DNA from: an uncultured Clostridia bacterium
GTDB lineage: Bacteria; Bacillota; Clostridia; Oscillospirales; Butyricicoccaceae
Assembly (NCBI GenBank): GCA_947856675.1
Contig: CANUCM010000067.1
Coordinates: forward strand, 8,864 to 72,863
Direction of reading: 5' to 3'
DNA: 64,000 nucleotides
Shown piece by piece: positions 1 to 64,000 of the stretch. The position numbers and the translations under genes were made by a program. Below the pieces are notes generated by a model. That model was not told where the DNA came from, did no database searches, and was given only the letters and a program-made list of their open reading frames with translations. Numbering within the stretch: the first letter of the stretch is position 1; each line of letters starts with the position of its first letter.

Positions 1-30
1 TATCTTAATTTTCGTCAGGAGTTTTGACTG

Positions 31-123
31 ATGTATCTGGCCGCTGCTTTTGTTTTTGCATATTATTATTACTTTTACTTTACCGAAAACAAAGTAAAAG
101 CGATTTGTGATGCAAAAATGTAA
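31..123 (+). CDS. putative Tyr/Phe-rich leader peptide (30 aa) of the aromatic amino-acid operon
   Basis: Absent from the ORF track because it is <60 aa. AGGAG at 17-21, 9-nt spacer, ATG at 31, TAA at 121-123. Translation is MYLAAAFVFAYYYYFYFTENKVKAICDAKM. It has 6 Tyr and 4 Phe codons, including a contiguous YYYYFYF run (nt 61-81). It lies directly upstream of a terminator and of the aroF...tyrA...pheA operon. Confidence 0.55.
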   Translation: MYLAAAFVFAYYYYFYFTENKVKAICDAKM

Positions 124-167
124 ATGCGGTCAGGGCAGTATTTCTGATTGGATATTTATATGAGCTC

Positions 168-203
168 AAACGGTCACGCAAATCGCAGCGTGACCGTTTT
201 TTT
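168..203 (+). terminator. intrinsic terminator, putative attenuator of the aro operon
   Basis: Stem cggtcacgc (171-179) pairs with gcgtgaccg (188-196), extended by A168-170:U197-199. The loop is 8 nt and a T7 run spans 197-203. The element ends 7 nt before the aroF RBS GAGGAGG (211-217). Confidence 0.7.
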
Positions 204-226
204 ACGCACAGAGGAGGTTTTGCGAT

Positions 227-1231
227 ATGATAGCAGTTCTGAAGCCGGGCACTTCGCTGCGCCAGCGCGACAATCTGATTGCCTGGTTTAAAAGCCAGGG
301 GCTCGAGGTGCATATTTCAGAAGGCCAGATGCACACAGTGCTCGGCATTGTAGGCGATACCAGCGGCATTGACATTGACCTGCTGCAGAGCCTGGATATC
401 GTGGACTCAGCCAAGCGTGTCAGTGAAACCTATAAGCTGGCAAACCGCAAGTTTCACCCGTCCGACAGCGTGATTTCCGTCGGGGATGTGCGCATTGGCG
501 GCGGAAACTTTCAGCTGATTGCCGGGCCGTGCTCTGTGGAAAGTGAAGAACAGATTCTGCAAATTGCGCAGTCTGTACGCGCAGGCGGCGCAGCACTGCT
601 CAGGGGCGGGGCTTTTAAACCGCGCACTTCACCGTACGATTTTCAGGGCCTGAAAGCACATGGCATTGAGTTTTTGCTGGAAGCCAAAAAGCTGACCGGA
701 ATGCCTATTGTCACGGAAATTATGAGCGTGGAGCATCTTCCGCTGTTTGAGCATGTGGATGTGATCCAGGTCGGCGCCCGCAATATGCAGAACTTTGAAT
801 TGCTGAAGGCGCTCGGCAGGACCGATAAAGTGATTCTGCTCAAACGCGGCATGTGCAGTACTCTGAAGGAGCTTCTAATGAGCGCGGAGTACATCATGGC
901 CGGCGGCAATGAAAACGTCATTCTGTGTGAGCGCGGCATACGGACCTACGAAACCAGCACGCGCAATACACTGGATTTGTCCGCAGTGCCGATGCTGCAT
1001 GAAATGACGCACCTTCCGGTTGTCGTGGATCCCAGCCACGCAACGGGCCGTTCGCGGCTGGTGCTTCCCATGGCGATGGCGGCCGCTGCAGCGGGTGCTG
1101 ACGGGCTTATGATTGAGGTGCACAACGATCCGATGCATGCTTTATGTGACGGCGCGCAATCGCTGACGCCGGAGCAGTTTTGTGAGCTGGCTGCCAGGGT
1201 TTCAGCTGTGCGGGAGGCGGTTTTGCGATGA
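227..1231 (+). CDS. aroF: 3-deoxy-7-phosphoheptulonate (DAHP) synthase, class I-beta with N-terminal ferredoxin-like/ACT-like regulatory domain
   Basis: 334 aa. The N-terminus MIAVLKPGTS...HISEGQ..TVLGIVGD resembles the Thermotoga-type regulated DAHPS. The KDO8P/DAHP synthase core (GPCSVES, RGGAFKPRTSPY, DPSH) is present. RBS is GAGGAGG. Confidence 0.9.
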   Translation: MIAVLKPGTSLRQRDNLIAWFKSQGLEVHISEGQMHTVLGIVGDTSGIDIDLLQSLDIVDSAKRVSETYKLANRKFHPSDSVISVGDVRIGGGNFQLIAGPCSVESEEQILQIAQSVRAGGAALLRGGAFKPRTSPYDFQGLKAHGIEFLLEAKKLTGMPIVTEIMSVEHLPLFEHVDVIQVGARNMQNFELLKALGRTDKVILLKRGMCSTLKELLMSAEYIMAGGNENVILCERGIRTYETSTRNTLDLSAVPMLHEMTHLPVVVDPSHATGRSRLVLPMAMAAAAAGADGLMIEVHNDPMHALCDGAQSLTPEQFCELAARVSAVREAVLR

Positions 1232-2067
1232 CAGTCGGAATTGTAGGGCTGGGGCTCATTGGAGGCTCCGCGGCCAAGGCCTATTCCGGAGCAGGGCATA
1301 CTGTGCTGGGCCTTGATACCAACGCATCTGTTTTGGGCTTTGCCGGGCTGGCCGGCGTGGTGACGGAACCGCTGAACCGGGACAATGTCAAATCCTGCGA
1401 TCTTTTGCTGATAGCGCTGCTTCCTTCGGGAACCGTACGGTTTTTGGCCGAGTGGGCGGACGTTATTCCCAAAAGCTGCCTTGTCATGGACTTATGCGGC
1501 ACAAAGCGCGCAGTCTGCCGGCACGGGTTTGCCCTGGCCCGCGAGTACGGCTTCACTTTTGTGGGCGGGCATCCGATGGCGGGAAGCCACCATTCCGGCT
1601 ATGCGTACAGCCGGGCTGATTTGTTCCGGGGTGCATCGATGATAGTGGTTCCGCCTGTGACCGATGACATGGCTTTTTTGGAGCATTTGAAGCAGCTTCT
1701 TTTGCCGCTGGGCCTGAAATGCATTACCGTTGCCACCGCTGAGGAGCATGACAAAAACATTGCCTTTACTTCGCAGCTGGCCCATGTCGTGTCCAATGCG
1801 TATATAAAAAGCCCCTCAGCCGGACGGCATAAAGGGTTTTCTGCCGGAAGCTACAAAGACCTGACGCGGGTTGCCTGGCTTGCTTCGGATATGTGGACAG
1901 AGTTGTTTTTGGAAAACCAGGACTTTTTGACACAAGAGCTGGATACGCTGATTGAGCAGCTGAAGGCCTATCGCGCCGCCATTGCCGCAGGCGATGCGCG
2001 AACACTCCACAGCCTGCTGGAAGAAGGGAAGCGGCGCAAGGAGGAGGTGGACGGATGCATGCCATAA
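1228..2067 (+). CDS. tyrA: prephenate dehydrogenase
   Basis: 279 aa with an N-terminal Rossmann motif IVGLGLIGGS and a GGHPMAG motif. Its ATG overlaps the aroF stop (ATGA). Confidence 0.88.
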   Translation: MTVGIVGLGLIGGSAAKAYSGAGHTVLGLDTNASVLGFAGLAGVVTEPLNRDNVKSCDLLLIALLPSGTVRFLAEWADVIPKSCLVMDLCGTKRAVCRHGFALAREYGFTFVGGHPMAGSHHSGYAYSRADLFRGASMIVVPPVTDDMAFLEHLKQLLLPLGLKCITVATAEEHDKNIAFTSQLAHVVSNAYIKSPSAGRHKGFSAGSYKDLTRVAWLASDMWTELFLENQDFLTQELDTLIEQLKAYRAAIAAGDARTLHSLLEEGKRRKEEVDGCMP

Positions 2068-3113
2068 CGGTGCCGGCAACGCGGCCGTACCAGGTGACCA
2101 TTGGCCGCGGCCTTCTGAGCAGGGCGGGTGAATGCATCGGGCAGCTTTTCCCGCGCCGCAGCGTTGCCGTCGTTTCGGATGATACGGTGTTTGCCCTGTA
2201 CGGACAAACTGTCATGCATTCGCTGGAAGCGTCGGGCTGCACGCCGTGTTCGTTTGTGTTTGAGCACGGCGAAGCGTCAAAAAACCTCACAACCTACTCG
2301 CGCCTGATGGAATTTCTGGCGCGCAGCCGCCTGACGCGCGCAGATGTTGTGGCGGCGCTCGGCGGCGGAGTGACAGGGGATCTGGCAGGCTTTGCCGCGG
2401 CCACTTATCTGAGGGGAATTGCCGCAGTTCAGCTGCCCACAACGCTGCTGGCGGCCGTGGATTCATCCGTCGGGGGAAAGACGGCTGTCAACCTTCCGCA
2501 GGGGAAAAACCTCGCCGGTGCTTTTCACTTGCCGGCGGCCGTATTTTGTGACTGCGCTGCTTTTGATTCTTTGCCGGAGCACATTGTGCGCGACGGGTGC
2601 GCAGAAGTACTCAAGTATGGTATGATTTGCGATGCGGAGTTGCTGCGGCTGGCCAAGACCCCGGATGTGTGCAAGAGTGAAGCGGTGATAGAACGCTGTG
2701 TGCGTATAAAGAGCCGTATCACCGCTGCGGACGAGCACGACACGGGACAGCGGCAGCTTTTGAACTTCGGCCACACCATTGGCCACGCAATAGAAGCCTG
2801 TAGCGGCTTTTCCTGCAGCCACGGACAGGCCGTTGCCGCCGGGATGGCCTATATAACACGCGCGGCAGCCCGAATGGGCCTGTGCCGCGAAGAGTGCGCT
2901 GCAGAGCTGGAAAGCACGCTGCGCGCATTCGGGCTTCCGGTCAGCACTTCGATTCCGGCCCGGGCGCTGTTTGAAGCGGCTCTTTCCGATAAAAAATGCA
3001 CGGGGCAGGATATCACCCTTGTCCTGCCGCAGGCCGTGGGGCAGTGCGTTTTAAAAACAATGCCTTCGGGCTGCCTTCTCGACTTCATAAAGAAAGGGGA
3101 GCAACCGCTGTGA
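2055..3113 (+). CDS. aroB: 3-dehydroquinate synthase
   Basis: 352 aa with GGGVTGDLAGFAA, the LPTTLLA.VDSSVGGKTAVN motif and metal ligands in FGHTIGHAIE. RBS GAGGAGG lies 8 nt upstream. Confidence 0.92.
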   Translation: MHAITVPATRPYQVTIGRGLLSRAGECIGQLFPRRSVAVVSDDTVFALYGQTVMHSLEASGCTPCSFVFEHGEASKNLTTYSRLMEFLARSRLTRADVVAALGGGVTGDLAGFAAATYLRGIAAVQLPTTLLAAVDSSVGGKTAVNLPQGKNLAGAFHLPAAVFCDCAAFDSLPEHIVRDGCAEVLKYGMICDAELLRLAKTPDVCKSEAVIERCVRIKSRITAADEHDTGQRQLLNFGHTIGHAIEACSGFSCSHGQAVAAGMAYITRAAARMGLCREECAAELESTLRAFGLPVSTSIPARALFEAALSDKKCTGQDITLVLPQAVGQCVLKTMPSGCLLDFIKKGEQPL

Positions 3114-4372
3114 ATCTGCGCATTCTTTCCCCATTGCAGGGCGGTGTTGTCGACGCGATTGCTTCAAAATCCCACGTGCACAGGCTGCTCATATGTGCGG
3201 CGCTGAGCGACAGGCCTGCCGAAATCGAATGTTCTGCCCTGTCTGATGATATCGAAGCCACGGTCGACTGCCTGCGTGCGCTGGGGGCAGAGATCGGGTA
3301 TAATCGCGGGGTGTTTTCCGTTGCTCCTGTAAAGGAAATTGCCCGCGGAAAGGTCCTCCGGTGCAGAGAAAGCGGCTCGACCCTGCGGTTTCTGCTCCCG
3401 GTTGCCGCTGCATTGGGCGCCGACTGCCGGTTTCTTCTGGACGGCCGGCTTTCTGAGCGGCCTCTGCAGCCGCTGATTGCTGCGCTGGAACAGCACGGGT
3501 GCTCGGTGTTTCGCCCTGAAAGCCGCTGCATTTCCATCAGCGGGCAGCTGCGCAGCGGCGAGTTCTTTCTTCCCGGAAACCTTTCATCGCAATTTATCAG
3601 CGGGCTGCTGCTGGCGTTTTCCTGTATGAAGGAAGGCGGCAGTATCTGCCTGCAGGACCGGCTGGAGTCTGCGCCCTATGTTCGGCTGACTGTCGAAACG
3701 CTCAAAGCCTTCGGAGTGGATGTCCATGTTTCCGAAAGCAGGTTTGCGGTGCCCTTCGGAAGCGTTTTGCATTCTCCCGGGCGGATCGCGGCGGAAGGAG
3801 ACTGGTCCAATGCGGCGTTTTGGCTTTGCGCCGGGGCCATCAGCCGCCATCCGGTTTTGTGCCGCGGGCTGTCCGCCGATTCTGTGCAGGGGGACCGGCA
3901 AGTGCTGGCCATTTTAGCGCAGATGGGTGCCCGTGCTGCGTGGACGAAGGAAGGGGCTTTGGTGGAAAAAGACAGGCTGCATGCGGTGGACATCGACGCA
4001 GCAGACATTCCCGATTTGATCCCGGCACTGGCTGCGGTGTGTGCCCTGGCCGAAGGCCGGTCGAGAATTTATCACGCCGGGCGTCTGCGCCTGAAAGAAA
4101 GCGATCGTCTGCACACAATTTGCAGTGCACTCGGCGCCGTGGGCGCCGAAATCCGCGAAGAACCCGAGGGACTGACGATCCGGGGCGTTTCGCAGCTTGC
4201 AGGCGGGACGGTATGCGCGGCCGGGGATCACCGCATCGCCATGATGGCGGCGGTAGTCGCGGCAGGCTGCGCGGAGCCGGTCACGGTTTTGCAGGCGCAG
4301 GCTGCACAAAAATCCTATCCGGACTTTTGGAAGCATTATCAGCTTCTGGGCGGAAAAACGGAGGTGCTCTGA
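3110..4372 (+). CDS. aroA: 3-phosphoshikimate 1-carboxyvinyltransferase (EPSP synthase)
   Basis: The track ORF starts at 2996 inside aroB. The homologous region begins at GTG 3110 (VNLRILSP...), preceded by AAAGGGGA and overlapping the aroB stop (GTGA). The product is 420 aa with the LRLKESDR motif. Confidence 0.88.
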   Translation: MNLRILSPLQGGVVDAIASKSHVHRLLICAALSDRPAEIECSALSDDIEATVDCLRALGAEIGYNRGVFSVAPVKEIARGKVLRCRESGSTLRFLLPVAAALGADCRFLLDGRLSERPLQPLIAALEQHGCSVFRPESRCISISGQLRSGEFFLPGNLSSQFISGLLLAFSCMKEGGSICLQDRLESAPYVRLTVETLKAFGVDVHVSESRFAVPFGSVLHSPGRIAAEGDWSNAAFWLCAGAISRHPVLCRGLSADSVQGDRQVLAILAQMGARAAWTKEGALVEKDRLHAVDIDAADIPDLIPALAAVCALAEGRSRIYHAGRLRLKESDRLHTICSALGAVGAEIREEPEGLTIRGVSQLAGGTVCAAGDHRIAMMAAVVAAGCAEPVTVLQAQAAQKSYPDFWKHYQLLGGKTEVL

Positions 4373-4373
4373 C

Positions 4374-5465
4374 ATGTCTTCAAGTTACGGAAAAAACATA
4401 CGGATTACACTGTTCGGACAGTCGCATGGCCCGGCCATAGGCGTTGTGATAGAAGGCCTGCCGCCCGGCTTTGCTGTGGATATGCCGGCATTGCAAAGAT
4501 TTATGGCCCGGCGCGCTCCCGGAGGTGCGCTGGCAACAGCCAGGAAAGAGCCGGATGAGCCGGAGTTTGTCAGCGGTCTGTACCAGGGAAAAACCTGCGG
4601 CGCGCCTTTGGTTGCACTGATACGCAACCAGGATGCCCGCTCTGCGGACTATGAAGATTTCAAAAACACACCTCGGCCGGGACATGCTGATTTTACAGCC
4701 GGTGTAAAGTACAATAACTTTTCGGATTTTCGCGGCGGAGGGCACTTTTCCGGCCGCTTGACTGCACCTTTATGCCTTGCGGGGGCGTTCTGCCTGCAGC
4801 TTTTGGAAAAAGAAGGAATTGCCATTGGATCGCATATTGCATCCATTGGACAAGTGCCGGATGCGCCCTTTGATGCTGTGAATGTAAATAAAAATAACTT
4901 TACAGCTATTGAAAATGCGCAATTCCCGGTCAATGATGAACAGCAGGGACTCAAAATGCGCGCATTGATTGAACAGGCGCGCTCCTGCGGCAACTCTGTA
5001 GGCGGCGTGATTGAATGCGCGGCGGTCGGCCTGCCTGCCGGCCTGGGCGATCCGATGACCTGCGGCATGGAAAACCGGATTGCCGCCATTGTCTTTTCCA
5101 TTCCCGGCATCAAGGGTATTGAGTTTGGCAGCGGATTTGCCGGCTGCGCCCTGTGGGGGTCGCAAAACAACGACGCTTTTTGCTTTCAGGACGGCGCTGT
5201 ACGCACACGGAGCAATCATCATGGCGGGATTCTGGGTGGTATCACTTCGGGAATGCCGCTGGTGTTCCGGGTCGCTGTCAAACCTACGCCTTCTATTGCA
5301 TGCCCTCAGGACAGCGTCGATTTGAAGACGGGGCAGCCGGTGCAGCTGTCGGTCGGCGGCCGGCACGATCCGTGTATTGTGCCGCGGGCGCTGCCGTGCG
5401 TGGAAGCAGCGGCTGCGATTGCCGTTTACGATGCGCTGCTTGAACAGAAAAAATATTCGGAGTGA
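4374..5465 (+). CDS. aroC: chorismate synthase
   Basis: 363 aa with the typical AroC signatures FGQSHGPAIGVVIEG, RPGHAD and GGRHDPC. Confidence 0.93.
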   Translation: MSSSYGKNIRITLFGQSHGPAIGVVIEGLPPGFAVDMPALQRFMARRAPGGALATARKEPDEPEFVSGLYQGKTCGAPLVALIRNQDARSADYEDFKNTPRPGHADFTAGVKYNNFSDFRGGGHFSGRLTAPLCLAGAFCLQLLEKEGIAIGSHIASIGQVPDAPFDAVNVNKNNFTAIENAQFPVNDEQQGLKMRALIEQARSCGNSVGGVIECAAVGLPAGLGDPMTCGMENRIAAIVFSIPGIKGIEFGSGFAGCALWGSQNNDAFCFQDGAVRTRSNHHGGILGGITSGMPLVFRVAVKPTPSIACPQDSVDLKTGQPVQLSVGGRHDPCIVPRALPCVEAAAAIAVYDALLEQKKYSE

Positions 5466-5470
5466 ACAAG

Positions 5471-6619
5471 ATGACCATTGAACAGCTCAGACAGGAAATT
5501 GATTCGGCAGACAGCAGGCTGCTTGAGGCATTTGAGCTGCGGATGCAGACTGCGCGAAAAATAGGCCAGTACAAAAGCGAGCAGCATCTTCCAGTGCTGG
5601 ACAGTGCAAGGGAGAGACAAAAGCTGGCTGAGGTGATGGGGCAGACGCAAAAGGACTTGCAGCCATATGCCGGCGCCCTGTACCGGCTGCTTTTTGAACT
5701 CAGCCGGCTGTACCAGGAGGACGGCCGGCCGGAACAGCCCGGCAGTCTGTCACAAACCGTTGCGCAGTGCATACGGCAAACCCCGCCGATGTTTCCGCAG
5801 CAAGCCGTGGTTGCCTGCCAGGGTACCGAGGGCGCCTTTTCGCAAAAGGCCTGTGAGCGAATTTTCAAAACGCCCGACATTATGTATTTCAAGACCTTTG
5901 ACAGCGTATTTGCAGCCATTGAGTCGGGACTGTGCCGGTATGGGGTATTGCCGGTGGAAAACAGTACGGCCGGATCGGTCAACCGGGTGTATGATCTTAT
6001 GATGCAGCACCAGTTCAGCATTGTCCGTTCGGCAAGGATGAAAATCAGGCACAGCCTGCTTGCGAAAAAAGGCACCTGCATTCAGGACATCCGCAGGGTT
6101 TATTCTCATCCGCAGGCTCTCGGCCAGTGCAGCCGGTACCTGGCTTCTCTGAACGGCATCGAGCTGATTCCGTGTGAAAATACGGCGGCAGCGGCGCGCG
6201 CCGTGGCAGACAGCGGACGCAGCGACTGGGCGGCCCTGGCATCTGCCGACTGCGCTCTGCTGTACGGTCTGGACTGCCTTGCGCAGGATGTTCAGGACAG
6301 CGACGGGAATTATACGCGGTTTCTTTGTATTTCCCGCTCGCCGGAAATTTTCCCGGGGGCGGATCGCACCAGCCTGATGATGGTACTTCCGCACAAGGCA
6401 GGTTCTCTGTACGGGGTGCTGTCCCGTTTGTACGCGCAGGGGATCAATCTGCTCAAGCTGGAAAGCCGCCCGCTGCCCGGCCGCGACTTTGAGTTTATGT
6501 TCTATTTTGATTTGGAAGTTTCGGTGTATTCTCCCGGGTTTGGACGCATGCTCAATCAGCTTGAGCAGATGGCGCAGCGCTTTACTTACCTTGGGAGTTA
6601 CCTGGAGATTGCGGAATGA
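5471..6619 (+). CDS. pheA: bifunctional chorismate mutase / prephenate dehydratase (P-protein) with C-terminal ACT domain
   Basis: AroQ-class chorismate mutase N-terminus (TIEQLRQEIDSADSRLLEAFELRM), a PDT domain (VENSTAGSV) and an ACT-like C-terminus (ESRP). I prefer ATG 5471, which has GGAG 8 nt upstream. The track start GTG 5462 is also possible. Confidence 0.88.
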   Translation: MTIEQLRQEIDSADSRLLEAFELRMQTARKIGQYKSEQHLPVLDSARERQKLAEVMGQTQKDLQPYAGALYRLLFELSRLYQEDGRPEQPGSLSQTVAQCIRQTPPMFPQQAVVACQGTEGAFSQKACERIFKTPDIMYFKTFDSVFAAIESGLCRYGVLPVENSTAGSVNRVYDLMMQHQFSIVRSARMKIRHSLLAKKGTCIQDIRRVYSHPQALGQCSRYLASLNGIELIPCENTAAAARAVADSGRSDWAALASADCALLYGLDCLAQDVQDSDGNYTRFLCISRSPEIFPGADRTSLMMVLPHKAGSLYGVLSRLYAQGINLLKLESRPLPGRDFEFMFYFDLEVSVYSPGFGRMLNQLEQMAQRFTYLGSYLEIAE

Positions 6620-7836
6620 AACATTTCGGATTGTTGGGGCGGCGGCTCGGGCACAGCTTTTCGCCGCGCATTCATAAAGAGCTGGGAGAATACGAATATC
6701 GCCTGTATGAAAAAGAGCCCTTTGAGCTGGATGCATTTTTGCGCGGCGGGGCTTTCGATGGGCTGAATGTGACCATTCCATACAAGGAAGCGGTGCTGCC
6801 CTATTGCTCACAGCTTTCCGACTGCGCCCGGGCTGTAGGCAGTGTCAACACGCTCATCCGGCAGAAGGATGGTACGCTGCTGGGTGACAATACGGATTAT
6901 TGCGGATTTGAGGCCATGCTAAGGCAGGCAGACACGGATGTCCGCGGAAAAAACGTATTGGTGCTGGGCAGCGGCGGTGCATCCAAAACCGTGCAGGCGG
7001 TTTTAAAAAAAGTCGGGGCTGAGGTATCGGTTGTATCGCGCAGCGGCCGGCTGAATTATGAAAATGTATACCGGCAGCCGGATGTCCGGATGATTGTCAA
7101 TACCACACCGGTGGGCATGTATCCGGAAAACGGACGTGCCCCATTGTGTATCGGGCGGTTTCCTGCCTGTGAAGCGCTTTTCGATCTTATTTATAATCCG
7201 GCGCGCACCCGGCTTATGCTTGATGCAATGGACAGGAAAATCCCTGTGCTGGGCGGACTTTGCATGCTGGTTGAGCAGGCTGCTGCAGCCTCAGCCCTGT
7301 TTACCGGCAGGGAAGTGCCGCCGGGGGAAACCCGGGATCTGCTGCGCCGGCTGTCGCGCGAAACAGAAAACATCGTGCTCATAGGGATGCCGGGCTGCGG
7401 AAAAACCACAACCGGCCGGATGCTGGCGCAGCTTCTCGGCCGGCCGTTTTACGATGTGGACGAGGAAATCGTCCGCCGGCAGGGCATGAGCATTCCCGAA
7501 ATTTTTGCCCGCTTTGGGGAGGACGCCTTCCGCACAATGGAAACCCGGGCCACAGCCCGGCTTTCGGCGCAAAGCGGTGCGGTGATTGCCTCCGGCGGAG
7601 GCGTTGTGGAACGCAGGGAAAACCGGGATTTGCTGCGGCAGAACAGCGTGGTTGTGTGGATCCGGCGCAGCCTTGGCGAGCTTTCGTCCGATGGACGGCC
7701 GGTTTCCCAGAGCCGCCCGATTGCAGACATTGCAGCAAAGCGCCTTCCGCTGTACGAACGGTGGAGCGACATATCCGTTGCTGCGTGCGGTGCACTGGCA
7801 ACGGCGCAGCAGATTCGAAAGGAGCTTACACTATGA
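6616..7836 (+). CDS. aroE: fused shikimate dehydrogenase / shikimate kinase
   Basis: 406 aa. The N-terminal half has the AroE pattern (GHSFSP.IH, NVTIPYK, TDY.G, GSGGASK). The C-terminal part has a Walker A motif (GMPGCGKTT) and the shikimate-kinase pattern FYDVDEEI. Its ATG overlaps the pheA stop. Confidence 0.88.
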   Translation: MKHFGLLGRRLGHSFSPRIHKELGEYEYRLYEKEPFELDAFLRGGAFDGLNVTIPYKEAVLPYCSQLSDCARAVGSVNTLIRQKDGTLLGDNTDYCGFEAMLRQADTDVRGKNVLVLGSGGASKTVQAVLKKVGAEVSVVSRSGRLNYENVYRQPDVRMIVNTTPVGMYPENGRAPLCIGRFPACEALFDLIYNPARTRLMLDAMDRKIPVLGGLCMLVEQAAAASALFTGREVPPGETRDLLRRLSRETENIVLIGMPGCGKTTTGRMLAQLLGRPFYDVDEEIVRRQGMSIPEIFARFGEDAFRTMETRATARLSAQSGAVIASGGGVVERRENRDLLRQNSVVVWIRRSLGELSSDGRPVSQSRPIADIAAKRLPLYERWSDISVAACGALATAQQIRKELTL

Positions 7837-8270
7837 AAGTTCTGGTGATCAACGGTCCCAATCTCAACATGCTCGGGATAAGGGAGCCGGAGGTTTACGG
7901 CAGCGCAAGCTATGGCGATTTATGCCGGAGCGTGCGGGAAGTGTGCGGCCGGGAAGGGATGGAGGTGGAAATTTTCCAGTCCAACCACGAAGGCGCCCTT
8001 GTGGACGCCATACAGGGCGCTTTGGGCGTGTTTGACGGAATCGTCATCAATCCCGCGGCGTATACGCATACCAGCGTGGCCATTCTCGACGCACTGAAAG
8101 CGGTGAATCTGCCTGCTGTCGAAGTGCATCTTTCCGACATTTCCGCGCGCGAAGATTTCCGGAGAGTTTCCTATACCGGCATGGCCTGCATCAAAACGGT
8201 GTGCGGCAAGGGCTTTGCAGGGTACGAAGAAGCGCTGATGATACTAAAGAACCATCTGACAAAACGATAA
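7833..8270 (+). CDS. aroQ: type II 3-dehydroquinate dehydratase
   Basis: The homologous region starts at ATG 7833 (MKVLVINGPNLNMLGIREPEVYG), overlapping the aroE/K stop (ATGA). The product is 145 aa. The track start at 7656 is an upstream shadow extension. Confidence 0.92.
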   Translation: MKVLVINGPNLNMLGIREPEVYGSASYGDLCRSVREVCGREGMEVEIFQSNHEGALVDAIQGALGVFDGIVINPAAYTHTSVAILDALKAVNLPAVEVHLSDISAREDFRRVSYTGMACIKTVCGKGFAGYEEALMILKNHLTKR

Positions 8271-8272
8271 GC

Positions 8273-8300
8273 AAAGGCCCGGGCCAGAGCCCGGGCCTTT
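8273..8300. terminator. bidirectional hairpin terminator between aroQ and ypeB
   Basis: Perfect 12-bp stem aaaggcccgggc / gcccgggccttt with a 4-nt loop, placed between convergent genes. Confidence 0.75.
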
Positions 8301-8303
8301 GTC

Positions 8304-9623
8304 TTACATGGTCAGCGTGCCGTCTTCGCTTTCAATGAGAATCAGGATGTTTTCTTCTATACCGCTCAGTGCGTTGATATACACAATCACATGCATGTCA
8401 TCCTGGGTGGTGCAGATGAACTCGTAGCACAGCAGCTCACTTTTCCAGTCCGTGGGAATCACGGCAAGCCTGGTTTCCAAAATCTTCAGGCTGCTTTCCA
8501 CTTTTGCCCGGGCATCGGCCTCTGACACCTGCGGCGTATCGATGCTGCGCTCCCGGTGGCTCATCATATATCCCCGGGATTCAAACCCGATGATTGCTCC
8601 GTCATCCAGTGCAACCGACACCTTGACAAGATCCGGGTAGATCATCACGCCATCCTGCACATGGCAGAAGTTAATGGTCAGCATGTTGTCAAAGCGGGTG
8701 TAGTAGCTTTCTTTCATGCTGCCATACCCGTGCTCTTCAAGGAAAACCGCAGCGCGCTCAACGCCTTCCTGCGCAGTAAGCGAAGCCTCTCCGACAGAGC
8801 TTGCGTCAGACATTCGGTATACAAACCCGCCGGCCTGCGAAACGTCGACGCTGACGCCCTGCTGTGTGGAAAAGCTGTAGCAGGCAATGGTGCCGCTGCC
8901 TTTATAGTCCAGGGAAAAGGAGTCTTCGGGCAGCGAGCAAAAAGCGGCTGCAGCTGCGCGTGCCTGCGCTTCGCTGACGGTTTTCTGGCCTTCCAGCATG
9001 GCGGGGTTTTGTTTTTCAAGGTGCTGGGAAAACGGGCCGTCATAAATCAGCGTGGCATATTGCGGAAATTCCTGTTCCATGGTGCTGAAGCTGTCGGCCA
9101 GCGCGGACGTGTCACTTCCTGCCTGCGGCTCGTAGTACATTTCACCGGCGTCCAGCCGGGCTTTGAGCAAAGTAAGTTCCTCTGTAAGGCTTTGCGCAGT
9201 GGTGCACAGCGAGGTCAGCGCCTCTTTCTGCTCCTGTGTGGCCGTCTGCCCACGGGAGGCCGCGCGCAGCAGGGAATAGGCGTAATCGCCTGTTCGTGCA
9301 ATGAACGTCTGGGTCTTTTCCAGGCCTTCTTCGCTCGAAGGCAGCAGGGACAGGGCGCTCTTGGCGCATTCAGCCTGCCGCCAAATTTGAGCGGAAAGGG
9401 TGGAAATTGTAGACGGTGAAGCGGTGTAGCGGATCTTCTGTAAAGCGGCGTCTAAGTCGGACAGGCTTTCGAGCAGCTCTGAATAGGCTTTTTCGTGGGA
9501 GTGGGTCAGAGTTGTCTGGTACTTTTCCGTCCGGATGCCGTAGTACAGGGTGCTTCCGGCAAAAATGATCGTCAGTGCCAGCAAAAAACTGACAAGCTGT
9601 GTCGGAAAACGCTTATCTTTCAT
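8304..9623 (-). CDS. ypeB: germination protein YpeB (PepSY-domain protein)
   Basis: 439 aa with an N-terminal membrane anchor. The YpeB-like N-domain includes AYSELLESLSDLDAAL...IWRQAECAKSALSLLP, and the C-terminus has PepSY-like repeats. Confidence 0.7.
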   Translation of the reverse strand: MKDKRFPTQLVSFLLALTIIFAGSTLYYGIRTEKYQTTLTHSHEKAYSELLESLSDLDAALQKIRYTASPSTISTLSAQIWRQAECAKSALSLLPSSEEGLEKTQTFIARTGDYAYSLLRAASRGQTATQEQKEALTSLCTTAQSLTEELTLLKARLDAGEMYYEPQAGSDTSALADSFSTMEQEFPQYATLIYDGPFSQHLEKQNPAMLEGQKTVSEAQARAAAAAFCSLPEDSFSLDYKGSGTIACYSFSTQQGVSVDVSQAGGFVYRMSDASSVGEASLTAQEGVERAAVFLEEHGYGSMKESYYTRFDNMLTINFCHVQDGVMIYPDLVKVSVALDDGAIIGFESRGYMMSHRERSIDTPQVSEADARAKVESSLKILETRLAVIPTDWKSELLCYEFICTTQDDMHVIVYINALSGIEENILILIESEDGTLTM

Positions 9624-9780
9624 ACGAGGCCTCCTGAAAGGGGTTGTTTTGCTGTATTTTTAGCAAATAATTTACAATTATTCCCCTTGCAGCCAGAGTC
9701 AGTGCTTGCCCTTTTTTCGACGTTATGATAAGATAACTATGTGTGTTGTGAATCAAATCACTTTTGAAAGGGAGAGATTC

Positions 9781-10980
9781 ATGGAGTTTCATTTTTCGGA
9801 GAGAATGCTCACGCTCAAGCCGTCGGTTATCCGTGAGATACTGAAAAGCGTCACGCCGGATATGATTGCATTTGCAGCCGGCAACCCGTCAACCGACACG
9901 TTCCCCATTGAGGAAATGGGGCAAATTGCAAACGAGCTGTTTGCCGATAAAACGCGTATTGCGAGCATTTTGCAGTACGGCGTTTCGGAGGGGTATCAGC
10001 CTCTGCGCGAAAGCTGCTTTGCCCGCATGCGCGGCAAGTACCAGACCGGCGCGGATTTTGACGAGCTGATCATCACAAGCGGCGGGCAGCAGGCCATTGA
10101 TTTGCTCAGCAAGGCCATGCTCGATCCGGGGGACACCGTGATTGTCGAAGGTCCCAGCTTTATTGGTTCGCTGAACACCTTCCGGACATACCAGGCCAAT
10201 CTGGTCGCTGCGCCCATGCAGCCCGACGGCATGGATCTTGATGTGCTGGAGAACCTTCTTAAAACCGAGAAAAACGTCAAGTTCATTTACATCATTTCCA
10301 CATTCCAGAACCCGTCCGGTTATACGACCAGCCTTGAAAAGCGCCACGCCATTTTGGAGCTGGCCCGCCGTTACGACGTTTTGATTCTGGAAGACAACCC
10401 CTATTTTGAGCTGCGGTATGAGGGCGAATACGTGCCCAACATCAAGAGCCTGGACAAGGAAGGCCGTGTCGTCTATGCGGGCTCGTACTCCAAGATACTT
10501 TCCGCCGGCATCCGTCTGGGCTTTGCCATCGGCCACAGGGATTTGATTTCCAAAATGGTCATCGGCAAACAGGCCAGCGACGTGCATACCAACCTGTTTT
10601 TCCAGGTGGTGGCTGCAGAGTACATGAACCGTTTCGATCTGGACGCACACATTGAGAAAGCCCGCGGGATTTATCGTGAAAAGCGCGATTTGATGCTTTC
10701 CTGCCTTGGGGCCAAGCTGCCGGATTGCGTAACCTTCTCCCGGCCGCAGGGCGGACTGTTTGTCTGGATGGATTTGCCGGCCGGGTCGGACGGAAAGGAT
10801 CTTGCCGCATTGACCGTCAAGCAGAAAGTGTCCATCGTCCCGGGCAACTGCTTTATGGTGGATGACGCAAAGGTCAACAGCGGCGTGCGTCTGAACTTTT
10901 CCATGCCGAGCAAGGCGCAGATTGAAAAGGGAACGGATATTCTTGCTGCCTGCGTGAAGGAATATCTCGGCAGAAAGTAA
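9781..10980 (+). CDS. PLP-dependent aminotransferase, class I/II (2-aminoadipate/aromatic aminotransferase-like)
   Basis: The homologous region starts at ATG 9781 (MEFHFSERMLTLKPSVIREILK) behind GGGAGAG. It carries a YSKILSAGIRLG-type PLP-lysine motif. The product is 399 aa. Confidence 0.8.
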   Translation: MEFHFSERMLTLKPSVIREILKSVTPDMIAFAAGNPSTDTFPIEEMGQIANELFADKTRIASILQYGVSEGYQPLRESCFARMRGKYQTGADFDELIITSGGQQAIDLLSKAMLDPGDTVIVEGPSFIGSLNTFRTYQANLVAAPMQPDGMDLDVLENLLKTEKNVKFIYIISTFQNPSGYTTSLEKRHAILELARRYDVLILEDNPYFELRYEGEYVPNIKSLDKEGRVVYAGSYSKILSAGIRLGFAIGHRDLISKMVIGKQASDVHTNLFFQVVAAEYMNRFDLDAHIEKARGIYREKRDLMLSCLGAKLPDCVTFSRPQGGLFVWMDLPAGSDGKDLAALTVKQKVSIVPGNCFMVDDAKVNSGVRLNFSMPSKAQIEKGTDILAACVKEYLGRK

Positions 10981-10998
10981 ACTTTAACCTCCGGAAAA

Positions 10999-11030
10999 AT
11001 GCTCCGTGCAGCCTGGCCTGCACGGAGCAT
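10999..11030 (+). terminator. hairpin downstream of the aminotransferase gene (weak terminator)
   Basis: 13-bp perfect stem atgctccgtgcag / ctgcacggagcat with a 6-nt loop. No clear U-tract follows. Confidence 0.35.
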
Positions 11031-11110
11031 CAAACGCTTTACGACGGGGAAAATAAACTGAAAGGCGGCTTCGGACCGGGATTCCGGCCGCGGCAAGGCA
11101 GGGTAAAAAC

Positions 11111-12235
11111 ATGGTTATCGACAACAATCTTATGCTGACGGCAATGTTCGCCTTCGTCACCGCACTGGCAGTTTCCTTTGCGGCCACACCGGCGGTTAAG
11201 ATATGTGCCAAGCATTTTGGGGCGGTGGATGTTCCGAAGGACAACCGCCGCATGCACAAAGTGCCCATTCCCCGCATGGGCGGGTTGGCAATTTTCCTGG
11301 GTTTTATCATCAGCACCTCACTGTTTGGGCATTTGACACGCCAAACAAGCGCCATTTTGCTCGGCGCCGTACTGATTGTCATTTTGGGCATTATTGATGA
11401 CAAAATGGCGCTGCCGCCTTCTGTAAAGTTTGTCGGACAGATTGCCGCGGCGCTGATTCCCGCGCTGAACGGCGTGGACATTGAACGATTTACCAACCCC
11501 TTTGCCGAGGGAGCTTATTTTTCTCTCGGTATTTTCGCCATTCCCGTAACCGTTATCTGGATTGTGGGACTGACCAACGCCGTCAATTTTATTGACGGGC
11601 TGGATGGGCTTGCGGTCGGCGTTTCGTCCATTGCGTCCATCACCATGTTCACCATTGCCGTTTTGGTATCGGAAACCTATGTAGCCATTATGATGGCGGC
11701 CCTGGCCGGTGCCTGCATAGGTTTTATGCCTTACAACATGAACCCCGCCAAAATCTTTATGGGCGATACCGGTTCAATGTTTTTGGGGTATATTCTGGCG
11801 ACGGTATCCATTGAAGGGCTTTTCAAGTTTTACGCTGTCATTTCGTTTGCTGTGCCTTTCATCATGCTGGGGCTTCCGATTTTTGACACAGCCTTTGCCA
11901 TTATCCGCCGCCTGCTCAAAGGGCAGAGCCCGCTTCAGGCCGATCGCGGGCACGTGCATCACAGGCTGATTGACATGGGGTTTGATCAGAAACAGTCTGT
12001 GGCAATCCTGTATGTACTCAGCGCCATTTTGGGCTTGTCCGCCGTGCTGTTAACGACAAGCGGCGAAGTGAAAATTATCATTCTTGCTGTCACCGTACTG
12101 CTTTCCGTCATCATCGGTCTCAGCATTACCGCCTATGATCAGCACAGCGAACAGCGCCACCACGAAGAAGAAACCGCGCAGCGCAGCGCCGAGGCTTCTG
12201 AGGCCGGCAAGGAGGACGGGCATGAAAAAAATTAA
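11111..12235 (+). CDS. tagO: undecaprenyl-phosphate N-acetylglucosaminyl-1-phosphate transferase (MraY/WecA family)
   Basis: 374 aa polytopic membrane protein with DNRRMHK.PIPRMGG, NAVNFIDGLDGL and the other GT4 (MraY-like) family motifs. Confidence 0.85.
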   Translation: MVIDNNLMLTAMFAFVTALAVSFAATPAVKICAKHFGAVDVPKDNRRMHKVPIPRMGGLAIFLGFIISTSLFGHLTRQTSAILLGAVLIVILGIIDDKMALPPSVKFVGQIAAALIPALNGVDIERFTNPFAEGAYFSLGIFAIPVTVIWIVGLTNAVNFIDGLDGLAVGVSSIASITMFTIAVLVSETYVAIMMAALAGACIGFMPYNMNPAKIFMGDTGSMFLGYILATVSIEGLFKFYAVISFAVPFIMLGLPIFDTAFAIIRRLLKGQSPLQADRGHVHHRLIDMGFDQKQSVAILYVLSAILGLSAVLLTTSGEVKIIILAVTVLLSVIIGLSITAYDQHSEQRHHEEETAQRSAEASEAGKEDGHEKN

Positions 12236-13373
12236 AGTACTTTCTGTTTTCGGCACCCGGCCCGAAGCGATTAAAATGGCGCCTCTCGTGCGCACTCTGG
12301 CCGCGGATGAGCGCATTGAATCGGTGGTTTGCGTAACGGCGCAGCACAGGCAGATGCTGGATCAGGTTCTGTCGGCTTTTTCCATCGTACCGCAGTATGA
12401 CCTCAACATCATGCAGCCCTCGCAGACGCTGTCATCCATCACAGTGCGCACACTGACCGGCCTGGAGCGTGTGCTGGAAGAGGCAGGCCCTGACTTGGTC
12501 CTTGTCCACGGCGATACCAGCACAACCTTTGCCGGCGCTCTGGCGGCTTTTTACCGGAAAATTCCCGTGGGGCATGTCGAGGCCGGCCTGCGCAGCTTTG
12601 ACAAATATTCCCCTTATCCCGAAGAAGCCAACCGCCGTCTTACCGGTGTTTTGGCCGAGCTTCATTTTGCGCCGACGCAGCAGAACGCAGAAAACCTGCG
12701 CCGCGAAGGTACGGTGAAAAACCTGTTTATTACCGGCAACACCGTTATCGACGCGCTGCATACGACCGTTCAGGAGGGCTATCGTTTTGAGCAGCCTGAA
12801 CTGAATGCAATTGATTATGCGGGGCGGAAAGTGGTTTTGCTTACGGCGCACCGCCGTGAGAACTACGGGCAGCCCATGGAAAACATTGTTTCTGCGGTTT
12901 CCGAGCTGGCCCAAAACTATCCTGAAGCATTGTTTGTGTACCCCGTGCACCTAAGCCCGTATGTCCAGCAAACAGCCAAAGCCGGCCTCAGCGGGCTGCC
13001 CAATGTATTGCTGATACCGCCGCTCGGCGTTTTGGATATGCACAATCTGATGGCGCGCTGCCATTTGGTGATGACGGATTCCGGCGGCCTGCAGGAAGAA
13101 GCACCGGCCCTTGGAAAACCGGTGCTGGTTCTTCGCCGGGAAACCGAACGGCCCGAAGCGGTCGAAGCCGGAACGGTGCTTCTTGCGGGTACGGAGCGCG
13201 AAGGCATTGTTGCTGCCGCCCGCCGCCTGTTTGATGATCCGGCAGCCTGGAAAGCCATGTCACATGCCGTCAATCCGTATGGTGACGGCAAGGCCTGCAG
13301 CCGTATTACCCGGGACATTTTGTATTATTTCGGATGTGTTTCGTCGCCGGCATCTGATTTTGCTCCGTTTTAA
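12222..13373 (+). CDS. mnaA: UDP-N-acetylglucosamine 2-epimerase (non-hydrolysing)
   Basis: The homologous region starts at ATG 12222 (MKKIKVLSVFGTRPEAIKMAPL) behind GGAGGA. It contains HGDTSTT, HVEAGLR and DSGGLQEE motifs. The product is 383 aa and overlaps the tagO end. Confidence 0.9.
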   Translation: MKKIKVLSVFGTRPEAIKMAPLVRTLAADERIESVVCVTAQHRQMLDQVLSAFSIVPQYDLNIMQPSQTLSSITVRTLTGLERVLEEAGPDLVLVHGDTSTTFAGALAAFYRKIPVGHVEAGLRSFDKYSPYPEEANRRLTGVLAELHFAPTQQNAENLRREGTVKNLFITGNTVIDALHTTVQEGYRFEQPELNAIDYAGRKVVLLTAHRRENYGQPMENIVSAVSELAQNYPEALFVYPVHLSPYVQQTAKAGLSGLPNVLLIPPLGVLDMHNLMARCHLVMTDSGGLQEEAPALGKPVLVLRRETERPEAVEAGTVLLAGTEREGIVAAARRLFDDPAAWKAMSHAVNPYGDGKACSRITRDILYYFGCVSSPASDFAPF

Positions 13374-13396
13374 GTGGCGCAGAAGGAGGGAAGAGC

Positions 13397-14158
13397 GTGG
13401 ATAAAAAACTGCTGCTTCGTGCAGGCGCTGTCGCCGGGATTTTAGCAGCAGGACTGTTTGCCAGCTTTTACTGGCCGCAAAGCACAGGCTCTTCTCCCGA
13501 GATCATCCTGCCGCAAAGCGGAGGGACGGACATTGAGCTGGAAGGAGAAACACAGCAGTATAACCACCGCGTCATTGATGAAATCACAATGGACACAAGC
13601 TCGGTTCAGAGAGTGGTGGCTTCTTTGCGGCGCCCCGGGGAATATTCCTTTACAGGCCAGGTGACGTATTATTACGGAGATGGCCAGACGGGCGTTTTCT
13701 CCGTGCGCGGTGCGGTGCGCGGTGAGCTGTGCAAAGTGGTTCAAAGCATGCCGGACGGTCTTTTCAAGCACACTATCTTGACGCCGGCCAGTGTTTATAT
13801 TTGGAGCAGCAGCACCCTTTCCTACTATAAGGGCGCTGCTGGAAATGTTTCGGCCGACGAGCTGGCCCTTCTTCCTACCTATGAAGATTTGTTGTCGGTG
13901 CCGCAGGAAGAAATTGCGGATGCCTCCTTTGAAAAGAACGGGGAAGGGCAACTTTGTGTTTATGCGCGCCGGCTGAGCGCCGACGGGTCTTTGGAAGAGC
14001 AATACTACATTGATGTGCAGACCGGTCTGCTGACCTCATTTACAGCGTATGAGGGGGGGAAGCCGACGTATGCAATGCAGCTTACCCCCGCGGTGGAGAC
14101 GGTGGGGGATGACTGGTTCACGCTCCCGTCCGGAGCGGTCGTCACGGCTTCCGATTAA
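13397..14158 (+). CDS. hypothetical membrane-anchored/exported protein
   Basis: 253 aa with a GTG start behind GGAGGGAAG. It has an N-terminal hydrophobic helix (AGAVAGILAAGLFASF) and no motif I recognise. It lies 23 nt downstream of mnaA on the same strand. Confidence 0.6.
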   Translation: MDKKLLLRAGAVAGILAAGLFASFYWPQSTGSSPEIILPQSGGTDIELEGETQQYNHRVIDEITMDTSSVQRVVASLRRPGEYSFTGQVTYYYGDGQTGVFSVRGAVRGELCKVVQSMPDGLFKHTILTPASVYIWSSSTLSYYKGAAGNVSADELALLPTYEDLLSVPQEEIADASFEKNGEGQLCVYARRLSADGSLEEQYYIDVQTGLLTSFTAYEGGKPTYAMQLTPAVETVGDDWFTLPSGAVVTASD

Positions 14159-14457
14159 AAGCCGAGCAGCAGCAGAACGCCGATGATGAGCAGCGTATCG
14201 GTGACATTTTCATCCTCATCTGCCACGAGAAAATATACCAAAACAATGAGCAGCAGGGTATCTGCGTTGAGTTCCGGGAGCTTGAGCTCACCGCCGAGCA
14301 GATTTTTAAACAGCCCCAAAATCCCCTGGTTTTTTCCGGACGCATGCTCCTGGGCTTCGGGCTGCCCGGTGTCCGGCTGCTCTGGAGATGACTGTGTATC
14401 TCCGGCGGGCTTGAAGAAATTTTCAAACCCGCCGGAGTTCATATATCGGTTGTACAT
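14155..14457 (-). CDS. hypothetical small protein with C-terminal hydrophobic/acidic segment
   Basis: 100 aa. SD AAGGAGAG lies 10 nt upstream, inside the end of the preceding gene. The C-terminus is LLLIVLVYFLVADEDENVTDTLLIIGVLLLLGF. This is the third gene of a tiled three-gene operon. Confidence 0.6.
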   Translation of the reverse strand: MYNRYMNSGGFENFFKPAGDTQSSPEQPDTGQPEAQEHASGKNQGILGLFKNLLGGELKLPELNADTLLLIVLVYFLVADEDENVTDTLLIIGVLLLLGF

Positions 14458-14463
14458 TCCCGC

Positions 14464-14910
14464 TCATCTCTCCTTCAGCCCAAGTGCCATCTTTGCCGCC
14501 ACGGTCATATTGGCCATTTTGATGGCGCGATCGACGTTGTCTGCCCGTTCAGCCGTCATGTACGGCTTGATGGCACTGACAAGGTTGAGACGTTTTTGAT
14601 CTATGTAGCTGCTTTTTCCGGAAAAAGCGAGCAGCAGCTGCGGAAGCGCTGAAATCGGAGAGCCCGATGCGCCATTGCCGGACTGGCCCTGTGCATCGCC
14701 GGCGGATTCCGTTTTTCGGCTGTGAAGGGCCTCGATCAGCGGTCCCAGACAATCGTATGTGCTGTCGGTTTGGTTTTCGGAGGCATCGTCCTGGCACGCC
14801 GGGTGGTTTTGCCCGTTTTGCTGCCACAGCGATTCAGCGGCCTCCAGCACCTGTGAAAGGCCGTCTCCGCTTTCAAAAAGCTGTTTCAGCACTTCGCCAA
14901 GCTCTGCCAT
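14464..14910 (-). CDS. hypothetical protein
   Basis: 148 aa. AGGAG lies 11 nt upstream and the gene sits 6 nt after the upstream gene. The centre is Gln/Ser/Gly-rich, and the C-terminus has a predicted helical motif LVSAIKPYMTAERADNVDRAIKMANM. Confidence 0.6.
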   Translation of the reverse strand: MAELGEVLKQLFESGDGLSQVLEAAESLWQQNGQNHPACQDDASENQTDSTYDCLGPLIEALHSRKTESAGDAQGQSGNGASGSPISALPQLLLAFSGKSSYIDQKRLNLVSAIKPYMTAERADNVDRAIKMANMTVAAKMALGLKER

Positions 14911-14916
14911 AGCACA

Positions 14917-15198
14917 TTACACTCCTGTCAGCTCAATAATCTTACCGGCCAGAGCCGTTCCCTCTTTGGTAGACAGCAAAGTGGACAGCAAAACACGCGC
15001 ACGGTCTTTTTCAACGCCTGCGGCGGCGCGTGCAGCGGCCTTGACAGCATCTCCGCCGTCGCCGGCCAGCATGACGAGCAGCTGCCGTCCGTTTTCCGAA
15101 GAAATCGCGGTGTTAAACTTATCCAGGCTGCGGATGATCTTATTGCCCTGCGGCGTATTGATGAACATTCTGGCAAGGGCTTCGTAATCGGCTGGCAT
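14917..15198 (-). CDS. hypothetical small protein
   Basis: 93 aa, Ala-rich and probably helical. SD AGGAGGG lies 8 nt upstream of ATG 15198. This is the first gene of the three-gene operon. Confidence 0.6.
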   Translation of the reverse strand: MPADYEALARMFINTPQGNKIIRSLDKFNTAISSENGRQLLVMLAGDGGDAVKAAARAAAGVEKDRARVLLSTLLSTKEGTALAGKIIELTGV

Positions 15199-15313
15199 GG
15201 AAAATCCCTCCTGTTGTATTGAACGGCAAAGCGCAGCATTGCGCTTCCTTCTGTCACATTATATGAAAGCTTTGGCGGAAAGTTCCCGCTCAGGGCTGGA
15301 AAGGCGGAAAAAC

Positions 15314-15790
15314 TTGAAAGTCTGTGTGTGTTCTGATTCTCACGGAAATGCAGCAAACATTGATAAAATGCTGGTGCGCGAAAAGCCGGATGCCGTTTTA
15401 TTTCTTGGCGACGGGGTACAGGATTTTCTGGAAGCCTCTCTGCCCAAAGGATGCCGATTGTATTCCGTGGCAGGAAACTGTGATTTTTGCTGTCAGGAAA
15501 GCGGCATGCGGGTTTTTGAGCTGGAAGGCGTGCGCATTTTGATGGTACACGGCCACCGTCAGGCCGTCAAATACGGGCTGCTGCGCCTGGAGCTTCTGGC
15601 ACAGGAGCAAAAAGCAGACATTGCGCTGTACGGACACACGCACCGCCAGGACGCTTGCTGGGCCGGTTCCTGCCTGCTTCTGTGTCCGGGAAGCGTCGGA
15701 AGCGCCCAGTGCAGTTATGCCGTGCTGGAGCTGCAGGCGGGGCGGTTTGATTTTTCGCTGAAGCCGGAAGGGAGCTGCAGCCGTGATTAA
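15314..15790 (+). CDS. YfcE/MJ0936-family metallophosphoesterase
   Basis: The family N-terminus (M)KVCVCSDSHGN begins at TTG 15314, with GGAAAGG 9 nt upstream. GDG, GNCD and HGH motifs are present. The track start at 15197 and ATG 15263 lack homology support. Confidence 0.75.
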   Translation: MKVCVCSDSHGNAANIDKMLVREKPDAVLFLGDGVQDFLEASLPKGCRLYSVAGNCDFCCQESGMRVFELEGVRILMVHGHRQAVKYGLLRLELLAQEQKADIALYGHTHRQDACWAGSCLLLCPGSVGSAQCSYAVLELQAGRFDFSLKPEGSCSRD

Positions 15791-16271
15791 ACAAAAGGTG
15801 ACCGGGTTTCGGCATACAGTGTTTCCTGTCCTGGCAGAGGCGTTTCTGTTTCTTCTCATGCTGAGCATTCTGGAAGCAGTTTATCAAACACCCTATGGCA
15901 CTGTTTCTGTCTGGGTGGGGGCCATACTCCTTTTTACCGTCATTACCGCTGTCATAGTACACAATCTTGTGTGCTCATATGAGTACCGGCTGCTGCAGGA
16001 TACGCTGGTTTTGTGCCGTTTTGTGCGCGGCCGCGAGGTGCGCCGGCATGCCGTTCCGCTGAGGGATCCCGGTGTGGCGGTATACCGCGGAGTGCAGAGA
16101 CTGCACTCACTGCGCGTGCGCTGCCGTGTCCACCGATACTACCTGCCTTTTTTCGGAGGCGTCCGCCGGACTACCGTTTTGTGTCCCGGACGGATCGGCA
16201 CAGCGCCGATCAAGCTGGTTTTTAAACCATCGGATGAACTGTTTGATGCAGTTATGGCTGTTTTGCAGTAA
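15783..16271 (+). CDS. hypothetical membrane protein (two TM helices, possible bacterial PH/DUF304-like C-terminal domain)
   Basis: 162 aa. The GTG start overlaps the end of the phosphoesterase gene by 8 nt. Two hydrophobic helices are followed by an Arg-rich soluble part. Confidence 0.5.
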   Translation: MIKQKVTGFRHTVFPVLAEAFLFLLMLSILEAVYQTPYGTVSVWVGAILLFTVITAVIVHNLVCSYEYRLLQDTLVLCRFVRGREVRRHAVPLRDPGVAVYRGVQRLHSLRVRCRVHRYYLPFFGGVRRTTVLCPGRIGTAPIKLVFKPSDELFDAVMAVLQ

Positions 16272-16304
16272 AAAAGCACCGCTCTTCAAAGCGGTGCTTT
16301 TTTA
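16271..16304. terminator. bidirectional terminator
   Basis: Stem aaaaagcaccgc / gcggtgcttttt with an 8-nt loop and flanking A and T runs, placed between convergent genes. Confidence 0.75.
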
Positions 16305-16925
16305 TTTTTTAGCGCTGCACAAATCACTCAAAGGGCACTCGGTACACCGAGGCGATCGGGCGCGGCATATGTCCCGTCCAAAATGTACAAACCTGTGGCA
16401 AAGCGATGCCTGTTCCGAGGGCTCTACAATCTTTTTGAGATCCATCTCCACTTTGTACGGATCTGTCTGCGCAGTCAGCCCTAAACGGCCGGAAATGCGG
16501 ATGCAGTGCGTGTCGGCCACAATGGCGGGCTGGCCATAAATATCGGATAAAATAAGATTGGCTGTTTTGCGTCCGATGCCGGGCAGGGACAACAGTTCCT
16601 CCATTGTATCGGGTACGCGCCCGCCAAAACGTGAAATAAGAAGCATGGCTCCCTGCTTAATGTCGCGTCCCTTGGTTTTGTAAAGCCCGCAGGGTTTGAC
16701 AATTTCACAGATATCTTCCAGCGGAGCCTGCGCCAATGCTTCCAGTGTAGGGTATTTTGAAAACAAAATGCCGGTCACAACATTGACCCGGGCATCGGTA
16801 CATTGGGCAGACAGCCGGGTCGCAAACAACAATTCGTAGTCTTTTGCTGCAGTGAGTGAGCAGGTATCTGGGTAAAGTGCCCTAAGCCGCTCCACCACCA
16901 AGGCGGCCTTTTCTTTTTTTCTCAT
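16302..16925 (-). CDS. nth: endonuclease III
   Basis: 207 aa with an HhH-GPD motif (LLSLPGIGRKTANLIL) and a C-terminal 4Fe-4S cluster motif C..C..C.....C. Confidence 0.92.
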   Translation of the reverse strand: MRKKEKAALVVERLRALYPDTCSLTAAKDYELLFATRLSAQCTDARVNVVTGILFSKYPTLEALAQAPLEDICEIVKPCGLYKTKGRDIKQGAMLLISRFGGRVPDTMEELLSLPGIGRKTANLILSDIYGQPAIVADTHCIRISGRLGLTAQTDPYKVEMDLKKIVEPSEQASLCHRFVHFGRDICRARSPRCTECPLSDLCSAKK

Positions 16926-17007
16926 GGATTATCACCAAGCCCTGTGAAATGTTTTTGCAGACAATCAACGAAAAAACATGCAAATCAAAACAATTATAGC
17001 ATACCTG

Positions 17008-17036
17008 TTGAAAAAAAAGCAAATGAGCGATATAAT
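17008..17036 (+). promoter_or_regulatory. sigma-A-type promoter of glyA
   Basis: TTGAAA (17008-17013), 17-nt spacer, TATAAT (17031-17036), about 40 nt upstream of the glyA ATG. Confidence 0.55.
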
Positions 17037-17077
17037 TTTTCTCGGAATGATAATTTTCTGATAGGAGGTTTTTCTCT

Positions 17078-18322
17078 ATGATTAAGGAAAACATGCAGTA
17101 CATTGAAAGCGTCGATCCGGAAGTCGGCGCTGCGATGATGCAGGAATACAACCGCCAGCGCCGCAACATTGAGCTGATTGCTTCGGAAAACTTTGTAAGC
17201 CCCGCTGTCATGCTGGCCATGGGCTCCTGCCTGACCAACAAATATGCTGAAGGGTATCCCGGAAAACGTTATTACGGCGGCTGCGAATGTGTGGATGTTG
17301 TTGAAAACATCGCCCGCGAACGTGCCTGCAAGCTGTTTGGCGCAGACCATGCCAACGTTCAGCCGCACAGCGGCGCTTCGGCCAACAATGCGGTGTATTT
17401 TGCGCTCGTCAAGCCGGGTGAAACCGTACTCGGCCTGAATCTGGCTCATGGCGGCCACCTGACTCACGGCAGCCCGGTGAACATTTCCGGTACGTACTAC
17501 AATGTGGTACCGTACAGCCTGAGCGACGAAACCGAAACCATCGATTACGACGCCGTTTGGAAGCTGGCCAAGGAACATAAGCCCAAAATGATCATCGCCG
17601 GCGCTTCCGCGTATCCGCGCGAAATTCGCTTTGACAAGTTTGCAGAAATTGCAAAGGATGTCGGGGCTTACCTTATGGTCGACATGGCGCACATTGCCGG
17701 TCTGGTCGCGGCCGGCCTTCATATGAACCCCGTGCCGTATGCCGACGTCGTGACCACGACGACGCACAAAACCCTGCGCGGTCCCCGCGGCGGCATGATC
17801 CTGTGCAAGGAAGCGCTCGCCAAGCAGATTGACAAGGCCATTTTCCCCGGCACGCAGGGCGGCCCGCTGGAGCACATTATTGCGGCCAAGGCCGTATGCC
17901 TTGGCGAAGCTCTCAAGCCGGAGTTCAAGGCTTATCAGCAGCAGGTTGTCAACAACGCCAAGGCCTTGGCCCAGGCGCTCATGGACGAAGGCTTCCGTCT
18001 GGTTTCCGGCGGCACGGACAATCACCTGATGCTGGTGGATCTGCGCAACTTCAACGTCACCGGCAAAGAAATGCAGAACCGCCTGGACGAAGTCTATATT
18101 ACGCTGAATAAAAACGCAATCCCCAACGATCCGGCCAGCCCGTTCATCACAAGCGGTGTTCGTATCGGCACGCCTGCCGCCACGACACGCGGCTTCAAAG
18201 AGCCCGAAATGAAGCAGATTGCTCAGTTTATCAAATGGGCTGCCGTGGACTTTGAAGGCAAAGCCGATGCCATTCGCGCCGGCGTGACCGACCTGTGCAG
18301 CCGTTTCCCCCTGTACGAATAA
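17078..18322 (+). CDS. glyA: serine hydroxymethyltransferase
   Basis: 414 aa with [20 protein letters not shown] and [14 protein letters not shown] (PLP-Lys) motifs. Confidence 0.95.
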
Positions 18323-18335
18323 GCTTTTACTGCAA

Positions 18336-18372
18336 AGAGAAAAGGCATGACCATGTCATGCCTTTTCTTTCG
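18336..18372 (+). terminator. glyA terminator
   Basis: Stem agaaaaggcatga / tcatgccttttct followed by a T-rich tail. Confidence 0.65.
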
Positions 18373-18394
18373 TATTGACAAAGGAGGATCTATC

Positions 18395-19168
18395 GTGGAG
18401 CAAAAGGGAAGGGCTGTTCTTTTCGCTCTGGGTGCATTTTTTCTCATGGCGTTTGTTCAAAGTCTGTGCAGTTCATTGATTGCCGACTTTTCCGGCGTGC
18501 AGGCAGCCGGGCAGCAGCGCGCACTGACGCTGGGGGTGGCAGCTTTGATTTTGATTGCAGCAATCCTGGCCGGAGAAAAAGCGCTGCCGCTGTTTCCGAG
18601 GCAGTGGATCGGCGGGCGGCTGGGTGTGCCGCTGACTGTCTGCTGTTTTGTTTTCGGTGCTGCCGCCAATTTGACGCTTGCCTCAATCCTTTCGCTCATG
18701 CCTTTCAGCCAGGAATTTCTCACGGAATATATGCAGGCTGTTCCTTTGGGAAAGGGCGGCGCCGCATGGGTAGAACTGACTGCGCTGTGCCTGCTCGCTC
18801 CAATTATGGAAGAGCTGCTGTTTCGCGGCGTCATCCTGCACAGCCTGGCACAGGCGTTTCCCCTGCAGGCGGCCGTGCTGATGGAATGCCTGCTGTTCGC
18901 CTGGGGGCACGGCCAAATCCTTTGGTTCCTGTATGCCCTGGCCATGGGGCTGACCCTGACGCTCATCGCATGGAAAACGCGCAGCCTGCGCGCTTCCATT
19001 GCCTTTCACATTGCATTCAACGCAGCCAACTATCTTCAGCCGCTGCTGACCGCCGGCGTCGGTGACGGGCCTGCCGCACTGCTGGGGATTGCAGCTGCGG
19101 GCCTCGTTCTGTGCGCTGCCGCAGTGTATATGCTCTGCCGGGTGCCAAGCCTGTCTGCAGGGAAATAA
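18395..19168 (+). CDS. CPBP-family intramembrane glutamic endopeptidase (CAAX protease family)
   Basis: EELLFRG, FAWGH and HIAFN motifs in a multi-TM protein. I prefer GTG 18395, which lies 6 nt after AAGGAGGA. The track start at 18347 sits inside the glyA terminator. Confidence 0.8.
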   Translation: MEQKGRAVLFALGAFFLMAFVQSLCSSLIADFSGVQAAGQQRALTLGVAALILIAAILAGEKALPLFPRQWIGGRLGVPLTVCCFVFGAAANLTLASILSLMPFSQEFLTEYMQAVPLGKGGAAWVELTALCLLAPIMEELLFRGVILHSLAQAFPLQAAVLMECLLFAWGHGQILWFLYALAMGLTLTLIAWKTRSLRASIAFHIAFNAANYLQPLLTAGVGDGPAALLGIAAAGLVLCAAAVYMLCRVPSLSAGK

Positions 19169-19189
19169 GCGGGTGCTGTAAAAAATGGT

Positions 19190-19224
19190 AAAGCCGGCAA
19201 TGCGTATCTGCATTGCCGGCTTTT
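19190..19224. terminator. bidirectional terminator
   Basis: 14-bp stem aaagccggcaatgc / gcattgccggcttt with a 6-nt loop, placed between convergent genes. Confidence 0.75.
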
Positions 19225-19230
19225 GTGTTC

Positions 19231-20511
19231 TTATTCTTCCGGTTTGCTGGCCGGACTGCTCCCATCGGCACCTTTGTTATCCTGCCGGGCACGCCGCTGT
19301 CCGCCGCGGCTGCCGCGATGCCTGCGCCGCGGAAACGGGGAAGAACGTTCTTTTTTCACGCCGTTTTGCTGTGCGGCTTCCTCGCTGCCGGCTGAGGGCG
19401 GCTGGGTGCGTACGCGCCCTTTTTCCGGTGCGTCCGCCGCAGGCTGCTCACCGGGATTCTTTTTGCCGTTCCGGGCCGCACGGTTTTGAGAATGCTGGCG
19501 GCCTGTGCGCTGCGAAGAGCGCTCCGCAGACTTTTCCTGACCGCCGGCATCGGAAGGCCGTTCCGGCCTGGGCGCGCGATTCCGCGCAGGCCTTGGCTGC
19601 GAGCGGGCAGGGGAGGGCTGCTTTTCGGGTACGGGTTCCGCGGTACCATCCGGCAGCGGCAGGTCCAAAGCCTGGGGCGCGCAGGAAGATTCTTCGGAAA
19701 CCGGACGCTGTGTGCGGCCGCAATCCTCACAGGGCATCACGACCGGGGAGTCGGGCGAAGACTGCAGGCGCACCTTGCAGCAGCCTTTAAGCAGAGAAAC
19801 CTCCATCACCGTGCCGCGGCCCTGAGGGGTATCCACTACGGAATCCACCTTGGGCGCGCTGCGGATCAGCTCTTTATACGTATCGCTTTCGTACTTAAGG
19901 CAGCACATCAGACGCCCGCAGGTACCCGAAATTTTTGTGGGGTTGAGCGACAGCCCCTGCTCTTTTGCCATGTTGATGGAAACCGGCTGAAAGTCGTCCA
20001 GGAAGGTTGTGCAGCACAACGGGCGGCCGCAAATACCCAGCCCGCCGATCATTTTGGCTTCATCCCGAACGCCAATCTGCCGCAGCTCGATGCGCGTGCG
20101 GAATACAGAGGCAAGATCTTTTACAAGTTCGCGGAAGTCCACCCGGCCATCCGCACTGAAATAAAAGAGAATTTTGCTGTGGTCAAACGTGTACTCCACA
20201 GCAACAAGCTTCATTTCCAGTTTGTGCTTTGCAATTTTCTCCTCGCAAATACGGAAGGCTTCTTTTTCCAGGCGGGCGTTTTCCTCCAGGATTTTTCGAT
20301 CGTTTTCACTGGCTTTGCGCAGCGCTTTTTTGAGCGGTTTGACGATTGAGCTGTCGCTGACCTCGCTGTTGGGCATGGCGACCTCGCCGCACTCAACACC
20401 GCGTGCGGTTTCAACGATGACATATTCCCCCTCGGCTGCATGCAGCCCGTTGGGGTCAAAATAATACACTTTTCCGACTTTTTTAAAGCGGACACCGATA
20501 ACTTCTGTCAT
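19231..20511 (-). CDS. ricT: RicT/YaaT (PSP1 domain, stage 0 sporulation protein) with long basic C-terminal extension
   Basis: The PSP1 core is VIGVRFKKVGKVYYFDP...GICGRPLCC..F...GTCGRLMCCLKYE. ATG 20511 lies behind GGAGGA and overlaps the holB TAA (TAATG). About 150 extra Arg/Pro/Ser/Ala/Gln-rich residues follow at the C-terminus. Confidence 0.85.
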   Translation of the reverse strand: MTEVIGVRFKKVGKVYYFDPNGLHAAEGEYVIVETARGVECGEVAMPNSEVSDSSIVKPLKKALRKASENDRKILEENARLEKEAFRICEEKIAKHKLEMKLVAVEYTFDHSKILFYFSADGRVDFRELVKDLASVFRTRIELRQIGVRDEAKMIGGLGICGRPLCCTTFLDDFQPVSINMAKEQGLSLNPTKISGTCGRLMCCLKYESDTYKELIRSAPKVDSVVDTPQGRGTVMEVSLLKGCCKVRLQSSPDSPVVMPCEDCGRTQRPVSEESSCAPQALDLPLPDGTAEPVPEKQPSPARSQPRPARNRAPRPERPSDAGGQEKSAERSSQRTGRQHSQNRAARNGKKNPGEQPAADAPEKGRVRTQPPSAGSEEAAQQNGVKKERSSPFPRRRHRGSRGGQRRARQDNKGADGSSPASKPEE

Positions 20512-21437
20512 TATTTCCTCCAAAAGCGCGTCAAATTCTCACCGCAAAACGCAGCCAGAGCTCCGGAAAGCGCAGTGACCGAAGCATTTAAAGCGGTTTT
20601 TTCCCGCTGGGAAGCCACATACTCATACAGAGCGGGGAGAAACCCGGAATATGCCCCGCCGCCATGGCGCAGCTGTCCGACAATACATGTGCACAGCGCA
20701 TCACAAAAGAGTGCATAATTGTCACGGGAAAGGGAGCCTGCTTCCATACAACAGCGAAAAACCGCCAATTCGCCTTGTTCAAGAGCCTGTGTAAAGCTGC
20801 GTGCCAGTACAGTCGTTTCGTTGTGCTCTCCCTGTAAAAACTCCGCTGCCGCCCCATAAAAACCGCCGCTTTGCGCAATGGCCCGCTCAACATCCGCCGG
20901 TGCCGCGGTAGGAAAATGGCTTGCCAGAAGTTTGCGCAGTTCATCTTCAGTTAATGGCTCCATACGGTAGTGCAGTCCGCGGGAGCGAACGGTTGGCAGC
21001 AGCTTTTCAATATTTTCACACAACAAAATAAACACGCTGGAGGCCGGTTCTTCCAAAACCTTGAGCAGCGCGTTTTGGCTCTGCACGTTCATTTTGTCAG
21101 CAAAGCAGACAATAAACACCTTGCATTCTGCTTCACTGGGCCGAACAAAGGAGCGGGTGCGCAAACTGCGCACCGCGTCCACTTTAATTTCTTCGCCTTC
21201 CGGGTTAAACAGCTCAAAATCCGGGTGCGAACCGGCTTTTACCCGGGTGCAGGCGCCGCAGCAGCCGCAGGGAGCAGGGGAACGTGTACACAAAAGCCCC
21301 ATGGCAATGTCCCGGGCTGCTGTCCGCTTTCCCGATCCGCTGGGTCCGCTGAGAATCAGGCACCCGCTTTCGCCGCTGTGATAATCCGAAAAAGCATGTT
21401 TCAGATTAAGATTACCGCAAAGCGAGGGAAGCTGCAT
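20511..21437 (-). CDS. holB: DNA polymerase III subunit delta-prime
   Basis: 308 aa with an AAA+ P-loop (GPSGSGKRT), a Zn-module C.CG.C..C and synteny with darA and ricT. Confidence 0.85.
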   Translation of the reverse strand: MQLPSLCGNLNLKHAFSDYHSGESGCLILSGPSGSGKRTAARDIAMGLLCTRSPAPCGCCGACTRVKAGSHPDFELFNPEGEEIKVDAVRSLRTRSFVRPSEAECKVFIVCFADKMNVQSQNALLKVLEEPASSVFILLCENIEKLLPTVRSRGLHYRMEPLTEDELRKLLASHFPTAAPADVERAIAQSGGFYGAAAEFLQGEHNETTVLARSFTQALEQGELAVFRCCMEAGSLSRDNYALFCDALCTCIVGQLRHGGGAYSGFLPALYEYVASQREKTALNASVTALSGALAAFCGENLTRFWRK

Positions 21438-21442
21438 TCAGA

Positions 21443-21766
21443 TTATACCTTTTCAAAGCGTTCCACGTTCAGAACGAAGATTGTTGCACCGCCAACCGTT
21501 ACTTCGACAGGCATGGACGGGTAGAAGTTGATGCCCGCCTCCGAGGTCGTGGGGATCACCTGTTTGCGGCTCTTGGAGTACTTACCGATGATGTCGATAA
21601 CGGCCTGCACGCGGTCGTCATTCACACCAATCAGGATAGTGACGTTGCCGGCGCGGAGAAATCCGCCGGTGGTCGACAGGCGTGTTACAGAATACCCCTC
21701 TTTCATCAGATTCTGAATGACGGCAGAAGCGTCATCGGCGTTGAGGATGGCAATCAGCATTTTCAT
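21443..21766 (-). CDS. darA: cyclic-di-AMP receptor, PII-like protein DarA (YaaQ)
   Basis: 107 aa. VTRLSTTGGFLRAGNVTILIG and PVEVTVGGATIFVL match the B. subtilis YaaQ/DarA pattern, and the yaaO-yaaQ-holB-yaaT synteny is conserved. Confidence 0.85.
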   Translation of the reverse strand: MKMLIAILNADDASAVIQNLMKEGYSVTRLSTTGGFLRAGNVTILIGVNDDRVQAVIDIIGKYSKSRKQVIPTTSEAGINFYPSMPVEVTVGGATIFVLNVERFEKV

Positions 21767-21769
21767 CGT

Positions 21770-23161
21770 TCAAATCCTCCTTTCAAAATGTCGCGGGAGC
21801 ACCGCGTTGTTTATAGTACGGATGTAAGTGTCTTCATTATAACCTTTTTTCAACAAATATTCAACGCAAAACTTTGTCAAACTCTCACCCATAACCACCG
21901 CGGCGACCCCCGGAGGATAAGGCGCAAGATGCTGGCCGGCCACACAGCCCTGGCATTCGCGCAGCGGACGAAGTTCTTTTGGGGCAAACAGCGCCTGTGC
22001 CGGGGTCAGCACGGCTTCGGGCTGTGGGGGAAGGGGGAGCTCGCCCGGGCTTACAGGGCGTTTCGGAGGACCTGCCGCCGCGGCCTGCAGTGCCTGTAAA
22101 AGTCTGGCGCGGTCTTCCTGCGTATCCTGTGCGCTCAAAATGAACACCACCCGGCCGTCGTCCTGCATTTCGGGTTCTGCGCCCAATGCAAAAAGGCGCT
22201 CGGCTGTTTCAAAACCGCTTATTCCTGCCGGTTTTGTCAAAACGGTCAGCCTGCACGGATCCTCTGCGGCCAGGCAGCGAAACGGCGTTTGTTCTTCGAT
22301 GCATCGGCGCAGCGCAAGCGACTGCTGGGCCGTGTATTGCCACAGCCCGTTGTCGAGTTCCATGCGGGCGCGCGCAAAATCAAGCGACGCCATAATAATA
22401 TAAGACGGTGAAGTCGTGCCATATAAGGCGCAGTTTTCCCGAAGCTGCTGCCGCTGCACGCTGCTCAGCCCGCGAAAGGCAAGATACGCTCCCTGGCCTG
22501 CTGCGGACAGGGTTTTGTGCGCCGAAAAAATAACAATATCCGCACCCAAAAGCGCTGCATCCGCGCTTCCGCAGGCACGCAGGTGCGAGCCGTGCGCAGA
22601 ATCCACAATAAGGCGGCAGCCGCAATCGTGCGCAGCGGCGGCCAGTTGCGCCACATTCAGGCAGCGGCCGTAATAAGTCGGACTTGTAATGACCGCAGTG
22701 CGAGCACCGCTCTGCTGCAGCAGGGAAGCAAACGCCTGCACGTCAATATCGCCGGTGACGCCGGTTTCGGGGGAGAAACGGGGATAAATATACTGCGGCA
22801 GCAAATTGATTTGCGCACAGGCATCCAAAACACTTTTATGGCAGTTTCTGTCCAGCACCACGGCGCTTCCCGGAGCACAGCATGTATGCAGGGCCGCTTT
22901 CAGCCCCTGAGTGGCTCCGCAGGTTAAGAAAAAACATCCGTCCATCCCATACCACTGCGCAGCCCGCTGTTCTGCCAGGGCAATGGGGCCGTTTTCTTCA
23001 TACAGGTTCCCTGTGGCGGGGAGCTCTGTGTAATCCACCGGAAACACCGTTTCAAAAATGCTTCCCGCGGCCCGCCCCTTATGTCCGGGCATGTGGAAGC
23101 GCGAAACGCCGCGTCTGCCAGCCAGTTCGGTCAGGGCGCAGAGCAGGGGAGCGTCATACAT
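21770..23161 (-). CDS. Orn/Lys/Arg decarboxylase-family PLP enzyme (YaaO-like)
   Basis: The homologous region starts at ATG 23161 (MYDAPLL...FHMPGHKG) and overlaps the alr stop by 8 nt. It has SAHKTL as the PLP-Lys motif. The product is 463 aa. Confidence 0.8.
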   Translation of the reverse strand: MYDAPLLCALTELAGRRGVSRFHMPGHKGRAAGSIFETVFPVDYTELPATGNLYEENGPIALAEQRAAQWYGMDGCFFLTCGATQGLKAALHTCCAPGSAVVLDRNCHKSVLDACAQINLLPQYIYPRFSPETGVTGDIDVQAFASLLQQSGARTAVITSPTYYGRCLNVAQLAAAAHDCGCRLIVDSAHGSHLRACGSADAALLGADIVIFSAHKTLSAAGQGAYLAFRGLSSVQRQQLRENCALYGTTSPSYIIMASLDFARARMELDNGLWQYTAQQSLALRRCIEEQTPFRCLAAEDPCRLTVLTKPAGISGFETAERLFALGAEPEMQDDGRVVFILSAQDTQEDRARLLQALQAAAAGPPKRPVSPGELPLPPQPEAVLTPAQALFAPKELRPLRECQGCVAGQHLAPYPPGVAAVVMGESLTKFCVEYLLKKGYNEDTYIRTINNAVLPRHFERRI

Positions 23162-24248
23162 ACCTGCGCTCCACGCTTTCGGGGACAAACATCGGAGAAA
23201 CATCAAACACCGCAACATCACCCGGCGCACAGTCGATCTCCGTAACGTCCGCGACGGTATGGTTCACACCGACATGCCCCAGTACACGCGCCCGCTTTCC
23301 GTTGATCAGGACATAAAAGCGTTTGCCTGTTACAAAGGACTTGAAGGCGCTGGCTGCATACCGGATGCAGTCTCCGAAGCGGAAGGTATCGCGCGCTTTT
23401 TCGAGCATGAAGCCATCGGCCGTGCCTACGGGGATAATCGCAATTTTTGTCGGGCGCTTTGTCACATAGGCGCTGCCATACCCGATGCCGTGACCCTTGG
23501 TCAGCCAGCGCACCTCTGCCACGGAGCTGTGCAGCCTGCCTGTTTTCTGAAGCCCATAGTCTCCGCGGCATGTAAGCCTGCCGCCCACAGAAGAACCGGG
23601 GCGCACCGCGTCGAGCATGGGAAGGTCGCAGTAAAACAGTCCGGCTGAGTTGGCTGCGTGAAGCATCCCGGGCTCCAGGCCGGCCTGACGCACCTTGGCG
23701 GCCACATCCAGCAGCATCCTGCACTGCTCCTGTGTCTTTTTCCGGCTGCGGAAAGCGCACGGAAAGTGAGTGTACATTCCCGTGACATTGAGGTTTGTCA
23801 TAAAACGATAGACCGACAAAATGCGTTCAAGCTCGGAAGGTTCAAACCCATAACGCCCCATGCCTGTATCGATCTTGATGTGCACGTCGCACGAAAGGCC
23901 CTCTTTCTCGGCCATTCCGTTGAGAGCCACGGCGGCGTCATAGGAACCGATGGTTGCTGTGGCGCAGGCTGTCAGGATCTGCCGGATATCTTCGGGGCAG
24001 GAAGTGGAGCGCAAAATGAGAATTTCTTCTTCCGAAAAACCCCAATCGCGAAGGCGTACGGCATCCTGGGGCTCTGCAACGGCAAAGCGGCGAACCCCGT
24101 GCTGGCGAAGCAAATCGGCCATTTGCCGCAAATCCAGGCCGTATGCATTGGCTTTAAGCACTGCTATGACGGCGGCGCCGCCGGCTTTTTCGCGAATTTT
24201 GTCGAGATTGTTGACAATTTTATCTTTTTCTACGATTAAAACCTTCAT
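23154..24248 (-). CDS. alr: alanine racemase
   Basis: 364 aa with the N-terminal PLP-Lys motif AVLKANAYGLD and the overall Alr architecture. Confidence 0.88.
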   Translation of the reverse strand: MKVLIVEKDKIVNNLDKIREKAGGAAVIAVLKANAYGLDLRQMADLLRQHGVRRFAVAEPQDAVRLRDWGFSEEEILILRSTSCPEDIRQILTACATATIGSYDAAVALNGMAEKEGLSCDVHIKIDTGMGRYGFEPSELERILSVYRFMTNLNVTGMYTHFPCAFRSRKKTQEQCRMLLDVAAKVRQAGLEPGMLHAANSAGLFYCDLPMLDAVRPGSSVGGRLTCRGDYGLQKTGRLHSSVAEVRWLTKGHGIGYGSAYVTKRPTKIAIIPVGTADGFMLEKARDTFRFGDCIRYAASAFKSFVTGKRFYVLINGKRARVLGHVGVNHTVADVTEIDCAPGDVAVFDVSPMFVPESVERRYV

Positions 24249-24283
24249 ATCTCAAGCCCCCGCGTCTGGTTTATTTCTTCGGT

Positions 24284-25384
24284 CTACGATTTTGGAGAGG
24301 GTTGCGGCTTTTCAGCGGAAGATTTCTCTGCCCGGTCCCTGCGCACAGCCAGATTGTGGCGTATGGAACGCAGCGTATCCATTCCCGTGTCAGCGGCAAA
24401 GTTTATCAGCGGATGATAGATCATCTCAAACTCCCCGCAAAACTCCACCAGCTCTCCGGAAAATCCTTTTTTGAAAAGATAGAGGCCGTACAGCGGGTTT
24501 TCGGGGGTCAAATCACCGGAAACGCCGCGAAAATCATAAATATCGCACCCGGTTTCCAGGGCCCACCGGATCATTTCCCACTGAAGCTGGTAGTTTGGCA
24601 TGACATTGCGGTACTGGTTGGAGGAAGCTCCGTAAAGGTACCACACCTTATTTCCGTAGTGAATGGCTATCGTACCGGCAATGGGCTTGTCCTGCCAGAA
24701 TGCCATGTACAAGCGGGCGTGTTCACCCAGTGCGTCCAGCATTTTTTCAAAATAGGAAAGCGGACGGACAATAAATCCATCGCGGGCGCCGGTCTCCTGC
24801 ATAATGGACGAAAAGGCCGGAAGCATTTCCTTGCCGCACAGCCTGACTTCGACGCCTTTGCGAATGGAAAGCCGGAGGTTATACCGGGTTTTCTGGTGAA
24901 AAGCGGCCAGCAGCTCTTCTTCGGTTTTATTTTTGACGTCCAGACGGAAGACATAGTTTGGCTGGATTCCCTCAAAATTTTTGCCGCCCGCCTTCCGGCG
25001 ATACCCCAGTTTTTCCATAATGGAAATAAACTGCGTATCCTCGCTTTTGACATCGGGGTCCAGTTTGAGGGCATACGCGCGGTGTTTTTTGGCCAGCGCC
25101 GCAGCGCCCCGGGTCAGCTCCGCAAGGGTTTCTTCATCATGCACATCGCACACCGGGCCGCGCGCGGCATACATTAAAGTGTAGGGGAGCCCGGGCATTT
25201 TGCGGATGAGAACAGACAGGCCGCCCCGGATGGTTCCGTCGGCGCCGCGCGCAATCACAGCTTCCCATGTCCAGCTGCTTTTTACATCAGCCCAAAGCCG
25301 CGACTGCAGAAAATGCCCTTTGGGGCTTTTTTGGCAAAAATCTTCATATTCTTTCAGGGTATTTGGGGTCACAAGTTCAAACAT
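24284..25384 (-). CDS. FemAB-family peptidoglycan interpeptide-bridge aminoacyltransferase
   Basis: 366 aa. The N-terminus FLQSRLWADVK and the double-GNAT-type FemX/MurM layout are present (YLYGASS, DFRGV). Confidence 0.8.
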   Translation of the reverse strand: MFELVTPNTLKEYEDFCQKSPKGHFLQSRLWADVKSSWTWEAVIARGADGTIRGGLSVLIRKMPGLPYTLMYAARGPVCDVHDEETLAELTRGAAALAKKHRAYALKLDPDVKSEDTQFISIMEKLGYRRKAGGKNFEGIQPNYVFRLDVKNKTEEELLAAFHQKTRYNLRLSIRKGVEVRLCGKEMLPAFSSIMQETGARDGFIVRPLSYFEKMLDALGEHARLYMAFWQDKPIAGTIAIHYGNKVWYLYGASSNQYRNVMPNYQLQWEMIRWALETGCDIYDFRGVSGDLTPENPLYGLYLFKKGFSGELVEFCGEFEMIYHPLINFAADTGMDTLRSIRHNLAVRRDRAEKSSAEKPQPSPKS

Positions 25385-25400
25385 GACTATCCTCCGTTGA

Positions 25401-26189
25401 TTAGAAAAAGCGTTCGATTACTTCCAGCACGCCGAAAGACCGCTCATTGCGGCACACGTAGTCACTTTGCTGCTTGACAGACGCAAGGCCGTTTTTCATG
25501 CAGCATCCGATACCGGCCCACAGCAGCATCTCCGTATCGTTGTCCGAATCCCCGCAGGCAACGGCGTCGACAGGCGTCAGGCCAAAGCTGCGGCACAGCA
25601 GATCCAAAGAGTGAGCTTTTGTCACACCGTTGTCCATCATTTCCAAAAGATAGGGCTTGGAAGCCGCAAGATACAGCCGATCGCCAAGCTCCCTGCGCAG
25701 GATTTTCTTGCGGCGTGCAATTTCCTCCGGCTGCGCGGCGGTCATCAGTTTTGGGGTCGGGCCCAGCGATGCGCAGCGCAAATCGCCCACTTCCAGGCAG
25801 GGGGCGTTTTTCAGGTCGGGATCGATTTCCGTCTCGCGGACAATTTTTTCAACAACGATCCGATCCTCGTTGTACAGCTGAAGATACCAGTGGTGACATG
25901 CCGCAATTTCAATGATTTTGTGCATGGCATCCATCGGAACCGGAAAGAAATGCTGCGGCTGCGGCGCGCCGGCCGCCCGGATCATCGCGCCGTTATACAC
26001 AACAAGCGGTGCGGAAATGCCGACCCGGTCGGCATATTTTTTTGCAGAAGGAAACATTCTGCCTGTGGCCAGTGTCACAAGCACCCCTTTTTCCATCAGC
26101 TGCTGCAGTGCGCAGATGACGGGCTGGGGAATGGTCAAATCCGGCATGAGCAGGGTTTCGTCCAAATCCAGACAAAGCATCTTGGGCAT
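25401..26189 (-). CDS. Cof-type HAD-IIB family hydrolase
   Basis: DLDETLL (motif I), TGR and GDSDND motifs. I prefer ATG 26189, which lies 7 nt after GGAGG. Confidence 0.8.
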   Translation of the reverse strand: MPKMLCLDLDETLLMPDLTIPQPVICALQQLMEKGVLVTLATGRMFPSAKKYADRVGISAPLVVYNGAMIRAAGAPQPQHFFPVPMDAMHKIIEIAACHHWYLQLYNEDRIVVEKIVRETEIDPDLKNAPCLEVGDLRCASLGPTPKLMTAAQPEEIARRKKILRRELGDRLYLAASKPYLLEMMDNGVTKAHSLDLLCRSFGLTPVDAVACGDSDNDTEMLLWAGIGCCMKNGLASVKQQSDYVCRNERSFGVLEVIERFF

Positions 26190-26215
26190 TGGGAATCCTC
26201 CGGCAGATTGATAAA

Positions 26216-26788
26216 TCAAAAGAGCTGCTGCAGCGCAGGCAGGTTGACGTGCACCAGCGAAAGCGTAAGCAGAATAAAAATGCAGATGTTGAACAGGGAA
26301 AAGAGCTGCGCTGTATGAATGTAGCGTTTGCGGCCGTTATGATTGCGGCTGTTGTCAAAGCAGAAATAACGGTTCAGGTGAGGGTACTGTTTTAAAAACG
26401 TCTCGGTAAACGCTTCGTACTCAGGTGAAAAGCCGTTTTGCGGGCTGCGTTCCGCCAGATAGCTGGTAATTTTTTTGGCGGTTGCCCAATGCGATTTAAA
26501 CACATTGTTCCAGCGTTCGGTCAGCTCTTTGCAAATGTAATTGAGCACCATCAGCAGCATGATAATGACAGACGAAAAAAACGGGCTGTCCAGATCAGCT
26601 ATCACGGCCAAAACGCCGCCGACCAGAGCGGCAAACAGCGTGACAAACATCATGCGCTCGTTTTCCGCATGCCGGGCCTGGTTCAGGTTTTCTTTCATGA
26701 TTTCAAGCAAAAATGTGTCATCCAGTTTGTCCGCGGGCATAAACGGTTCGCGGCTGCATTCTTGTGCAGCGGCAGGCTGCTGGTTCAT
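26216..26788 (-). CDS. hypothetical membrane protein (2-3 TM helices)
   Basis: 190 aa. GAGGGA lies upstream of ATG 26788. An amphipathic N-terminus is followed by a TM hairpin (MFVTLFAALVGGVLAVIADL / FFSSVIIMLLMVLNYI) and a C-terminal TM helix. I recognise no family motif. Confidence 0.55.
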   Translation of the reverse strand: MNQQPAAAQECSREPFMPADKLDDTFLLEIMKENLNQARHAENERMMFVTLFAALVGGVLAVIADLDSPFFSSVIIMLLMVLNYICKELTERWNNVFKSHWATAKKITSYLAERSPQNGFSPEYEAFTETFLKQYPHLNRYFCFDNSRNHNGRKRYIHTAQLFSLFNICIFILLTLSLVHVNLPALQQLF

Positions 26789-26869
26789 ATCATTCCCTCT
26801 TTATCTACAGTCTATTTTTTATTTTACAACATTTCCCCGCGAAATACCACAGGCGTACAGGGATTTATG

Positions 26870-26902
26870 CAAAAAAACAGCCGCCCATAAAGGACGGCTG
26901 TT
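26870..26902 (-). terminator. gap terminator
   Basis: Hairpin acagccgcc...ggacggctgt. On the minus strand a U7 run follows it (A7 at 26871-26877 on plus). Confidence 0.7.
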
Positions 26903-26912
26903 AAAAAACGGA

Positions 26913-27938
<1,026 letters not shown>

Positions 27939-27982
27939 TTAACATCCTCCAAAGATTGTTTGTTTTTCCTCATATTCCCTTA

Positions 27983-28014
27983 CACAAACATTATAATCTG
28001 TCACAAACATTATA
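27983..28014 (-). repeat. tandem 13-bp direct repeat in the gap promoter region
   Basis: cacaaacattata occurs at 27983-27995 and again at 28002-28014 (period 19 bp). On the gap strand it reads TATAATGTTTGTG twice. Confidence 0.9.
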
Positions 28015-28037
28015 CACTATCCTTTGTGGTGTAACAA
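28009..28037 (-). promoter_or_regulatory. sigma-A-type promoter of gap
   Basis: On the minus strand: TTGTTA (28037-28032), 17-nt spacer, TATAAT (28014-28009). Confidence 0.5.
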
Positions 28038-28078
28038 GCCGTTTAATCCATAAATTCTGTGCGCCTTCTAAAATTTAT

Positions 28079-28107
28079 TTGTCATAAAGATAAAAATACT
28101 GTATGAT
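28079..28107 (+). promoter_or_regulatory. candidate sigma-A-type promoter of the kinase-like gene
   Basis: TTGTCA (28079-28084), 17-nt spacer, TATGAT (28102-28107). Confidence 0.4.
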
Positions 28108-28155
28108 AAGAATAAATGTCGCAAAGGTTCGAACAATGTCGAAAGAGGTGACGGC

Positions 28156-29277
28156 ATGGGTGCCGAAAAAACATCTCCCCTGGCTTTCGGCCAGGTATAT
28201 GACCTTTTCCGGGGTGATGAGGACTTTTACTTTCTGTGTTCCGCCTCAGGCCGCGTGCTGTTTACCGCCGGCAGCCTGAAGCTGTTTTTGGAAAATGATC
28301 TGACCGGCCGCAATCTCAACGATTTTTTGTCGGATACGCTGGCGGCCAACATTATTGCCGCCGCTTTTCAAAAAGAATATTATGAGTTTCAGTGTGAACT
28401 GTTCGGAAAAAACTTCCGCGGGGCAGCCGAACCGTCTGACGGGTATATTGTCGTCATACTTTTCCCCGTCAGTGAAGACGGAAAAGCTTTTATCCGCAAA
28501 AACTCCGCGCAGTTTATCAGCCGCGAAATTTCCGACCAGCTCAGCCTGATGTCTGCGGCTGTCAGCCTTCTGCGCAAGGAGGCGTCCCAGCTGAGCGAAG
28601 CCAAAAAAATGGATGCGCCGATTTCCGTAATCAGCCAGAGCATTATGCGGCTGCTCCGGCTGTCCCGCAACATGCTCGACTGCGCCCTGTATGAAAACGG
28701 GTCGCTCCCTCTGTATCTGCACGAAGGGGATCTGCGCGCCTTTTGCGCCGATCTTGCCAGCCGCCTTCATCCGATATGCCGCAAAGCGGAAATCAATCTT
28801 GAGTGGAATCTCCCCAAAGAGCCTGTTGTCTGCCTGTTTGACGAGGAAAAGGTCGAGCGGATGATTCTCAATCTGATTTCCAATGCCGTACGGGCCGGAA
28901 AAAACGCACCCATTCTCATTGAGCTTTCCGATCGGGGCAGCAGTGTGGCCATTACGGTCACCGATCGCGGCGGCGGGATTTCCGGAGAATCCATGAGCAC
29001 CGCAATGAACAAGCATGCCCGGGCATCGGCCGATCACGGCTCGTCTTCAGGCGGTGCGGGATTTGGGCTTGCTTTGCTGCGCGCATTTGCCGCGCGCCAC
29101 GGCGGCACTTTGATTCTAAGCAGCAATGCCGGCGGCACGTCGGCCTGCATTTCACTGCCCAAAAACCTCGAACAGGAACGAACAGCTTTCAATGCTGTTC
29201 ACTTAGACTATGCCGGGGGCTTCGACCATATTCTTTTGGAGCTTTCCGGCGTACTGGGCAAAGAGTTTTACCGGTAA
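28156..29277 (+). CDS. cytoplasmic histidine-kinase-like protein (PAS-like N-terminus, HATPase_c) lacking the conserved phospho-acceptor His
   Basis: 373 aa with no TM segment. The N box (LISNAVRAG), G1 (DRGGGI) and G2 (GAGFGLALL) are intact. The H-box position reads FISREISDQLS (28513-28545), and residues 110-190 contain no His. Confidence 0.7.
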   Translation: MGAEKTSPLAFGQVYDLFRGDEDFYFLCSASGRVLFTAGSLKLFLENDLTGRNLNDFLSDTLAANIIAAAFQKEYYEFQCELFGKNFRGAAEPSDGYIVVILFPVSEDGKAFIRKNSAQFISREISDQLSLMSAAVSLLRKEASQLSEAKKMDAPISVISQSIMRLLRLSRNMLDCALYENGSLPLYLHEGDLRAFCADLASRLHPICRKAEINLEWNLPKEPVVCLFDEEKVERMILNLISNAVRAGKNAPILIELSDRGSSVAITVTDRGGGISGESMSTAMNKHARASADHGSSSGGAGFGLALLRAFAARHGGTLILSSNAGGTSACISLPKNLEQERTAFNAVHLDYAGGFDHILLELSGVLGKEFYR

Positions 29278-29291
29278 TCCTCAGCATGGCA

Positions 29292-29325
29292 AAAAACGGG
29301 CCCGCCTGAAAGGCGGGCCCGTTTT
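29292..29325. terminator. bidirectional terminator
   Basis: Stem acgggcccgcc / ggcgggcccgt with a 5-nt loop, flanked by A6 and T4 runs, placed between convergent genes. Confidence 0.8.
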
Positions 29326-29334
29326 GTCATCTCA

Positions 29335-31551
29335 TCAGGCAAGAAGCTCTTTTGCCGCGCGGGCATTTTCTTTTTCCAGTGCCGCCAGTTTTGCAGACAC
29401 TGCTTCGCCGGCCTGCCGGCTGCTGCGTGAAATGGCGGCGTCTATCTCGTTGCACAGCCACTCCAAAGTCAGTGAGTGCAAGCCGCAGCAGGCGCTGCTG
29501 CCCACATACTCCATAAAGCCATTGACTTTGATATCATAAGAGGTGGCAATAAAGGGAACGCCGGCCGCAGCCGAAAAAACCAGCGCGTGCAGGCGCATGG
29601 CGCACACCGCCTGCATTTTTTTCATCAGGGCGATGGTCAGCCCCACATCCTGACCGGTTTCCAGGATATAATGCGGAGAATGCATGGCCTGCGCAGCGCG
29701 GCGGGAAGGTTCCAGATCTTTCGGCAGCTCAATGGGCAGGAAAATTGTCGTCATGCCATATTTGTCATAGGCATAATCGCCGGCTTTTGCAAAAATTTCA
29801 AAGCGATCAAAATCCATCCAGGGCCTGAGGGAAAAACAGAGATATTTGCCATGTTCTGAAATCCCGCAGAGCCGGAAAAACTCGTCGGCTTCCTGTTCGT
29901 CGGCAGGGGAGAGGCTCATAGCCGGATCGGCGGCCATGCGAATATCGGGGCGGGTGATGCCCATTTCACTCAGCTCTCTTTTGGAAACGGCATCGCGAAG
30001 GGTGATGATCTCTGCATTGGCGTTGAGAATCCGGGCGGCCAGACGGCGGTTGCGTTTATGCTGTACATGCCCGATCCCGCACCCGTACATTAAAACCCGA
30101 CAGCCGAGATGCCGCGCAGCCCATATGGTAAACAGGTAAAAATACAGCGAACGGCTGGAAGTAATGTCCTGTATCAGGCTTCCGCCGCCGTTGATGAACA
30201 GCCGTGTTTTGCGCATACACCGGAGGAAGGCGGGAAATCGAAAGGTATACACGGCACGGACCCCGTGCAGAGCCTCGGTTTCCTGCGGCTTGCGGGTCAT
30301 GACGGTCAGCGGCATCAGCGGGTCAATGCTTCGCATGGCGGCGATAATGGCCTTCAAAATCGCTTCGTCACCGGCGTTCCCGCGGCCGTAAGCCCCGCAA
30401 ATCAGCACACCGTCACGCGGATTTTTCCGGCGGCGCTCTTCCTTGCTGCAGATGGTTTCATAAATCTCGTACTGACGGCGGGCCATGCCTTCCAGCGAGT
30501 AGGTTTCCGACGCCTTGTCATACAGCCGTTTGGCAAACAGCCGGCGTTTCTCCTCGTTCAGCGACAAATCTACAATGTATTTTGTAAAGGTTTCTACATC
30601 TTTTGGCTGAAAAATATAGCCGTCTTCACCGTGCGAAATCAACTTGCGCATGCCGCCGACATCGCTTGTAATGACTGCGCACCCTTCCCGAATCCCCTCC
30701 AGGATGGAATACGGGAAGGACTCTGAAATGGAGCACAGCACATCAATGTCGCACGCGGCAAAAAAGCGCGGCACATCGGAAACCCAGCCCAAAAAGCTCA
30801 CGCTGTCTGAAATCCCCAGCTGCTGTGCCAGCGCGACAAGCTTGTCCTTGTCTTCGCCGTCTCCTCCGATCAGCAGCTTGATGTGAGGATTCTGTTTTTT
30901 TGCCAGAGCAAACGCCTCAAGCAGGGTGGGCAAATCCTTGACCGGGTTTAACCGGGCCGGGATTCCGAGCACTACATCACCGGGATGGTAGTCAAGCCCT
31001 GCCGCCCGAAGGTATTCGGCTTTATCCACCGGCGGGGCTTTTTGAGAGAAGTCCAGGCCGTTGTAAATGGTCATAATGCGCAGCGGGGAAAACCCGCGCC
31101 CTATGAGCATCCGGCGGAATGTATCGGAAACGGTGACATAATAATCAAACAGGCGCAGCGCCGCCGCGTTCAGCCGTCCGATGGTATTGCGGCGCAAAAA
31201 GCTGTGCATATAGTCCAGCCGGTAGTCGCTGTGAACCGTCGTCACAATGGTTGCACCGCAAAACACCTTTAAAAATACGCCGCCGATGTTGGCTTTTGCG
31301 CCGTGGCAGTGGACAATGTCCGGCTTCCATTTGCGCGCATAGCGAACCAGACGAAAATAATCGCGCAGGACAAACCCGGAATATATGGTGGTCGTGTCAA
31401 TGCCGCACGCGGCTGCGTCATCGGAAAATTCCCCGGTTCGGAGGCTGAAAAGCCGAAGCTCATTGTTTTTTTTCAGCTGCGAGCACAGCGAAAGAATGTG
31501 CGGCTTTGCGCCGCCGCGATCCCCGCCGCCCGCAATGTGCATAATTTTCAT
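29335..31551 (-). CDS. fusion of a GT4 glycosyltransferase (N-terminal) and a CsaB-type polysaccharide pyruvyl transferase (C-terminal)
   Basis: The N-terminal roughly 370 aa form a GT4/GT-B fold (MKIMHIAGGGDRGG..., E..PYSILEG). The C-terminal roughly 350 aa have CsaB motifs (CGAYGRGNAGDEAIL, INGGGSLIQDITSSRSLYFY, YGCGIG). I prefer ATG 31551 over the track start at 31575. Confidence 0.8.
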   Translation of the reverse strand: MKIMHIAGGGDRGGAKPHILSLCSQLKKNNELRLFSLRTGEFSDDAAACGIDTTTIYSGFVLRDYFRLVRYARKWKPDIVHCHGAKANIGGVFLKVFCGATIVTTVHSDYRLDYMHSFLRRNTIGRLNAAALRLFDYYVTVSDTFRRMLIGRGFSPLRIMTIYNGLDFSQKAPPVDKAEYLRAAGLDYHPGDVVLGIPARLNPVKDLPTLLEAFALAKKQNPHIKLLIGGDGEDKDKLVALAQQLGISDSVSFLGWVSDVPRFFAACDIDVLCSISESFPYSILEGIREGCAVITSDVGGMRKLISHGEDGYIFQPKDVETFTKYIVDLSLNEEKRRLFAKRLYDKASETYSLEGMARRQYEIYETICSKEERRRKNPRDGVLICGAYGRGNAGDEAILKAIIAAMRSIDPLMPLTVMTRKPQETEALHGVRAVYTFRFPAFLRCMRKTRLFINGGGSLIQDITSSRSLYFYLFTIWAARHLGCRVLMYGCGIGHVQHKRNRRLAARILNANAEIITLRDAVSKRELSEMGITRPDIRMAADPAMSLSPADEQEADEFFRLCGISEHGKYLCFSLRPWMDFDRFEIFAKAGDYAYDKYGMTTIFLPIELPKDLEPSRRAAQAMHSPHYILETGQDVGLTIALMKKMQAVCAMRLHALVFSAAAGVPFIATSYDIKVNGFMEYVGSSACCGLHSLTLEWLCNEIDAAISRSSRQAGEAVSAKLAALEKENARAAKELLA

Positions 31552-31686
31552 CAAAAGACCCCGTTTCCTATACACTGGTCTGACATGGGTGCCGGTCTCT
31601 GCCGGGCTGTTATTACGATGGATTATTATTATATAATAAACACGCCGCAGCGGTCAACGTTTGAAAACTTTCGGGCGGCAAAGCGC

Positions 31687-31714
31687 TTGAACTTTCGCCG
31701 CCCTGTGATATAAT
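31687..31714 (+). promoter_or_regulatory. sigma-A-type promoter of the atp operon
   Basis: TTGAAC (31687-31692), 16-nt spacer, TATAAT (31709-31714). Confidence 0.5.
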
Positions 31715-31798
31715 AGACAAAGCGGTGTCGATTGGCAACAGATTCCCTGCGCGGAAAAATCCGCATGATTCCTGTGTAAAACGATTTCTGGAGGCTTC

Positions 31799-32050
31799 AT
31801 GAAAAAACAAAGCACCATGTTCCAGGTTTTGAGCGGCCTCAGCTATCTGACACAGGTAGGCCTTTCCGTTGCAACGCCTCTGGTTTTGTGCCTGCTGGGC
31901 GCATGGTGGCTGTACAACCGGTTGGGGGCAGGCTTGTGGGTTTTTCCGGCCGGTCTGCTGCTGGGGCTTGTCAGCGGCATCATCAGCTTGTGGAACTTTC
32001 TTCGCTATGTAAACAAAAAAGCTCATGACGACAGGGGGAAGCATCCATGA
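31799..32050 (+). CDS. atpZ: AtpZ/AtpI-family small membrane protein
   Basis: 83 aa with two TM helices. It is the first gene of the atp operon, and its stop overlaps the atpI start. Confidence 0.7.
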   Translation: MKKQSTMFQVLSGLSYLTQVGLSVATPLVLCLLGAWWLYNRLGAGLWVFPAGLLLGLVSGIISLWNFLRYVNKKAHDDRGKHP

Positions 32051-32484
32051 AAATCAGCCCGGTGGTCAAAAAAGAAACTGCCCGCATTGCGTTGGGAGTC
32101 TGTGTGCTCTCCGCAGTGATGCTGGGCATTTTTGCTTTGTGCGGCCGCTTTGATCTCACGGTTTTATGGGGTGCGCTGTTTGGCAGCGCCTACGCCATAA
32201 CGAACTTTTTCCTGATGGCTTATACCATTCAGCGAGCCACGGAATCCAAACATACGCAGGCCAAGGCAAAAATTCAAATCTCATATACCCTTCGCAACCT
32301 GCTGATGCTCGCTGTGGGAATTACCGGCATGATAGCTCCGTGCTTTCACTGGCTTGCCGTCATTTTGCCGTTTTTGTTTCCGCGCCTCTCCATTCATCTG
32401 ATGCATATACTGAAGCTGGAGAGCCGTCCTGTCAGCGCTGAAGCTGAAAATACAGCAAAGGGGAGGGAATATCAGGACGAATGA
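32047..32484 (+). CDS. atpI: ATP synthase protein I
   Basis: 145 aa, 4-TM protein located between atpZ and atpB. Confidence 0.7.
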   Translation: MKISPVVKKETARIALGVCVLSAVMLGIFALCGRFDLTVLWGALFGSAYAITNFFLMAYTIQRATESKHTQAKAKIQISYTLRNLLMLAVGITGMIAPCFHWLAVILPFLFPRLSIHLMHILKLESRPVSAEAENTAKGREYQDE

Positions 32485-33227
32485 ACGTAGAAATCAATGG
32501 CGCCCGAATCTTTTTTGAAATACCTGTCCTGGGCGGCATCCCCATTACCGCCACTATGGTGAATGCCTGGTGCATTATGGTGCTTATCATCGGGCTGTGT
32601 ATCTGGCTTACAAGGGATTTGAAAGTGCGGCCCACCGGAAAACGGCAGATTGTCGCAGAGTTTGTGGTGCAGACTGCGCAGAAGTTTGTCGTCGGGAACA
32701 TGGGAGAACGCTTCCGGAACATGGTTCCGTTTGTCTCGGCGATTTTCAGCATGTCGGTGCTGTGCAGCCTGTCCAGCCTTGTCGGCGCATTTCCTGCGAC
32801 AAGCGACCTGTCCACCGAGCTGGCCTGGGCTGTGGTTGTGTTTATCATGATCACGGGCACCAAAATCCGGACAGGCGGACTCGGCGGATATTTAAAAGGC
32901 TTTACACAGCCCATTTTTATCCTGACTCCGTTTAATATTCTCAGCGAACTGGCCACGCCGATTTCCATGTCGTTCCGTCATTTCGGCAATATTGTTTCCG
33001 GAAGCGTCATCACCTCGCTGGTGTATGCGGCACTGGCCGTTGCATCACACGCGCTGTTCGGCTGGCTGCCCGGCGCCCTGGGTGAGATTCTTGGTTCGAT
33101 TCCGTTTTTGCAGGTCGGTATCCCGGCCGTTCTCTCGGTGTACTTTGACCTTTTCTCCAGCTGTATGCAGGCATTTATTTTCTGCATGCTCACGATGCTT
33201 TATATCGCGAACGCAGCCGAAGAATAA
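32481..33227 (+). CDS. atpB: F0F1 ATP synthase subunit a
   Basis: 248 aa with the conserved Arg region LSFRHFGNI. Confidence 0.92.
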   Translation: MNVEINGARIFFEIPVLGGIPITATMVNAWCIMVLIIGLCIWLTRDLKVRPTGKRQIVAEFVVQTAQKFVVGNMGERFRNMVPFVSAIFSMSVLCSLSSLVGAFPATSDLSTELAWAVVVFIMITGTKIRTGGLGGYLKGFTQPIFILTPFNILSELATPISMSFRHFGNIVSGSVITSLVYAALAVASHALFGWLPGALGEILGSIPFLQVGIPAVLSVYFDLFSSCMQAFIFCMLTMLYIANAAEE

Positions 33228-33298
33228 TTATCTTTATTTTTGCGGCGTGTGCTGCAAAAATTGAAAATGAGTTTATTATTATTAACAGATTGCGTTAG

Positions 33299-33574
<276 letters not shown>

Positions 33575-33612
33575 TCCAAAGACCAGCATCCTGACCCAAA
33601 GGGGGGAATATT

Positions 33613-34119
33613 ATGGACAAATTCCAGTCGCTGGTCACTGTAATGCCGTGGACTTTTATTACAGCCATCTGCAACCTGTTTATTCTGGCCGCCGCATTAA
33701 AGCACTTTCTGTTCAAACCCGTACAGAATGTCTTAAACAAGCGCGCTCAGGAGGTGGAAACCACCTATCAGGAAGCGGAGCAGGCTCGCGAAAGCGCTCA
33801 GGCCATGCAGACGGAATACAAAGCCAAGCTGCAAAGCGCGTATGAAGAAGCCGGCAACATCGTCCGCACGGCCAGCGAACGAGCGGAAGCGCACAGCCAG
33901 GAGCTTTTGGAGCAAGCGCGGAACGAAGTGGCTGCCATGAAGCAGAAAGCTGAACGCGAAATTGCAGATGATCGCAAAAAAGCTGCCGGCGAACTGAAAA
34001 ATGATATTTCAGCTCTTGCCCTGGATATTGCCGGCAAAGTGGTTGAAAAGGAACTGGATGCCAAAGCTCACGACGAACTGATTCGCGAGTTTATTGACAA
34101 GGTCGGTGACGTTTCATGA
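33613..34119 (+). CDS. atpF: F0F1 ATP synthase subunit b
   Basis: 168 aa with an N-terminal TM helix and a long charged helix. Operon position supports the call. Confidence 0.88.
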   Translation: MDKFQSLVTVMPWTFITAICNLFILAAALKHFLFKPVQNVLNKRAQEVETTYQEAEQARESAQAMQTEYKAKLQSAYEEAGNIVRTASERAEAHSQELLEQARNEVAAMKQKAEREIADDRKKAAGELKNDISALALDIAGKVVEKELDAKAHDELIREFIDKVGDVS

Positions 34120-34646
34120 GTACGGCGGCAAAAGCCTATGGCGGTGCGCTGTACAGCCTTGCATGCGAGGAAGGCTGTACGGATGAAGTGCTGGCCGGTG
34201 TGGAACTCGCGGCTGAGCTGTTTGCGAACAACCCCCGTTATCTCAGCCTGATGAAAAACCCGTCTGTGAGCACCCGCGAGCATCTGGCCCTTTTGGACGA
34301 GGCCTTCCGCGGCAGCATCCATTCCTATGCTTTGAACTTTGTAAAAATTCTGTGTGAAAAGTACGCACTGGAGCTTCTCGGTTCCTGTATTGACGAGTAC
34401 AGGGCCCTTTTATACAAAGATCGCGGCATATTGCCCGTTACCGCCTACAGCGCCGTTCCTTTATCCGAAAGCCAGCAGGACGCCCTTACCCGGCGGCTCG
34501 GCGATACAACCGGGAAAACCATTATCCTGGAGTGCCGCATTGACACGTCGCTCATCGGCGGCATCAAGCTCTGCTATGACGGACAGCAGCTGGACGGATC
34601 CATTGCGGGCCGTCTTGCATCGCTGCGCCAGGCGCTGATGCAGTGA
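34116..34646 (+). CDS. atpH: F0F1 ATP synthase subunit delta
   Basis: 176 aa with an OSCP-like sequence. Operon position supports the call. Confidence 0.85.
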   Translation: MSTAAKAYGGALYSLACEEGCTDEVLAGVELAAELFANNPRYLSLMKNPSVSTREHLALLDEAFRGSIHSYALNFVKILCEKYALELLGSCIDEYRALLYKDRGILPVTAYSAVPLSESQQDALTRRLGDTTGKTIILECRIDTSLIGGIKLCYDGQQLDGSIAGRLASLRQALMQ

Positions 34647-36191
<1,545 letters not shown>

Positions 36192-36212
36192 CCAGGAAAG
36201 GAGGGCGCTTAA

Positions 36213-37067
36213 ATGGCAGGAGCCTCAATGAAAGAAATCAAGCTTCGGGTCAAAAGCGTGCAAAGCACCATGCAGATCACCAAAGCCATGGAGCTTGTCG
36301 CCTCCTCAAAGCTGCGCCGGGCGAAAGAAAATGCCGAACGGTGCCGTCCGTTTTTTGACATCCTGCATCAAACCCTGACAGATATTGCGCTGACCAACCG
36401 CGATTTCAGCTCTCCCTATCTGGTGCGCCGGCCTGTACAAAAATCCTGCTTTGTCGTCATCGCAGGTGACAGGGGGCTGGCCGGCGGCTACAACAGCAAT
36501 GTGTTCAAGCTGGCGGCTTCGCAAATGTCGGGGAAAGAGGCTGTGGTTTTGCCCATTGGCAAAAAAGCCGTCGAATATTTTTCGCGGCACGGCTTTAAGC
36601 TGCTTTCCACCCAATATGCCTCGGTGGAAGCCATTGACAATGCCGATTGCTCGGAAATCGCGCAGGTTCTCACCAAGGGCTATCGCCGCGGGGACTTCGA
36701 CGAGCTTTTCGTCATCTATACAAACTTTGTTTCCATGCTGGTGCAGGACCCTGCCGCAATGGAGATTCTGCCCATCCATGATGTGCGCAGCAGCCAGAGC
36801 GGCCAGAATGCGAGCGGCATGATCCTGTATGAGCCCTCATGCGAGGCCGTGTACAACTCCATCGTGCCGCAGTATACAGCGGGCATACTGTTTTGTGCTG
36901 TGGCCGAGTCCCTTGCTTCCGAGCTGGGCGCACGGCGTACCGCCATGGAATCCGCCAGCAAAAACGCAGGCGAAATGATTGAAGACCTCAATTTGCGCTA
37001 TAACCGCGCCCGTCAGGGTGCTATTACACAGGAAATCACCGAAATTGTTGCCGGAGCAGAACACTAA
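36213..37067 (+). CDS. atpG: F0F1 ATP synthase subunit gamma
   Basis: 284 aa with IKSVQSTMQITKAMELVA and a C-terminal ITQEITEIV. Confidence 0.92.
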   Translation: MAGASMKEIKLRVKSVQSTMQITKAMELVASSKLRRAKENAERCRPFFDILHQTLTDIALTNRDFSSPYLVRRPVQKSCFVVIAGDRGLAGGYNSNVFKLAASQMSGKEAVVLPIGKKAVEYFSRHGFKLLSTQYASVEAIDNADCSEIAQVLTKGYRRGDFDELFVIYTNFVSMLVQDPAAMEILPIHDVRSSQSGQNASGMILYEPSCEAVYNSIVPQYTAGILFCAVAESLASELGARRTAMESASKNAGEMIEDLNLRYNRARQGAITQEITEIVAGAEH

Positions 37068-37094
37068 AGCCGTTCAGCTTTACAGGCATTTTAA

Positions 37095-38501
<1,407 letters not shown>

Positions 38502-38539
38502 GCGGCTTGATGCGCCAGCCAGAGAGGATGTGAGCGGAT

Positions 38540-38944
38540 TTGGCGTTATTCCACCTGCAAATTGTCACGGCCGACGGACTGTTTTTTGATGACGAAGCAG
38601 AAAGCATTCTTGTGCGTACCATCGACGGCGACGTGTGCATTTTGGCCCGACATATAGACTATGTAACCGCGCTGGGAATGGGAGAAGCCCGCGTTACAGC
38701 TGGCGGCACAACGCGCCGCGCGGCCTGTATGGGCGGCATGCTGGCTGTGACAGGCGGCCAAGTGCGGGTCGTGGCTTCGACCTTTGAATGGAAGGAAGAT
38801 ATTGATACCGAGCGTGCACTGAATGCACAGCAGCGGGCCAGAAATGTGCTGGATTCCGCCGCTGCTTCCGATGAAGAAAAACAATTTGCCCAGGCCGCGC
38901 TGGAGCGTGCGGAAATCCGGCTTCGCGTCGCCGGGCAAAAATAA
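38540..38944 (+). CDS. atpC: F0F1 ATP synthase subunit epsilon
   Basis: 134 aa with a TTG start behind GAGAGGA. The N-terminus is the typical LQIVTADG. Confidence 0.85.
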   Translation: MALFHLQIVTADGLFFDDEAESILVRTIDGDVCILARHIDYVTALGMGEARVTAGGTTRRAACMGGMLAVTGGQVRVVASTFEWKEDIDTERALNAQQRARNVLDSAAASDEEKQFAQAALERAEIRLRVAGQK

Positions 38945-38955
38945 CTGCGCACCGC

Positions 38956-38994
38956 AAAAAAAGCGGCAGCTTCGAAAGAAGCTGCCGCTTTTTT
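38956..38994 (+). terminator. atp operon terminator
   Basis: 11-bp stem gcggcagcttc / gaagctgccgc with a GAAA loop and a T6 run. Confidence 0.85.
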
Positions 38995-38995
38995 G

Positions 38996-39024
38996 TCATA
39001 CCCGTGTCACTTACACAATACACA
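38996..39024 (+). promoter_or_regulatory. candidate sigma-E-type sporulation promoter
   Basis: TCATACC (38996-39002), 14-nt spacer, AATACACA (39017-39024). Compare the sigma-E consensus kmATATT-N14-CATACAhT. It lies upstream of the sipL-like/spoIVA genes. Confidence 0.35.
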
Positions 39025-39063
39025 TGGAGCAGGAAACCATATCAGCAAAGGAAGGGTTGTTTT

Positions 39064-40590
39064 ATGGAGCTGCTCAAAAACACCGTAACCCAGTATACTC
39101 TTTTATCTGACTGCACTTACAGTCAGGAGGAAACGCTCGAGACCATTGTCCCGGATGTAAACCCTGATGTTCTGCGTATCATCTGCGCGTCTTCTGAGCT
39201 GTGCATCAAGGAACAAAGCGTGCAGACCGGAAAAGTCCGCATATCCGGAGAAGTGCATTCGCGAATTTTTTATACGGCCGAAGGCGACCCCTGCATCTGG
39301 CAGGTGGAAGGCAGCACACCGTTTTCCTGTACAGCAGACATTCCTCAGGCACTGCCGGACGACACACTGATTGTATCAGGAAACGCCGTGGGCGCCCAGG
39401 CTGTCATGCTGAACCCCCGAAAGCTGTCCGTCAAGACACAGTACTGTATCCGCATACAGCTTTACCGCTGCGAAACGCTTTCTTTTGTCAGCGGAGCAGA
39501 GTGCGACGGTGACGAGGATATTCACACGCAGGTCAGTACCATCACCCCGCTGTTTCTCGTCGGCATACCGCAGCGCCGGCTGGTCATCAATGAAGAAATC
39601 CGTCTGTCCGGAGGAGCTTCCGCGGCAGACAGGCTGTACCGGAGTGAAATTTCCTGGGTCACGGAAGACCTGAAAGTGCTGACAAACAAGATCATGATCC
39701 GGGGCAGCGTATGCGTCAAAGCCACGACGCTGGCCGGAAAAGACACCGGCCTTTCCCAGCACTCTTACAATCTTCCGTTTGCGCAGATTATTGAATCCGA
39801 CAATACCGATGTAGGAGATCTGGTGGACATCAGCTACCAGCTGCTGTGTGCCGATGTCCGGCTTGCCGCGGGCGCCGACGGTGCACCGGTCCTCCAGTGC
39901 TCCATCACCGCCTGTGCCCAGGCCTTTGTGCGCCGCCCCATTCCCATGCAGGTTCTTTCAGACCTTTACAGCACCGCCTTTGAAAGCGAAATGGAAACCG
40001 AAACCCTCTGTGTCTGCACGGGAATGCAGTCCCGGAACACCGCTGCGTCTTTTTCTGAAACGGTACAGACCGACTATCCTGCGGTGCGTGTCCATGACGT
40101 TGCCGTATGCTGCGAATGCCGCACGCCCTGCGCCGGGGACGAATCGCTGTCAGGCTGGATTTGTTTTCAGATTCTCTATGAAACGACAACCGGAGGTCTT
40201 TGCTGCATGAACCGTAAGATCTCTTTGGAAGCACAGGCGGATTTCTGCCTTGCCGCAGGAGCATCGGCGCAGCTGGAATGCACAGATCTTCAGACAGCCT
40301 GTACGGAAGAGGGCAGCCTGTGCCTTTCCGGCAAAGGGGTATTCCGCTGCTCGCTTCCCGAAGCCGACAGCTGCTGCCAGGTAAAATCCTTCCAGCTCAA
40401 CCGCCAGAACGTCAAGCAGCGCCCCCGCCGCGGCACCCTGATTCTCAGGGCGTACGGCAGCGGCGATACCGTCTGGCAGCTGGCCAAAAAATACGGAGCC
40501 TCTCCGGAAGCCATTCTTTCTGCCAACAAGGTTTCCTCTGAAAACGAGCTGGCTCCGGGCAAACTCATCATCATCCCTTTCAGCAGATAG
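39064..40590 (+). CDS. SipL/SpoVID-like spore-coat morphogenetic protein (DUF3794/SPOCS repeats with C-terminal LysM)
   Basis: 508 aa starting at ATG 39064 behind AGGAAGG. The C-terminal LysM domain is TLILRAYGSGDTVWQLAKKYGASPEAILSANKV...LAPGKLIIIP. The gene is adjacent to spoIVA. Confidence 0.65.
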   Translation: MELLKNTVTQYTLLSDCTYSQEETLETIVPDVNPDVLRIICASSELCIKEQSVQTGKVRISGEVHSRIFYTAEGDPCIWQVEGSTPFSCTADIPQALPDDTLIVSGNAVGAQAVMLNPRKLSVKTQYCIRIQLYRCETLSFVSGAECDGDEDIHTQVSTITPLFLVGIPQRRLVINEEIRLSGGASAADRLYRSEISWVTEDLKVLTNKIMIRGSVCVKATTLAGKDTGLSQHSYNLPFAQIIESDNTDVGDLVDISYQLLCADVRLAAGADGAPVLQCSITACAQAFVRRPIPMQVLSDLYSTAFESEMETETLCVCTGMQSRNTAASFSETVQTDYPAVRVHDVAVCCECRTPCAGDESLSGWICFQILYETTTGGLCCMNRKISLEAQADFCLAAGASAQLECTDLQTACTEEGSLCLSGKGVFRCSLPEADSCCQVKSFQLNRQNVKQRPRRGTLILRAYGSGDTVWQLAKKYGASPEAILSANKVSSENELAPGKLIIIPFSR

Positions 40591-40654
40591 CGGTTCTAAG
40601 GCCGAAGCCTGGCCATATAATTCTAACAAAAGTATTCCGCAGGGAGGAATGTGC

Positions 40655-42133
40655 ATGGAAAGCCACAGCATTTATGAATCAATTGCCACGCGTACAGGCG
40701 GCGATATTTATATCGGAGTGGTCGGGCCGGTCAGAACGGGAAAGTCGACCTTTATCAAAAGCTTTATGGAAAGCATGGTTTTGCCCAATATCAGCGATAT
40801 ATACCTGAAGGAACGGGCTCGGGATGAGCTGCCGCAAAGCGGATCCGGCAAAACCATTATGACGGCAGAACCCAAGTTCGTACCCGAAGAGGCGGTGGAA
40901 ATCTGCATCGAGGGAGAAGCACACTTCCGTGTGCGCATGATTGACTGTGTCGGGTACATGGTGCGCGGCGCTGTCGGACAATTTGAAGGCGACGTTCCCC
41001 GGATGGTCATGACTCCATGGTCCGACAGCGAAATGCCGCTGGCCAAAGCGGCTGAAATCGGAACCAGAAAGGTTATCACCGAACACTCGACCATCGGGCT
41101 CGTTGTCACAACCGACGGAAGCATCGGTGATATTCCGAGGGAAGATTACGCAGAAGCAGAGGAGCGCATCGTAAAGGAGCTTCAGGATATCAACAAACCA
41201 TTCTGCGTCCTGATAAACAGCATGAACCCGGGCGGGGAAGATGCGTCGAGGCTTTGTTCGGAACTGACTTCGCGCTACGGCGTGCCCTGCATGGCTTTCA
41301 ACTGCCTGTCACTGACGCCGGCGGACATTGAACAGATTCTGTCTGCCGTGCTGTATGAGTTCCCGGCCAAGGAGATCTGCTTTACCCTTCCCGAATGGGT
41401 CAGCGCGCTTCCCGACGACAATCCGCTGCGGGATGAGCTGTACAGCGAAGTGCTTGAAAAGGGCTCGCGTATTCAAAAAATGCGCGACGCCAAAACAGCC
41501 ATCGCCGCCCTGGGCGAGTGCGATAAAATTGAACGTGCCGCCGTGACAGACATCCGCCTGGGCGAAGGTATCATCACCGCCTGCGTTGACGTTCCTTCCA
41601 AACTGTTCTATGAGATCTTGTCACGGCAGGCGGGAATAGAAATTGCCGGGGAAGCGGAACTGATGGGCATGCTGTGCGAGATGGCAAACATCCGCCGCGA
41701 ATACATGCGTCTGGAAGGCGCACTGGCACAGGTCCGGCAAACCGGATACGGAATCGTTATGCCCAGTGTGTCCGAAATGAAGCTGGCAGAGCCCGAAATT
41801 GTCAAACAGGGCGGCAAGTACGGCGTAAAGCTGCGGGCCAGCGCCCCATCCATCCATATGATCCGTGCGGATATCGAAACCTGCCTTTCGCCGCTGGTCG
41901 GAAGCGAACAGCAGTCAGAGGAGCTCGTCAAATATCTTTTGTCTGGCTTTGAAGATTCTCCGGAAAAGATCTGGGAAAGCAATATTTTCGGAAAATCCTT
42001 AAGCGAACTTGTCAACGAAGGACTGAACAGCAAACTGTACCGCATGCCCGACGAAGCCCGGGCAAAGCTGCAGGAAACGTTGGAGCGCATCATCAACGAA
42101 GGCAGCGGCGGCTTAATCTGTATTATTCTGTAA
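40655..42133 (+). CDS. spoIVA: stage IV sporulation protein A
   Basis: 492 aa starting at ATG 40655, 7 nt after AGGGAGG. The N-terminus IYESIATRTGGDIYIGVVGPVRTGKSTFIK includes the Walker A motif. The C-terminus is GGLICIIL. Confidence 0.93.
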   Translation: MESHSIYESIATRTGGDIYIGVVGPVRTGKSTFIKSFMESMVLPNISDIYLKERARDELPQSGSGKTIMTAEPKFVPEEAVEICIEGEAHFRVRMIDCVGYMVRGAVGQFEGDVPRMVMTPWSDSEMPLAKAAEIGTRKVITEHSTIGLVVTTDGSIGDIPREDYAEAEERIVKELQDINKPFCVLINSMNPGGEDASRLCSELTSRYGVPCMAFNCLSLTPADIEQILSAVLYEFPAKEICFTLPEWVSALPDDNPLRDELYSEVLEKGSRIQKMRDAKTAIAALGECDKIERAAVTDIRLGEGIITACVDVPSKLFYEILSRQAGIEIAGEAELMGMLCEMANIRREYMRLEGALAQVRQTGYGIVMPSVSEMKLAEPEIVKQGGKYGVKLRASAPSIHMIRADIETCLSPLVGSEQQSEELVKYLLSGFEDSPEKIWESNIFGKSLSELVNEGLNSKLYRMPDEARAKLQETLERIINEGSGGLICIIL

Positions 42134-42145
42134 ACAGCTCTGCGG

Positions 42146-42175
42146 GAAAAGCCCGGAAACACCGGGCTTTTCTTT
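42146..42175 (+). terminator. spoIVA terminator
   Basis: 11-bp stem gaaaagcccgg / ccgggcttttc followed by a T-rich tail. Confidence 0.75.
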
Positions 42176-42212
42176 CACCGGCTGTCCGTCTTGGATAGAA
42201 AAGAGGAGTGGA

Positions 42213-43229
42213 ATGAACCCCAAAAAACGAATCAGAGCCCGCTCTTCCGCATACCGACGCGCGCGGCATGCCGCAGCACGCCGCAGAAATGCCGCAGCCC
42301 CGGGCATATCCCGTGCCTTTGTTGTATTTGCCGTGCTGTTTCTGGCCCTGGGACTCAGGCTGACGAGCGGCGGACGTTTTGAAATTCTGAAAAACGGAAT
42401 GTCGGATGTTCTAAACGACGGGGGAAACGTAAAAGATGCCGTTGCCGTGCTGGGGCAGGCGATTATCGGAGCCGACGAAGACAGCAGCCGGGATCAAAGC
42501 GCCATTGTCACTTTCGGGAAAAAGCTGCTGGGCCTTGAAGACGATTCCGGGCCGGCAAACAGCCCTGACGGGGAAGAAATAACCGACGCGGTTTCTGCCG
42601 ACACAAATGTATTTGTGGAAATTGCGCCGGAAACATCGGCCTCCCGCAGCGCCGCTGCGCCCTTGTCCGATCGTCTGGTGCTTCCCGCCGTTGCCGAAAG
42701 CCCGGCGCCTGAGACCATTACAGCGCAAAACCTGCGCTGGGATTTGCCGGAAGAAGAAACCGAGGATACCACCCCGAATGTCGCATTTGAAATTCCAAAC
42801 CCCGACAAGGTCGACGACACAAAATATGAGCTGCCCTTTGCTTATCAGCGTCCTTTAAGCAGCGCCCGCATCACATCGGGGTTTGGCTACCGGATCCACC
42901 CCATCCACGGCAACACAACCTTCCATTACGGCGTTGATCTGGCGGCGGCATCCGGCACCCCGGTGTATGCGTTTGCCGGAGGTACGGTGGAGGAAACCGG
43001 GTACAACTCGGTTTACGGAAACTATGTACTTCTTTCCCATCCGGATGGTTTCGCCTCGTTTTACGGGCATTTAAGCAAAGTGTATGTAAAAAACGGCGCT
43101 GACGTGTCCTGCGGGCAGAAAATTGCCGCAGTGGGAAGCACCGGCTGGTCCACCGGCCCGCACCTTCACTTTGAAGTCCGGAAAAACGGAAAAATCCTCA
43201 ATCCGCTGGATTACCTGAGCTTTGAATAA
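42213..43229 (+). CDS. membrane-anchored M23 (LytM-domain) peptidase
   Basis: 338 aa with a basic N-terminus and a TM helix. The C-terminal M23 domain keeps its metal ligands (HYGVD, HLHFE). Confidence 0.85.
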   Translation: MNPKKRIRARSSAYRRARHAAARRRNAAAPGISRAFVVFAVLFLALGLRLTSGGRFEILKNGMSDVLNDGGNVKDAVAVLGQAIIGADEDSSRDQSAIVTFGKKLLGLEDDSGPANSPDGEEITDAVSADTNVFVEIAPETSASRSAAAPLSDRLVLPAVAESPAPETITAQNLRWDLPEEETEDTTPNVAFEIPNPDKVDDTKYELPFAYQRPLSSARITSGFGYRIHPIHGNTTFHYGVDLAAASGTPVYAFAGGTVEETGYNSVYGNYVLLSHPDGFASFYGHLSKVYVKNGADVSCGQKIAAVGSTGWSTGPHLHFEVRKNGKILNPLDYLSFE

Positions 43230-43233
43230 ACCG

Positions 43234-43857
43234 ATGAAAAAAATCCATGTTACATATCCGCTTCTGGCTGTGGCCGCCATTGCGCTGGCCTTTGACCAAA
43301 GCGGATGGATCCTTTTGTTTCTTGCGGCGGCTGGTGTGCATGAGCTTGGCCACCTGGCCGCCATTCTTTTGTCCGGAGGCAAAATCCGGACACTGACCGC
43401 CGGGATTCGCGGCATGCAAATTACCTACGACGCTCTGCGGCCGACTTCGTACGCGGCGGATGCTGCGGCAGCGCTGTCAGGGCCTGCGGCCAGCTTTGCC
43501 GCAGCAGGGCTGACCGCAGCATTTGCCGGTGCAGGCGCAGGCACGGATCTGGCCTATTTTTGCGGCGTTAATCTCATTCTGGGCGTTTTCAACCTGATTC
43601 CGGCCGCCCCTCTGGACGGCGGACGTGCGCTCAGGGCTCTTTTGCTTGCGGTTTTGGGCCCCGGCTCCGGAGAGCGGATTGCCGATCGCGTTTCATTGAT
43701 TGCAAGCTGCGCGCTGTGCGCCGCCGGTGCCGGGCTTTTATGCTTTACCCGCTGCAATGCGTCCCTGTTGTTTGCCGGACTTTTGACACTCAGCTCTGTC
43801 AGCTTGCCCGGCGGCAGGTCAAAACGCCGCATTCCGCCTTCTCCCGCACGAAAATAA
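43234..43857 (+). CDS. M50-family site-2 metalloprotease (SpoIVFB-like, short form)
   Basis: HELGH and NLIPAAPLDGG motifs in a polytopic membrane protein. The product is 207 aa from ATG 43234, with TTG 43222 as an alternative. No C-terminal CBS domain is evident. Confidence 0.75.
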   Translation: MKKIHVTYPLLAVAAIALAFDQSGWILLFLAAAGVHELGHLAAILLSGGKIRTLTAGIRGMQITYDALRPTSYAADAAAALSGPAASFAAAGLTAAFAGAGAGTDLAYFCGVNLILGVFNLIPAAPLDGGRALRALLLAVLGPGSGERIADRVSLIASCALCAAGAGLLCFTRCNASLLFAGLLTLSSVSLPGGRSKRRIPPSPARK

Positions 43858-43924
43858 TCTTTTTCTTTACATCCGCCTGCATGTGGGATATGATTATTCA
43901 TGTATCAAATGCACGGGAGGAACC

Positions 43925-45757
43925 ATGAATAATCAGCTTGCCGCGTGTCTTGAACACGTCAAAAAGCCGTCGCGCTATACGGGCGGCGAATACGGCTCCA
44001 TTGTGAAGGACAAGCAGGCGGTCGATGTCCGCTTTGCGTTTTGTTTTCCGGAGCTTTACGAAATCGGAATGTCACATTTGGGCTCAAAAATCCTGTATGG
44101 ATTGCTCAACTCCATGGACGGCGTATGGTGTGAGCGCGTATATGCCCCGTATGTGGATATGGAGCGCGAAATGCGCGCCCGCGGCGTCCCGCTGTACGCG
44201 CTGGAGAGCGGGGACGCGCTGTCGTCTTTTGATATTCTCGGCTTTACGCTGCAGTATGAGCTCAATTATACGGCCGTGCTCAATATGCTTGACATGGCCG
44301 GGATCCCGTTTTACTCCTCGCAGAGGCCCGAACTGACTCCGCTGATCATCGCAGGTGGCCCCTGCGTGTATAACTGCGAGCCGGTTGCCGATTTCTTCGA
44401 TATTGTTGTAATCGGCGAAGGGGAGGAGGTACTGCCTGAGCTGATCGCCCTGTACCGCGCAGCGCGCAGCGCGGGTCTTTCCAAAAAGGATTTTCTTCGC
44501 CGGGCCGCCGGAATACAGGGGCTGTACGTGCCATCCATGTATGAAGTTTCCTACCACACAGACGGCACAATCGCAGCCGTTGCCCCCACCGGCGGTGCAC
44601 CGGCTGTTGTCCGTAAGCGGGTGATTGCGGACTTTGACAAGGCATATTATCCCGAAAGCTTTATCGTCCCCTCCACCGAAATCGTATTTGATCGGGCGAT
44701 GGTCGAGCTGTTCCGCGGCTGCCGTCGCGGCTGCCGGTTCTGCCAGGCCGGATACACATACCGCCCCATCCGGGCAAAACGCCCGGAAACTCTGGAAAAA
44801 CAGGCCCGGGCACTGGTGGATAACACCGGATATGACGAGGTTTCGCTGACTTCGCTCAGCTCAAGCGACTACGCGCACCTTGAAACCCTGTGCGAAAGCC
44901 TGGTTTCTGACTTTGAACCGCGGCACATCAATCTGGCACTGCCTTCTCTGCGCGCCGACAGCTTTAATTTAAACCTTATGGAAAATATCCAAAAGGTTCG
45001 CAAAAGCGGCCTGACCTTCGCGCCCGAAGCCGGAACCCAGCGCCTGCGCGATGTCATCAACAAAAACCTGCGCGAAGAAGATCTCCAAAACGCCTGCCGC
45101 GTTGCCTTTCAGGCCGGATACAACGGTGTCAAACTGTACTTCATGATGGGCCTTCCCAGTGAAACCGATGAAGATTTGCTCGGAATTGCCTCCATCGCGC
45201 GCAATGTCCTTCAGACCTTCCGTGAAAACGCGCGCAACCGCGCCCGGGGTGTGCGAATTTCCATTGGCGTGTCCACTTTTGTTCCCAAGGCGCAAACCCC
45301 GTTCCAGTGGTGCGGGCAGATAGCACAGGAGGAGATTGTGCGCCGCCAGCAGCTTCTGATGGATGCGCTGAAAATCAAAAATGTCACATACAGCCTGCAT
45401 GGCTGGAAAGCCAGCTTTCTTGAAGCAGTGCTTGCCCGCGGCAGCCGCCGGCTGGCTCCCGTCATTGAAGGTGCATGGCGCCGCGGAAGCCGCCTGGACG
45501 GATGGGACGAATGCTTTGATTTGGACCATTGGACGCAGGCCTTTGCAGAGTGCGGTGTAGATCCTGCGTTTTATGCCAACCGAACCATGGGAAAAGAAGA
45601 AATTATGCCCTGGGACCACATCTTTTCCGGCGTGACCAAAGGGTATCTGCGCCGCGAATATGACCGCTCTCTGCAGGGGCTTCCGACGCCCGACTGCCGC
45701 ATCAGCTGCGGCGGCTGCGGCGCGCTTTCACTGACGGGAGGGAAGTGCGATGTATAA
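43925..45757 (+). CDS. B12-binding-domain radical SAM protein (TIGR03960-like)
   Basis: ATG 43925 lies behind GGGAGG. A CxxxCxxC motif (CRRGCRFCQAG) is present. It is followed by its usual DUF2344 partner. Confidence 0.8.
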   Translation: MNNQLAACLEHVKKPSRYTGGEYGSIVKDKQAVDVRFAFCFPELYEIGMSHLGSKILYGLLNSMDGVWCERVYAPYVDMEREMRARGVPLYALESGDALSSFDILGFTLQYELNYTAVLNMLDMAGIPFYSSQRPELTPLIIAGGPCVYNCEPVADFFDIVVIGEGEEVLPELIALYRAARSAGLSKKDFLRRAAGIQGLYVPSMYEVSYHTDGTIAAVAPTGGAPAVVRKRVIADFDKAYYPESFIVPSTEIVFDRAMVELFRGCRRGCRFCQAGYTYRPIRAKRPETLEKQARALVDNTGYDEVSLTSLSSSDYAHLETLCESLVSDFEPRHINLALPSLRADSFNLNLMENIQKVRKSGLTFAPEAGTQRLRDVINKNLREEDLQNACRVAFQAGYNGVKLYFMMGLPSETDEDLLGIASIARNVLQTFRENARNRARGVRISIGVSTFVPKAQTPFQWCGQIAQEEIVRRQQLLMDALKIKNVTYSLHGWKASFLEAVLARGSRRLAPVIEGAWRRGSRLDGWDECFDLDHWTQAFAECGVDPAFYANRTMGKEEIMPWDHIFSGVTKGYLRREYDRSLQGLPTPDCRISCGGCGALSLTGGKCDV

Positions 45758-46391
45758 AGTCCGGCTGCTGTTTGAAAAGCTTGAACCCGCCTGCTATACT
45801 TCGCACCTGGATCTGATGAAGGCCCTGCAGCGTTCCCTGCGCCGCGCGGGCCTGCCCGTCCGGTATTCCGAAGGCTTTAACCCGCACATTGTTTTGTCCA
45901 TTCTCATCCCGCTTTCCACAGGATACCGCAGCGTGTGCGAGCTTTGCGACTTTGAACTGACCTGTGATGACATGCCTCCGGATCTGGTGCCGCGGCTGAA
46001 CCGCGTTTTCCCGCTCGGACTTCGCGCCATCCATGCCGGCCCGGCCGTGCGTCCGGTTTCGCAGGCGGCTGCATGTGAATATGAGATCCGCTGGCACGGT
46101 GTGTGCTGCGCACAGCAGGTTCTTACCGCCCTTTCCGATGCCCTTTGTGTGGAAAAGCGCTCCAAGCGCGGCAGCAAACAGGTCGACGTGCGCAGCTATT
46201 TAAAGAGCTTTGACGCAGCCGACAGGGAAGGGGACACCATATGCCGGTGCGTCGTCCAGGCCGGTGAGGATCCGTTAAACCCCGCCTACCTGACTCTCGC
46301 ATTGACGCAGAGTGCCGTATTGCCCCAGGATGTGGCCACTACCTATACAAGATGCGCTATTTTGGATGCAAACGGAAAAGAATTTTTCTGA
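45750..46391 (+). CDS. radical-SAM-associated protein (DUF2344/TIGR03936-like)
   Basis: 213 aa. It overlaps the upstream radical SAM gene by 8 nt. The N-terminus FEKLEPACYTSHLDLMKALQRSLRRAGLPV is typical of the family. Confidence 0.7.
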   Translation: MYKVRLLFEKLEPACYTSHLDLMKALQRSLRRAGLPVRYSEGFNPHIVLSILIPLSTGYRSVCELCDFELTCDDMPPDLVPRLNRVFPLGLRAIHAGPAVRPVSQAAACEYEIRWHGVCCAQQVLTALSDALCVEKRSKRGSKQVDVRSYLKSFDAADREGDTICRCVVQAGEDPLNPAYLTLALTQSAVLPQDVATTYTRCAILDANGKEFF

Positions 46392-46396
46392 AAGTG

Positions 46397-46425
46397 TTGC
46401 AATCAAACTGGAAGTGTGATATTAT
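46397..46425 (+). promoter_or_regulatory. sigma-A-type promoter of rplS
   Basis: TTGCAA (46397-46402), 17-nt spacer, TATTAT (46420-46425). It would give a leader of about 70 nt before rplS. Confidence 0.5.
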
Positions 46426-46500
46426 AATTGGGCATGTATTACGGGTGATCCTCTGCCGTTGTCAGGGCACGAACACCTTGAAGGAAAGGAAATCTGTTGT

Positions 46501-46842
46501 ATGGATCTCATCAAAAGACTGACAGAGCCTCAGCTCAAAGAAAATGCCGTCAACTTTGGCATCGGCGACACCGTTCGCGTCCACGCCAAAATCAAAGAGG
46601 GCAACCGTGAAAGAATCCAGGTTTTTGAGGGCACCGTCATTGCTCAGAAGCACGGCGGTATCCAGGAAACCGTCACCGTTCGCCGCGTGTCTTATGGCGT
46701 AGGCGTCGAAAAGACTTTCCCCGTACATTCCCCCAACATCGAGAAGTTCGAAGTTGTGCGCAAGGGCAAAGTCAGACGCGCCAAGCTTTATTATCTGCGT
46801 GGCAGAGTCGGTAAGGCCGCCAAAGTCAAACAGGATATCTAA
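46501..46842 (+). CDS. rplS: 50S ribosomal protein L19
   Basis: 113 aa starting at ATG 46501. [22 protein letters not shown] matches the L19 pattern. Confidence 0.95.
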
Positions 46843-46853
46843 AGCGCGCACAA

Positions 46854-46883
46854 GAGGGACGGAGCACCGTCCCTTTTATTTTT
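46854..46883 (+). terminator. rplS terminator
   Basis: Stem agggacgg / ccgtccct with a 4-nt loop and a T-rich tail. Confidence 0.75.
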
Positions 46884-46903
46884 CAAAAAAAGGCTGTGAT
46901 CTT

Positions 46904-47482
46904 ATGGAAGAAAACATTGGCAGCAGCCCCAAACCGTCTGGCAAAAAAGAAAAGCCTTCTGCGGTTTTTGACCTGTTCTACTGGGCTGAAGCGCTGGTTT
47001 TTGCCCTGACTTTTCTCGTGATATTGTCGACGTTTTTTGTCCGCTTTTCCGGTGTCGACGGCAGTTCCATGCTGCCCACGCTGGTGCACCGTGACCAGGT
47101 TCTGGTCCAGATTGCCGGTTATGGCGATCCGCAGCCCGGAGATATCGTGGTTGTGTACGCACCGTACTATGAGGACGAGCCCCTGGTCAAGCGCGTTATC
47201 GCCGTCGGCGGCGACGTGGTTGACATAAACCCAGACAGCGGCGCGGTCAGCGTAAACGGGCAGGAGCTGTATGAACCGTATATCGCCGAAGCCATCCGGG
47301 ATCCCGGGAGCGTTTCCTATCCGTACACGGTACCGGAGGGCCATGTGTTTGTCATGGGCGACAACCGCAACCACAGTACAGACAGCCGTGCGCAGCAAGT
47401 CGGCGCACTTCCTTATGAAAATATTATCGGACGGGTCTTTTTCCGCATATTCCCGCTGAGCAGAATAGGTGGGCTGCAATGA
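46904..47482 (+). CDS. lepB: signal peptidase I
   Basis: 192 aa starting at ATG 46904, with GSSMLPTL (catalytic Ser), KRVIAVGGD and GDNRNHSTDSR motifs. Confidence 0.9.
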   Translation: MEENIGSSPKPSGKKEKPSAVFDLFYWAEALVFALTFLVILSTFFVRFSGVDGSSMLPTLVHRDQVLVQIAGYGDPQPGDIVVVYAPYYEDEPLVKRVIAVGGDVVDINPDSGAVSVNGQELYEPYIAEAIRDPGSVSYPYTVPEGHVFVMGDNRNHSTDSRAQQVGALPYENIIGRVFFRIFPLSRIGGLQ

Positions 47483-48330
47483 GCATCAACTGGTATCCGG
47501 GCCACATGGCGCGCACCCGGCGGCTGATGGCCGAAGATCTTAAAAATATTGACGCCGTTTGCGAAATCGCTGACGCCCGCATACCGTTCAGCAGCCGCAA
47601 CCCGGAGCTGGACCGGCTGGCGCGCGGCAAACGCAGGCTGTTGGTTCTCAATCGTGCCGATCAGGCCGATCCTTCCAAAACTGCCCGCTGGATTGCCTTT
47701 TATAAGTCACGCAATCTTGCCGTCATGGCCGCCGACAGCAAAAAAGGCGGCTTTCTTCCGGAGTTCACAGCGGCGGTGCACTCGGTGTGCTCCGACCTGA
47801 TAGAACGCAACCAGGCAAAAGGCCAGGTGGGGAAAACCATTCGCCTGATGATTGTCGGCATCCCCAACGTGGGAAAATCATCGTTTATCAACCGGCTTTT
47901 GGGCCGAAAATCCGCCATCGCAGAAGATCGGCCCGGTGTTACACGCAGAAACCAATGGTACACTTTGCCCGGCGGCTTTGATTTTATGGATACACCGGGC
48001 ATGCTTTGGCCGAAAATCGAGGATGAACGCACAGGTTACCGCCTCGCTTTTACCGGTACAATCCGCGATGAGATTCTGGACCTCGAGGATCTTGCCTGCC
48101 GCCTTTTGGTCACCCTGGCGCAACAGGCCCCCGGTGCGGTAACGGCACGCTACGGCATCTGCCCGGACATATCCGAACCTTACAACGGCTTGTGCGCACT
48201 GGCCAGAAAACGCGGCTTTGTTGTCAGCGGCGGGGAAGTGGATACAGAACGCATGGCCCGCGTGCTTCTGGATGAGTTCCGCAGTGGAAAACTGGGGCGC
48301 ATCACGCTGGAAGACCCCTCGGAGTTTTAG
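47479..48330 (+). CDS. rbgA: ribosome biogenesis GTPase A (YlqF)
   Basis: 283 aa. The N-terminus INWYPGHMA, the circularly permuted G motifs (NRAD, GIPNVGKSS, DTPG) and rplS-ylqF-rnhB synteny support the call. Confidence 0.9.
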   Translation: MSINWYPGHMARTRRLMAEDLKNIDAVCEIADARIPFSSRNPELDRLARGKRRLLVLNRADQADPSKTARWIAFYKSRNLAVMAADSKKGGFLPEFTAAVHSVCSDLIERNQAKGQVGKTIRLMIVGIPNVGKSSFINRLLGRKSAIAEDRPGVTRRNQWYTLPGGFDFMDTPGMLWPKIEDERTGYRLAFTGTIRDEILDLEDLACRLLVTLAQQAPGAVTARYGICPDISEPYNGLCALARKRGFVVSGGEVDTERMARVLLDEFRSGKLGRITLEDPSEF

Positions 48331-48333
48331 CCC

Positions 48334-48939
48334 GTGTACCGGTTTGAACAGGAGCTTTGGGCTCAGGGATCTCTTTTCGTGTGCGGCGTAGACGAAGCCG
48401 GGCGCGGCCCGCTGGCAGGTCCTGTGACCGCCGCGGCTGTCATTTTAAACCCCGACCGCTGTATTGACGGGCTGAATGACTCCAAGAAGCTGTCTGAAAA
48501 AAAGAGAGAAGCGCTGTTTGACCTCATTCAGCAATTCAGCACCGCATGGGGCGTCGGTTGGGCCAGCCCCGGGGAAATCGATGAATACAATATTCTCAAC
48601 GCCACTTTTCTTGCAATGAAAAGAGCTGTAAAGCAATTAAGCATTACACCAAGCGTCGTGCTGGTTGACGGAAACCAGGACCCCGGTCTTGGCCTTCATA
48701 CCACCTGCATTGTCGGCGGTGACGGAAAAAGCGCCAGCATTGCGGCAGCATCCATTCTGGCCAAGGTGTCCAGAGATCGACTGATGTGTCAGCTGGCGCA
48801 GAAATACCCGCAATATGGGTTTGAAGTTCACAAGGGATATCCGACCAAAGCGCACCGTGAAGCCGTTTTGCGCTGGGGACCCTGCGAAATCCACCGGCGC
48901 AGCTTTTTGAAAAAATTATTGGGTGAGAATGCTCTATGA
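48334..48939 (+). CDS. rnhB: ribonuclease HII
   Basis: 201 aa with a GTG start and [20 protein letters not shown] motifs. Confidence 0.9.
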
Positions 48940-49277
48940 CAGCACAGGGAACAGGGAAGGAAGGCGAGCTGCTGGCCGCGCGGTATCTCAGAAAAAAGGG
49001 CTTTGCCATTGTCGCCATGAATTATAAAACCCGCCTGGGGGAAATTGATTTAATTGCCGAGCGCCGGGGCGTCACCGTGTTTGTTGAAGTCAAAACCCGG
49101 AAAAACGCTTCGTTTTCCACGGCAGCCGAAGCAGTGACTCCGGCCAAGCAGCAGCGGCTGCGTTTGGCGGCGCAGGCCTGGCTTGCCGAAAAAGGGGAGT
49201 GCCCCTGCCGGTTCGACGTCGTGGAAGTGTACACCCAGACCCGGCAGATTCGTCACATTCAAAACGCCTTTTCCTGA
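48936..49277 (+). CDS. yraN: YraN-family endonuclease (UPF0102)
   Basis: 113 aa with GE..A..YL...G......NY....GEIDLIA and VFVEVK motifs. Confidence 0.85.
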
Positions 49278-49285
49278 GGTGAATT

Positions 49286-49990
49286 ATGGCTCTTTATACC
49301 ATTGGTGATCCGCATCTGTCCGACGGCGTGCAAAAACCCATGGACGTATTCGGCGGCGTTTGGCATGGCTACCGCGAAAAGCTCGAACAAAACCTGCGGC
49401 AGCTTTTGCAGCCGGACGACATGCTGGTTATCGCCGGTGATTTTTCCTGGGGAATGACGCTTGCCCAGGCACTGCCGGACTTCCGGTTTCTCGAGTCTCT
49501 GCCGGGGCAAAAAGTGCTCCTGAAAGGGAACCATGATTACTGGTGGGAAACGCTGTCCAAAATGCAAAGATTTTTTGCGGAAAATTCTATAAACAGCTTG
49601 CAATTTCTGCACAATAATTGTATTTTTTATAAGGGCACTGCTTTGTGCGGCACCCGCGGGTGGTTTTATGATCCGAACGACCCCTCAGCGCGGGACGACA
49701 AAATATTCCGCCGCGAGCTGTGCAGGCTGGAAGCGTCCCTGCGCCTGGCGAGGCAGCAGTCGCCAGAATGTGAGGTTTTTTGTTTTCTGCATTACCCGCC
49801 TGTTTTTTCCGGAACGGAAGTACCGGAAATTACCGGCCTTTTGCAGCAATACGGCGTATCACGGTGCTATTACGGCCACCTTCACGGAGAAAGCTGCCGC
49901 GGCGCTTTCTCCGGCCTGCGCGGCGGCATAGAGTACCGGCTGGTGTCCGCCGACGCACTGCATTTCCGTCCGCTTATCATTATGGAATAA
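49286..49990 (+). CDS. metallophosphoesterase-family protein
   Basis: 234 aa with GDPH, AGDFSW and GNHDYWW motifs. Confidence 0.75.
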   Translation: MALYTIGDPHLSDGVQKPMDVFGGVWHGYREKLEQNLRQLLQPDDMLVIAGDFSWGMTLAQALPDFRFLESLPGQKVLLKGNHDYWWETLSKMQRFFAENSINSLQFLHNNCIFYKGTALCGTRGWFYDPNDPSARDDKIFRRELCRLEASLRLARQQSPECEVFCFLHYPPVFSGTEVPEITGLLQQYGVSRCYYGHLHGESCRGAFSGLRGGIEYRLVSADALHFRPLIIME

Positions 49991-50028
49991 CAAATAGAAA
50001 AGATAGAACCATCAAGGAGGACAACATT

Positions 50029-51450
50029 GTGAAATTGACCGGCGTGGAAAAACAGGAAAAAAGCATGGTGGCACTTTCTGTCACCGTGGACAAGGATGAG
50101 TTTGAAAAAGCCTGCGAAAAGGCATACCATCAGAACGTCAAAAAGATGAATGTTCCCGGTTTCCGCAAGGGCAAAGCCCCCCGCAAAATGATTGAAACGC
50201 TCTACGGACCCGAAATCTTCCACGAAGACGCCATGAACATCTGCTACCCCGAAGCGTATGAAAGCGCTGTGGCCGAAGCCGGCATTGAACCCGTCGGCTA
50301 CCCGCACCTTTCGGAGTACAACATCGAAGACGGCGTGTTCACTTTTAAAGCCCTGGTTCCCGTTTACCCCGAAATCTCCCTTAAGGCCTACAAAGAGCTG
50401 GAGGCGGAAAAGGCCCCGGTTTCTGTCAGCGACGAAGAAGTGGATACGGAAGTCGATCACCTGGCCGAGCGCAATGCCCGCATCGTTACCGTTGATCGCC
50501 CCGTTCAGAACGGAGACACTCTGCAGTTTGATTTTGACGGCTATGTCGACGGCAAGCCCTTCGAAGGCGGCAAAGCCGAAAACTACAGCCTGAAAATTGG
50601 TTCCGGCATGTTTATCCCCGGCTTTGAAGATCAGCTGGTCGGAAAAAAAGCCGGCGAAGAGTGTGATGTGGAGGTCACATTCCCCGAAGACTATCATGCA
50701 AAAGAGCTGGCCGGCAAGCCTGCCGTCTTTAAATGCAAGCTGCACGAAGTAAAGGAGAGCCAGAAGCCCGCCCTGGACGACGAGTTTGCCAAAGACGTTT
50801 CCGAGTTTGATACATTGGCCGAGCTGAAAGCCGACATCAAGGCAAAAATTCTCGCGAGCAAGCAGCAGCAGGCCGACAACGCCTTTGAGGAAAGCCTTTT
50901 GACCAAAGTTGTGGAAGGCCTGGAAGGCGACATCCCCGAGGATATGTTCGAGCGGCAGCTCGACCGGATTGTCGAAGACTTCGGCTACAAAATGCAGATG
51001 CAGGGCATCGCTCTGGATGCCTACCTCAAGATGAACAACATGGAGCCCGCCGCGTTCCGCAATCTGTTCCGCGATCAGGCAGAACGCCAGGTCAAGGTCC
51101 GTCTTGCCCTGGAAGCTGTGGCACGGCTTGAAAACATTGAGGTTTCTGCCGAAGAGGTCGACGCTGAATACACACGCCTGGCGGAACAGTACAAAATGGA
51201 GCCGGCCCGCATTCGTGAACTGATCGCCGAAAAAGATCTCAAATCCGATCTTTCTTCGCAGAAAGCGCTGGAACTCATCAAAAACAGCGCCAAAGCGGTA
51301 GAGCCCAAGCAGGAAGCCCCGGCCGAAGAGGAAGCGAAGCCGGAGAAAAAAGCCGCTAAAAAATCCACGAAAAAGGCAGAGGCTGCCGAAGAAGGGCAGG
51401 AAGAAAAGCCCGCCAAAAAAACGACAAAAAAATCTTCCAAAGCCGAGTAA
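50029..51450 (+). CDS. tig: trigger factor
   Basis: GTG 50029 lies 8 nt after AAGGAGG. The ribosome-binding motif GFRKGKAP and an FKBP domain are present. The track start at 49780 lies inside the preceding gene. The C-terminal tail is Lys/Glu/Ala-rich. Confidence 0.9.
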   Translation: MKLTGVEKQEKSMVALSVTVDKDEFEKACEKAYHQNVKKMNVPGFRKGKAPRKMIETLYGPEIFHEDAMNICYPEAYESAVAEAGIEPVGYPHLSEYNIEDGVFTFKALVPVYPEISLKAYKELEAEKAPVSVSDEEVDTEVDHLAERNARIVTVDRPVQNGDTLQFDFDGYVDGKPFEGGKAENYSLKIGSGMFIPGFEDQLVGKKAGEECDVEVTFPEDYHAKELAGKPAVFKCKLHEVKESQKPALDDEFAKDVSEFDTLAELKADIKAKILASKQQQADNAFEESLLTKVVEGLEGDIPEDMFERQLDRIVEDFGYKMQMQGIALDAYLKMNNMEPAAFRNLFRDQAERQVKVRLALEAVARLENIEVSAEEVDAEYTRLAEQYKMEPARIRELIAEKDLKSDLSSQKALELIKNSAKAVEPKQEAPAEEEAKPEKKAAKKSTKKAEAAEEGQEEKPAKKTTKKSSKAE

Positions 51451-51482
51451 AATAGTGTCATTGCATTGAGAGGAGCATTACA

Positions 51483-52064
51483 ATGGCTTATATTCCCATG
51501 GTAGTCGAGCAAACCAACCGCGGAGAGCGTTCCTATGACATTTTTTCCCGTCTGCTCAACGACCGTATCATCATCCTGTCTGACGAAGTCAACGATCAAA
51601 CCGCCAGTCTGGTCGTAGCCCAGCTTCTGTATCTCGAAGCTCAGGATCCCGACAAGGACATCAGCTTTTATATCAACAGCCCTGGCGGCTCAGTGACAGC
51701 AGGCATGGCGATTTACGACACCATGCAGTATATCAAATGTGATGTTTCCACCATTTGTGTCGGTATGGCCGCCAGTATGGGAGCCTTCCTTCTGTGCGCC
51801 GGTGCAAAAGGGAAACGCTATGCGCTTCCCAACAGCGAGATCATGATTCATCAGCCCATGGGCGGAACACAGGGACAGGCCTCCGATATGAAAATCCGCA
51901 CGGACTGGATTTTGAAAACCCGCGAAAAGCTCAACAGAATCATGAGCGAACGCACCGGACAGCCCTTTGAAGTGGTTGAGCGTGACACCGATCGCGACAA
52001 CTTCATGTCGGCTGAGCAGGCAAAAGAATACGGCCTTATCGACAAAATCATGGACAAACGCTAA
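51483..52064 (+). CDS. clpP: ATP-dependent Clp protease proteolytic subunit
   Basis: 193 aa with [11 protein letters not shown] and the GMAASMG (catalytic Ser) motif. Confidence 0.95.
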
Positions 52065-52075
52065 ATTTTCAAACG

Positions 52076-52103
52076 GCCCGGCGGCATACGCCGTCGGGCT
52101 TTT
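52076..52103 (+). terminator. hairpin with short U-tract between clpP and clpX (possible partial terminator)
   Basis: 9-bp GC-rich stem gcccggcgg / ccgtcgggc (one G-U pair) with a 6-nt loop and TTTT at 52100-52103. It ends just before the clpX RBS AAGGAG. Confidence 0.5.
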
Positions 52104-52118
52104 CAGTAAGGAGCAACT

Positions 52119-53414
52119 ATGCCATCGAATGACAAACGAGAAATCCGCTGCAGTTTTTGCGGCCGTACGCAGGACGAGGTCAAGCGCATTATTGCCGGAC
52201 CCGGTGCGTATATCTGCAATGAGTGCGTGGAAATCTGCGCGGATCTCATTGCAGACGAAGCGGAACAGGAACAGGGAGAAGCGCGCTTTAAGCTGGATGA
52301 AACGCTTCCTACACCTGCGGAAATCAAAAAGAGTCTGGACGAATATGTAATCGGCCAGGATCGTGCCAAAATCGCCCTGTCTGTGGCAGTATACAACCAT
52401 TATAAACGCATCATGCATGCCGGCGAAGGGGATGTGGAAGTCCAAAAAAGCAACATCCTGATGCTGGGCCCCACCGGTGTCGGAAAAACATTTCTTGCGC
52501 AGACACTGGCCCGCTCCCTGCATGTGCCTTTCGCCATTGCCGATGCAACGACGCTGACAGAAGCCGGTTACGTCGGAGAGGATGTCGAAAATATCCTGCT
52601 TCGTCTGATTCAGGCTGCGGATTTCGACGTAGAACTGGCTCAGCGCGGCATTATTTATATCGACGAGCTGGACAAAATCGCCCGAAAAAGCGAAAACCCC
52701 TCCATCACCCGTGATGTGTCGGGCGAAGGGGTACAGCAAGCGCTGCTGAAAATCCTGGAAGGCACGGTAGCCAATGTTCCGCCGCAAGGGGGACGAAAGC
52801 ACCCGCAGCAGGAGTTTATTCAAATCGACACCACCAATATCCTGTTTATCTGCGGCGGTGCGTTTGACGGTCTTGAGAAAGTTATTGAAAAGCGCATCGG
52901 AAAAAAGGGCATCGGCTTCGGCGCCGAGGTGCAAAGCAAAGCGGAAAAGGACAGTGCCGTTTTGCTCCGGCAGGCCGAGCATCACGACATCGTCAAGTTC
53001 GGAATTATTCCCGAGCTGGTCGGCCGTCTTCCGGTGCTGGTCACGCTGGACGCGCTGGACAAGCAGGCGCTTTTGCGCATCCTGACCGAGCCGAAAAATG
53101 CCCTGACCCGTCAATACGCCAAGCTGTTCGAGTATGACGGCGTGGAGCTCGAGTTTACGCCCGACGCCCTCGACGCCATCGCGGAAAAAACCCTGGCCCG
53201 CAGCACCGGCGCCCGCGGACTTCGTTCTGTGATGGAAGGGATTATGACGGACATCATGTACCGCGTTCCCTCTGAACCCGGTATTGTCAAGGTTGTGATT
53301 ACCAAAGATACCGTCAACGGGGGAGAAGCCCAGACGGTGTCTGGAGAGCGCGCCCTGCCGTCTCAGGAAAAGCAGCCTTCCCGTGCAAATACACGCATCA
53401 AGACCGCAAATTAA
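52119..53414 (+). CDS. clpX: ATP-dependent Clp protease ATP-binding subunit ClpX
   Basis: 431 aa with the Zn-finger CSFCG...C.EC, Walker A GPTGVGKT and a GYVG pore loop. Confidence 0.95.
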
Positions 53415-53416
53415 GA

Positions 53417-53450
53417 AAAGACCGGGCATTTCACGAAATGCCCGGTCTTT
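53417..53450 (+). terminator. clpX-proximal hairpin
   Basis: 15-bp perfect stem aaagaccgggcattt / aaatgcccggtcttt with a 4-nt loop. Confidence 0.65.
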
Positions 53451-53460
53451 ATCTGCAAAC

Positions 53461-53494
53461 AAAACCGGCATGGCAAAAGCCATGCCGGTTTTTT
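53461..53494. terminator. second hairpin terminator between the convergent clpX and opp operons
   Basis: 14-bp stem aaaaccggcatggc / gccatgccggtttt with an AAAA loop and T/A runs on both sides. Confidence 0.7.
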
Positions 53495-53518
53495 CAGCAT
53501 GCCGCAAGCGGCAGACGG

Positions 53519-54469
53519 TTACTGCACCCGGGTGCACGCGCAAAAATGTCCCGGCGATATCTCTTTGAACTCGGGAGTCTGTGCCGTGCAGGCATCGCTG
53601 GCATAAGGACAGCGGGGTGCAAACCGGCAGCCCGGTTTGGGATTGATGGGGCTTGTGACTTCGCCCTTGATGACTTCCGGCTTTTTATGACGCAGCTCCA
53701 CGTTGGGAATGGGAATGGCCGAAAGCAGTGCTTTGGTATACGGATGCAGGGGGTTTTTGAAGAGCTCTTTGGAGGGAGCGCGCTCAATGCACATTCCCAG
53801 ATACATAACGGCAATTTCCGTTGAAATATGCTTAACAACGCTGAGGTCGTGCGTGATAAACATATATGTAAGCCCCAGCTCATCCTGAAGATCCATCAGC
53901 AGGTTGAGGATCTGCGCCTGAATGGATACGTCCAGGGCGGAAACCGGCTCGTCACAAACGACAAACTTGGGGTTCAGCGACAGTGCACGGGCCACGCCGA
54001 TACGCTGACGGCGTCCTCCGTCCAGCTCATGGGGATAAGCTCCGGAAAGCCGCTCTGCCAAGCCGACGGTGTCCATCAGCTCTGCCACACGATCAAACAC
54101 CTCACTGCGGGTCTTGAACATGTGGTTGATAATGATGGGCTCCGCAATGATCTCCTGCACGCTCATACGGGGATTGATGCTGGAATAGGGATCCTGAAAA
54201 ATAATCTGCATTTCCCGCCGCAGGGCACGCATACGGGCTTTATCATAGCCCATGATGTTTTCGCCCTTATAGTAAATCTCACCGCTCGTCGGCTCGTGCA
54301 GACGGAGAACCGCGCGCCCCAGCGTGGACTTGCCGCATCCGGACTCGCCGACAACCCCCAGCGTTTTGCCTTCGTCAATGGCAATGTTGACGCCATCCAC
54401 CGCGTGAAGGAAGCCGTTGGGCACTTTAAAATATTTCTTTAAATCTTTTGTTTCAATCAGTGCGCTCAT
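53519..54469 (-). CDS. oppF: oligopeptide/dipeptide ABC transporter ATP-binding protein
   Basis: 316 aa with Walker [10 protein letters not shown], the LSGG-like signature, and the C-terminal oligopeptide-type extension with Cys residues. Confidence 0.88.
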
Positions 54470-55449
54470 TTTGCTTCCTCCTTATTGAAAAGATGGCAGC
54501 TGATCCGGTGTCCGCCTTCCACATACTCGGAAGGGGAGACGCTCCGGCAAATGTCCATACACTTTGGGCAGCGGGGAGAAAACTTGCAGCCTTCCGGAAG
54601 GTTTGTGGGATCGGGCATCAATCCTTCAATCGGAGAAAGTCTTGCCGAATCCACCTCCAGATTGGGGATGGAACCGAACAGGCCCTCGGTATAGGGATGA
54701 TGTTTTTCGCCGGTAAACACTTCATACGCAGAGCCGCACTCAATAATCTCACCGGCATACATTACCGCAACGTCGTCACAGGTCTGGGCGACAATGCCCA
54801 GGTCGTGTGTAATCATGATCAGCGAAGTCTGCAGGCGTTCCCGCAGCTCGTTCATCATGGCCAGCACCTGCGCCTGAATGGTCACATCGAGCGCAGTCGT
54901 GGGTTCGTCTGCAATCAGCAAATCCGGCTCGCAGGCCAGGGCAATCGCGATGACCACACGCTGTTTCATGCCGCCGGAAAACTGATGCGGGTAGTCTTTT
55001 TTGCGGGAAGCGGGAATGCCCACCATTTCCAGCACTTCTTCCACGCGCTTTTCAATTTGTTCTTTTGTACGGTTCTGCTCGTTGTGCAAAGCCAGCGCTT
55101 CGCCAATCTGGCTTCCGACCGTCATAATCGGGTTCAGAGAGGTCATCGGATCCTGAAAAATCATGGAGATTTTTTCGCCGCGGATATCCCGCAGCTCATA
55201 TTCCTTCATTTTCAGCAGATCTTTTCCCTCAAAAAAGATTTCGCCTTTTACTCTTGCCGTACGCTCGGGCAGCAGGCAGAGAATAGACAGTGCCGTCGTC
55301 GTTTTTCCTGCGCCGGTTTCTCCAACCAGGCCCAGCGTTTTTCCCTTTTCCAGATGCAGGTTGACACCGTTGACAGCATGTACAGTTTCCAAATCGGTTT
55401 TATATATCACTTCCAGATCGCGAATGTCCAGCAGTCGCTCACTCATCAA
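54466..55449 (-). CDS. oppD: oligopeptide/dipeptide ABC transporter ATP-binding protein
   Basis: 327 aa with Walker [18 protein letters not shown] and the OppD-type C-terminal domain. Confidence 0.88.
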
Positions 55450-55465
55450 TTGCAGCCTCCCTTTC

Positions 55466-56374
55466 TCAGTCTCTCAGCTTGGGATCCAGCGCATCGCGCA
55501 GTCCGTCGCCCAGCAGGTTAAAACACAGCGCCGAAATCAAAATGGAAAAGCCGGGGAAGTAGAGAAGATATGGAGCCGTACGCATAAAATCCTTCGCCTC
55601 AGAAAGCATGGCACCCCATTCGGGATCCGGCGGCTGAACGCCCATGCCGAGGTAGGAAAGACCTGCGGCCGACAAAATCATGCCGGCGATGCCCATGGTT
55701 GCCTGGACAATAATGGGGCCCATCGCGTTGGGAAGAATGTACTTGAGAATGATTCGCATATCCTTTGCGCCGTAAGAGCGGGCCGCCTCAATAAAGTCAT
55801 TTTCCACGACCGTCAGGATAACCGAGCGAATCAGACGGGTAAAGCTGGGGACGTTGGAAATAATGATGGCAATCAACAGGTTCTGCATGCTGGTGCCCAG
55901 GGCCGCGACAATGGCAAGCGCCAGCAAAATGGCCGGGATGCACATGAACACGTCCATGATGCGCATGATGATGTTGTCAATACTTCCGCCGTAATACCCA
56001 GCTGCCGCACCCAGCAGACCGCCGACGATCAGTGACAGGAACACGGAAATAAAGCCGATGGAAAGCGAAATTCGCGAACCGTGAATGATTCTGGCAAACG
56101 TATCGCGGCCAAAATGGTCTGTTCCAAACCAATGGTCTGCACTGGGGGGCTGCAAACGGATTTGACCGTTTTGCTCTATGGCCTTTTCATACGGGACAAT
56201 GAAGTCGGCAAAGATGGCCGCCAATGCAAAAATAATCAGTACAACCAGGCCGACCATGGCACTTCTGTTCTTTTTGAGTCGACGCCAAATCTCTTTCACC
56301 TGGCTGTTTTTCTTGCTTTTTTTCCTTTTCTTCGTATTCGCCGAAGCGGCAGCGGTGGGCATATTACTCATCAT
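55466..56374 (-). CDS. oppC: oligopeptide ABC transporter permease
   Basis: 302 aa, BPD-type permease with the EAA-like loop (FIEAARSYGA). Confidence 0.85.
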   Translation of the reverse strand: MMSNMPTAAASANTKKRKKSKKNSQVKEIWRRLKKNRSAMVGLVVLIIFALAAIFADFIVPYEKAIEQNGQIRLQPPSADHWFGTDHFGRDTFARIIHGSRISLSIGFISVFLSLIVGGLLGAAAGYYGGSIDNIIMRIMDVFMCIPAILLALAIVAALGTSMQNLLIAIIISNVPSFTRLIRSVILTVVENDFIEAARSYGAKDMRIILKYILPNAMGPIIVQATMGIAGMILSAAGLSYLGMGVQPPDPEWGAMLSEAKDFMRTAPYLLYFPGFSILISALCFNLLGDGLRDALDPKLRD

Positions 56375-56384
56375 TGTTCCCTCC

Positions 56385-57317
56385 TTACCGTGAATACTTT
56401 GCCTTTATGCGCGGATCGATAAAGGCGTACAACAAATCAACCGCCAGCATAACCAGGCAGAACAGTGCCGCAAGGAACAGGCTGCCCGCCATTACAACAG
56501 GAACGTCCTTTTGCCGGATCGCCGAAACAATGTGGTTGCCCAGACCGGGAATGGCAAACACCGATTCCGTAATGACTGCGCCGCCGAGCAATCCGCCGAA
56601 CTGCATGCCCAAAACCGTAATGACCGGCAGCAGCGCATTTTTCAGCGCATGGCGCCAAATCACGATTTTCTGCGTTGCACCCTTGGCCCGGGCGGTTCGG
56701 ATATAGTCGGCGCGAATGGTCTCCAGCATGGTGGATCGGGTCAGACGCAGCAGGCTGGCCGACCCGCTCAGCGTCAGTGTGACAATGGGAAGAATGAATC
56801 CCTGCCAGGAATCAATGCCGCTGGATGGCAGCAAGCCAAACCGCAGCGAGAAGAAGTATATCAGCATCATGCCAAGCCAAAAGCCTGGAATGGCGGCAAA
56901 GAACATGGCCATGACCGTTGAAAAAGTGTCAATGAACGTGTATTGCTTTACCGCCGACAAAATGCCAAGCGAAACTCCGATGAGTGAACTGAAAATTATA
57001 GAAAATACCGCCAATTTAAAAGTGTGCGGAAATTTTGCCCAAATCTCGTCAAACACGGGCTTCCGCGTGCGGTATGACTCTCCGAAATCCAGTTTGGTTA
57101 CAATGTCCTTTAAGTACTCAAAGAACCTTGTGAAAAATGGGCGATCGTATCCCAGTTCATGGTTGAGCTGAGCAACCGCTTCCTGTTTGGCAGCCTGCCC
57201 CAAAATCATCCGGCCTGGATCACCTGGAGTCAACGCCATAATCGTGAACACAATAAACGTGACTCCGATCAGAACCGGGATGGTAAACAAGAGCCGTTTT
57301 ACTACGTACTTATACAT
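56385..57317 (-). CDS. oppB: oligopeptide ABC transporter permease
   Basis: 310 aa with the N-terminus MYKYVVKRLLFTIPVLIGVTFIVF and the loop YIRTARAKG. Confidence 0.85.
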   Translation of the reverse strand: MYKYVVKRLLFTIPVLIGVTFIVFTIMALTPGDPGRMILGQAAKQEAVAQLNHELGYDRPFFTRFFEYLKDIVTKLDFGESYRTRKPVFDEIWAKFPHTFKLAVFSIIFSSLIGVSLGILSAVKQYTFIDTFSTVMAMFFAAIPGFWLGMMLIYFFSLRFGLLPSSGIDSWQGFILPIVTLTLSGSASLLRLTRSTMLETIRADYIRTARAKGATQKIVIWRHALKNALLPVITVLGMQFGGLLGGAVITESVFAIPGLGNHIVSAIRQKDVPVVMAGSLFLAALFCLVMLAVDLLYAFIDPRIKAKYSR

Positions 57318-57494
57318 CTGTCAAACCTCCCTTTAAAATATCTGAATTTGGGTGCGCGCTGTGTTTGGACGTTTTGTTTAACTAGCTTAACACAAAATCC
57401 ATATTAAATCAACAATAAACTGGCCTAAAGATAGTTTATTTTTTATCATTTTGATAAGTATTACAAACAAATCGTAAACGAACCGCCATCCTGC

Positions 57495-57523
57495 TTGCAA
57501 TGCATTGCGGAGCATTGTATAAT
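57495..57523 (+). promoter_or_regulatory. sigma-A-type promoter of lon, with an internal palindrome
   Basis: TTGCAA (57495-57500), 17-nt spacer, TATAAT (57518-57523). The spacer holds the 12-bp palindrome GCAATGCATTGC (57497-57508). Confidence 0.55.
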
Positions 57524-57559
57524 GATATTACCTATATCCAGGAGGTTTAGATATCTGCA

Positions 57560-60007
57560 ATGCAAGCAAAAAGAAACACAAATTTAAACGAAACCAAAAC
57601 TTATCATATACCGATGCTGGCTCTGCGCGGAATTACAATTTTCCCCAATGTGCTGTTTCATTTTGATGTTGGGCGGGCGAAATCCGTCAAAGCGCTGGAA
57701 CAGTCCATGGCGGGGGGACAGCGTATTTTCCTCGTCACCCAGAAAGATGTCCGGACAGAGGATCCCGGCGCTGACGACTTGTATACCATCGGCACAGTCG
57801 CCCGGGTGCGCCAGATTCTGAAGCTGTCCGGCAACAGTCTGCGCGTGCTGGTAGAAGGCGAGAACCGTGCCAGGCTGGATGAACTTGTGTGCACCGAGCC
57901 GTATCTTGCGGCGCATGTCACCGAATACAGCGCCAAGCGAGTCCGCCCTGTTACCAAGCGCGATCAGGCTCTGCTGCGCAGCGTGCGTGAATTGTTTGTT
58001 CAATACAGTGAGCTCGCCCCGAAGATGTCGGGGGACATTCTTCTGAATGTGATGGAAAATGACGACATGGCCTTTTTGTCGGATTATATTGCCCAAAACA
58101 TTCAGCTGCGCGGAGAAGACAAGCAGCTTTTGCTGGAACAGGCCGATGCGCGCCGCCGCATGACGCTGCTCAGCCGGATCCTGATGCAGGAAATTGATGT
58201 GCTGACTCTGGAAGCCGATCTGCAAAACAGGGTAAAAGAGCAGATTGACAAAAACCAGCGCGACTATTTCCTTCGCGAACAGCTCAAGGCCATCAACGAG
58301 GAGCTGGGAGAAGGGGAGGACGCCTCCGGAGAAGCGCAGAGTTATCTCGACAAAATTGAGGCGGCAGAGCTTCCGCAGGAGGTTCGCGAAAAGCTGACCA
58401 AGGAAGCGGGGCGGCTGGCCAAAATGCAGCCTTCCTCTCCGGAAAGCGGCGTTATCCGCAGCTATCTCGATACATGCCTTGAAATCCCCTGGTGCACGGT
58501 GACCCGTGAAAACTCCAGCATTCAAAAAGCGCGGGAAATTCTCGCCGCGGATCATTACGGCCTGGAAAAAGTCAAGGAGCGCATCCTTGAGCTGTTTGCC
58601 GTCAAGGCCATGACGGGCGAAGTCAAAGGGCAGATTATTTGCCTGGTCGGCCCTCCGGGCGTAGGCAAAACGTCTGTGGCGCGCTCGATTGCCCGCTGCA
58701 TGGGGCGGAAGTATGCAAGGCTTTCCCTCGGCGGCGTCCGTGACGAAGCCGACATTCGAGGGCACAGAAAAACCTATATCGGCGCCATGCCCGGCCGCAT
58801 CATCAACGCACTGATCCAGGCCGGCAGCCGCAACTGCCTGATTCTCATTGACGAAATTGACAAACTGGGCAGCGACTATAAAGGCGATCCCAGCTCGGCG
58901 CTTTTGGAAGTGTTTGACACAGAGCAGAACACTGCTTTCCGCGATCACTTTGTCGAGCTGCCTTTTGACCTGTCCGATGTGCTGTTTGTTACAACCGCCA
59001 ACACGCTGGACACCATCCCCGCACCTTTGCTTGACCGTATGGAAGTCATCGAACTGACCTCTTACACCGACGAGGAAAAGCTGCAGATTGCCAAAAAACA
59101 TCTCATGCCCAAACAGCTGAAAAAACACGGCCTCAAAGGTACGCAGCTGCGCATCAGCGATTCCGCATACCGCAGGATCATTTCAGAGTATACCCGGGAA
59201 TCCGGCGTGCGCACCCTGGAGCGCGAGCTTGCCAAGCTGTGCCGCAAGGCCGATCATAAGATTATCGAAACCGGCTGCAAGCAGGTGCGCATTACGGAAG
59301 ACAATCTGGCCGGCTTTTTGGGCGTGCCCCGCTATAAAAACGAGAAAATGTCGCCGCAGCCCGAATGCGGTCTGGTCAACGGTCTGGCATGGACGCGAGT
59401 CGGCGGAGAGCTTCTCGAGGTAGAAGCAATGGCTGTCCCTGGCAGCGGAAAAATTGAGCTGACCGGCAACCTCGGCGACGTTATGCGGGAATCGGCCCGC
59501 GCCGCGCTGACATATATCCGCAGCCGCGCCCGCGAGCTGGGCATTGCCGAGGACTTTTACCAGAAGCAGGACATTCACATTCATTTCCCCGAGGGCGCAG
59601 TTCCCAAAGACGGCCCTTCAGCAGGCATTACGACGGCCACTGCCGTGATTTCCGCTCTGACCGGGCGCCCGGTATCCCGGTACTTTGCCATGACCGGTGA
59701 AATCACCTTGCGCGGACGCGTGCTGCCGATTGGCGGCCTGAAAGAGAAAACCATGGCGGCTTTCCGCGCAGGCGTTACAACGGTTCTTATTCCAGAAGAC
59801 AACCGCCCCGATTTGTCGGAAATTGATCCGACCGTGCGAAACGGCCTGAACTTTATCTGTGTTTCCCATATGGATCAGGTGATTGATGTTATCTTTGGGT
59901 CAGAGCTTCACAACCCCGGCAATAAGGATGCCGCCGCGCAAATGCTTTCGCCCGCTTTGCCGATGCCCAAACAGGAGCCCCCTATACCCGCACGCACCTA
60001 CAGGTAA
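57560..60007 (+). CDS. lon: ATP-dependent Lon protease (LonA)
   Basis: 815 aa with a LON N-domain, Walker [10 protein letters not shown] and the proteolytic site DGPSAG. Confidence 0.95.
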
Positions 60008-60012
60008 CAGCC

Positions 60013-60603
60013 ATGATTTTAAAAAATGCGGAGTTTGTGCGCTCAGCTGCCGACGCTTCGGGCTTTCCCCGGGACGGACGGCCCCGCATCGTCTTTGCCG
60101 GACGCTCCAATGTCGGCAAGTCATCCACCATTAACTCACTTGTCGGTCGTAAAGGTTTTGCCCGGGTCAGTGCATCCCCGGGCAAAACCGTGTTTGTCAA
60201 CCTTTTCCTTGCCGAACAGCGTATCTGGCTTGTCGATTTGCCGGGCTACGGCTATTCCAAAACCTCAGCCCAGGAACGGCAGCGTTATTCTGCTCTGATT
60301 GAGCAATATCTTGACGATGACATGGAAAACATCCACCGGTTTATGCTGATTGTCGACATCCGCCACGCCCCGACCGCCGATGACCGGCTCATGGCCGACT
60401 GGGCCAGAGCCTATCATCTGCCGCTCGTCGTGATTGCCAATAAGGCGGACAAGCTCAAACCCTCACAGCTCCGGGAAAGCCTTGCCGCCGTGCGCGCGGG
60501 CCTTGCCGTAGATGAAACCGTTCCCGTTTTCGCATTTTCCGCCGAAAAACACACCGGAAGAGATGATGTGATTCGCGAAATCTTTTCCGGCCTGAGGGAG
60601 TAA
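60013..60603 (+). CDS. engB: ribosome biogenesis GTP-binding protein YsxC/EngB
   Basis: 196 aa with GRSNVGKSS, DLPGYGY and NKADK motifs. The lon-ysxC synteny matches Bacillus. Confidence 0.9.
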   Translation: MILKNAEFVRSAADASGFPRDGRPRIVFAGRSNVGKSSTINSLVGRKGFARVSASPGKTVFVNLFLAEQRIWLVDLPGYGYSKTSAQERQRYSALIEQYLDDDMENIHRFMLIVDIRHAPTADDRLMADWARAYHLPLVVIANKADKLKPSQLRESLAAVRAGLAVDETVPVFAFSAEKHTGRDDVIREIFSGLRE

Positions 60604-60610
60604 AAACAGT

Positions 60611-61921
60611 ATGAAGCAGGAGCTTTTCAGCAATCATTTTGCCGTCGGAAACAATGGCTGCCTTGTTTTTGACGGCTTGGATCTTGTACAGGCAGCAAAA
60701 ACTTTCAAAACGCCGGCATACTTTATCAGCGAAGCGGTCGTTCGGGAGAATTGCCGTGCCTACATGCGGGCCATGCGCCAGCAGTTCGGCGAGCGCTTCA
60801 AGGTCGCCTACGCCAGCAAGGCGCTGTGCTCCAGTTTTATTTACCCCATACTGCAAAGCGAAGGGCTCAATGCCGATGTGGTGTCTGGCGGAGAGCTTTA
60901 CACGGCGCTGCACGCCGGATTTCCCGCGCAAAAACTGCATTTTCATGGCAACAATAAAACCGATGACGAATTGCTGCAGGCAGTGCAGTGCGGCATCGGT
61001 TCGGTTGTGATTGACTGCCTGGATGAAATCGAAAGGCTCGACGCTGTTTGCCGGCATTTGGAAAAGAAAATTCCCGTTTTGCTGCGGGTCAAGCCCGGTG
61101 TTGACGCCCATACGCACGAGTTTATCAGCACCGGACACAATGACTGCAAGTTCGGGTTTGGCATTGAGGACGGCCAGGTTTTTGAAGCGGCCGAAATGCT
61201 GTCCCGCTGCAAGTTTCTTGACTTCTGCGGCCTTCACTGCCATATAGGCTCTCAGGTTTTTCTGAAAGAGCCCTTTGGTATCGCAGCCGGCGTCATGGTT
61301 GCGCTGTTTGCCCGCCTGAACAAAGAGTACGGCTTCTCTTTGCGCGAACTCATTTTGGGCGGTGGATTCGGCGTGCGGTATATGCCCGAAGATACCCCTG
61401 TACCCATTCCGGAAATGGTGAGTTATTTGGGGCAGTGCCTTCGCGAAAGCTGCTCGCAGCATGGCATTGATGTGCCAGAAATTGTTATCGAACCGGGGCG
61501 TTCCATTATCTGCACCGCCGGTGTTATTCTGTATACCGTGGGTTCGGTCAAAAAAATCCCCCATGCCCGAACCTATGTTTCGGTCGACGGCGGCATGCCC
61601 GACAACCCGCGTTATGCCCTGTATCAGGCGCAGTATGACGCCTGCATCGCCGATCGCGCTGCGCAGGAAAAAAGCGAAATTGTCACCATTGCCGGAAAAT
61701 GCTGCGAAAGCGGCGATCTCATCTCCCGGGACATCCCGCTTCAGCCGGCCCGGCGCGGCGACACCCTGTGTGTTTTTTCCACCGGCGCCTATACATATTC
61801 CATGGCTTCCAATTATAACCGCCTGCCGCGCCCGCCCGTCGTTGTGATTCAAAACGGCTGCGGCCGGGTCGTGGTACGCAGGGAAACCTACGAAGATCTG
61901 GTGCGCAATGACGTCATATAA
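60611..61921 (+). CDS. lysA: diaminopimelate decarboxylase
   Basis: 436 aa with the PLP-Lys motif YASKA, plus HIGSQ, EPGRS and GAYTYSMASNYN. Confidence 0.9.
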   Translation: MKQELFSNHFAVGNNGCLVFDGLDLVQAAKTFKTPAYFISEAVVRENCRAYMRAMRQQFGERFKVAYASKALCSSFIYPILQSEGLNADVVSGGELYTALHAGFPAQKLHFHGNNKTDDELLQAVQCGIGSVVIDCLDEIERLDAVCRHLEKKIPVLLRVKPGVDAHTHEFISTGHNDCKFGFGIEDGQVFEAAEMLSRCKFLDFCGLHCHIGSQVFLKEPFGIAAGVMVALFARLNKEYGFSLRELILGGGFGVRYMPEDTPVPIPEMVSYLGQCLRESCSQHGIDVPEIVIEPGRSIICTAGVILYTVGSVKKIPHARTYVSVDGGMPDNPRYALYQAQYDACIADRAAQEKSEIVTIAGKCCESGDLISRDIPLQPARRGDTLCVFSTGAYTYSMASNYNRLPRPPVVVIQNGCGRVVVRRETYEDLVRNDVI

Positions 61922-61994
61922 ACCGGCGCGCTGAGACGCCGGAAGGGAGGAACCCGCTATTCTGTTTACAACTTCACTCCGCGATCTTCTGATC

Positions 61995-62612
61995 GTGATC
62001 CCAGCCGCACTGCTTGCCATTACATTTCATGAAATGGCGCATGGCTGGGCTGCCTGGGCGCTTGGCGACCCCACTGCCAAAAATGCCGGCCGCCTGACCC
62101 TTAACCCGCTGGATCACATAGATCCCATCGGTTTTTTATGTATTCTGGTCGCCGGAATCGGCTGGGCCAAGCCGGTCCCCATCAACCCGTTTCATTTTAA
62201 ACACCGCAAGCGCGACATTGCCTTGACCGCCCTTGCCGGACCGGCCGCCAACATTCTGCTGTGCTTTCTCTGCTTTCTTGTCGCTTTTGGGATATTGTAT
62301 TTTCCCGCGGGGGAAATCCTTCGCGCGCTGGCACAGTTTTTAATTATCACGGCCTCCATCAGCGCAGGACTTGCCGTATTCAACCTGATTCCCATTCCTC
62401 CGCTGGACGGCTCAAAAATTCTCTACTCGCTTTTGCCCAACCGCCTTCTTGCCAAGATTATCCCCTACGAAGGACCCATGCGCTTTGTACTGCTCGTCGC
62501 GGTTTTTCTGGGCGCGCTGGACGGGGTGATCGGCGCAGGGCAGAGCTTTGTCATCAACACTGCCATGTCCCTGTGTTTCCGGCTTTTTACCCTTATCAGC
62601 GGGGTGTTGTAA
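61995..62612 (+). CDS. M50-family site-2 protease-like zinc metalloprotease (YwhC-like)
   Basis: HEMAHG and NLIPIPPLDGSKIL motifs. The track start GTG 61995 leaves only 11 residues before the HExxH. The true start may be ATT 61959 or CTG 61962, behind AGGGAGG (61944-61950). Confidence 0.8.
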   Translation: MIPAALLAITFHEMAHGWAAWALGDPTAKNAGRLTLNPLDHIDPIGFLCILVAGIGWAKPVPINPFHFKHRKRDIALTALAGPAANILLCFLCFLVAFGILYFPAGEILRALAQFLIITASISAGLAVFNLIPIPPLDGSKILYSLLPNRLLAKIIPYEGPMRFVLLVAVFLGALDGVIGAGQSFVINTAMSLCFRLFTLISGVL

Positions 62613-62613
62613 A

Positions 62614-63339
62614 TTGCAGCCGGTAACCTTTCATCTCCCCGTGTTTGACGGGCCCCTGGATCTGCTTTTGCACCTGATTTCCAAAAACAAAGTCAGCATC
62701 TATGACATTCCCGTTTCGGATATTTTGGAGCAATATCTTGAGTATCTTGCCCGCATGCGGGAGTTCGACATGGACATTGCCGCGGATTTTATCTCGATGG
62801 CCGCGCAGCTGATGGTTATCAAGTCCCGGATGCTTTTGCCCGTGTACGAGGAAGAAGGGCAGGAAGATCCCCGCGCCGAACTGGTTGAGGCGCTGTTGGA
62901 ATATCAGCGCTTTAAGCAAATCGGAGGGTACCTTGGCACCCGTGCAGAGCTTGGCCGCGACTTGTTTGTCAAGCAGCCGGAAACGCTGGAAAAACAGCCG
63001 CAGGAGTATCATTACACTGCAGATGCGCTGACCCGGGCCATATGCAGCATTCTGGAGCGTTCCGAGCGGCGCATGCCGCCGCCTGTTTCTGCTTTTTCCG
63101 GCATTGTCGGCAAAGAACCTGTGCCGGTGGGGCAGAAAATTGAAATGCTCGTGCACTTGTTTACCCGCCAGCGCACAATTTCTCTGAAGCAGGTTGTGCT
63201 GGAATGCCGCAGCCGCTCTGAAGTGGTCGCGTTGTTTCTGGCGGTTCTGGAGCTTTCCAAAGTCCACAAAATTTATATTGAGGACGGGGATGCAGATTGC
63301 AGCCTGTCCCTCGCGGAGGAATCCCAATGGAACAGTTAA
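62614..63339 (+). CDS. scpA: segregation and condensation protein A
   Basis: TTG 62614 comes directly after the upstream stop. The family N-terminus is (M)QPVTFHLPVFDGPLDLLLHLI. The product is 241 aa. Confidence 0.88.
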   Translation: MQPVTFHLPVFDGPLDLLLHLISKNKVSIYDIPVSDILEQYLEYLARMREFDMDIAADFISMAAQLMVIKSRMLLPVYEEEGQEDPRAELVEALLEYQRFKQIGGYLGTRAELGRDLFVKQPETLEKQPQEYHYTADALTRAICSILERSERRMPPPVSAFSGIVGKEPVPVGQKIEMLVHLFTRQRTISLKQVVLECRSRSEVVALFLAVLELSKVHKIYIEDGDADCSLSLAEESQWNS

Positions 63340-63890
63340 CCGAGCTTTGCTGCGCCTTGGAAGCCGTCCTTTTTGCCGCGGGCGAACCCGTGCCGGACAG
63401 CCGGCTGTGCGCCGTTCTCGGTGTCGACAAACAGGCCCTGGCTGAAGCGGCCAGCATGCTTTCGGACGAATATGATTTTTCCCGCAGAGGCATCCGCCTT
63501 TTGACCCTGGAAAACGCATACCAGCTCTGTTCCCGCGCAGACTATGCTCAACAGGTCCGTGCCGTACTCGAAACCCGCCGCGCACCGGCGCTTTCGTCTT
63601 CTGCGCTGGAGGTTTTGGCCATTATCGCTTACAAACAGCCGGTCACCAAAACCTATATCGAGCAGGTGCGCGGTGTCGACAGCAGCGGCACCGTAAACAC
63701 CCTGCAGGAAAAGGGCCTCATTGAGGACTGCGGACGGCTGGATGTCCCCGGGCGACCTATTTTATACCGTACAACAGACGCGTTTCTGCGCTCTTTTGGT
63801 TTGTCTTCCATCTCGCAGCTTCCCGATCTTTCCGAGCCTTTGGGGCAGGAAATGGAGCAAATGTCCTTAGAGAATACGGCGGAGGGATAG
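63327..63890 (+). CDS. scpB: segregation and condensation protein B
   Basis: ATG 63327 lies behind GGAGGA and overlaps the scpA end. LEAVLFAAGEPV and IAYKQPVT motifs are present. The product is 187 aa. Confidence 0.9.
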   Translation: MEQLTELCCALEAVLFAAGEPVPDSRLCAVLGVDKQALAEAASMLSDEYDFSRRGIRLLTLENAYQLCSRADYAQQVRAVLETRRAPALSSSALEVLAIIAYKQPVTKTYIEQVRGVDSSGTVNTLQEKGLIEDCGRLDVPGRPILYRTTDAFLRSFGLSSISQLPDLSEPLGQEMEQMSLENTAEG

Positions 63891-63892
63891 CC

Positions 63893-64000
63893 TTGAAGTG
63901 GATTGTTCTGGCGCCCCTTTCCGTTTTGGGCGCGCTTGCAGCTCTCCTGGTGCTTGCCATGCTGCTGCGAATCGGCGTTCGCGTGCACATTCGGCAGGAA
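63893..64000 (+). CDS. partial ORF encoding a hydrophobic N-terminus (unknown membrane protein), truncated by the window end
   Basis: TTG 63893 lies 5 nt after GGAGGGA. The translation is (M)KWIVLAPLSVLGALAALLVLAMLLRIGVRVHIRQE and stays open to the window edge. Confidence 0.35.
   Translation, partial: MKWIVLAPLSVLGALAALLVLAMLLRIGVRVHIRQE

Follow-up and report, generated by a model that had tools for sequence, protein, structure and literature searches.

A Tyr/Phe-rich leader ORF followed by an intrinsic terminator precedes the aroF-tyrA-aroB-aroA-aroC-pheA-aroE/K-aroQ operon in the 64-kb stretch of Clostridia DNA analyzed here (the window, which denotes the whole stretch). Its sequence and predicted folds indicate that it is very probably a ribosome-mediated Tyr/Phe transcription attenuator that would control this operon. 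This reading, first put forward in a preliminary description made from the sequence of the window, is supported by comparative analyses of the ORF, the promoter, synteny, and covariation, and in particular by the conservation of the leader, the covariation of its helices, a leader/terminator swap test, and folds that depend on the position of the ribosome. The element does not constitute a new category of regulator, because attenuators of its kind were already predicted in 2019 and its mechanism would be the textbook one of trp/phe attenuation. The features of the leader and the operon are listed in Table 1.

Table 1. Positions of leader and operon features in the window.
Feature	Position	Strand	Description
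Shine-Dalgarno AGGAG of leader ORF	17..21	+	read directly; ATG 31 is 9 nt downstream
Leader ORF, 30 codons, MYLAAAFVFAYYYYFYFTENKVKAICDAKM	31..123	+	translation; TAA 121-123
Candidate regulatory codon cluster F-V-F-A-Y-Y-Y-Y-F-Y-F	49..81	+	contiguous Tyr/Phe run 61-81; F-Y-F 73-81
Leader hairpin, terminating (OFF) state	37..133	+	MFE fold; -32.1 kcal/mol by itself
P0	37-44/126-133	+	outer helix of leader hairpin
P1	53-61/110-118	+	encloses aromatic codons
P1a	72-81/91-100	+	aromatic codons form the 5' arm
Antiterminator 5' strand GCGAUUUGUG	100..109	+	inside leader ORF, between 3' strands of P1a and P1
Hairpin B	118..161	+	118-126/153-161 and 127-135/142-150
Intrinsic terminator	168..203	+	stem 168-179/188-199, GC core 171-179/188-196, loop 180-187, T7 197-203
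Antiterminator 3' strand CGCAAAUCGC	177..186	+	top 3 nt of terminator 5' arm and 7 of 8 loop nt (180-186)
Shine-Dalgarno GAGGAGG of aroF	211..217	+	7 nt past T tract; outside terminator hairpin
aroF	227-1231	+	Pfam scan; gene calls, same contig in public assembly
tyrA	1228-2067	+	Pfam scan; gene calls, same contig in public assembly
aroB	2055-3113	+	Pfam scan; gene calls, same contig in public assembly
aroA	3110-4372	+	Pfam scan; gene calls, same contig in public assembly
aroC	4374-5465	+	Pfam scan; gene calls, same contig in public assembly
pheA (CM+PDT)	5471-6619	+	Pfam scan; gene calls, same contig in public assembly
aroE-aroK fusion	6616-7836	+	Pfam scan; gene calls, same contig in public assembly
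aroQ	7833-8270	+	Pfam scan; gene calls, same contig in public assembly

Tyr or Phe accounts for 10 of the 30 codons of the leader ORF, with seven of these contiguous at positions 61-81. These counts, together with the AGGAG motif, its 9-nt spacing, and the ORF limits (31-123), had been given in the preliminary description and were recovered when the sequence was read and translated again. The F-Y-F of the leader, encoded by codons 15-17 (nt 73-81), is flanked by the two strands of the covarying helix P1 (53-61/110-118). When the 64-kb window was screened in all six frames for stop-free stretches of eight codons with at least six F, Y, or W residues, such stretches were identified in the leader ORF only; the aromatic run of the leader is beyond chance. 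The 30-aa ORF is present in public assemblies as an unnamed gene, and related leader peptides occur in public protein collections as unnamed ORFs only.

Orthologous loci were proposed in the preliminary description as a check on the leader, and they were found to share it. A stop-free upstream frame with at least 6 aromatic codons out of 8 was identified at 57 of 81 related aroF loci, whereas the same screen returned 5 cases on the reverse strand, 1 in shuffled sequences, and 0 in the aroF coding region of the same loci. The leaders at the 57 loci are short ORFs with a Shine-Dalgarno (SD) sequence and an ATG (median of 22 aa, range of 17 to 47 aa), and a SD-like motif is located 3-12 nt 5' of the ATG in nearly all related leaders. 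Phe and Tyr make up 19.5% and 16% of the residues in the family, respectively, with FYF found in 35 and YFY in 40 of the 57 leaders. Carriers of related leaders are Clostridia that include Oscillospiraceae, Lachnospiraceae, Anaerovoracaceae, and others; Hominicoprocola fusiformis CLA-AA-H269, Angelakisella massiliensis Marseille-P3217, and Pseudoflavonifractor sp. AF19-9AC are cultured carriers. The matches listed in a search with the AroF protein were Clostridia MAGs with at least 73% identity, and none of those listed was from Clostridium sensu stricto.

A covariance model (CM) of the leader matched 50 of the 81 sources, once in each, on the + strand and always just before aroF; its sole match in the 64-kb window was at 16-121 (76.9 bits). 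At the nucleotide level, the family shares the conserved block AAAGUAAAAG-YGAUUUGUGCUGCAAA. The end of the peptide is more variable, in that about 20 of the 50 members are cut short by a stop codon within the conserved AAGTAAAAG block or have the C-terminal part in different frames. The 3' strand of P1a coincides with the leader stop (AAG-TAA) in roughly 40% of members, and the rest read K-V-K. Between the leader stop and aroF, a hairpin followed by a T run was detected at 40 related loci with a simple finder that applied an energy cutoff of -9 kcal/mol to the hairpin and required a leader with at least 5 aromatic codons out of 8.

Folding of positions 1-226 with RNAfold yielded a minimum free energy (MFE) of -68.8 kcal/mol (z = -4.83), and 0 of 200 shuffled sequences were as stable. 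The MFE fold includes the pairings 72-81/91-100, 51-61/110-120, and 37-44/126-133, plus the terminator hairpin. Two of these had been anticipated, namely the hairpin at 72-81/91-100, with its 5' arm made of the FYF codons, and the long-range helix at 53-60/111-118, which is slightly extended in the MFE fold; both covary across the family. For P1 and P1a together, 82.6% of cells were paired as compared to 45-54% when the pairing was slid, with double changes at 19 of 20 pairs and none of 500 shuffles reaching an equal value, although these counts derive from a CM-fitted alignment that favors the modeled structure. Compensatory changes in P0 were identified at 5 of 7 pairs among close relatives (83-86% AroF identity), in which the terminator covaries as well. 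Hairpin B forms only in folds where P0 and P1 are open and is then enclosed by the antiterminator helix. Close relatives retain it and show some compensatory changes, but its conservation was not significant when compared to shuffles. An alignment of the full leader-to-terminator region (MAFFT with RNAalifold) recovered P1 and no other helix because terminators of differing sequence fail to align. The full-region alignment was replaced by per-locus duplex tests (shuffles and swaps) and by the covariance model of the leader part.

The terminator had been described as a stem at 171-179/188-196 followed by seven T residues at 197-203. This core and the T tract were recovered, while RNAfold lengthens the stem to 168-179/188-199, with the hairpin folded alone having an energy of -19.9 kcal/mol. 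A consensus terminator scanner did not list the hairpin at 168-199 and returned a weak site at 127-150 instead, probably because the A-U extension of the stem uses part of the T tract; the terminator assignment rests on RNAfold and not on the scanner. In close relatives, 97.6% of cells in the terminator are paired, with compensatory changes. The proposed gap of 7 nt between the terminator and the aroF ribosome binding site agrees with the GAGGAGG motif at 211-217.

The complementarity between positions 100-109 and 177-186 (10 bp with one G-U), from which an antiterminator had been proposed, was borne out with a duplex energy of -13.0 kcal/mol. These segments pair in folds of 97-187, in which positions 1-96 are masked and the 3' arm of the terminator is absent, whereas full-length folds retain the terminator under every ribosome mask. 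Thus, of the masked-fold check suggested in the preliminary description, the antiterminator was observed once the 3' arm of the terminator was left out, but mutual exclusion was not observed in full-length folds. Since the terminator is kept in full-length folds, the switch would have to be kinetic.

Several observations support this pairing. In the swap test, by which it covaries across the family, cognate leader/terminator duplexes had an energy of -14.7 kcal/mol versus -9.1 kcal/mol for swapped duplexes (permutation p<5e-5). Complementarity of the leader tail to the terminator 5' arm and loop was identified at p<=0.05 for 19 of 40 loci, as compared to an expectation of about 2. Among close relatives, 96.7% of cells in the antiterminator are paired, and CACGCAAATCG (175-185) is invariant across 7 of them, whereas the lower terminator stem varies. 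Changes in the antiterminator among close relatives are one-sided only, with no double compensatory change identified, because the pairing is too conserved at 83-86% AroF identity.

The predicted pairing of the terminator depends on where the ribosome is placed. Across the 40 loci, 81% of terminator 5'-arm bases pair with upstream RNA when the ribosome is placed on the aromatic codons, as compared to 38% when it is placed on the stop codon, where the folds are also far weaker in energy. In the window, the antiterminator takes up just 3 bases of the GC-rich arm in addition to the loop, and of its 10 bases in the leader a ribosome at the stop codon would hide only about 4. Long peptide tails, in which the stop is 30-49 nt past P1a, are found in about one quarter of the family, and occlusion is less clear in these members.

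In the mechanism that we infer from these features, the signal would be the availability of charged tRNA-Tyr and tRNA-Phe, and the output would be read-through into the operon. Transcription is predicted to start at a strong promoter whose 3' end lies immediately before position 1, and a ribosome would load at the AGGAG motif and the ATG at 31. With Tyr and Phe plentiful, the ribosome would pass positions 61-81 and reach the stop at 121-123, where it would occupy approximately 106-136, including part of the antiterminator strand (100-109). After its release, P0/P1/P1a (37-133) would refold, the terminator (168-199) would form, and RNA polymerase would halt at the U tract (197-203). When Tyr-tRNA or Phe-tRNA is scarce, a ribosome stalled on YYYYFYF would keep the 5' strands of P1 and P1a from pairing, and the freed 100-109 segment could bind 177-186 once the latter is transcribed; hairpin B (118-161) would form within the enclosed segment. 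The antiterminator would then take the top of the terminator 5' arm and the loop before the 3' arm emerges, and polymerase would read through. Without any translation, P0/P1/P1a would be expected to form and lead to termination.

The candidate regulated operon spans 227..8270 on the + strand, beginning with the ATG of aroF at 227; a Pfam scan agreed with the earlier description of aroF as its first gene and of both tyrA and pheA being encoded within it, behind the leader. Because the window starts roughly at the predicted transcription start, the promoter sequence was taken from the same contig in the public assembly. The gene upstream of the leader belongs to the choloylglycine-hydrolase family, has the same orientation, and stops only 71 nt short of the leader ATG, with no terminator found between the two. 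This arrangement would allow the hairpin and T tract to be the terminator of the upstream gene and the aromatic ORF to be a chance ORF in its 3' UTR; a terminator of an upstream gene was also what the preliminary description had named for the case that its interpretation fails. A near-consensus promoter (TTGACA-16-TAGTAT with TG) is nevertheless predicted between the stop of the upstream gene and the leader, ending about 7 nt 5' of window position 1. A sigma-70-like promoter (at least 10 of 12 consensus positions matched) is conserved just 5' of the leader at 37 of 49 family loci, as compared to 0 of 49 control regions and 2 of 49 shuffles. Moreover, the short ORF is conserved with its SD and ATG, and the leader and terminator precede aroF next to 48 different, unrelated upstream neighbors among 54 loci, 21 of which are on the opposite strand. 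The terminator travels with aroF and not with the upstream gene. An origin as the terminator of the upstream gene is contradicted by the promoter and synteny evidence, and we regard it as extremely improbable.

Attenuation by T-boxes and by proteins is common in Firmicutes, and the RNA examined here is strongly structured (z = -4.83), has covarying helices, and carries the nucleotide-level conserved block noted above. P0/P1/P1a and the terminator could conceivably form a riboswitch-like, protein-binding, or tRNA-binding attenuator that would detect an aromatic metabolite, a tRNA, or a regulatory protein directly and in which the reading frame is incidental to a U/A-rich structure. Yet more than 50 loci retain a SD-spaced ATG, an open aromatic frame, and an in-frame stop despite varying length and sequence, the aromatic enrichment is specific to frame and strand, and the aromatic codons sit exactly where a stalled ribosome would free the antiterminator strand. 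In addition, a cmscan of positions 1-3000 against Rfam 15 returned four chance-level matches at E<=10 and no leader family, and nothing was identified at gathering score in the whole window or in 20 related loci. The absence of a T-box motif noted in the preliminary description agrees with these scans, which revealed no T-box at E<=10 in 1-3000 nor at gathering score in the window and the 20 related loci. The unmatched models include the Phe_leader, Trp_leader, His_leader, Leu_leader, Thr_leader, and leu/phe leader families of Rfam. A weak FasX match, whose 18.9 bits fall well below the gathering score of 100, was rejected as chance. Direct sensing by the RNA is, in our judgment, very unlikely. 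An effect exerted mainly on aroF translation or mRNA stability, instead of on transcription termination, is less likely again: some attenuators do use a SD-sequestering helix instead of a terminator (PMC9413887), and about one quarter of the leader-bearing loci gave no hairpin with a T run in the simple finder at its cutoff of -9 kcal/mol, but the window encodes a canonical intrinsic terminator with seven T residues, the aroF SD (211-217) is outside of the hairpin, and the simple finder detected a comparable hairpin and T run at 40 related loci. Slightly less probable still is that the 30-aa ORF encodes a hydrophobic micro-protein with a function of its own (e.g., a membrane peptide) and its own terminator, located beside aroF without regulating it. 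The good SD, the calling of the ORF as a gene in public assemblies, and the hydrophobic character of the leader peptides are compatible with such a product. What is conserved, however, is only the F/Y-run composition and the helix-forming nucleotide blocks, in peptides of 17 to 47 aa; in about 20 of 50 members, the C-terminal part is read in different frames or is ended by a stop within the AAGTAAAAG block. The ORF is also strictly linked to aroF, and an unregulated terminator before aroF, with no second promoter evident, would presumably silence it.

Ribosome-mediated attenuation has well-known precedents. In the E. coli pheL-pheA and trpL systems, a leader ORF close to the promoter contains consecutive codons for the end-product amino acid and is associated with alternative 1:2, 2:3 (antiterminator), and 3:4 (terminator) pairings. 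The window element would follow the same logic, with the position of the ribosome choosing between alternative hairpins. It differs from these systems in that its run mixes Tyr and Phe codons rather than comprising Phe or Trp codons alone, its operon encodes the whole common pathway and both terminal branches, its antiterminator invades the terminator loop, and it has no Rfam leader match at E<=10. Tyr and Phe T-box leaders sense the charging of tRNA-Tyr and tRNA-Phe and control a terminator before Firmicute amino-acid genes; they bind tRNA directly, whereas the window element would sense it via a translating ribosome.

Closer counterparts have been described among Firmicutes, and the novelty implied by the preliminary description, which held that these organisms usually rely on T-boxes or TRAP, was overstated. 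Stav et al. (2019; BMC Microbiol 19:66, PMC6429828) described uORF-12 and uORF-13 as Firmicute aromatic amino acid attenuators, a class without an entry in Rfam 15. The uORF-13 motif (exemplar from Clostridium novyi NT, NC_008593.1 2309418-2308872; 336 representatives) is found in Firmicutes, including Clostridiales, and in metagenomes, is proposed to act like the trp attenuator, and is located 5' of aroF with tyrA next, as well as of other shikimate genes (PMC6429828). It comprises a short ORF led by a ribosome binding site, a conserved F-Y-F within the loop of P1, and then a terminator stem (PMC6429828). At the level of the published text, the window element matches this description: it is from Clostridia, precedes aroF-tyrA, and has a ribosome binding site and short ORF, an F-Y-F in P1, and a terminator. 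Judging from the text description, P1 of the window probably corresponds to the P1 of uORF-13 (PMC6429828). That text names P1 and the terminator only, whereas the window element adds P0, P1a, hairpin B, and a covarying antiterminator.

Like the window element, uORF-12 has a F/Y-rich leader peptide in Firmicutes, and some of its representatives precede shikimate and Tyr/Phe genes (PMC6429828). Its peptide is encoded immediately before P1 in a more complex structure (PMC6429828), whereas the aromatic run of the window is enclosed by P1 and supplies the 5' arm of P1a. Moreover, uORF-12 is mostly found before amino-acid transporters (PMC6429828), while all 50 model matches here are before aroF.

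Outside of these two motifs, the aroR leader of Corynebacterium glutamicum has a Phe-Tyr-Phe before the DAHP synthase gene aroF (Neshat et al., 2014, as cited in PMC11802643), and descriptions of it and of the window element agree in this respect. According to the account in PMC11802643, stalling on aroR raises operon transcription, which was shown experimentally under Phe limitation. Of the amino acids, Phe alone had an effect on aroR. This leader belongs to Actinobacteria, and according to Stav et al. (PMC6429828) it differs from the Firmicute motifs in both its peptide and its RNA structure. The uORFC-13-1 motif in Acholeplasma (Brewer et al., 2021, PMC8632094) comprises a uORF with a promoter, a ribosome binding site, and a U run coding for Phe, immediately followed by an intrinsic terminator and then aroF; by description, it differs from the window element in being limited to Acholeplasma and environmental sequences and in having a U run for at least one Phe with no Tyr/Phe alternation. 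Premature termination in the aroF 5' UTR of C. difficile has been observed by Term-seq (PMC8237595), and we found no experimental test of such Tyr/Phe leader attenuators in Firmicutes in the literature.

It is also conceivable, although we consider it rather unlikely, that the Oscillospiraceae/Lachnospiraceae family is a third and structurally distinct class of Firmicute Tyr/Phe attenuator and not uORF-13. The features that may set it apart are the P0/P1/P1a hairpin, the AAAGUAAAAG-YGAUUUGUGCUGCAAA block, the loop-invading antiterminator, and the two arrangements of the stop. If so, the AAG-TAA and K-V-K members would represent two geometries of ribosome release on one RNA scaffold. To the published one-paragraph description, the present analysis adds a structural model of the OFF and ON states with a covarying antiterminator, the placement of the promoter, the independence of the element from the neighboring gene, and cultured strains fit for testing. 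As a ribosome-mediated Tyr/Phe attenuator, the element would extend, with a well-documented example, the still short list of leader-peptide attenuators for amino acids in Firmicutes, in which T-boxes are regarded as the usual solution, and would explain how the entire shikimate, Tyr, and Phe pathway is controlled from one promoter in many abundant gut Clostridia.

The window opens with TATCTTAATTTTCGTCAGGAGTTTTGACTGATG, and the features of the aroF leader region are compiled in the table below. Ten of the 30 codons of the leader ORF specify Tyr or Phe, seven of them contiguous at 61-81; this composition, the boundaries of the ORF, and the AGGAG motif ahead of it had been recognized in a preliminary description of the locus and were confirmed here. 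In a six-frame search of the 64-kb window, stop-free stretches of eight codons with at least six aromatic residues were detected in the leader ORF only, and the leader is confirmed as a genuine feature rather than a product of chance. Folding of positions 1-226 with RNAfold yielded a minimum free energy (MFE) of -68.8 kcal/mol (z = -4.83), a stability that was not reached in 200 dinucleotide shuffles. RNAfold recovered the terminator before the aroF Shine-Dalgarno (SD) sequence, and the local hairpin and long-range helix described previously are both present in the MFE structure as P1a and P1, respectively.

Features of the aroF leader region and putative antiterminator strands in the window and in related aroF loci
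Feature	Position (nt)	Strand	Details
Shine-Dalgarno AGGAG	17-21	+	9 nt 5' of ATG 31
Leader ORF	31-123	+	translation MYLAAAFVFAYYYYFYFTENKVKAICDAKM, then stop
P0	37-44/126-133	+	helix of long leader hairpin (RNAfold 1-226)
P1	51-61/110-120	+	helix of long leader hairpin (RNAfold 1-226)
P1a	72-81/91-100	+	helix of long leader hairpin (RNAfold 1-226)
Terminator hairpin	168-179/188-199	+	-19.9 kcal/mol alone; T7 at 197-203
aroF SD GAGGAGG	211-217	+	aroF ATG at 227
Window antiterminator	100-109/177-186		leader strand GCGAUUUGUG; terminator strand CGCAAAUCGC
L013 antiterminator			leader strand GCUAAUUUGUG; terminator strand CACAGGUUAGAC
L031 antiterminator			leader strand GAUUUGUGC; terminator strand GCACAAAUC
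L075 antiterminator			leader strand AGAUUUUUGUGU; terminator strand ACACAGAAAUCU

Pfam domains of the eight operon genes (DAHP synthase, prephenate dehydrogenase, dehydroquinate synthase, EPSP synthase, chorismate synthase, chorismate mutase/prephenate dehydratase, shikimate dehydrogenase-kinase fusion, and type II dehydroquinase) match the earlier assignment of both tyrA and pheA downstream of aroF. The aroE and aroK genes are fused in a single 406-aa ORF (6616-7836; Shikimate_dh_N + SDH_C + SKI). The longest aroA ORF starts at ATG 2996 (458 aa) and overlaps aroB by 118 nt (2996-3113); gene callers use position 3110 instead (420 aa), giving an ATGA-type overlap as at other operon junctions.

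The edge of the window approximates the expected transcription start. The exact AroF protein is present on public contigs, one of which (L001; window = L001 - 9774) adds 10 kb upstream, and the 30-aa ORF has already been called, without a name, on five contigs. A choloylglycine-hydrolase-family gene stops at L001 9733 and is directly followed by a putative promoter in which TTGACA (9741-9746) is separated by 16 nt from TG-n-TAGTAT, which overlaps TATAAT. This position predicts a transcription start at approximately window 1-5, roughly 26-30 nt 5' of the leader ATG. Also encoded in L001 1-9733 are a two-component system, a large serine recombinase, an HTH protein, and a helicase/type III restriction-like protein, and this segment may represent a mobile island of a gut-dwelling bacterium.

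Using AroF as the query against species-representative genomes, we recovered 80 loci with 65-78% identity, nearly all from Clostridia (Oscillospiraceae, Lachnospiraceae, Acutalibacteraceae, Anaerovoracaceae, Lawsonibacter, Angelakisella, and others) along with a few bins labelled Bacteroidaceae. Stop-free frames within 400 nt 5' of aroF were scored for their densest aromatic run, as the preliminary description had proposed a search for a conserved short aromatic ORF upstream of aroF orthologues; at least six of eight codons were aromatic in 57 of 81 loci, compared to 5 on the reverse strand, 1 among dinucleotide shuffles, and 0 in the aroF coding region. Almost all of these leader ORFs begin with an ATG preceded at 3-12 nt by an SD-like motif, and they encode 17-47 aa (median 22), averaging 5.0 Phe and 4.1 Tyr residues. 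Of the 57, 35 contain FYF and 40 contain YFY. Trp codons were found in just two of the 57 leaders (L018 and L021), in both cases within the aromatic run (FYYWFYFYF and YFWYYF), hinting that some operons may respond to Trp too.

It had been considered that the hairpin might simply terminate an upstream gene. Among loci with a leader of at least 5/8 aromatic codons, there are 40 in which the leader stop is separated from aroF by a hairpin of -9 kcal/mol or lower and a T run. Of 49 leaders, 37 are preceded within 70 nt by a sigma-70-type promoter (at least 10 of 12 consensus positions matched), compared to 0/49 control regions and 2/49 shuffles. The genes upstream of the leader fall into 48 unrelated clusters in 54 loci and are on the opposite strand in 21, which led us to reject termination of an upstream gene. 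Because the ORF, terminator, and promoter are conserved while the neighbours are unrelated, the leader and terminator belong to aroF.

Several loci depart from this arrangement. Six labelled Bacteroidaceae or Alloprevotella (L032, L041, L045, L049, L055, and L076) encode a Clostridia-like aroF (67-70% identity) with neither an aromatic leader ORF nor a match to R1, a covariance model of the leader; aroF may have been transferred horizontally without its leader, or the bins may be mis-assigned. In L037 and L044, aroF is directly preceded by an ORF whose translated C-terminal part resembles a prephenate-dehydratase regulatory domain; if it is one, aroF would be operon-internal there and any leader would lie further upstream. 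A close AroF homologue, P0019 (649 bits), is annotated as 485 aa versus about 334 and may be either a fusion or the product of a mis-called start that extends through the leader.

MAFFT alignment of 16 leaders revealed a conserved nucleotide core, UUUGCAGC..GCAUAU-(UAY/UUY)n-...-AAAGUAAAAG-YGAUUUGUGCUGCAAA, in which RNAalifold identified P1 as a UUUGCAG/CUGCAAA pairing. Cells of P1 and P1a were paired in 87% of cases versus ~50% after sliding the 3' partner. R1 matched 50 of 81 sources at E ≤ 0.01, with one match per locus, always on the + strand and just 5' of aroF; the sole match in the window spans 16-121 (76.9 bits). In the resulting 50-sequence alignment, which is biased towards the modelled structure because it was fitted to R1, 82.6% of cells were paired versus 45-54% when slid, 19 of 20 pairs had double-sided changes, and the covariation score was 0.438 versus 0.223 for shuffles, none of 500 of which scored as high. 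Four extra relatives (83-86% AroF identity) from a protein search were added to the MAFFT alignment, where 95.5% of cells in OFF-state helices were paired. Compensatory changes, which the preliminary description had proposed to look for, were found there in P0 (5 of 7 pairs) and the terminator (2 of 12); antiterminator changes in close relatives were one-sided and G-U-preserving only (96.7% of cells paired). Eleven loci (L006, L010, L016, L018, L025, L027, L038, L046, L053, L066, and L080) have a clear Tyr/Phe leader and terminator with no R1 match at E ≤ 0.01, and several RNA architectures appear to share one peptide logic.

The preliminary description proposed to fold the 226-nt RNA with ribosome footprints masked, to see whether terminator and antiterminator exclude each other; the terminator persisted under every mask and is favoured at equilibrium. 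Since attenuation is kinetic, we folded the RNA as it exists before the terminator 3' arm. With 1-96 treated as held by a ribosome on the aromatic run and the RNA ending at 187, the predicted MFE structure (-27.1 kcal/mol) contains exactly the proposed antiterminator pairing and encloses hairpin B (118-135/142-161). With the ribosome at the stop codon, only 137-187 is free and forms just a -4.1 kcal/mol fold, and without a ribosome P0/P1/P1a form and the terminator 5' arm is essentially unpaired. In the latter fold (1-187), the leader SD region (12-22) pairs with 140-152, which may be chance or may limit re-initiation on terminated transcripts. Across 40 loci, the mean fraction of terminator 5'-arm bases predicted to pair with upstream RNA was 0.81, 0.38, and 0.55 for a ribosome on the aromatic run, a ribosome at the stop codon, and no ribosome, respectively.

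In 19 of 40 loci, the leader tail was more complementary to the terminator 5' arm and loop than were 95% of shuffles (z = -2.7 in the window). The strongest of the antiterminator tests was a swap of an aligned 21-nt leader segment from 16 loci between its own and other loci's terminators, in which mean duplex energy was -14.7 kcal/mol for cognate versus -9.1 kcal/mol for swapped pairs, with 0 of 20,000 permutations reaching the cognate mean. The seven closest relatives share an identical terminator upper arm and loop (CACGCAAATCG; 175-185) but vary in the lower stem. Weak points are that the window antiterminator takes just three GC-arm bases plus the loop, that a ribosome at the stop codon covers only part of 100-109, and that the family has two stop-codon classes. 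Approximately 20 of 50 members stop at the TAA of a conserved AAGUAAAAG block (AAG-TAA; the P1a 3' strand in family alignment A3, equivalent to window 91-100); the remaining members, including the window, read this strand as Lys-Val-Lys and stop 14-49 nt later. Separately, CGGTCA at 127-132 duplicates the core of the terminator 5' arm (171-176), so that 126-132 could pair with 191-197 and form an additional antiterminator, incompatible with 100-109/177-186; a comparable GAACCG repeat occurs in L008. Conservation, covariation, and predicted folds support the attenuator reading, including the specific antiterminator.

From the parts, their conservation and covariation, and the way in which the predicted fold changes as the ribosome is moved, we infer the remainder of the mechanism. 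When Tyr and Phe are replete, the ribosome would run past 61-81 to the stop codon and cover ~106-136; after release, P0/P1/P1a would refold, the terminator would form, and polymerase would halt at 197-203. When Tyr-tRNA or Phe-tRNA is limiting, a ribosome stalled on YYYYFYF would hold the 5' strands of P1 and P1a, allowing 100-109 to capture the emerging 177-186 and hairpin B to form. This would block the terminator and permit transcription of the eight-gene operon. The absence of translation would result in termination.

Rfam 15 at gathering score matched no family to the element, or to any of the 64 kb, and detected no tRNA, riboswitch, or T-box, in agreement with the earlier report of no T-box motif. 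Two 'aromatic amino acid attenuators' have been described, found from Clostridium novyi (Stav et al., 2019; PMC6429828). The 336 representatives of uORF-13 are from Bacillales, Clostridiales, Thermoanaerobacterales, Negativicutes, and metagenomes, with about half upstream of aroF and tyrA as the next commonest gene, whereas uORF-12 has an F/Y-rich peptide just before P1 and is mainly upstream of transporters (PMC6429828). Compared by description, all described features of uORF-13 are present in the window element and the defining feature of uORF-12 is absent; the element is very likely uORF-13. Elsewhere, uORFC-13-1 precedes aroF in Acholeplasma (PMC8632094), His and Leu leader peptides occur in Bacillus, C. 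difficile, and S. aureus (PMC2965389, PMC9413887, PMC5794164), and the Phe-Tyr-Phe leader of C. glutamicum aroR-aroF is experimentally validated (PMC11802643). The C. difficile aroF 5' UTR exhibits premature termination by Term-seq, with the cause left unexplained (PMC8237595), and our literature search found no experimental test of Firmicute Tyr/Phe leaders.

The element belongs to an already predicted class and is neither a surprise for a Firmicute nor a new kind of element; its remaining interest lies in the explicit structural model and the two stop-codon geometries. The AroF N-terminus (227-430) has a ferredoxin-like domain (PF18152; Pfam), which we take to have an allosteric regulatory role; enzyme-level feedback would in that case act on the pathway alongside attenuation.
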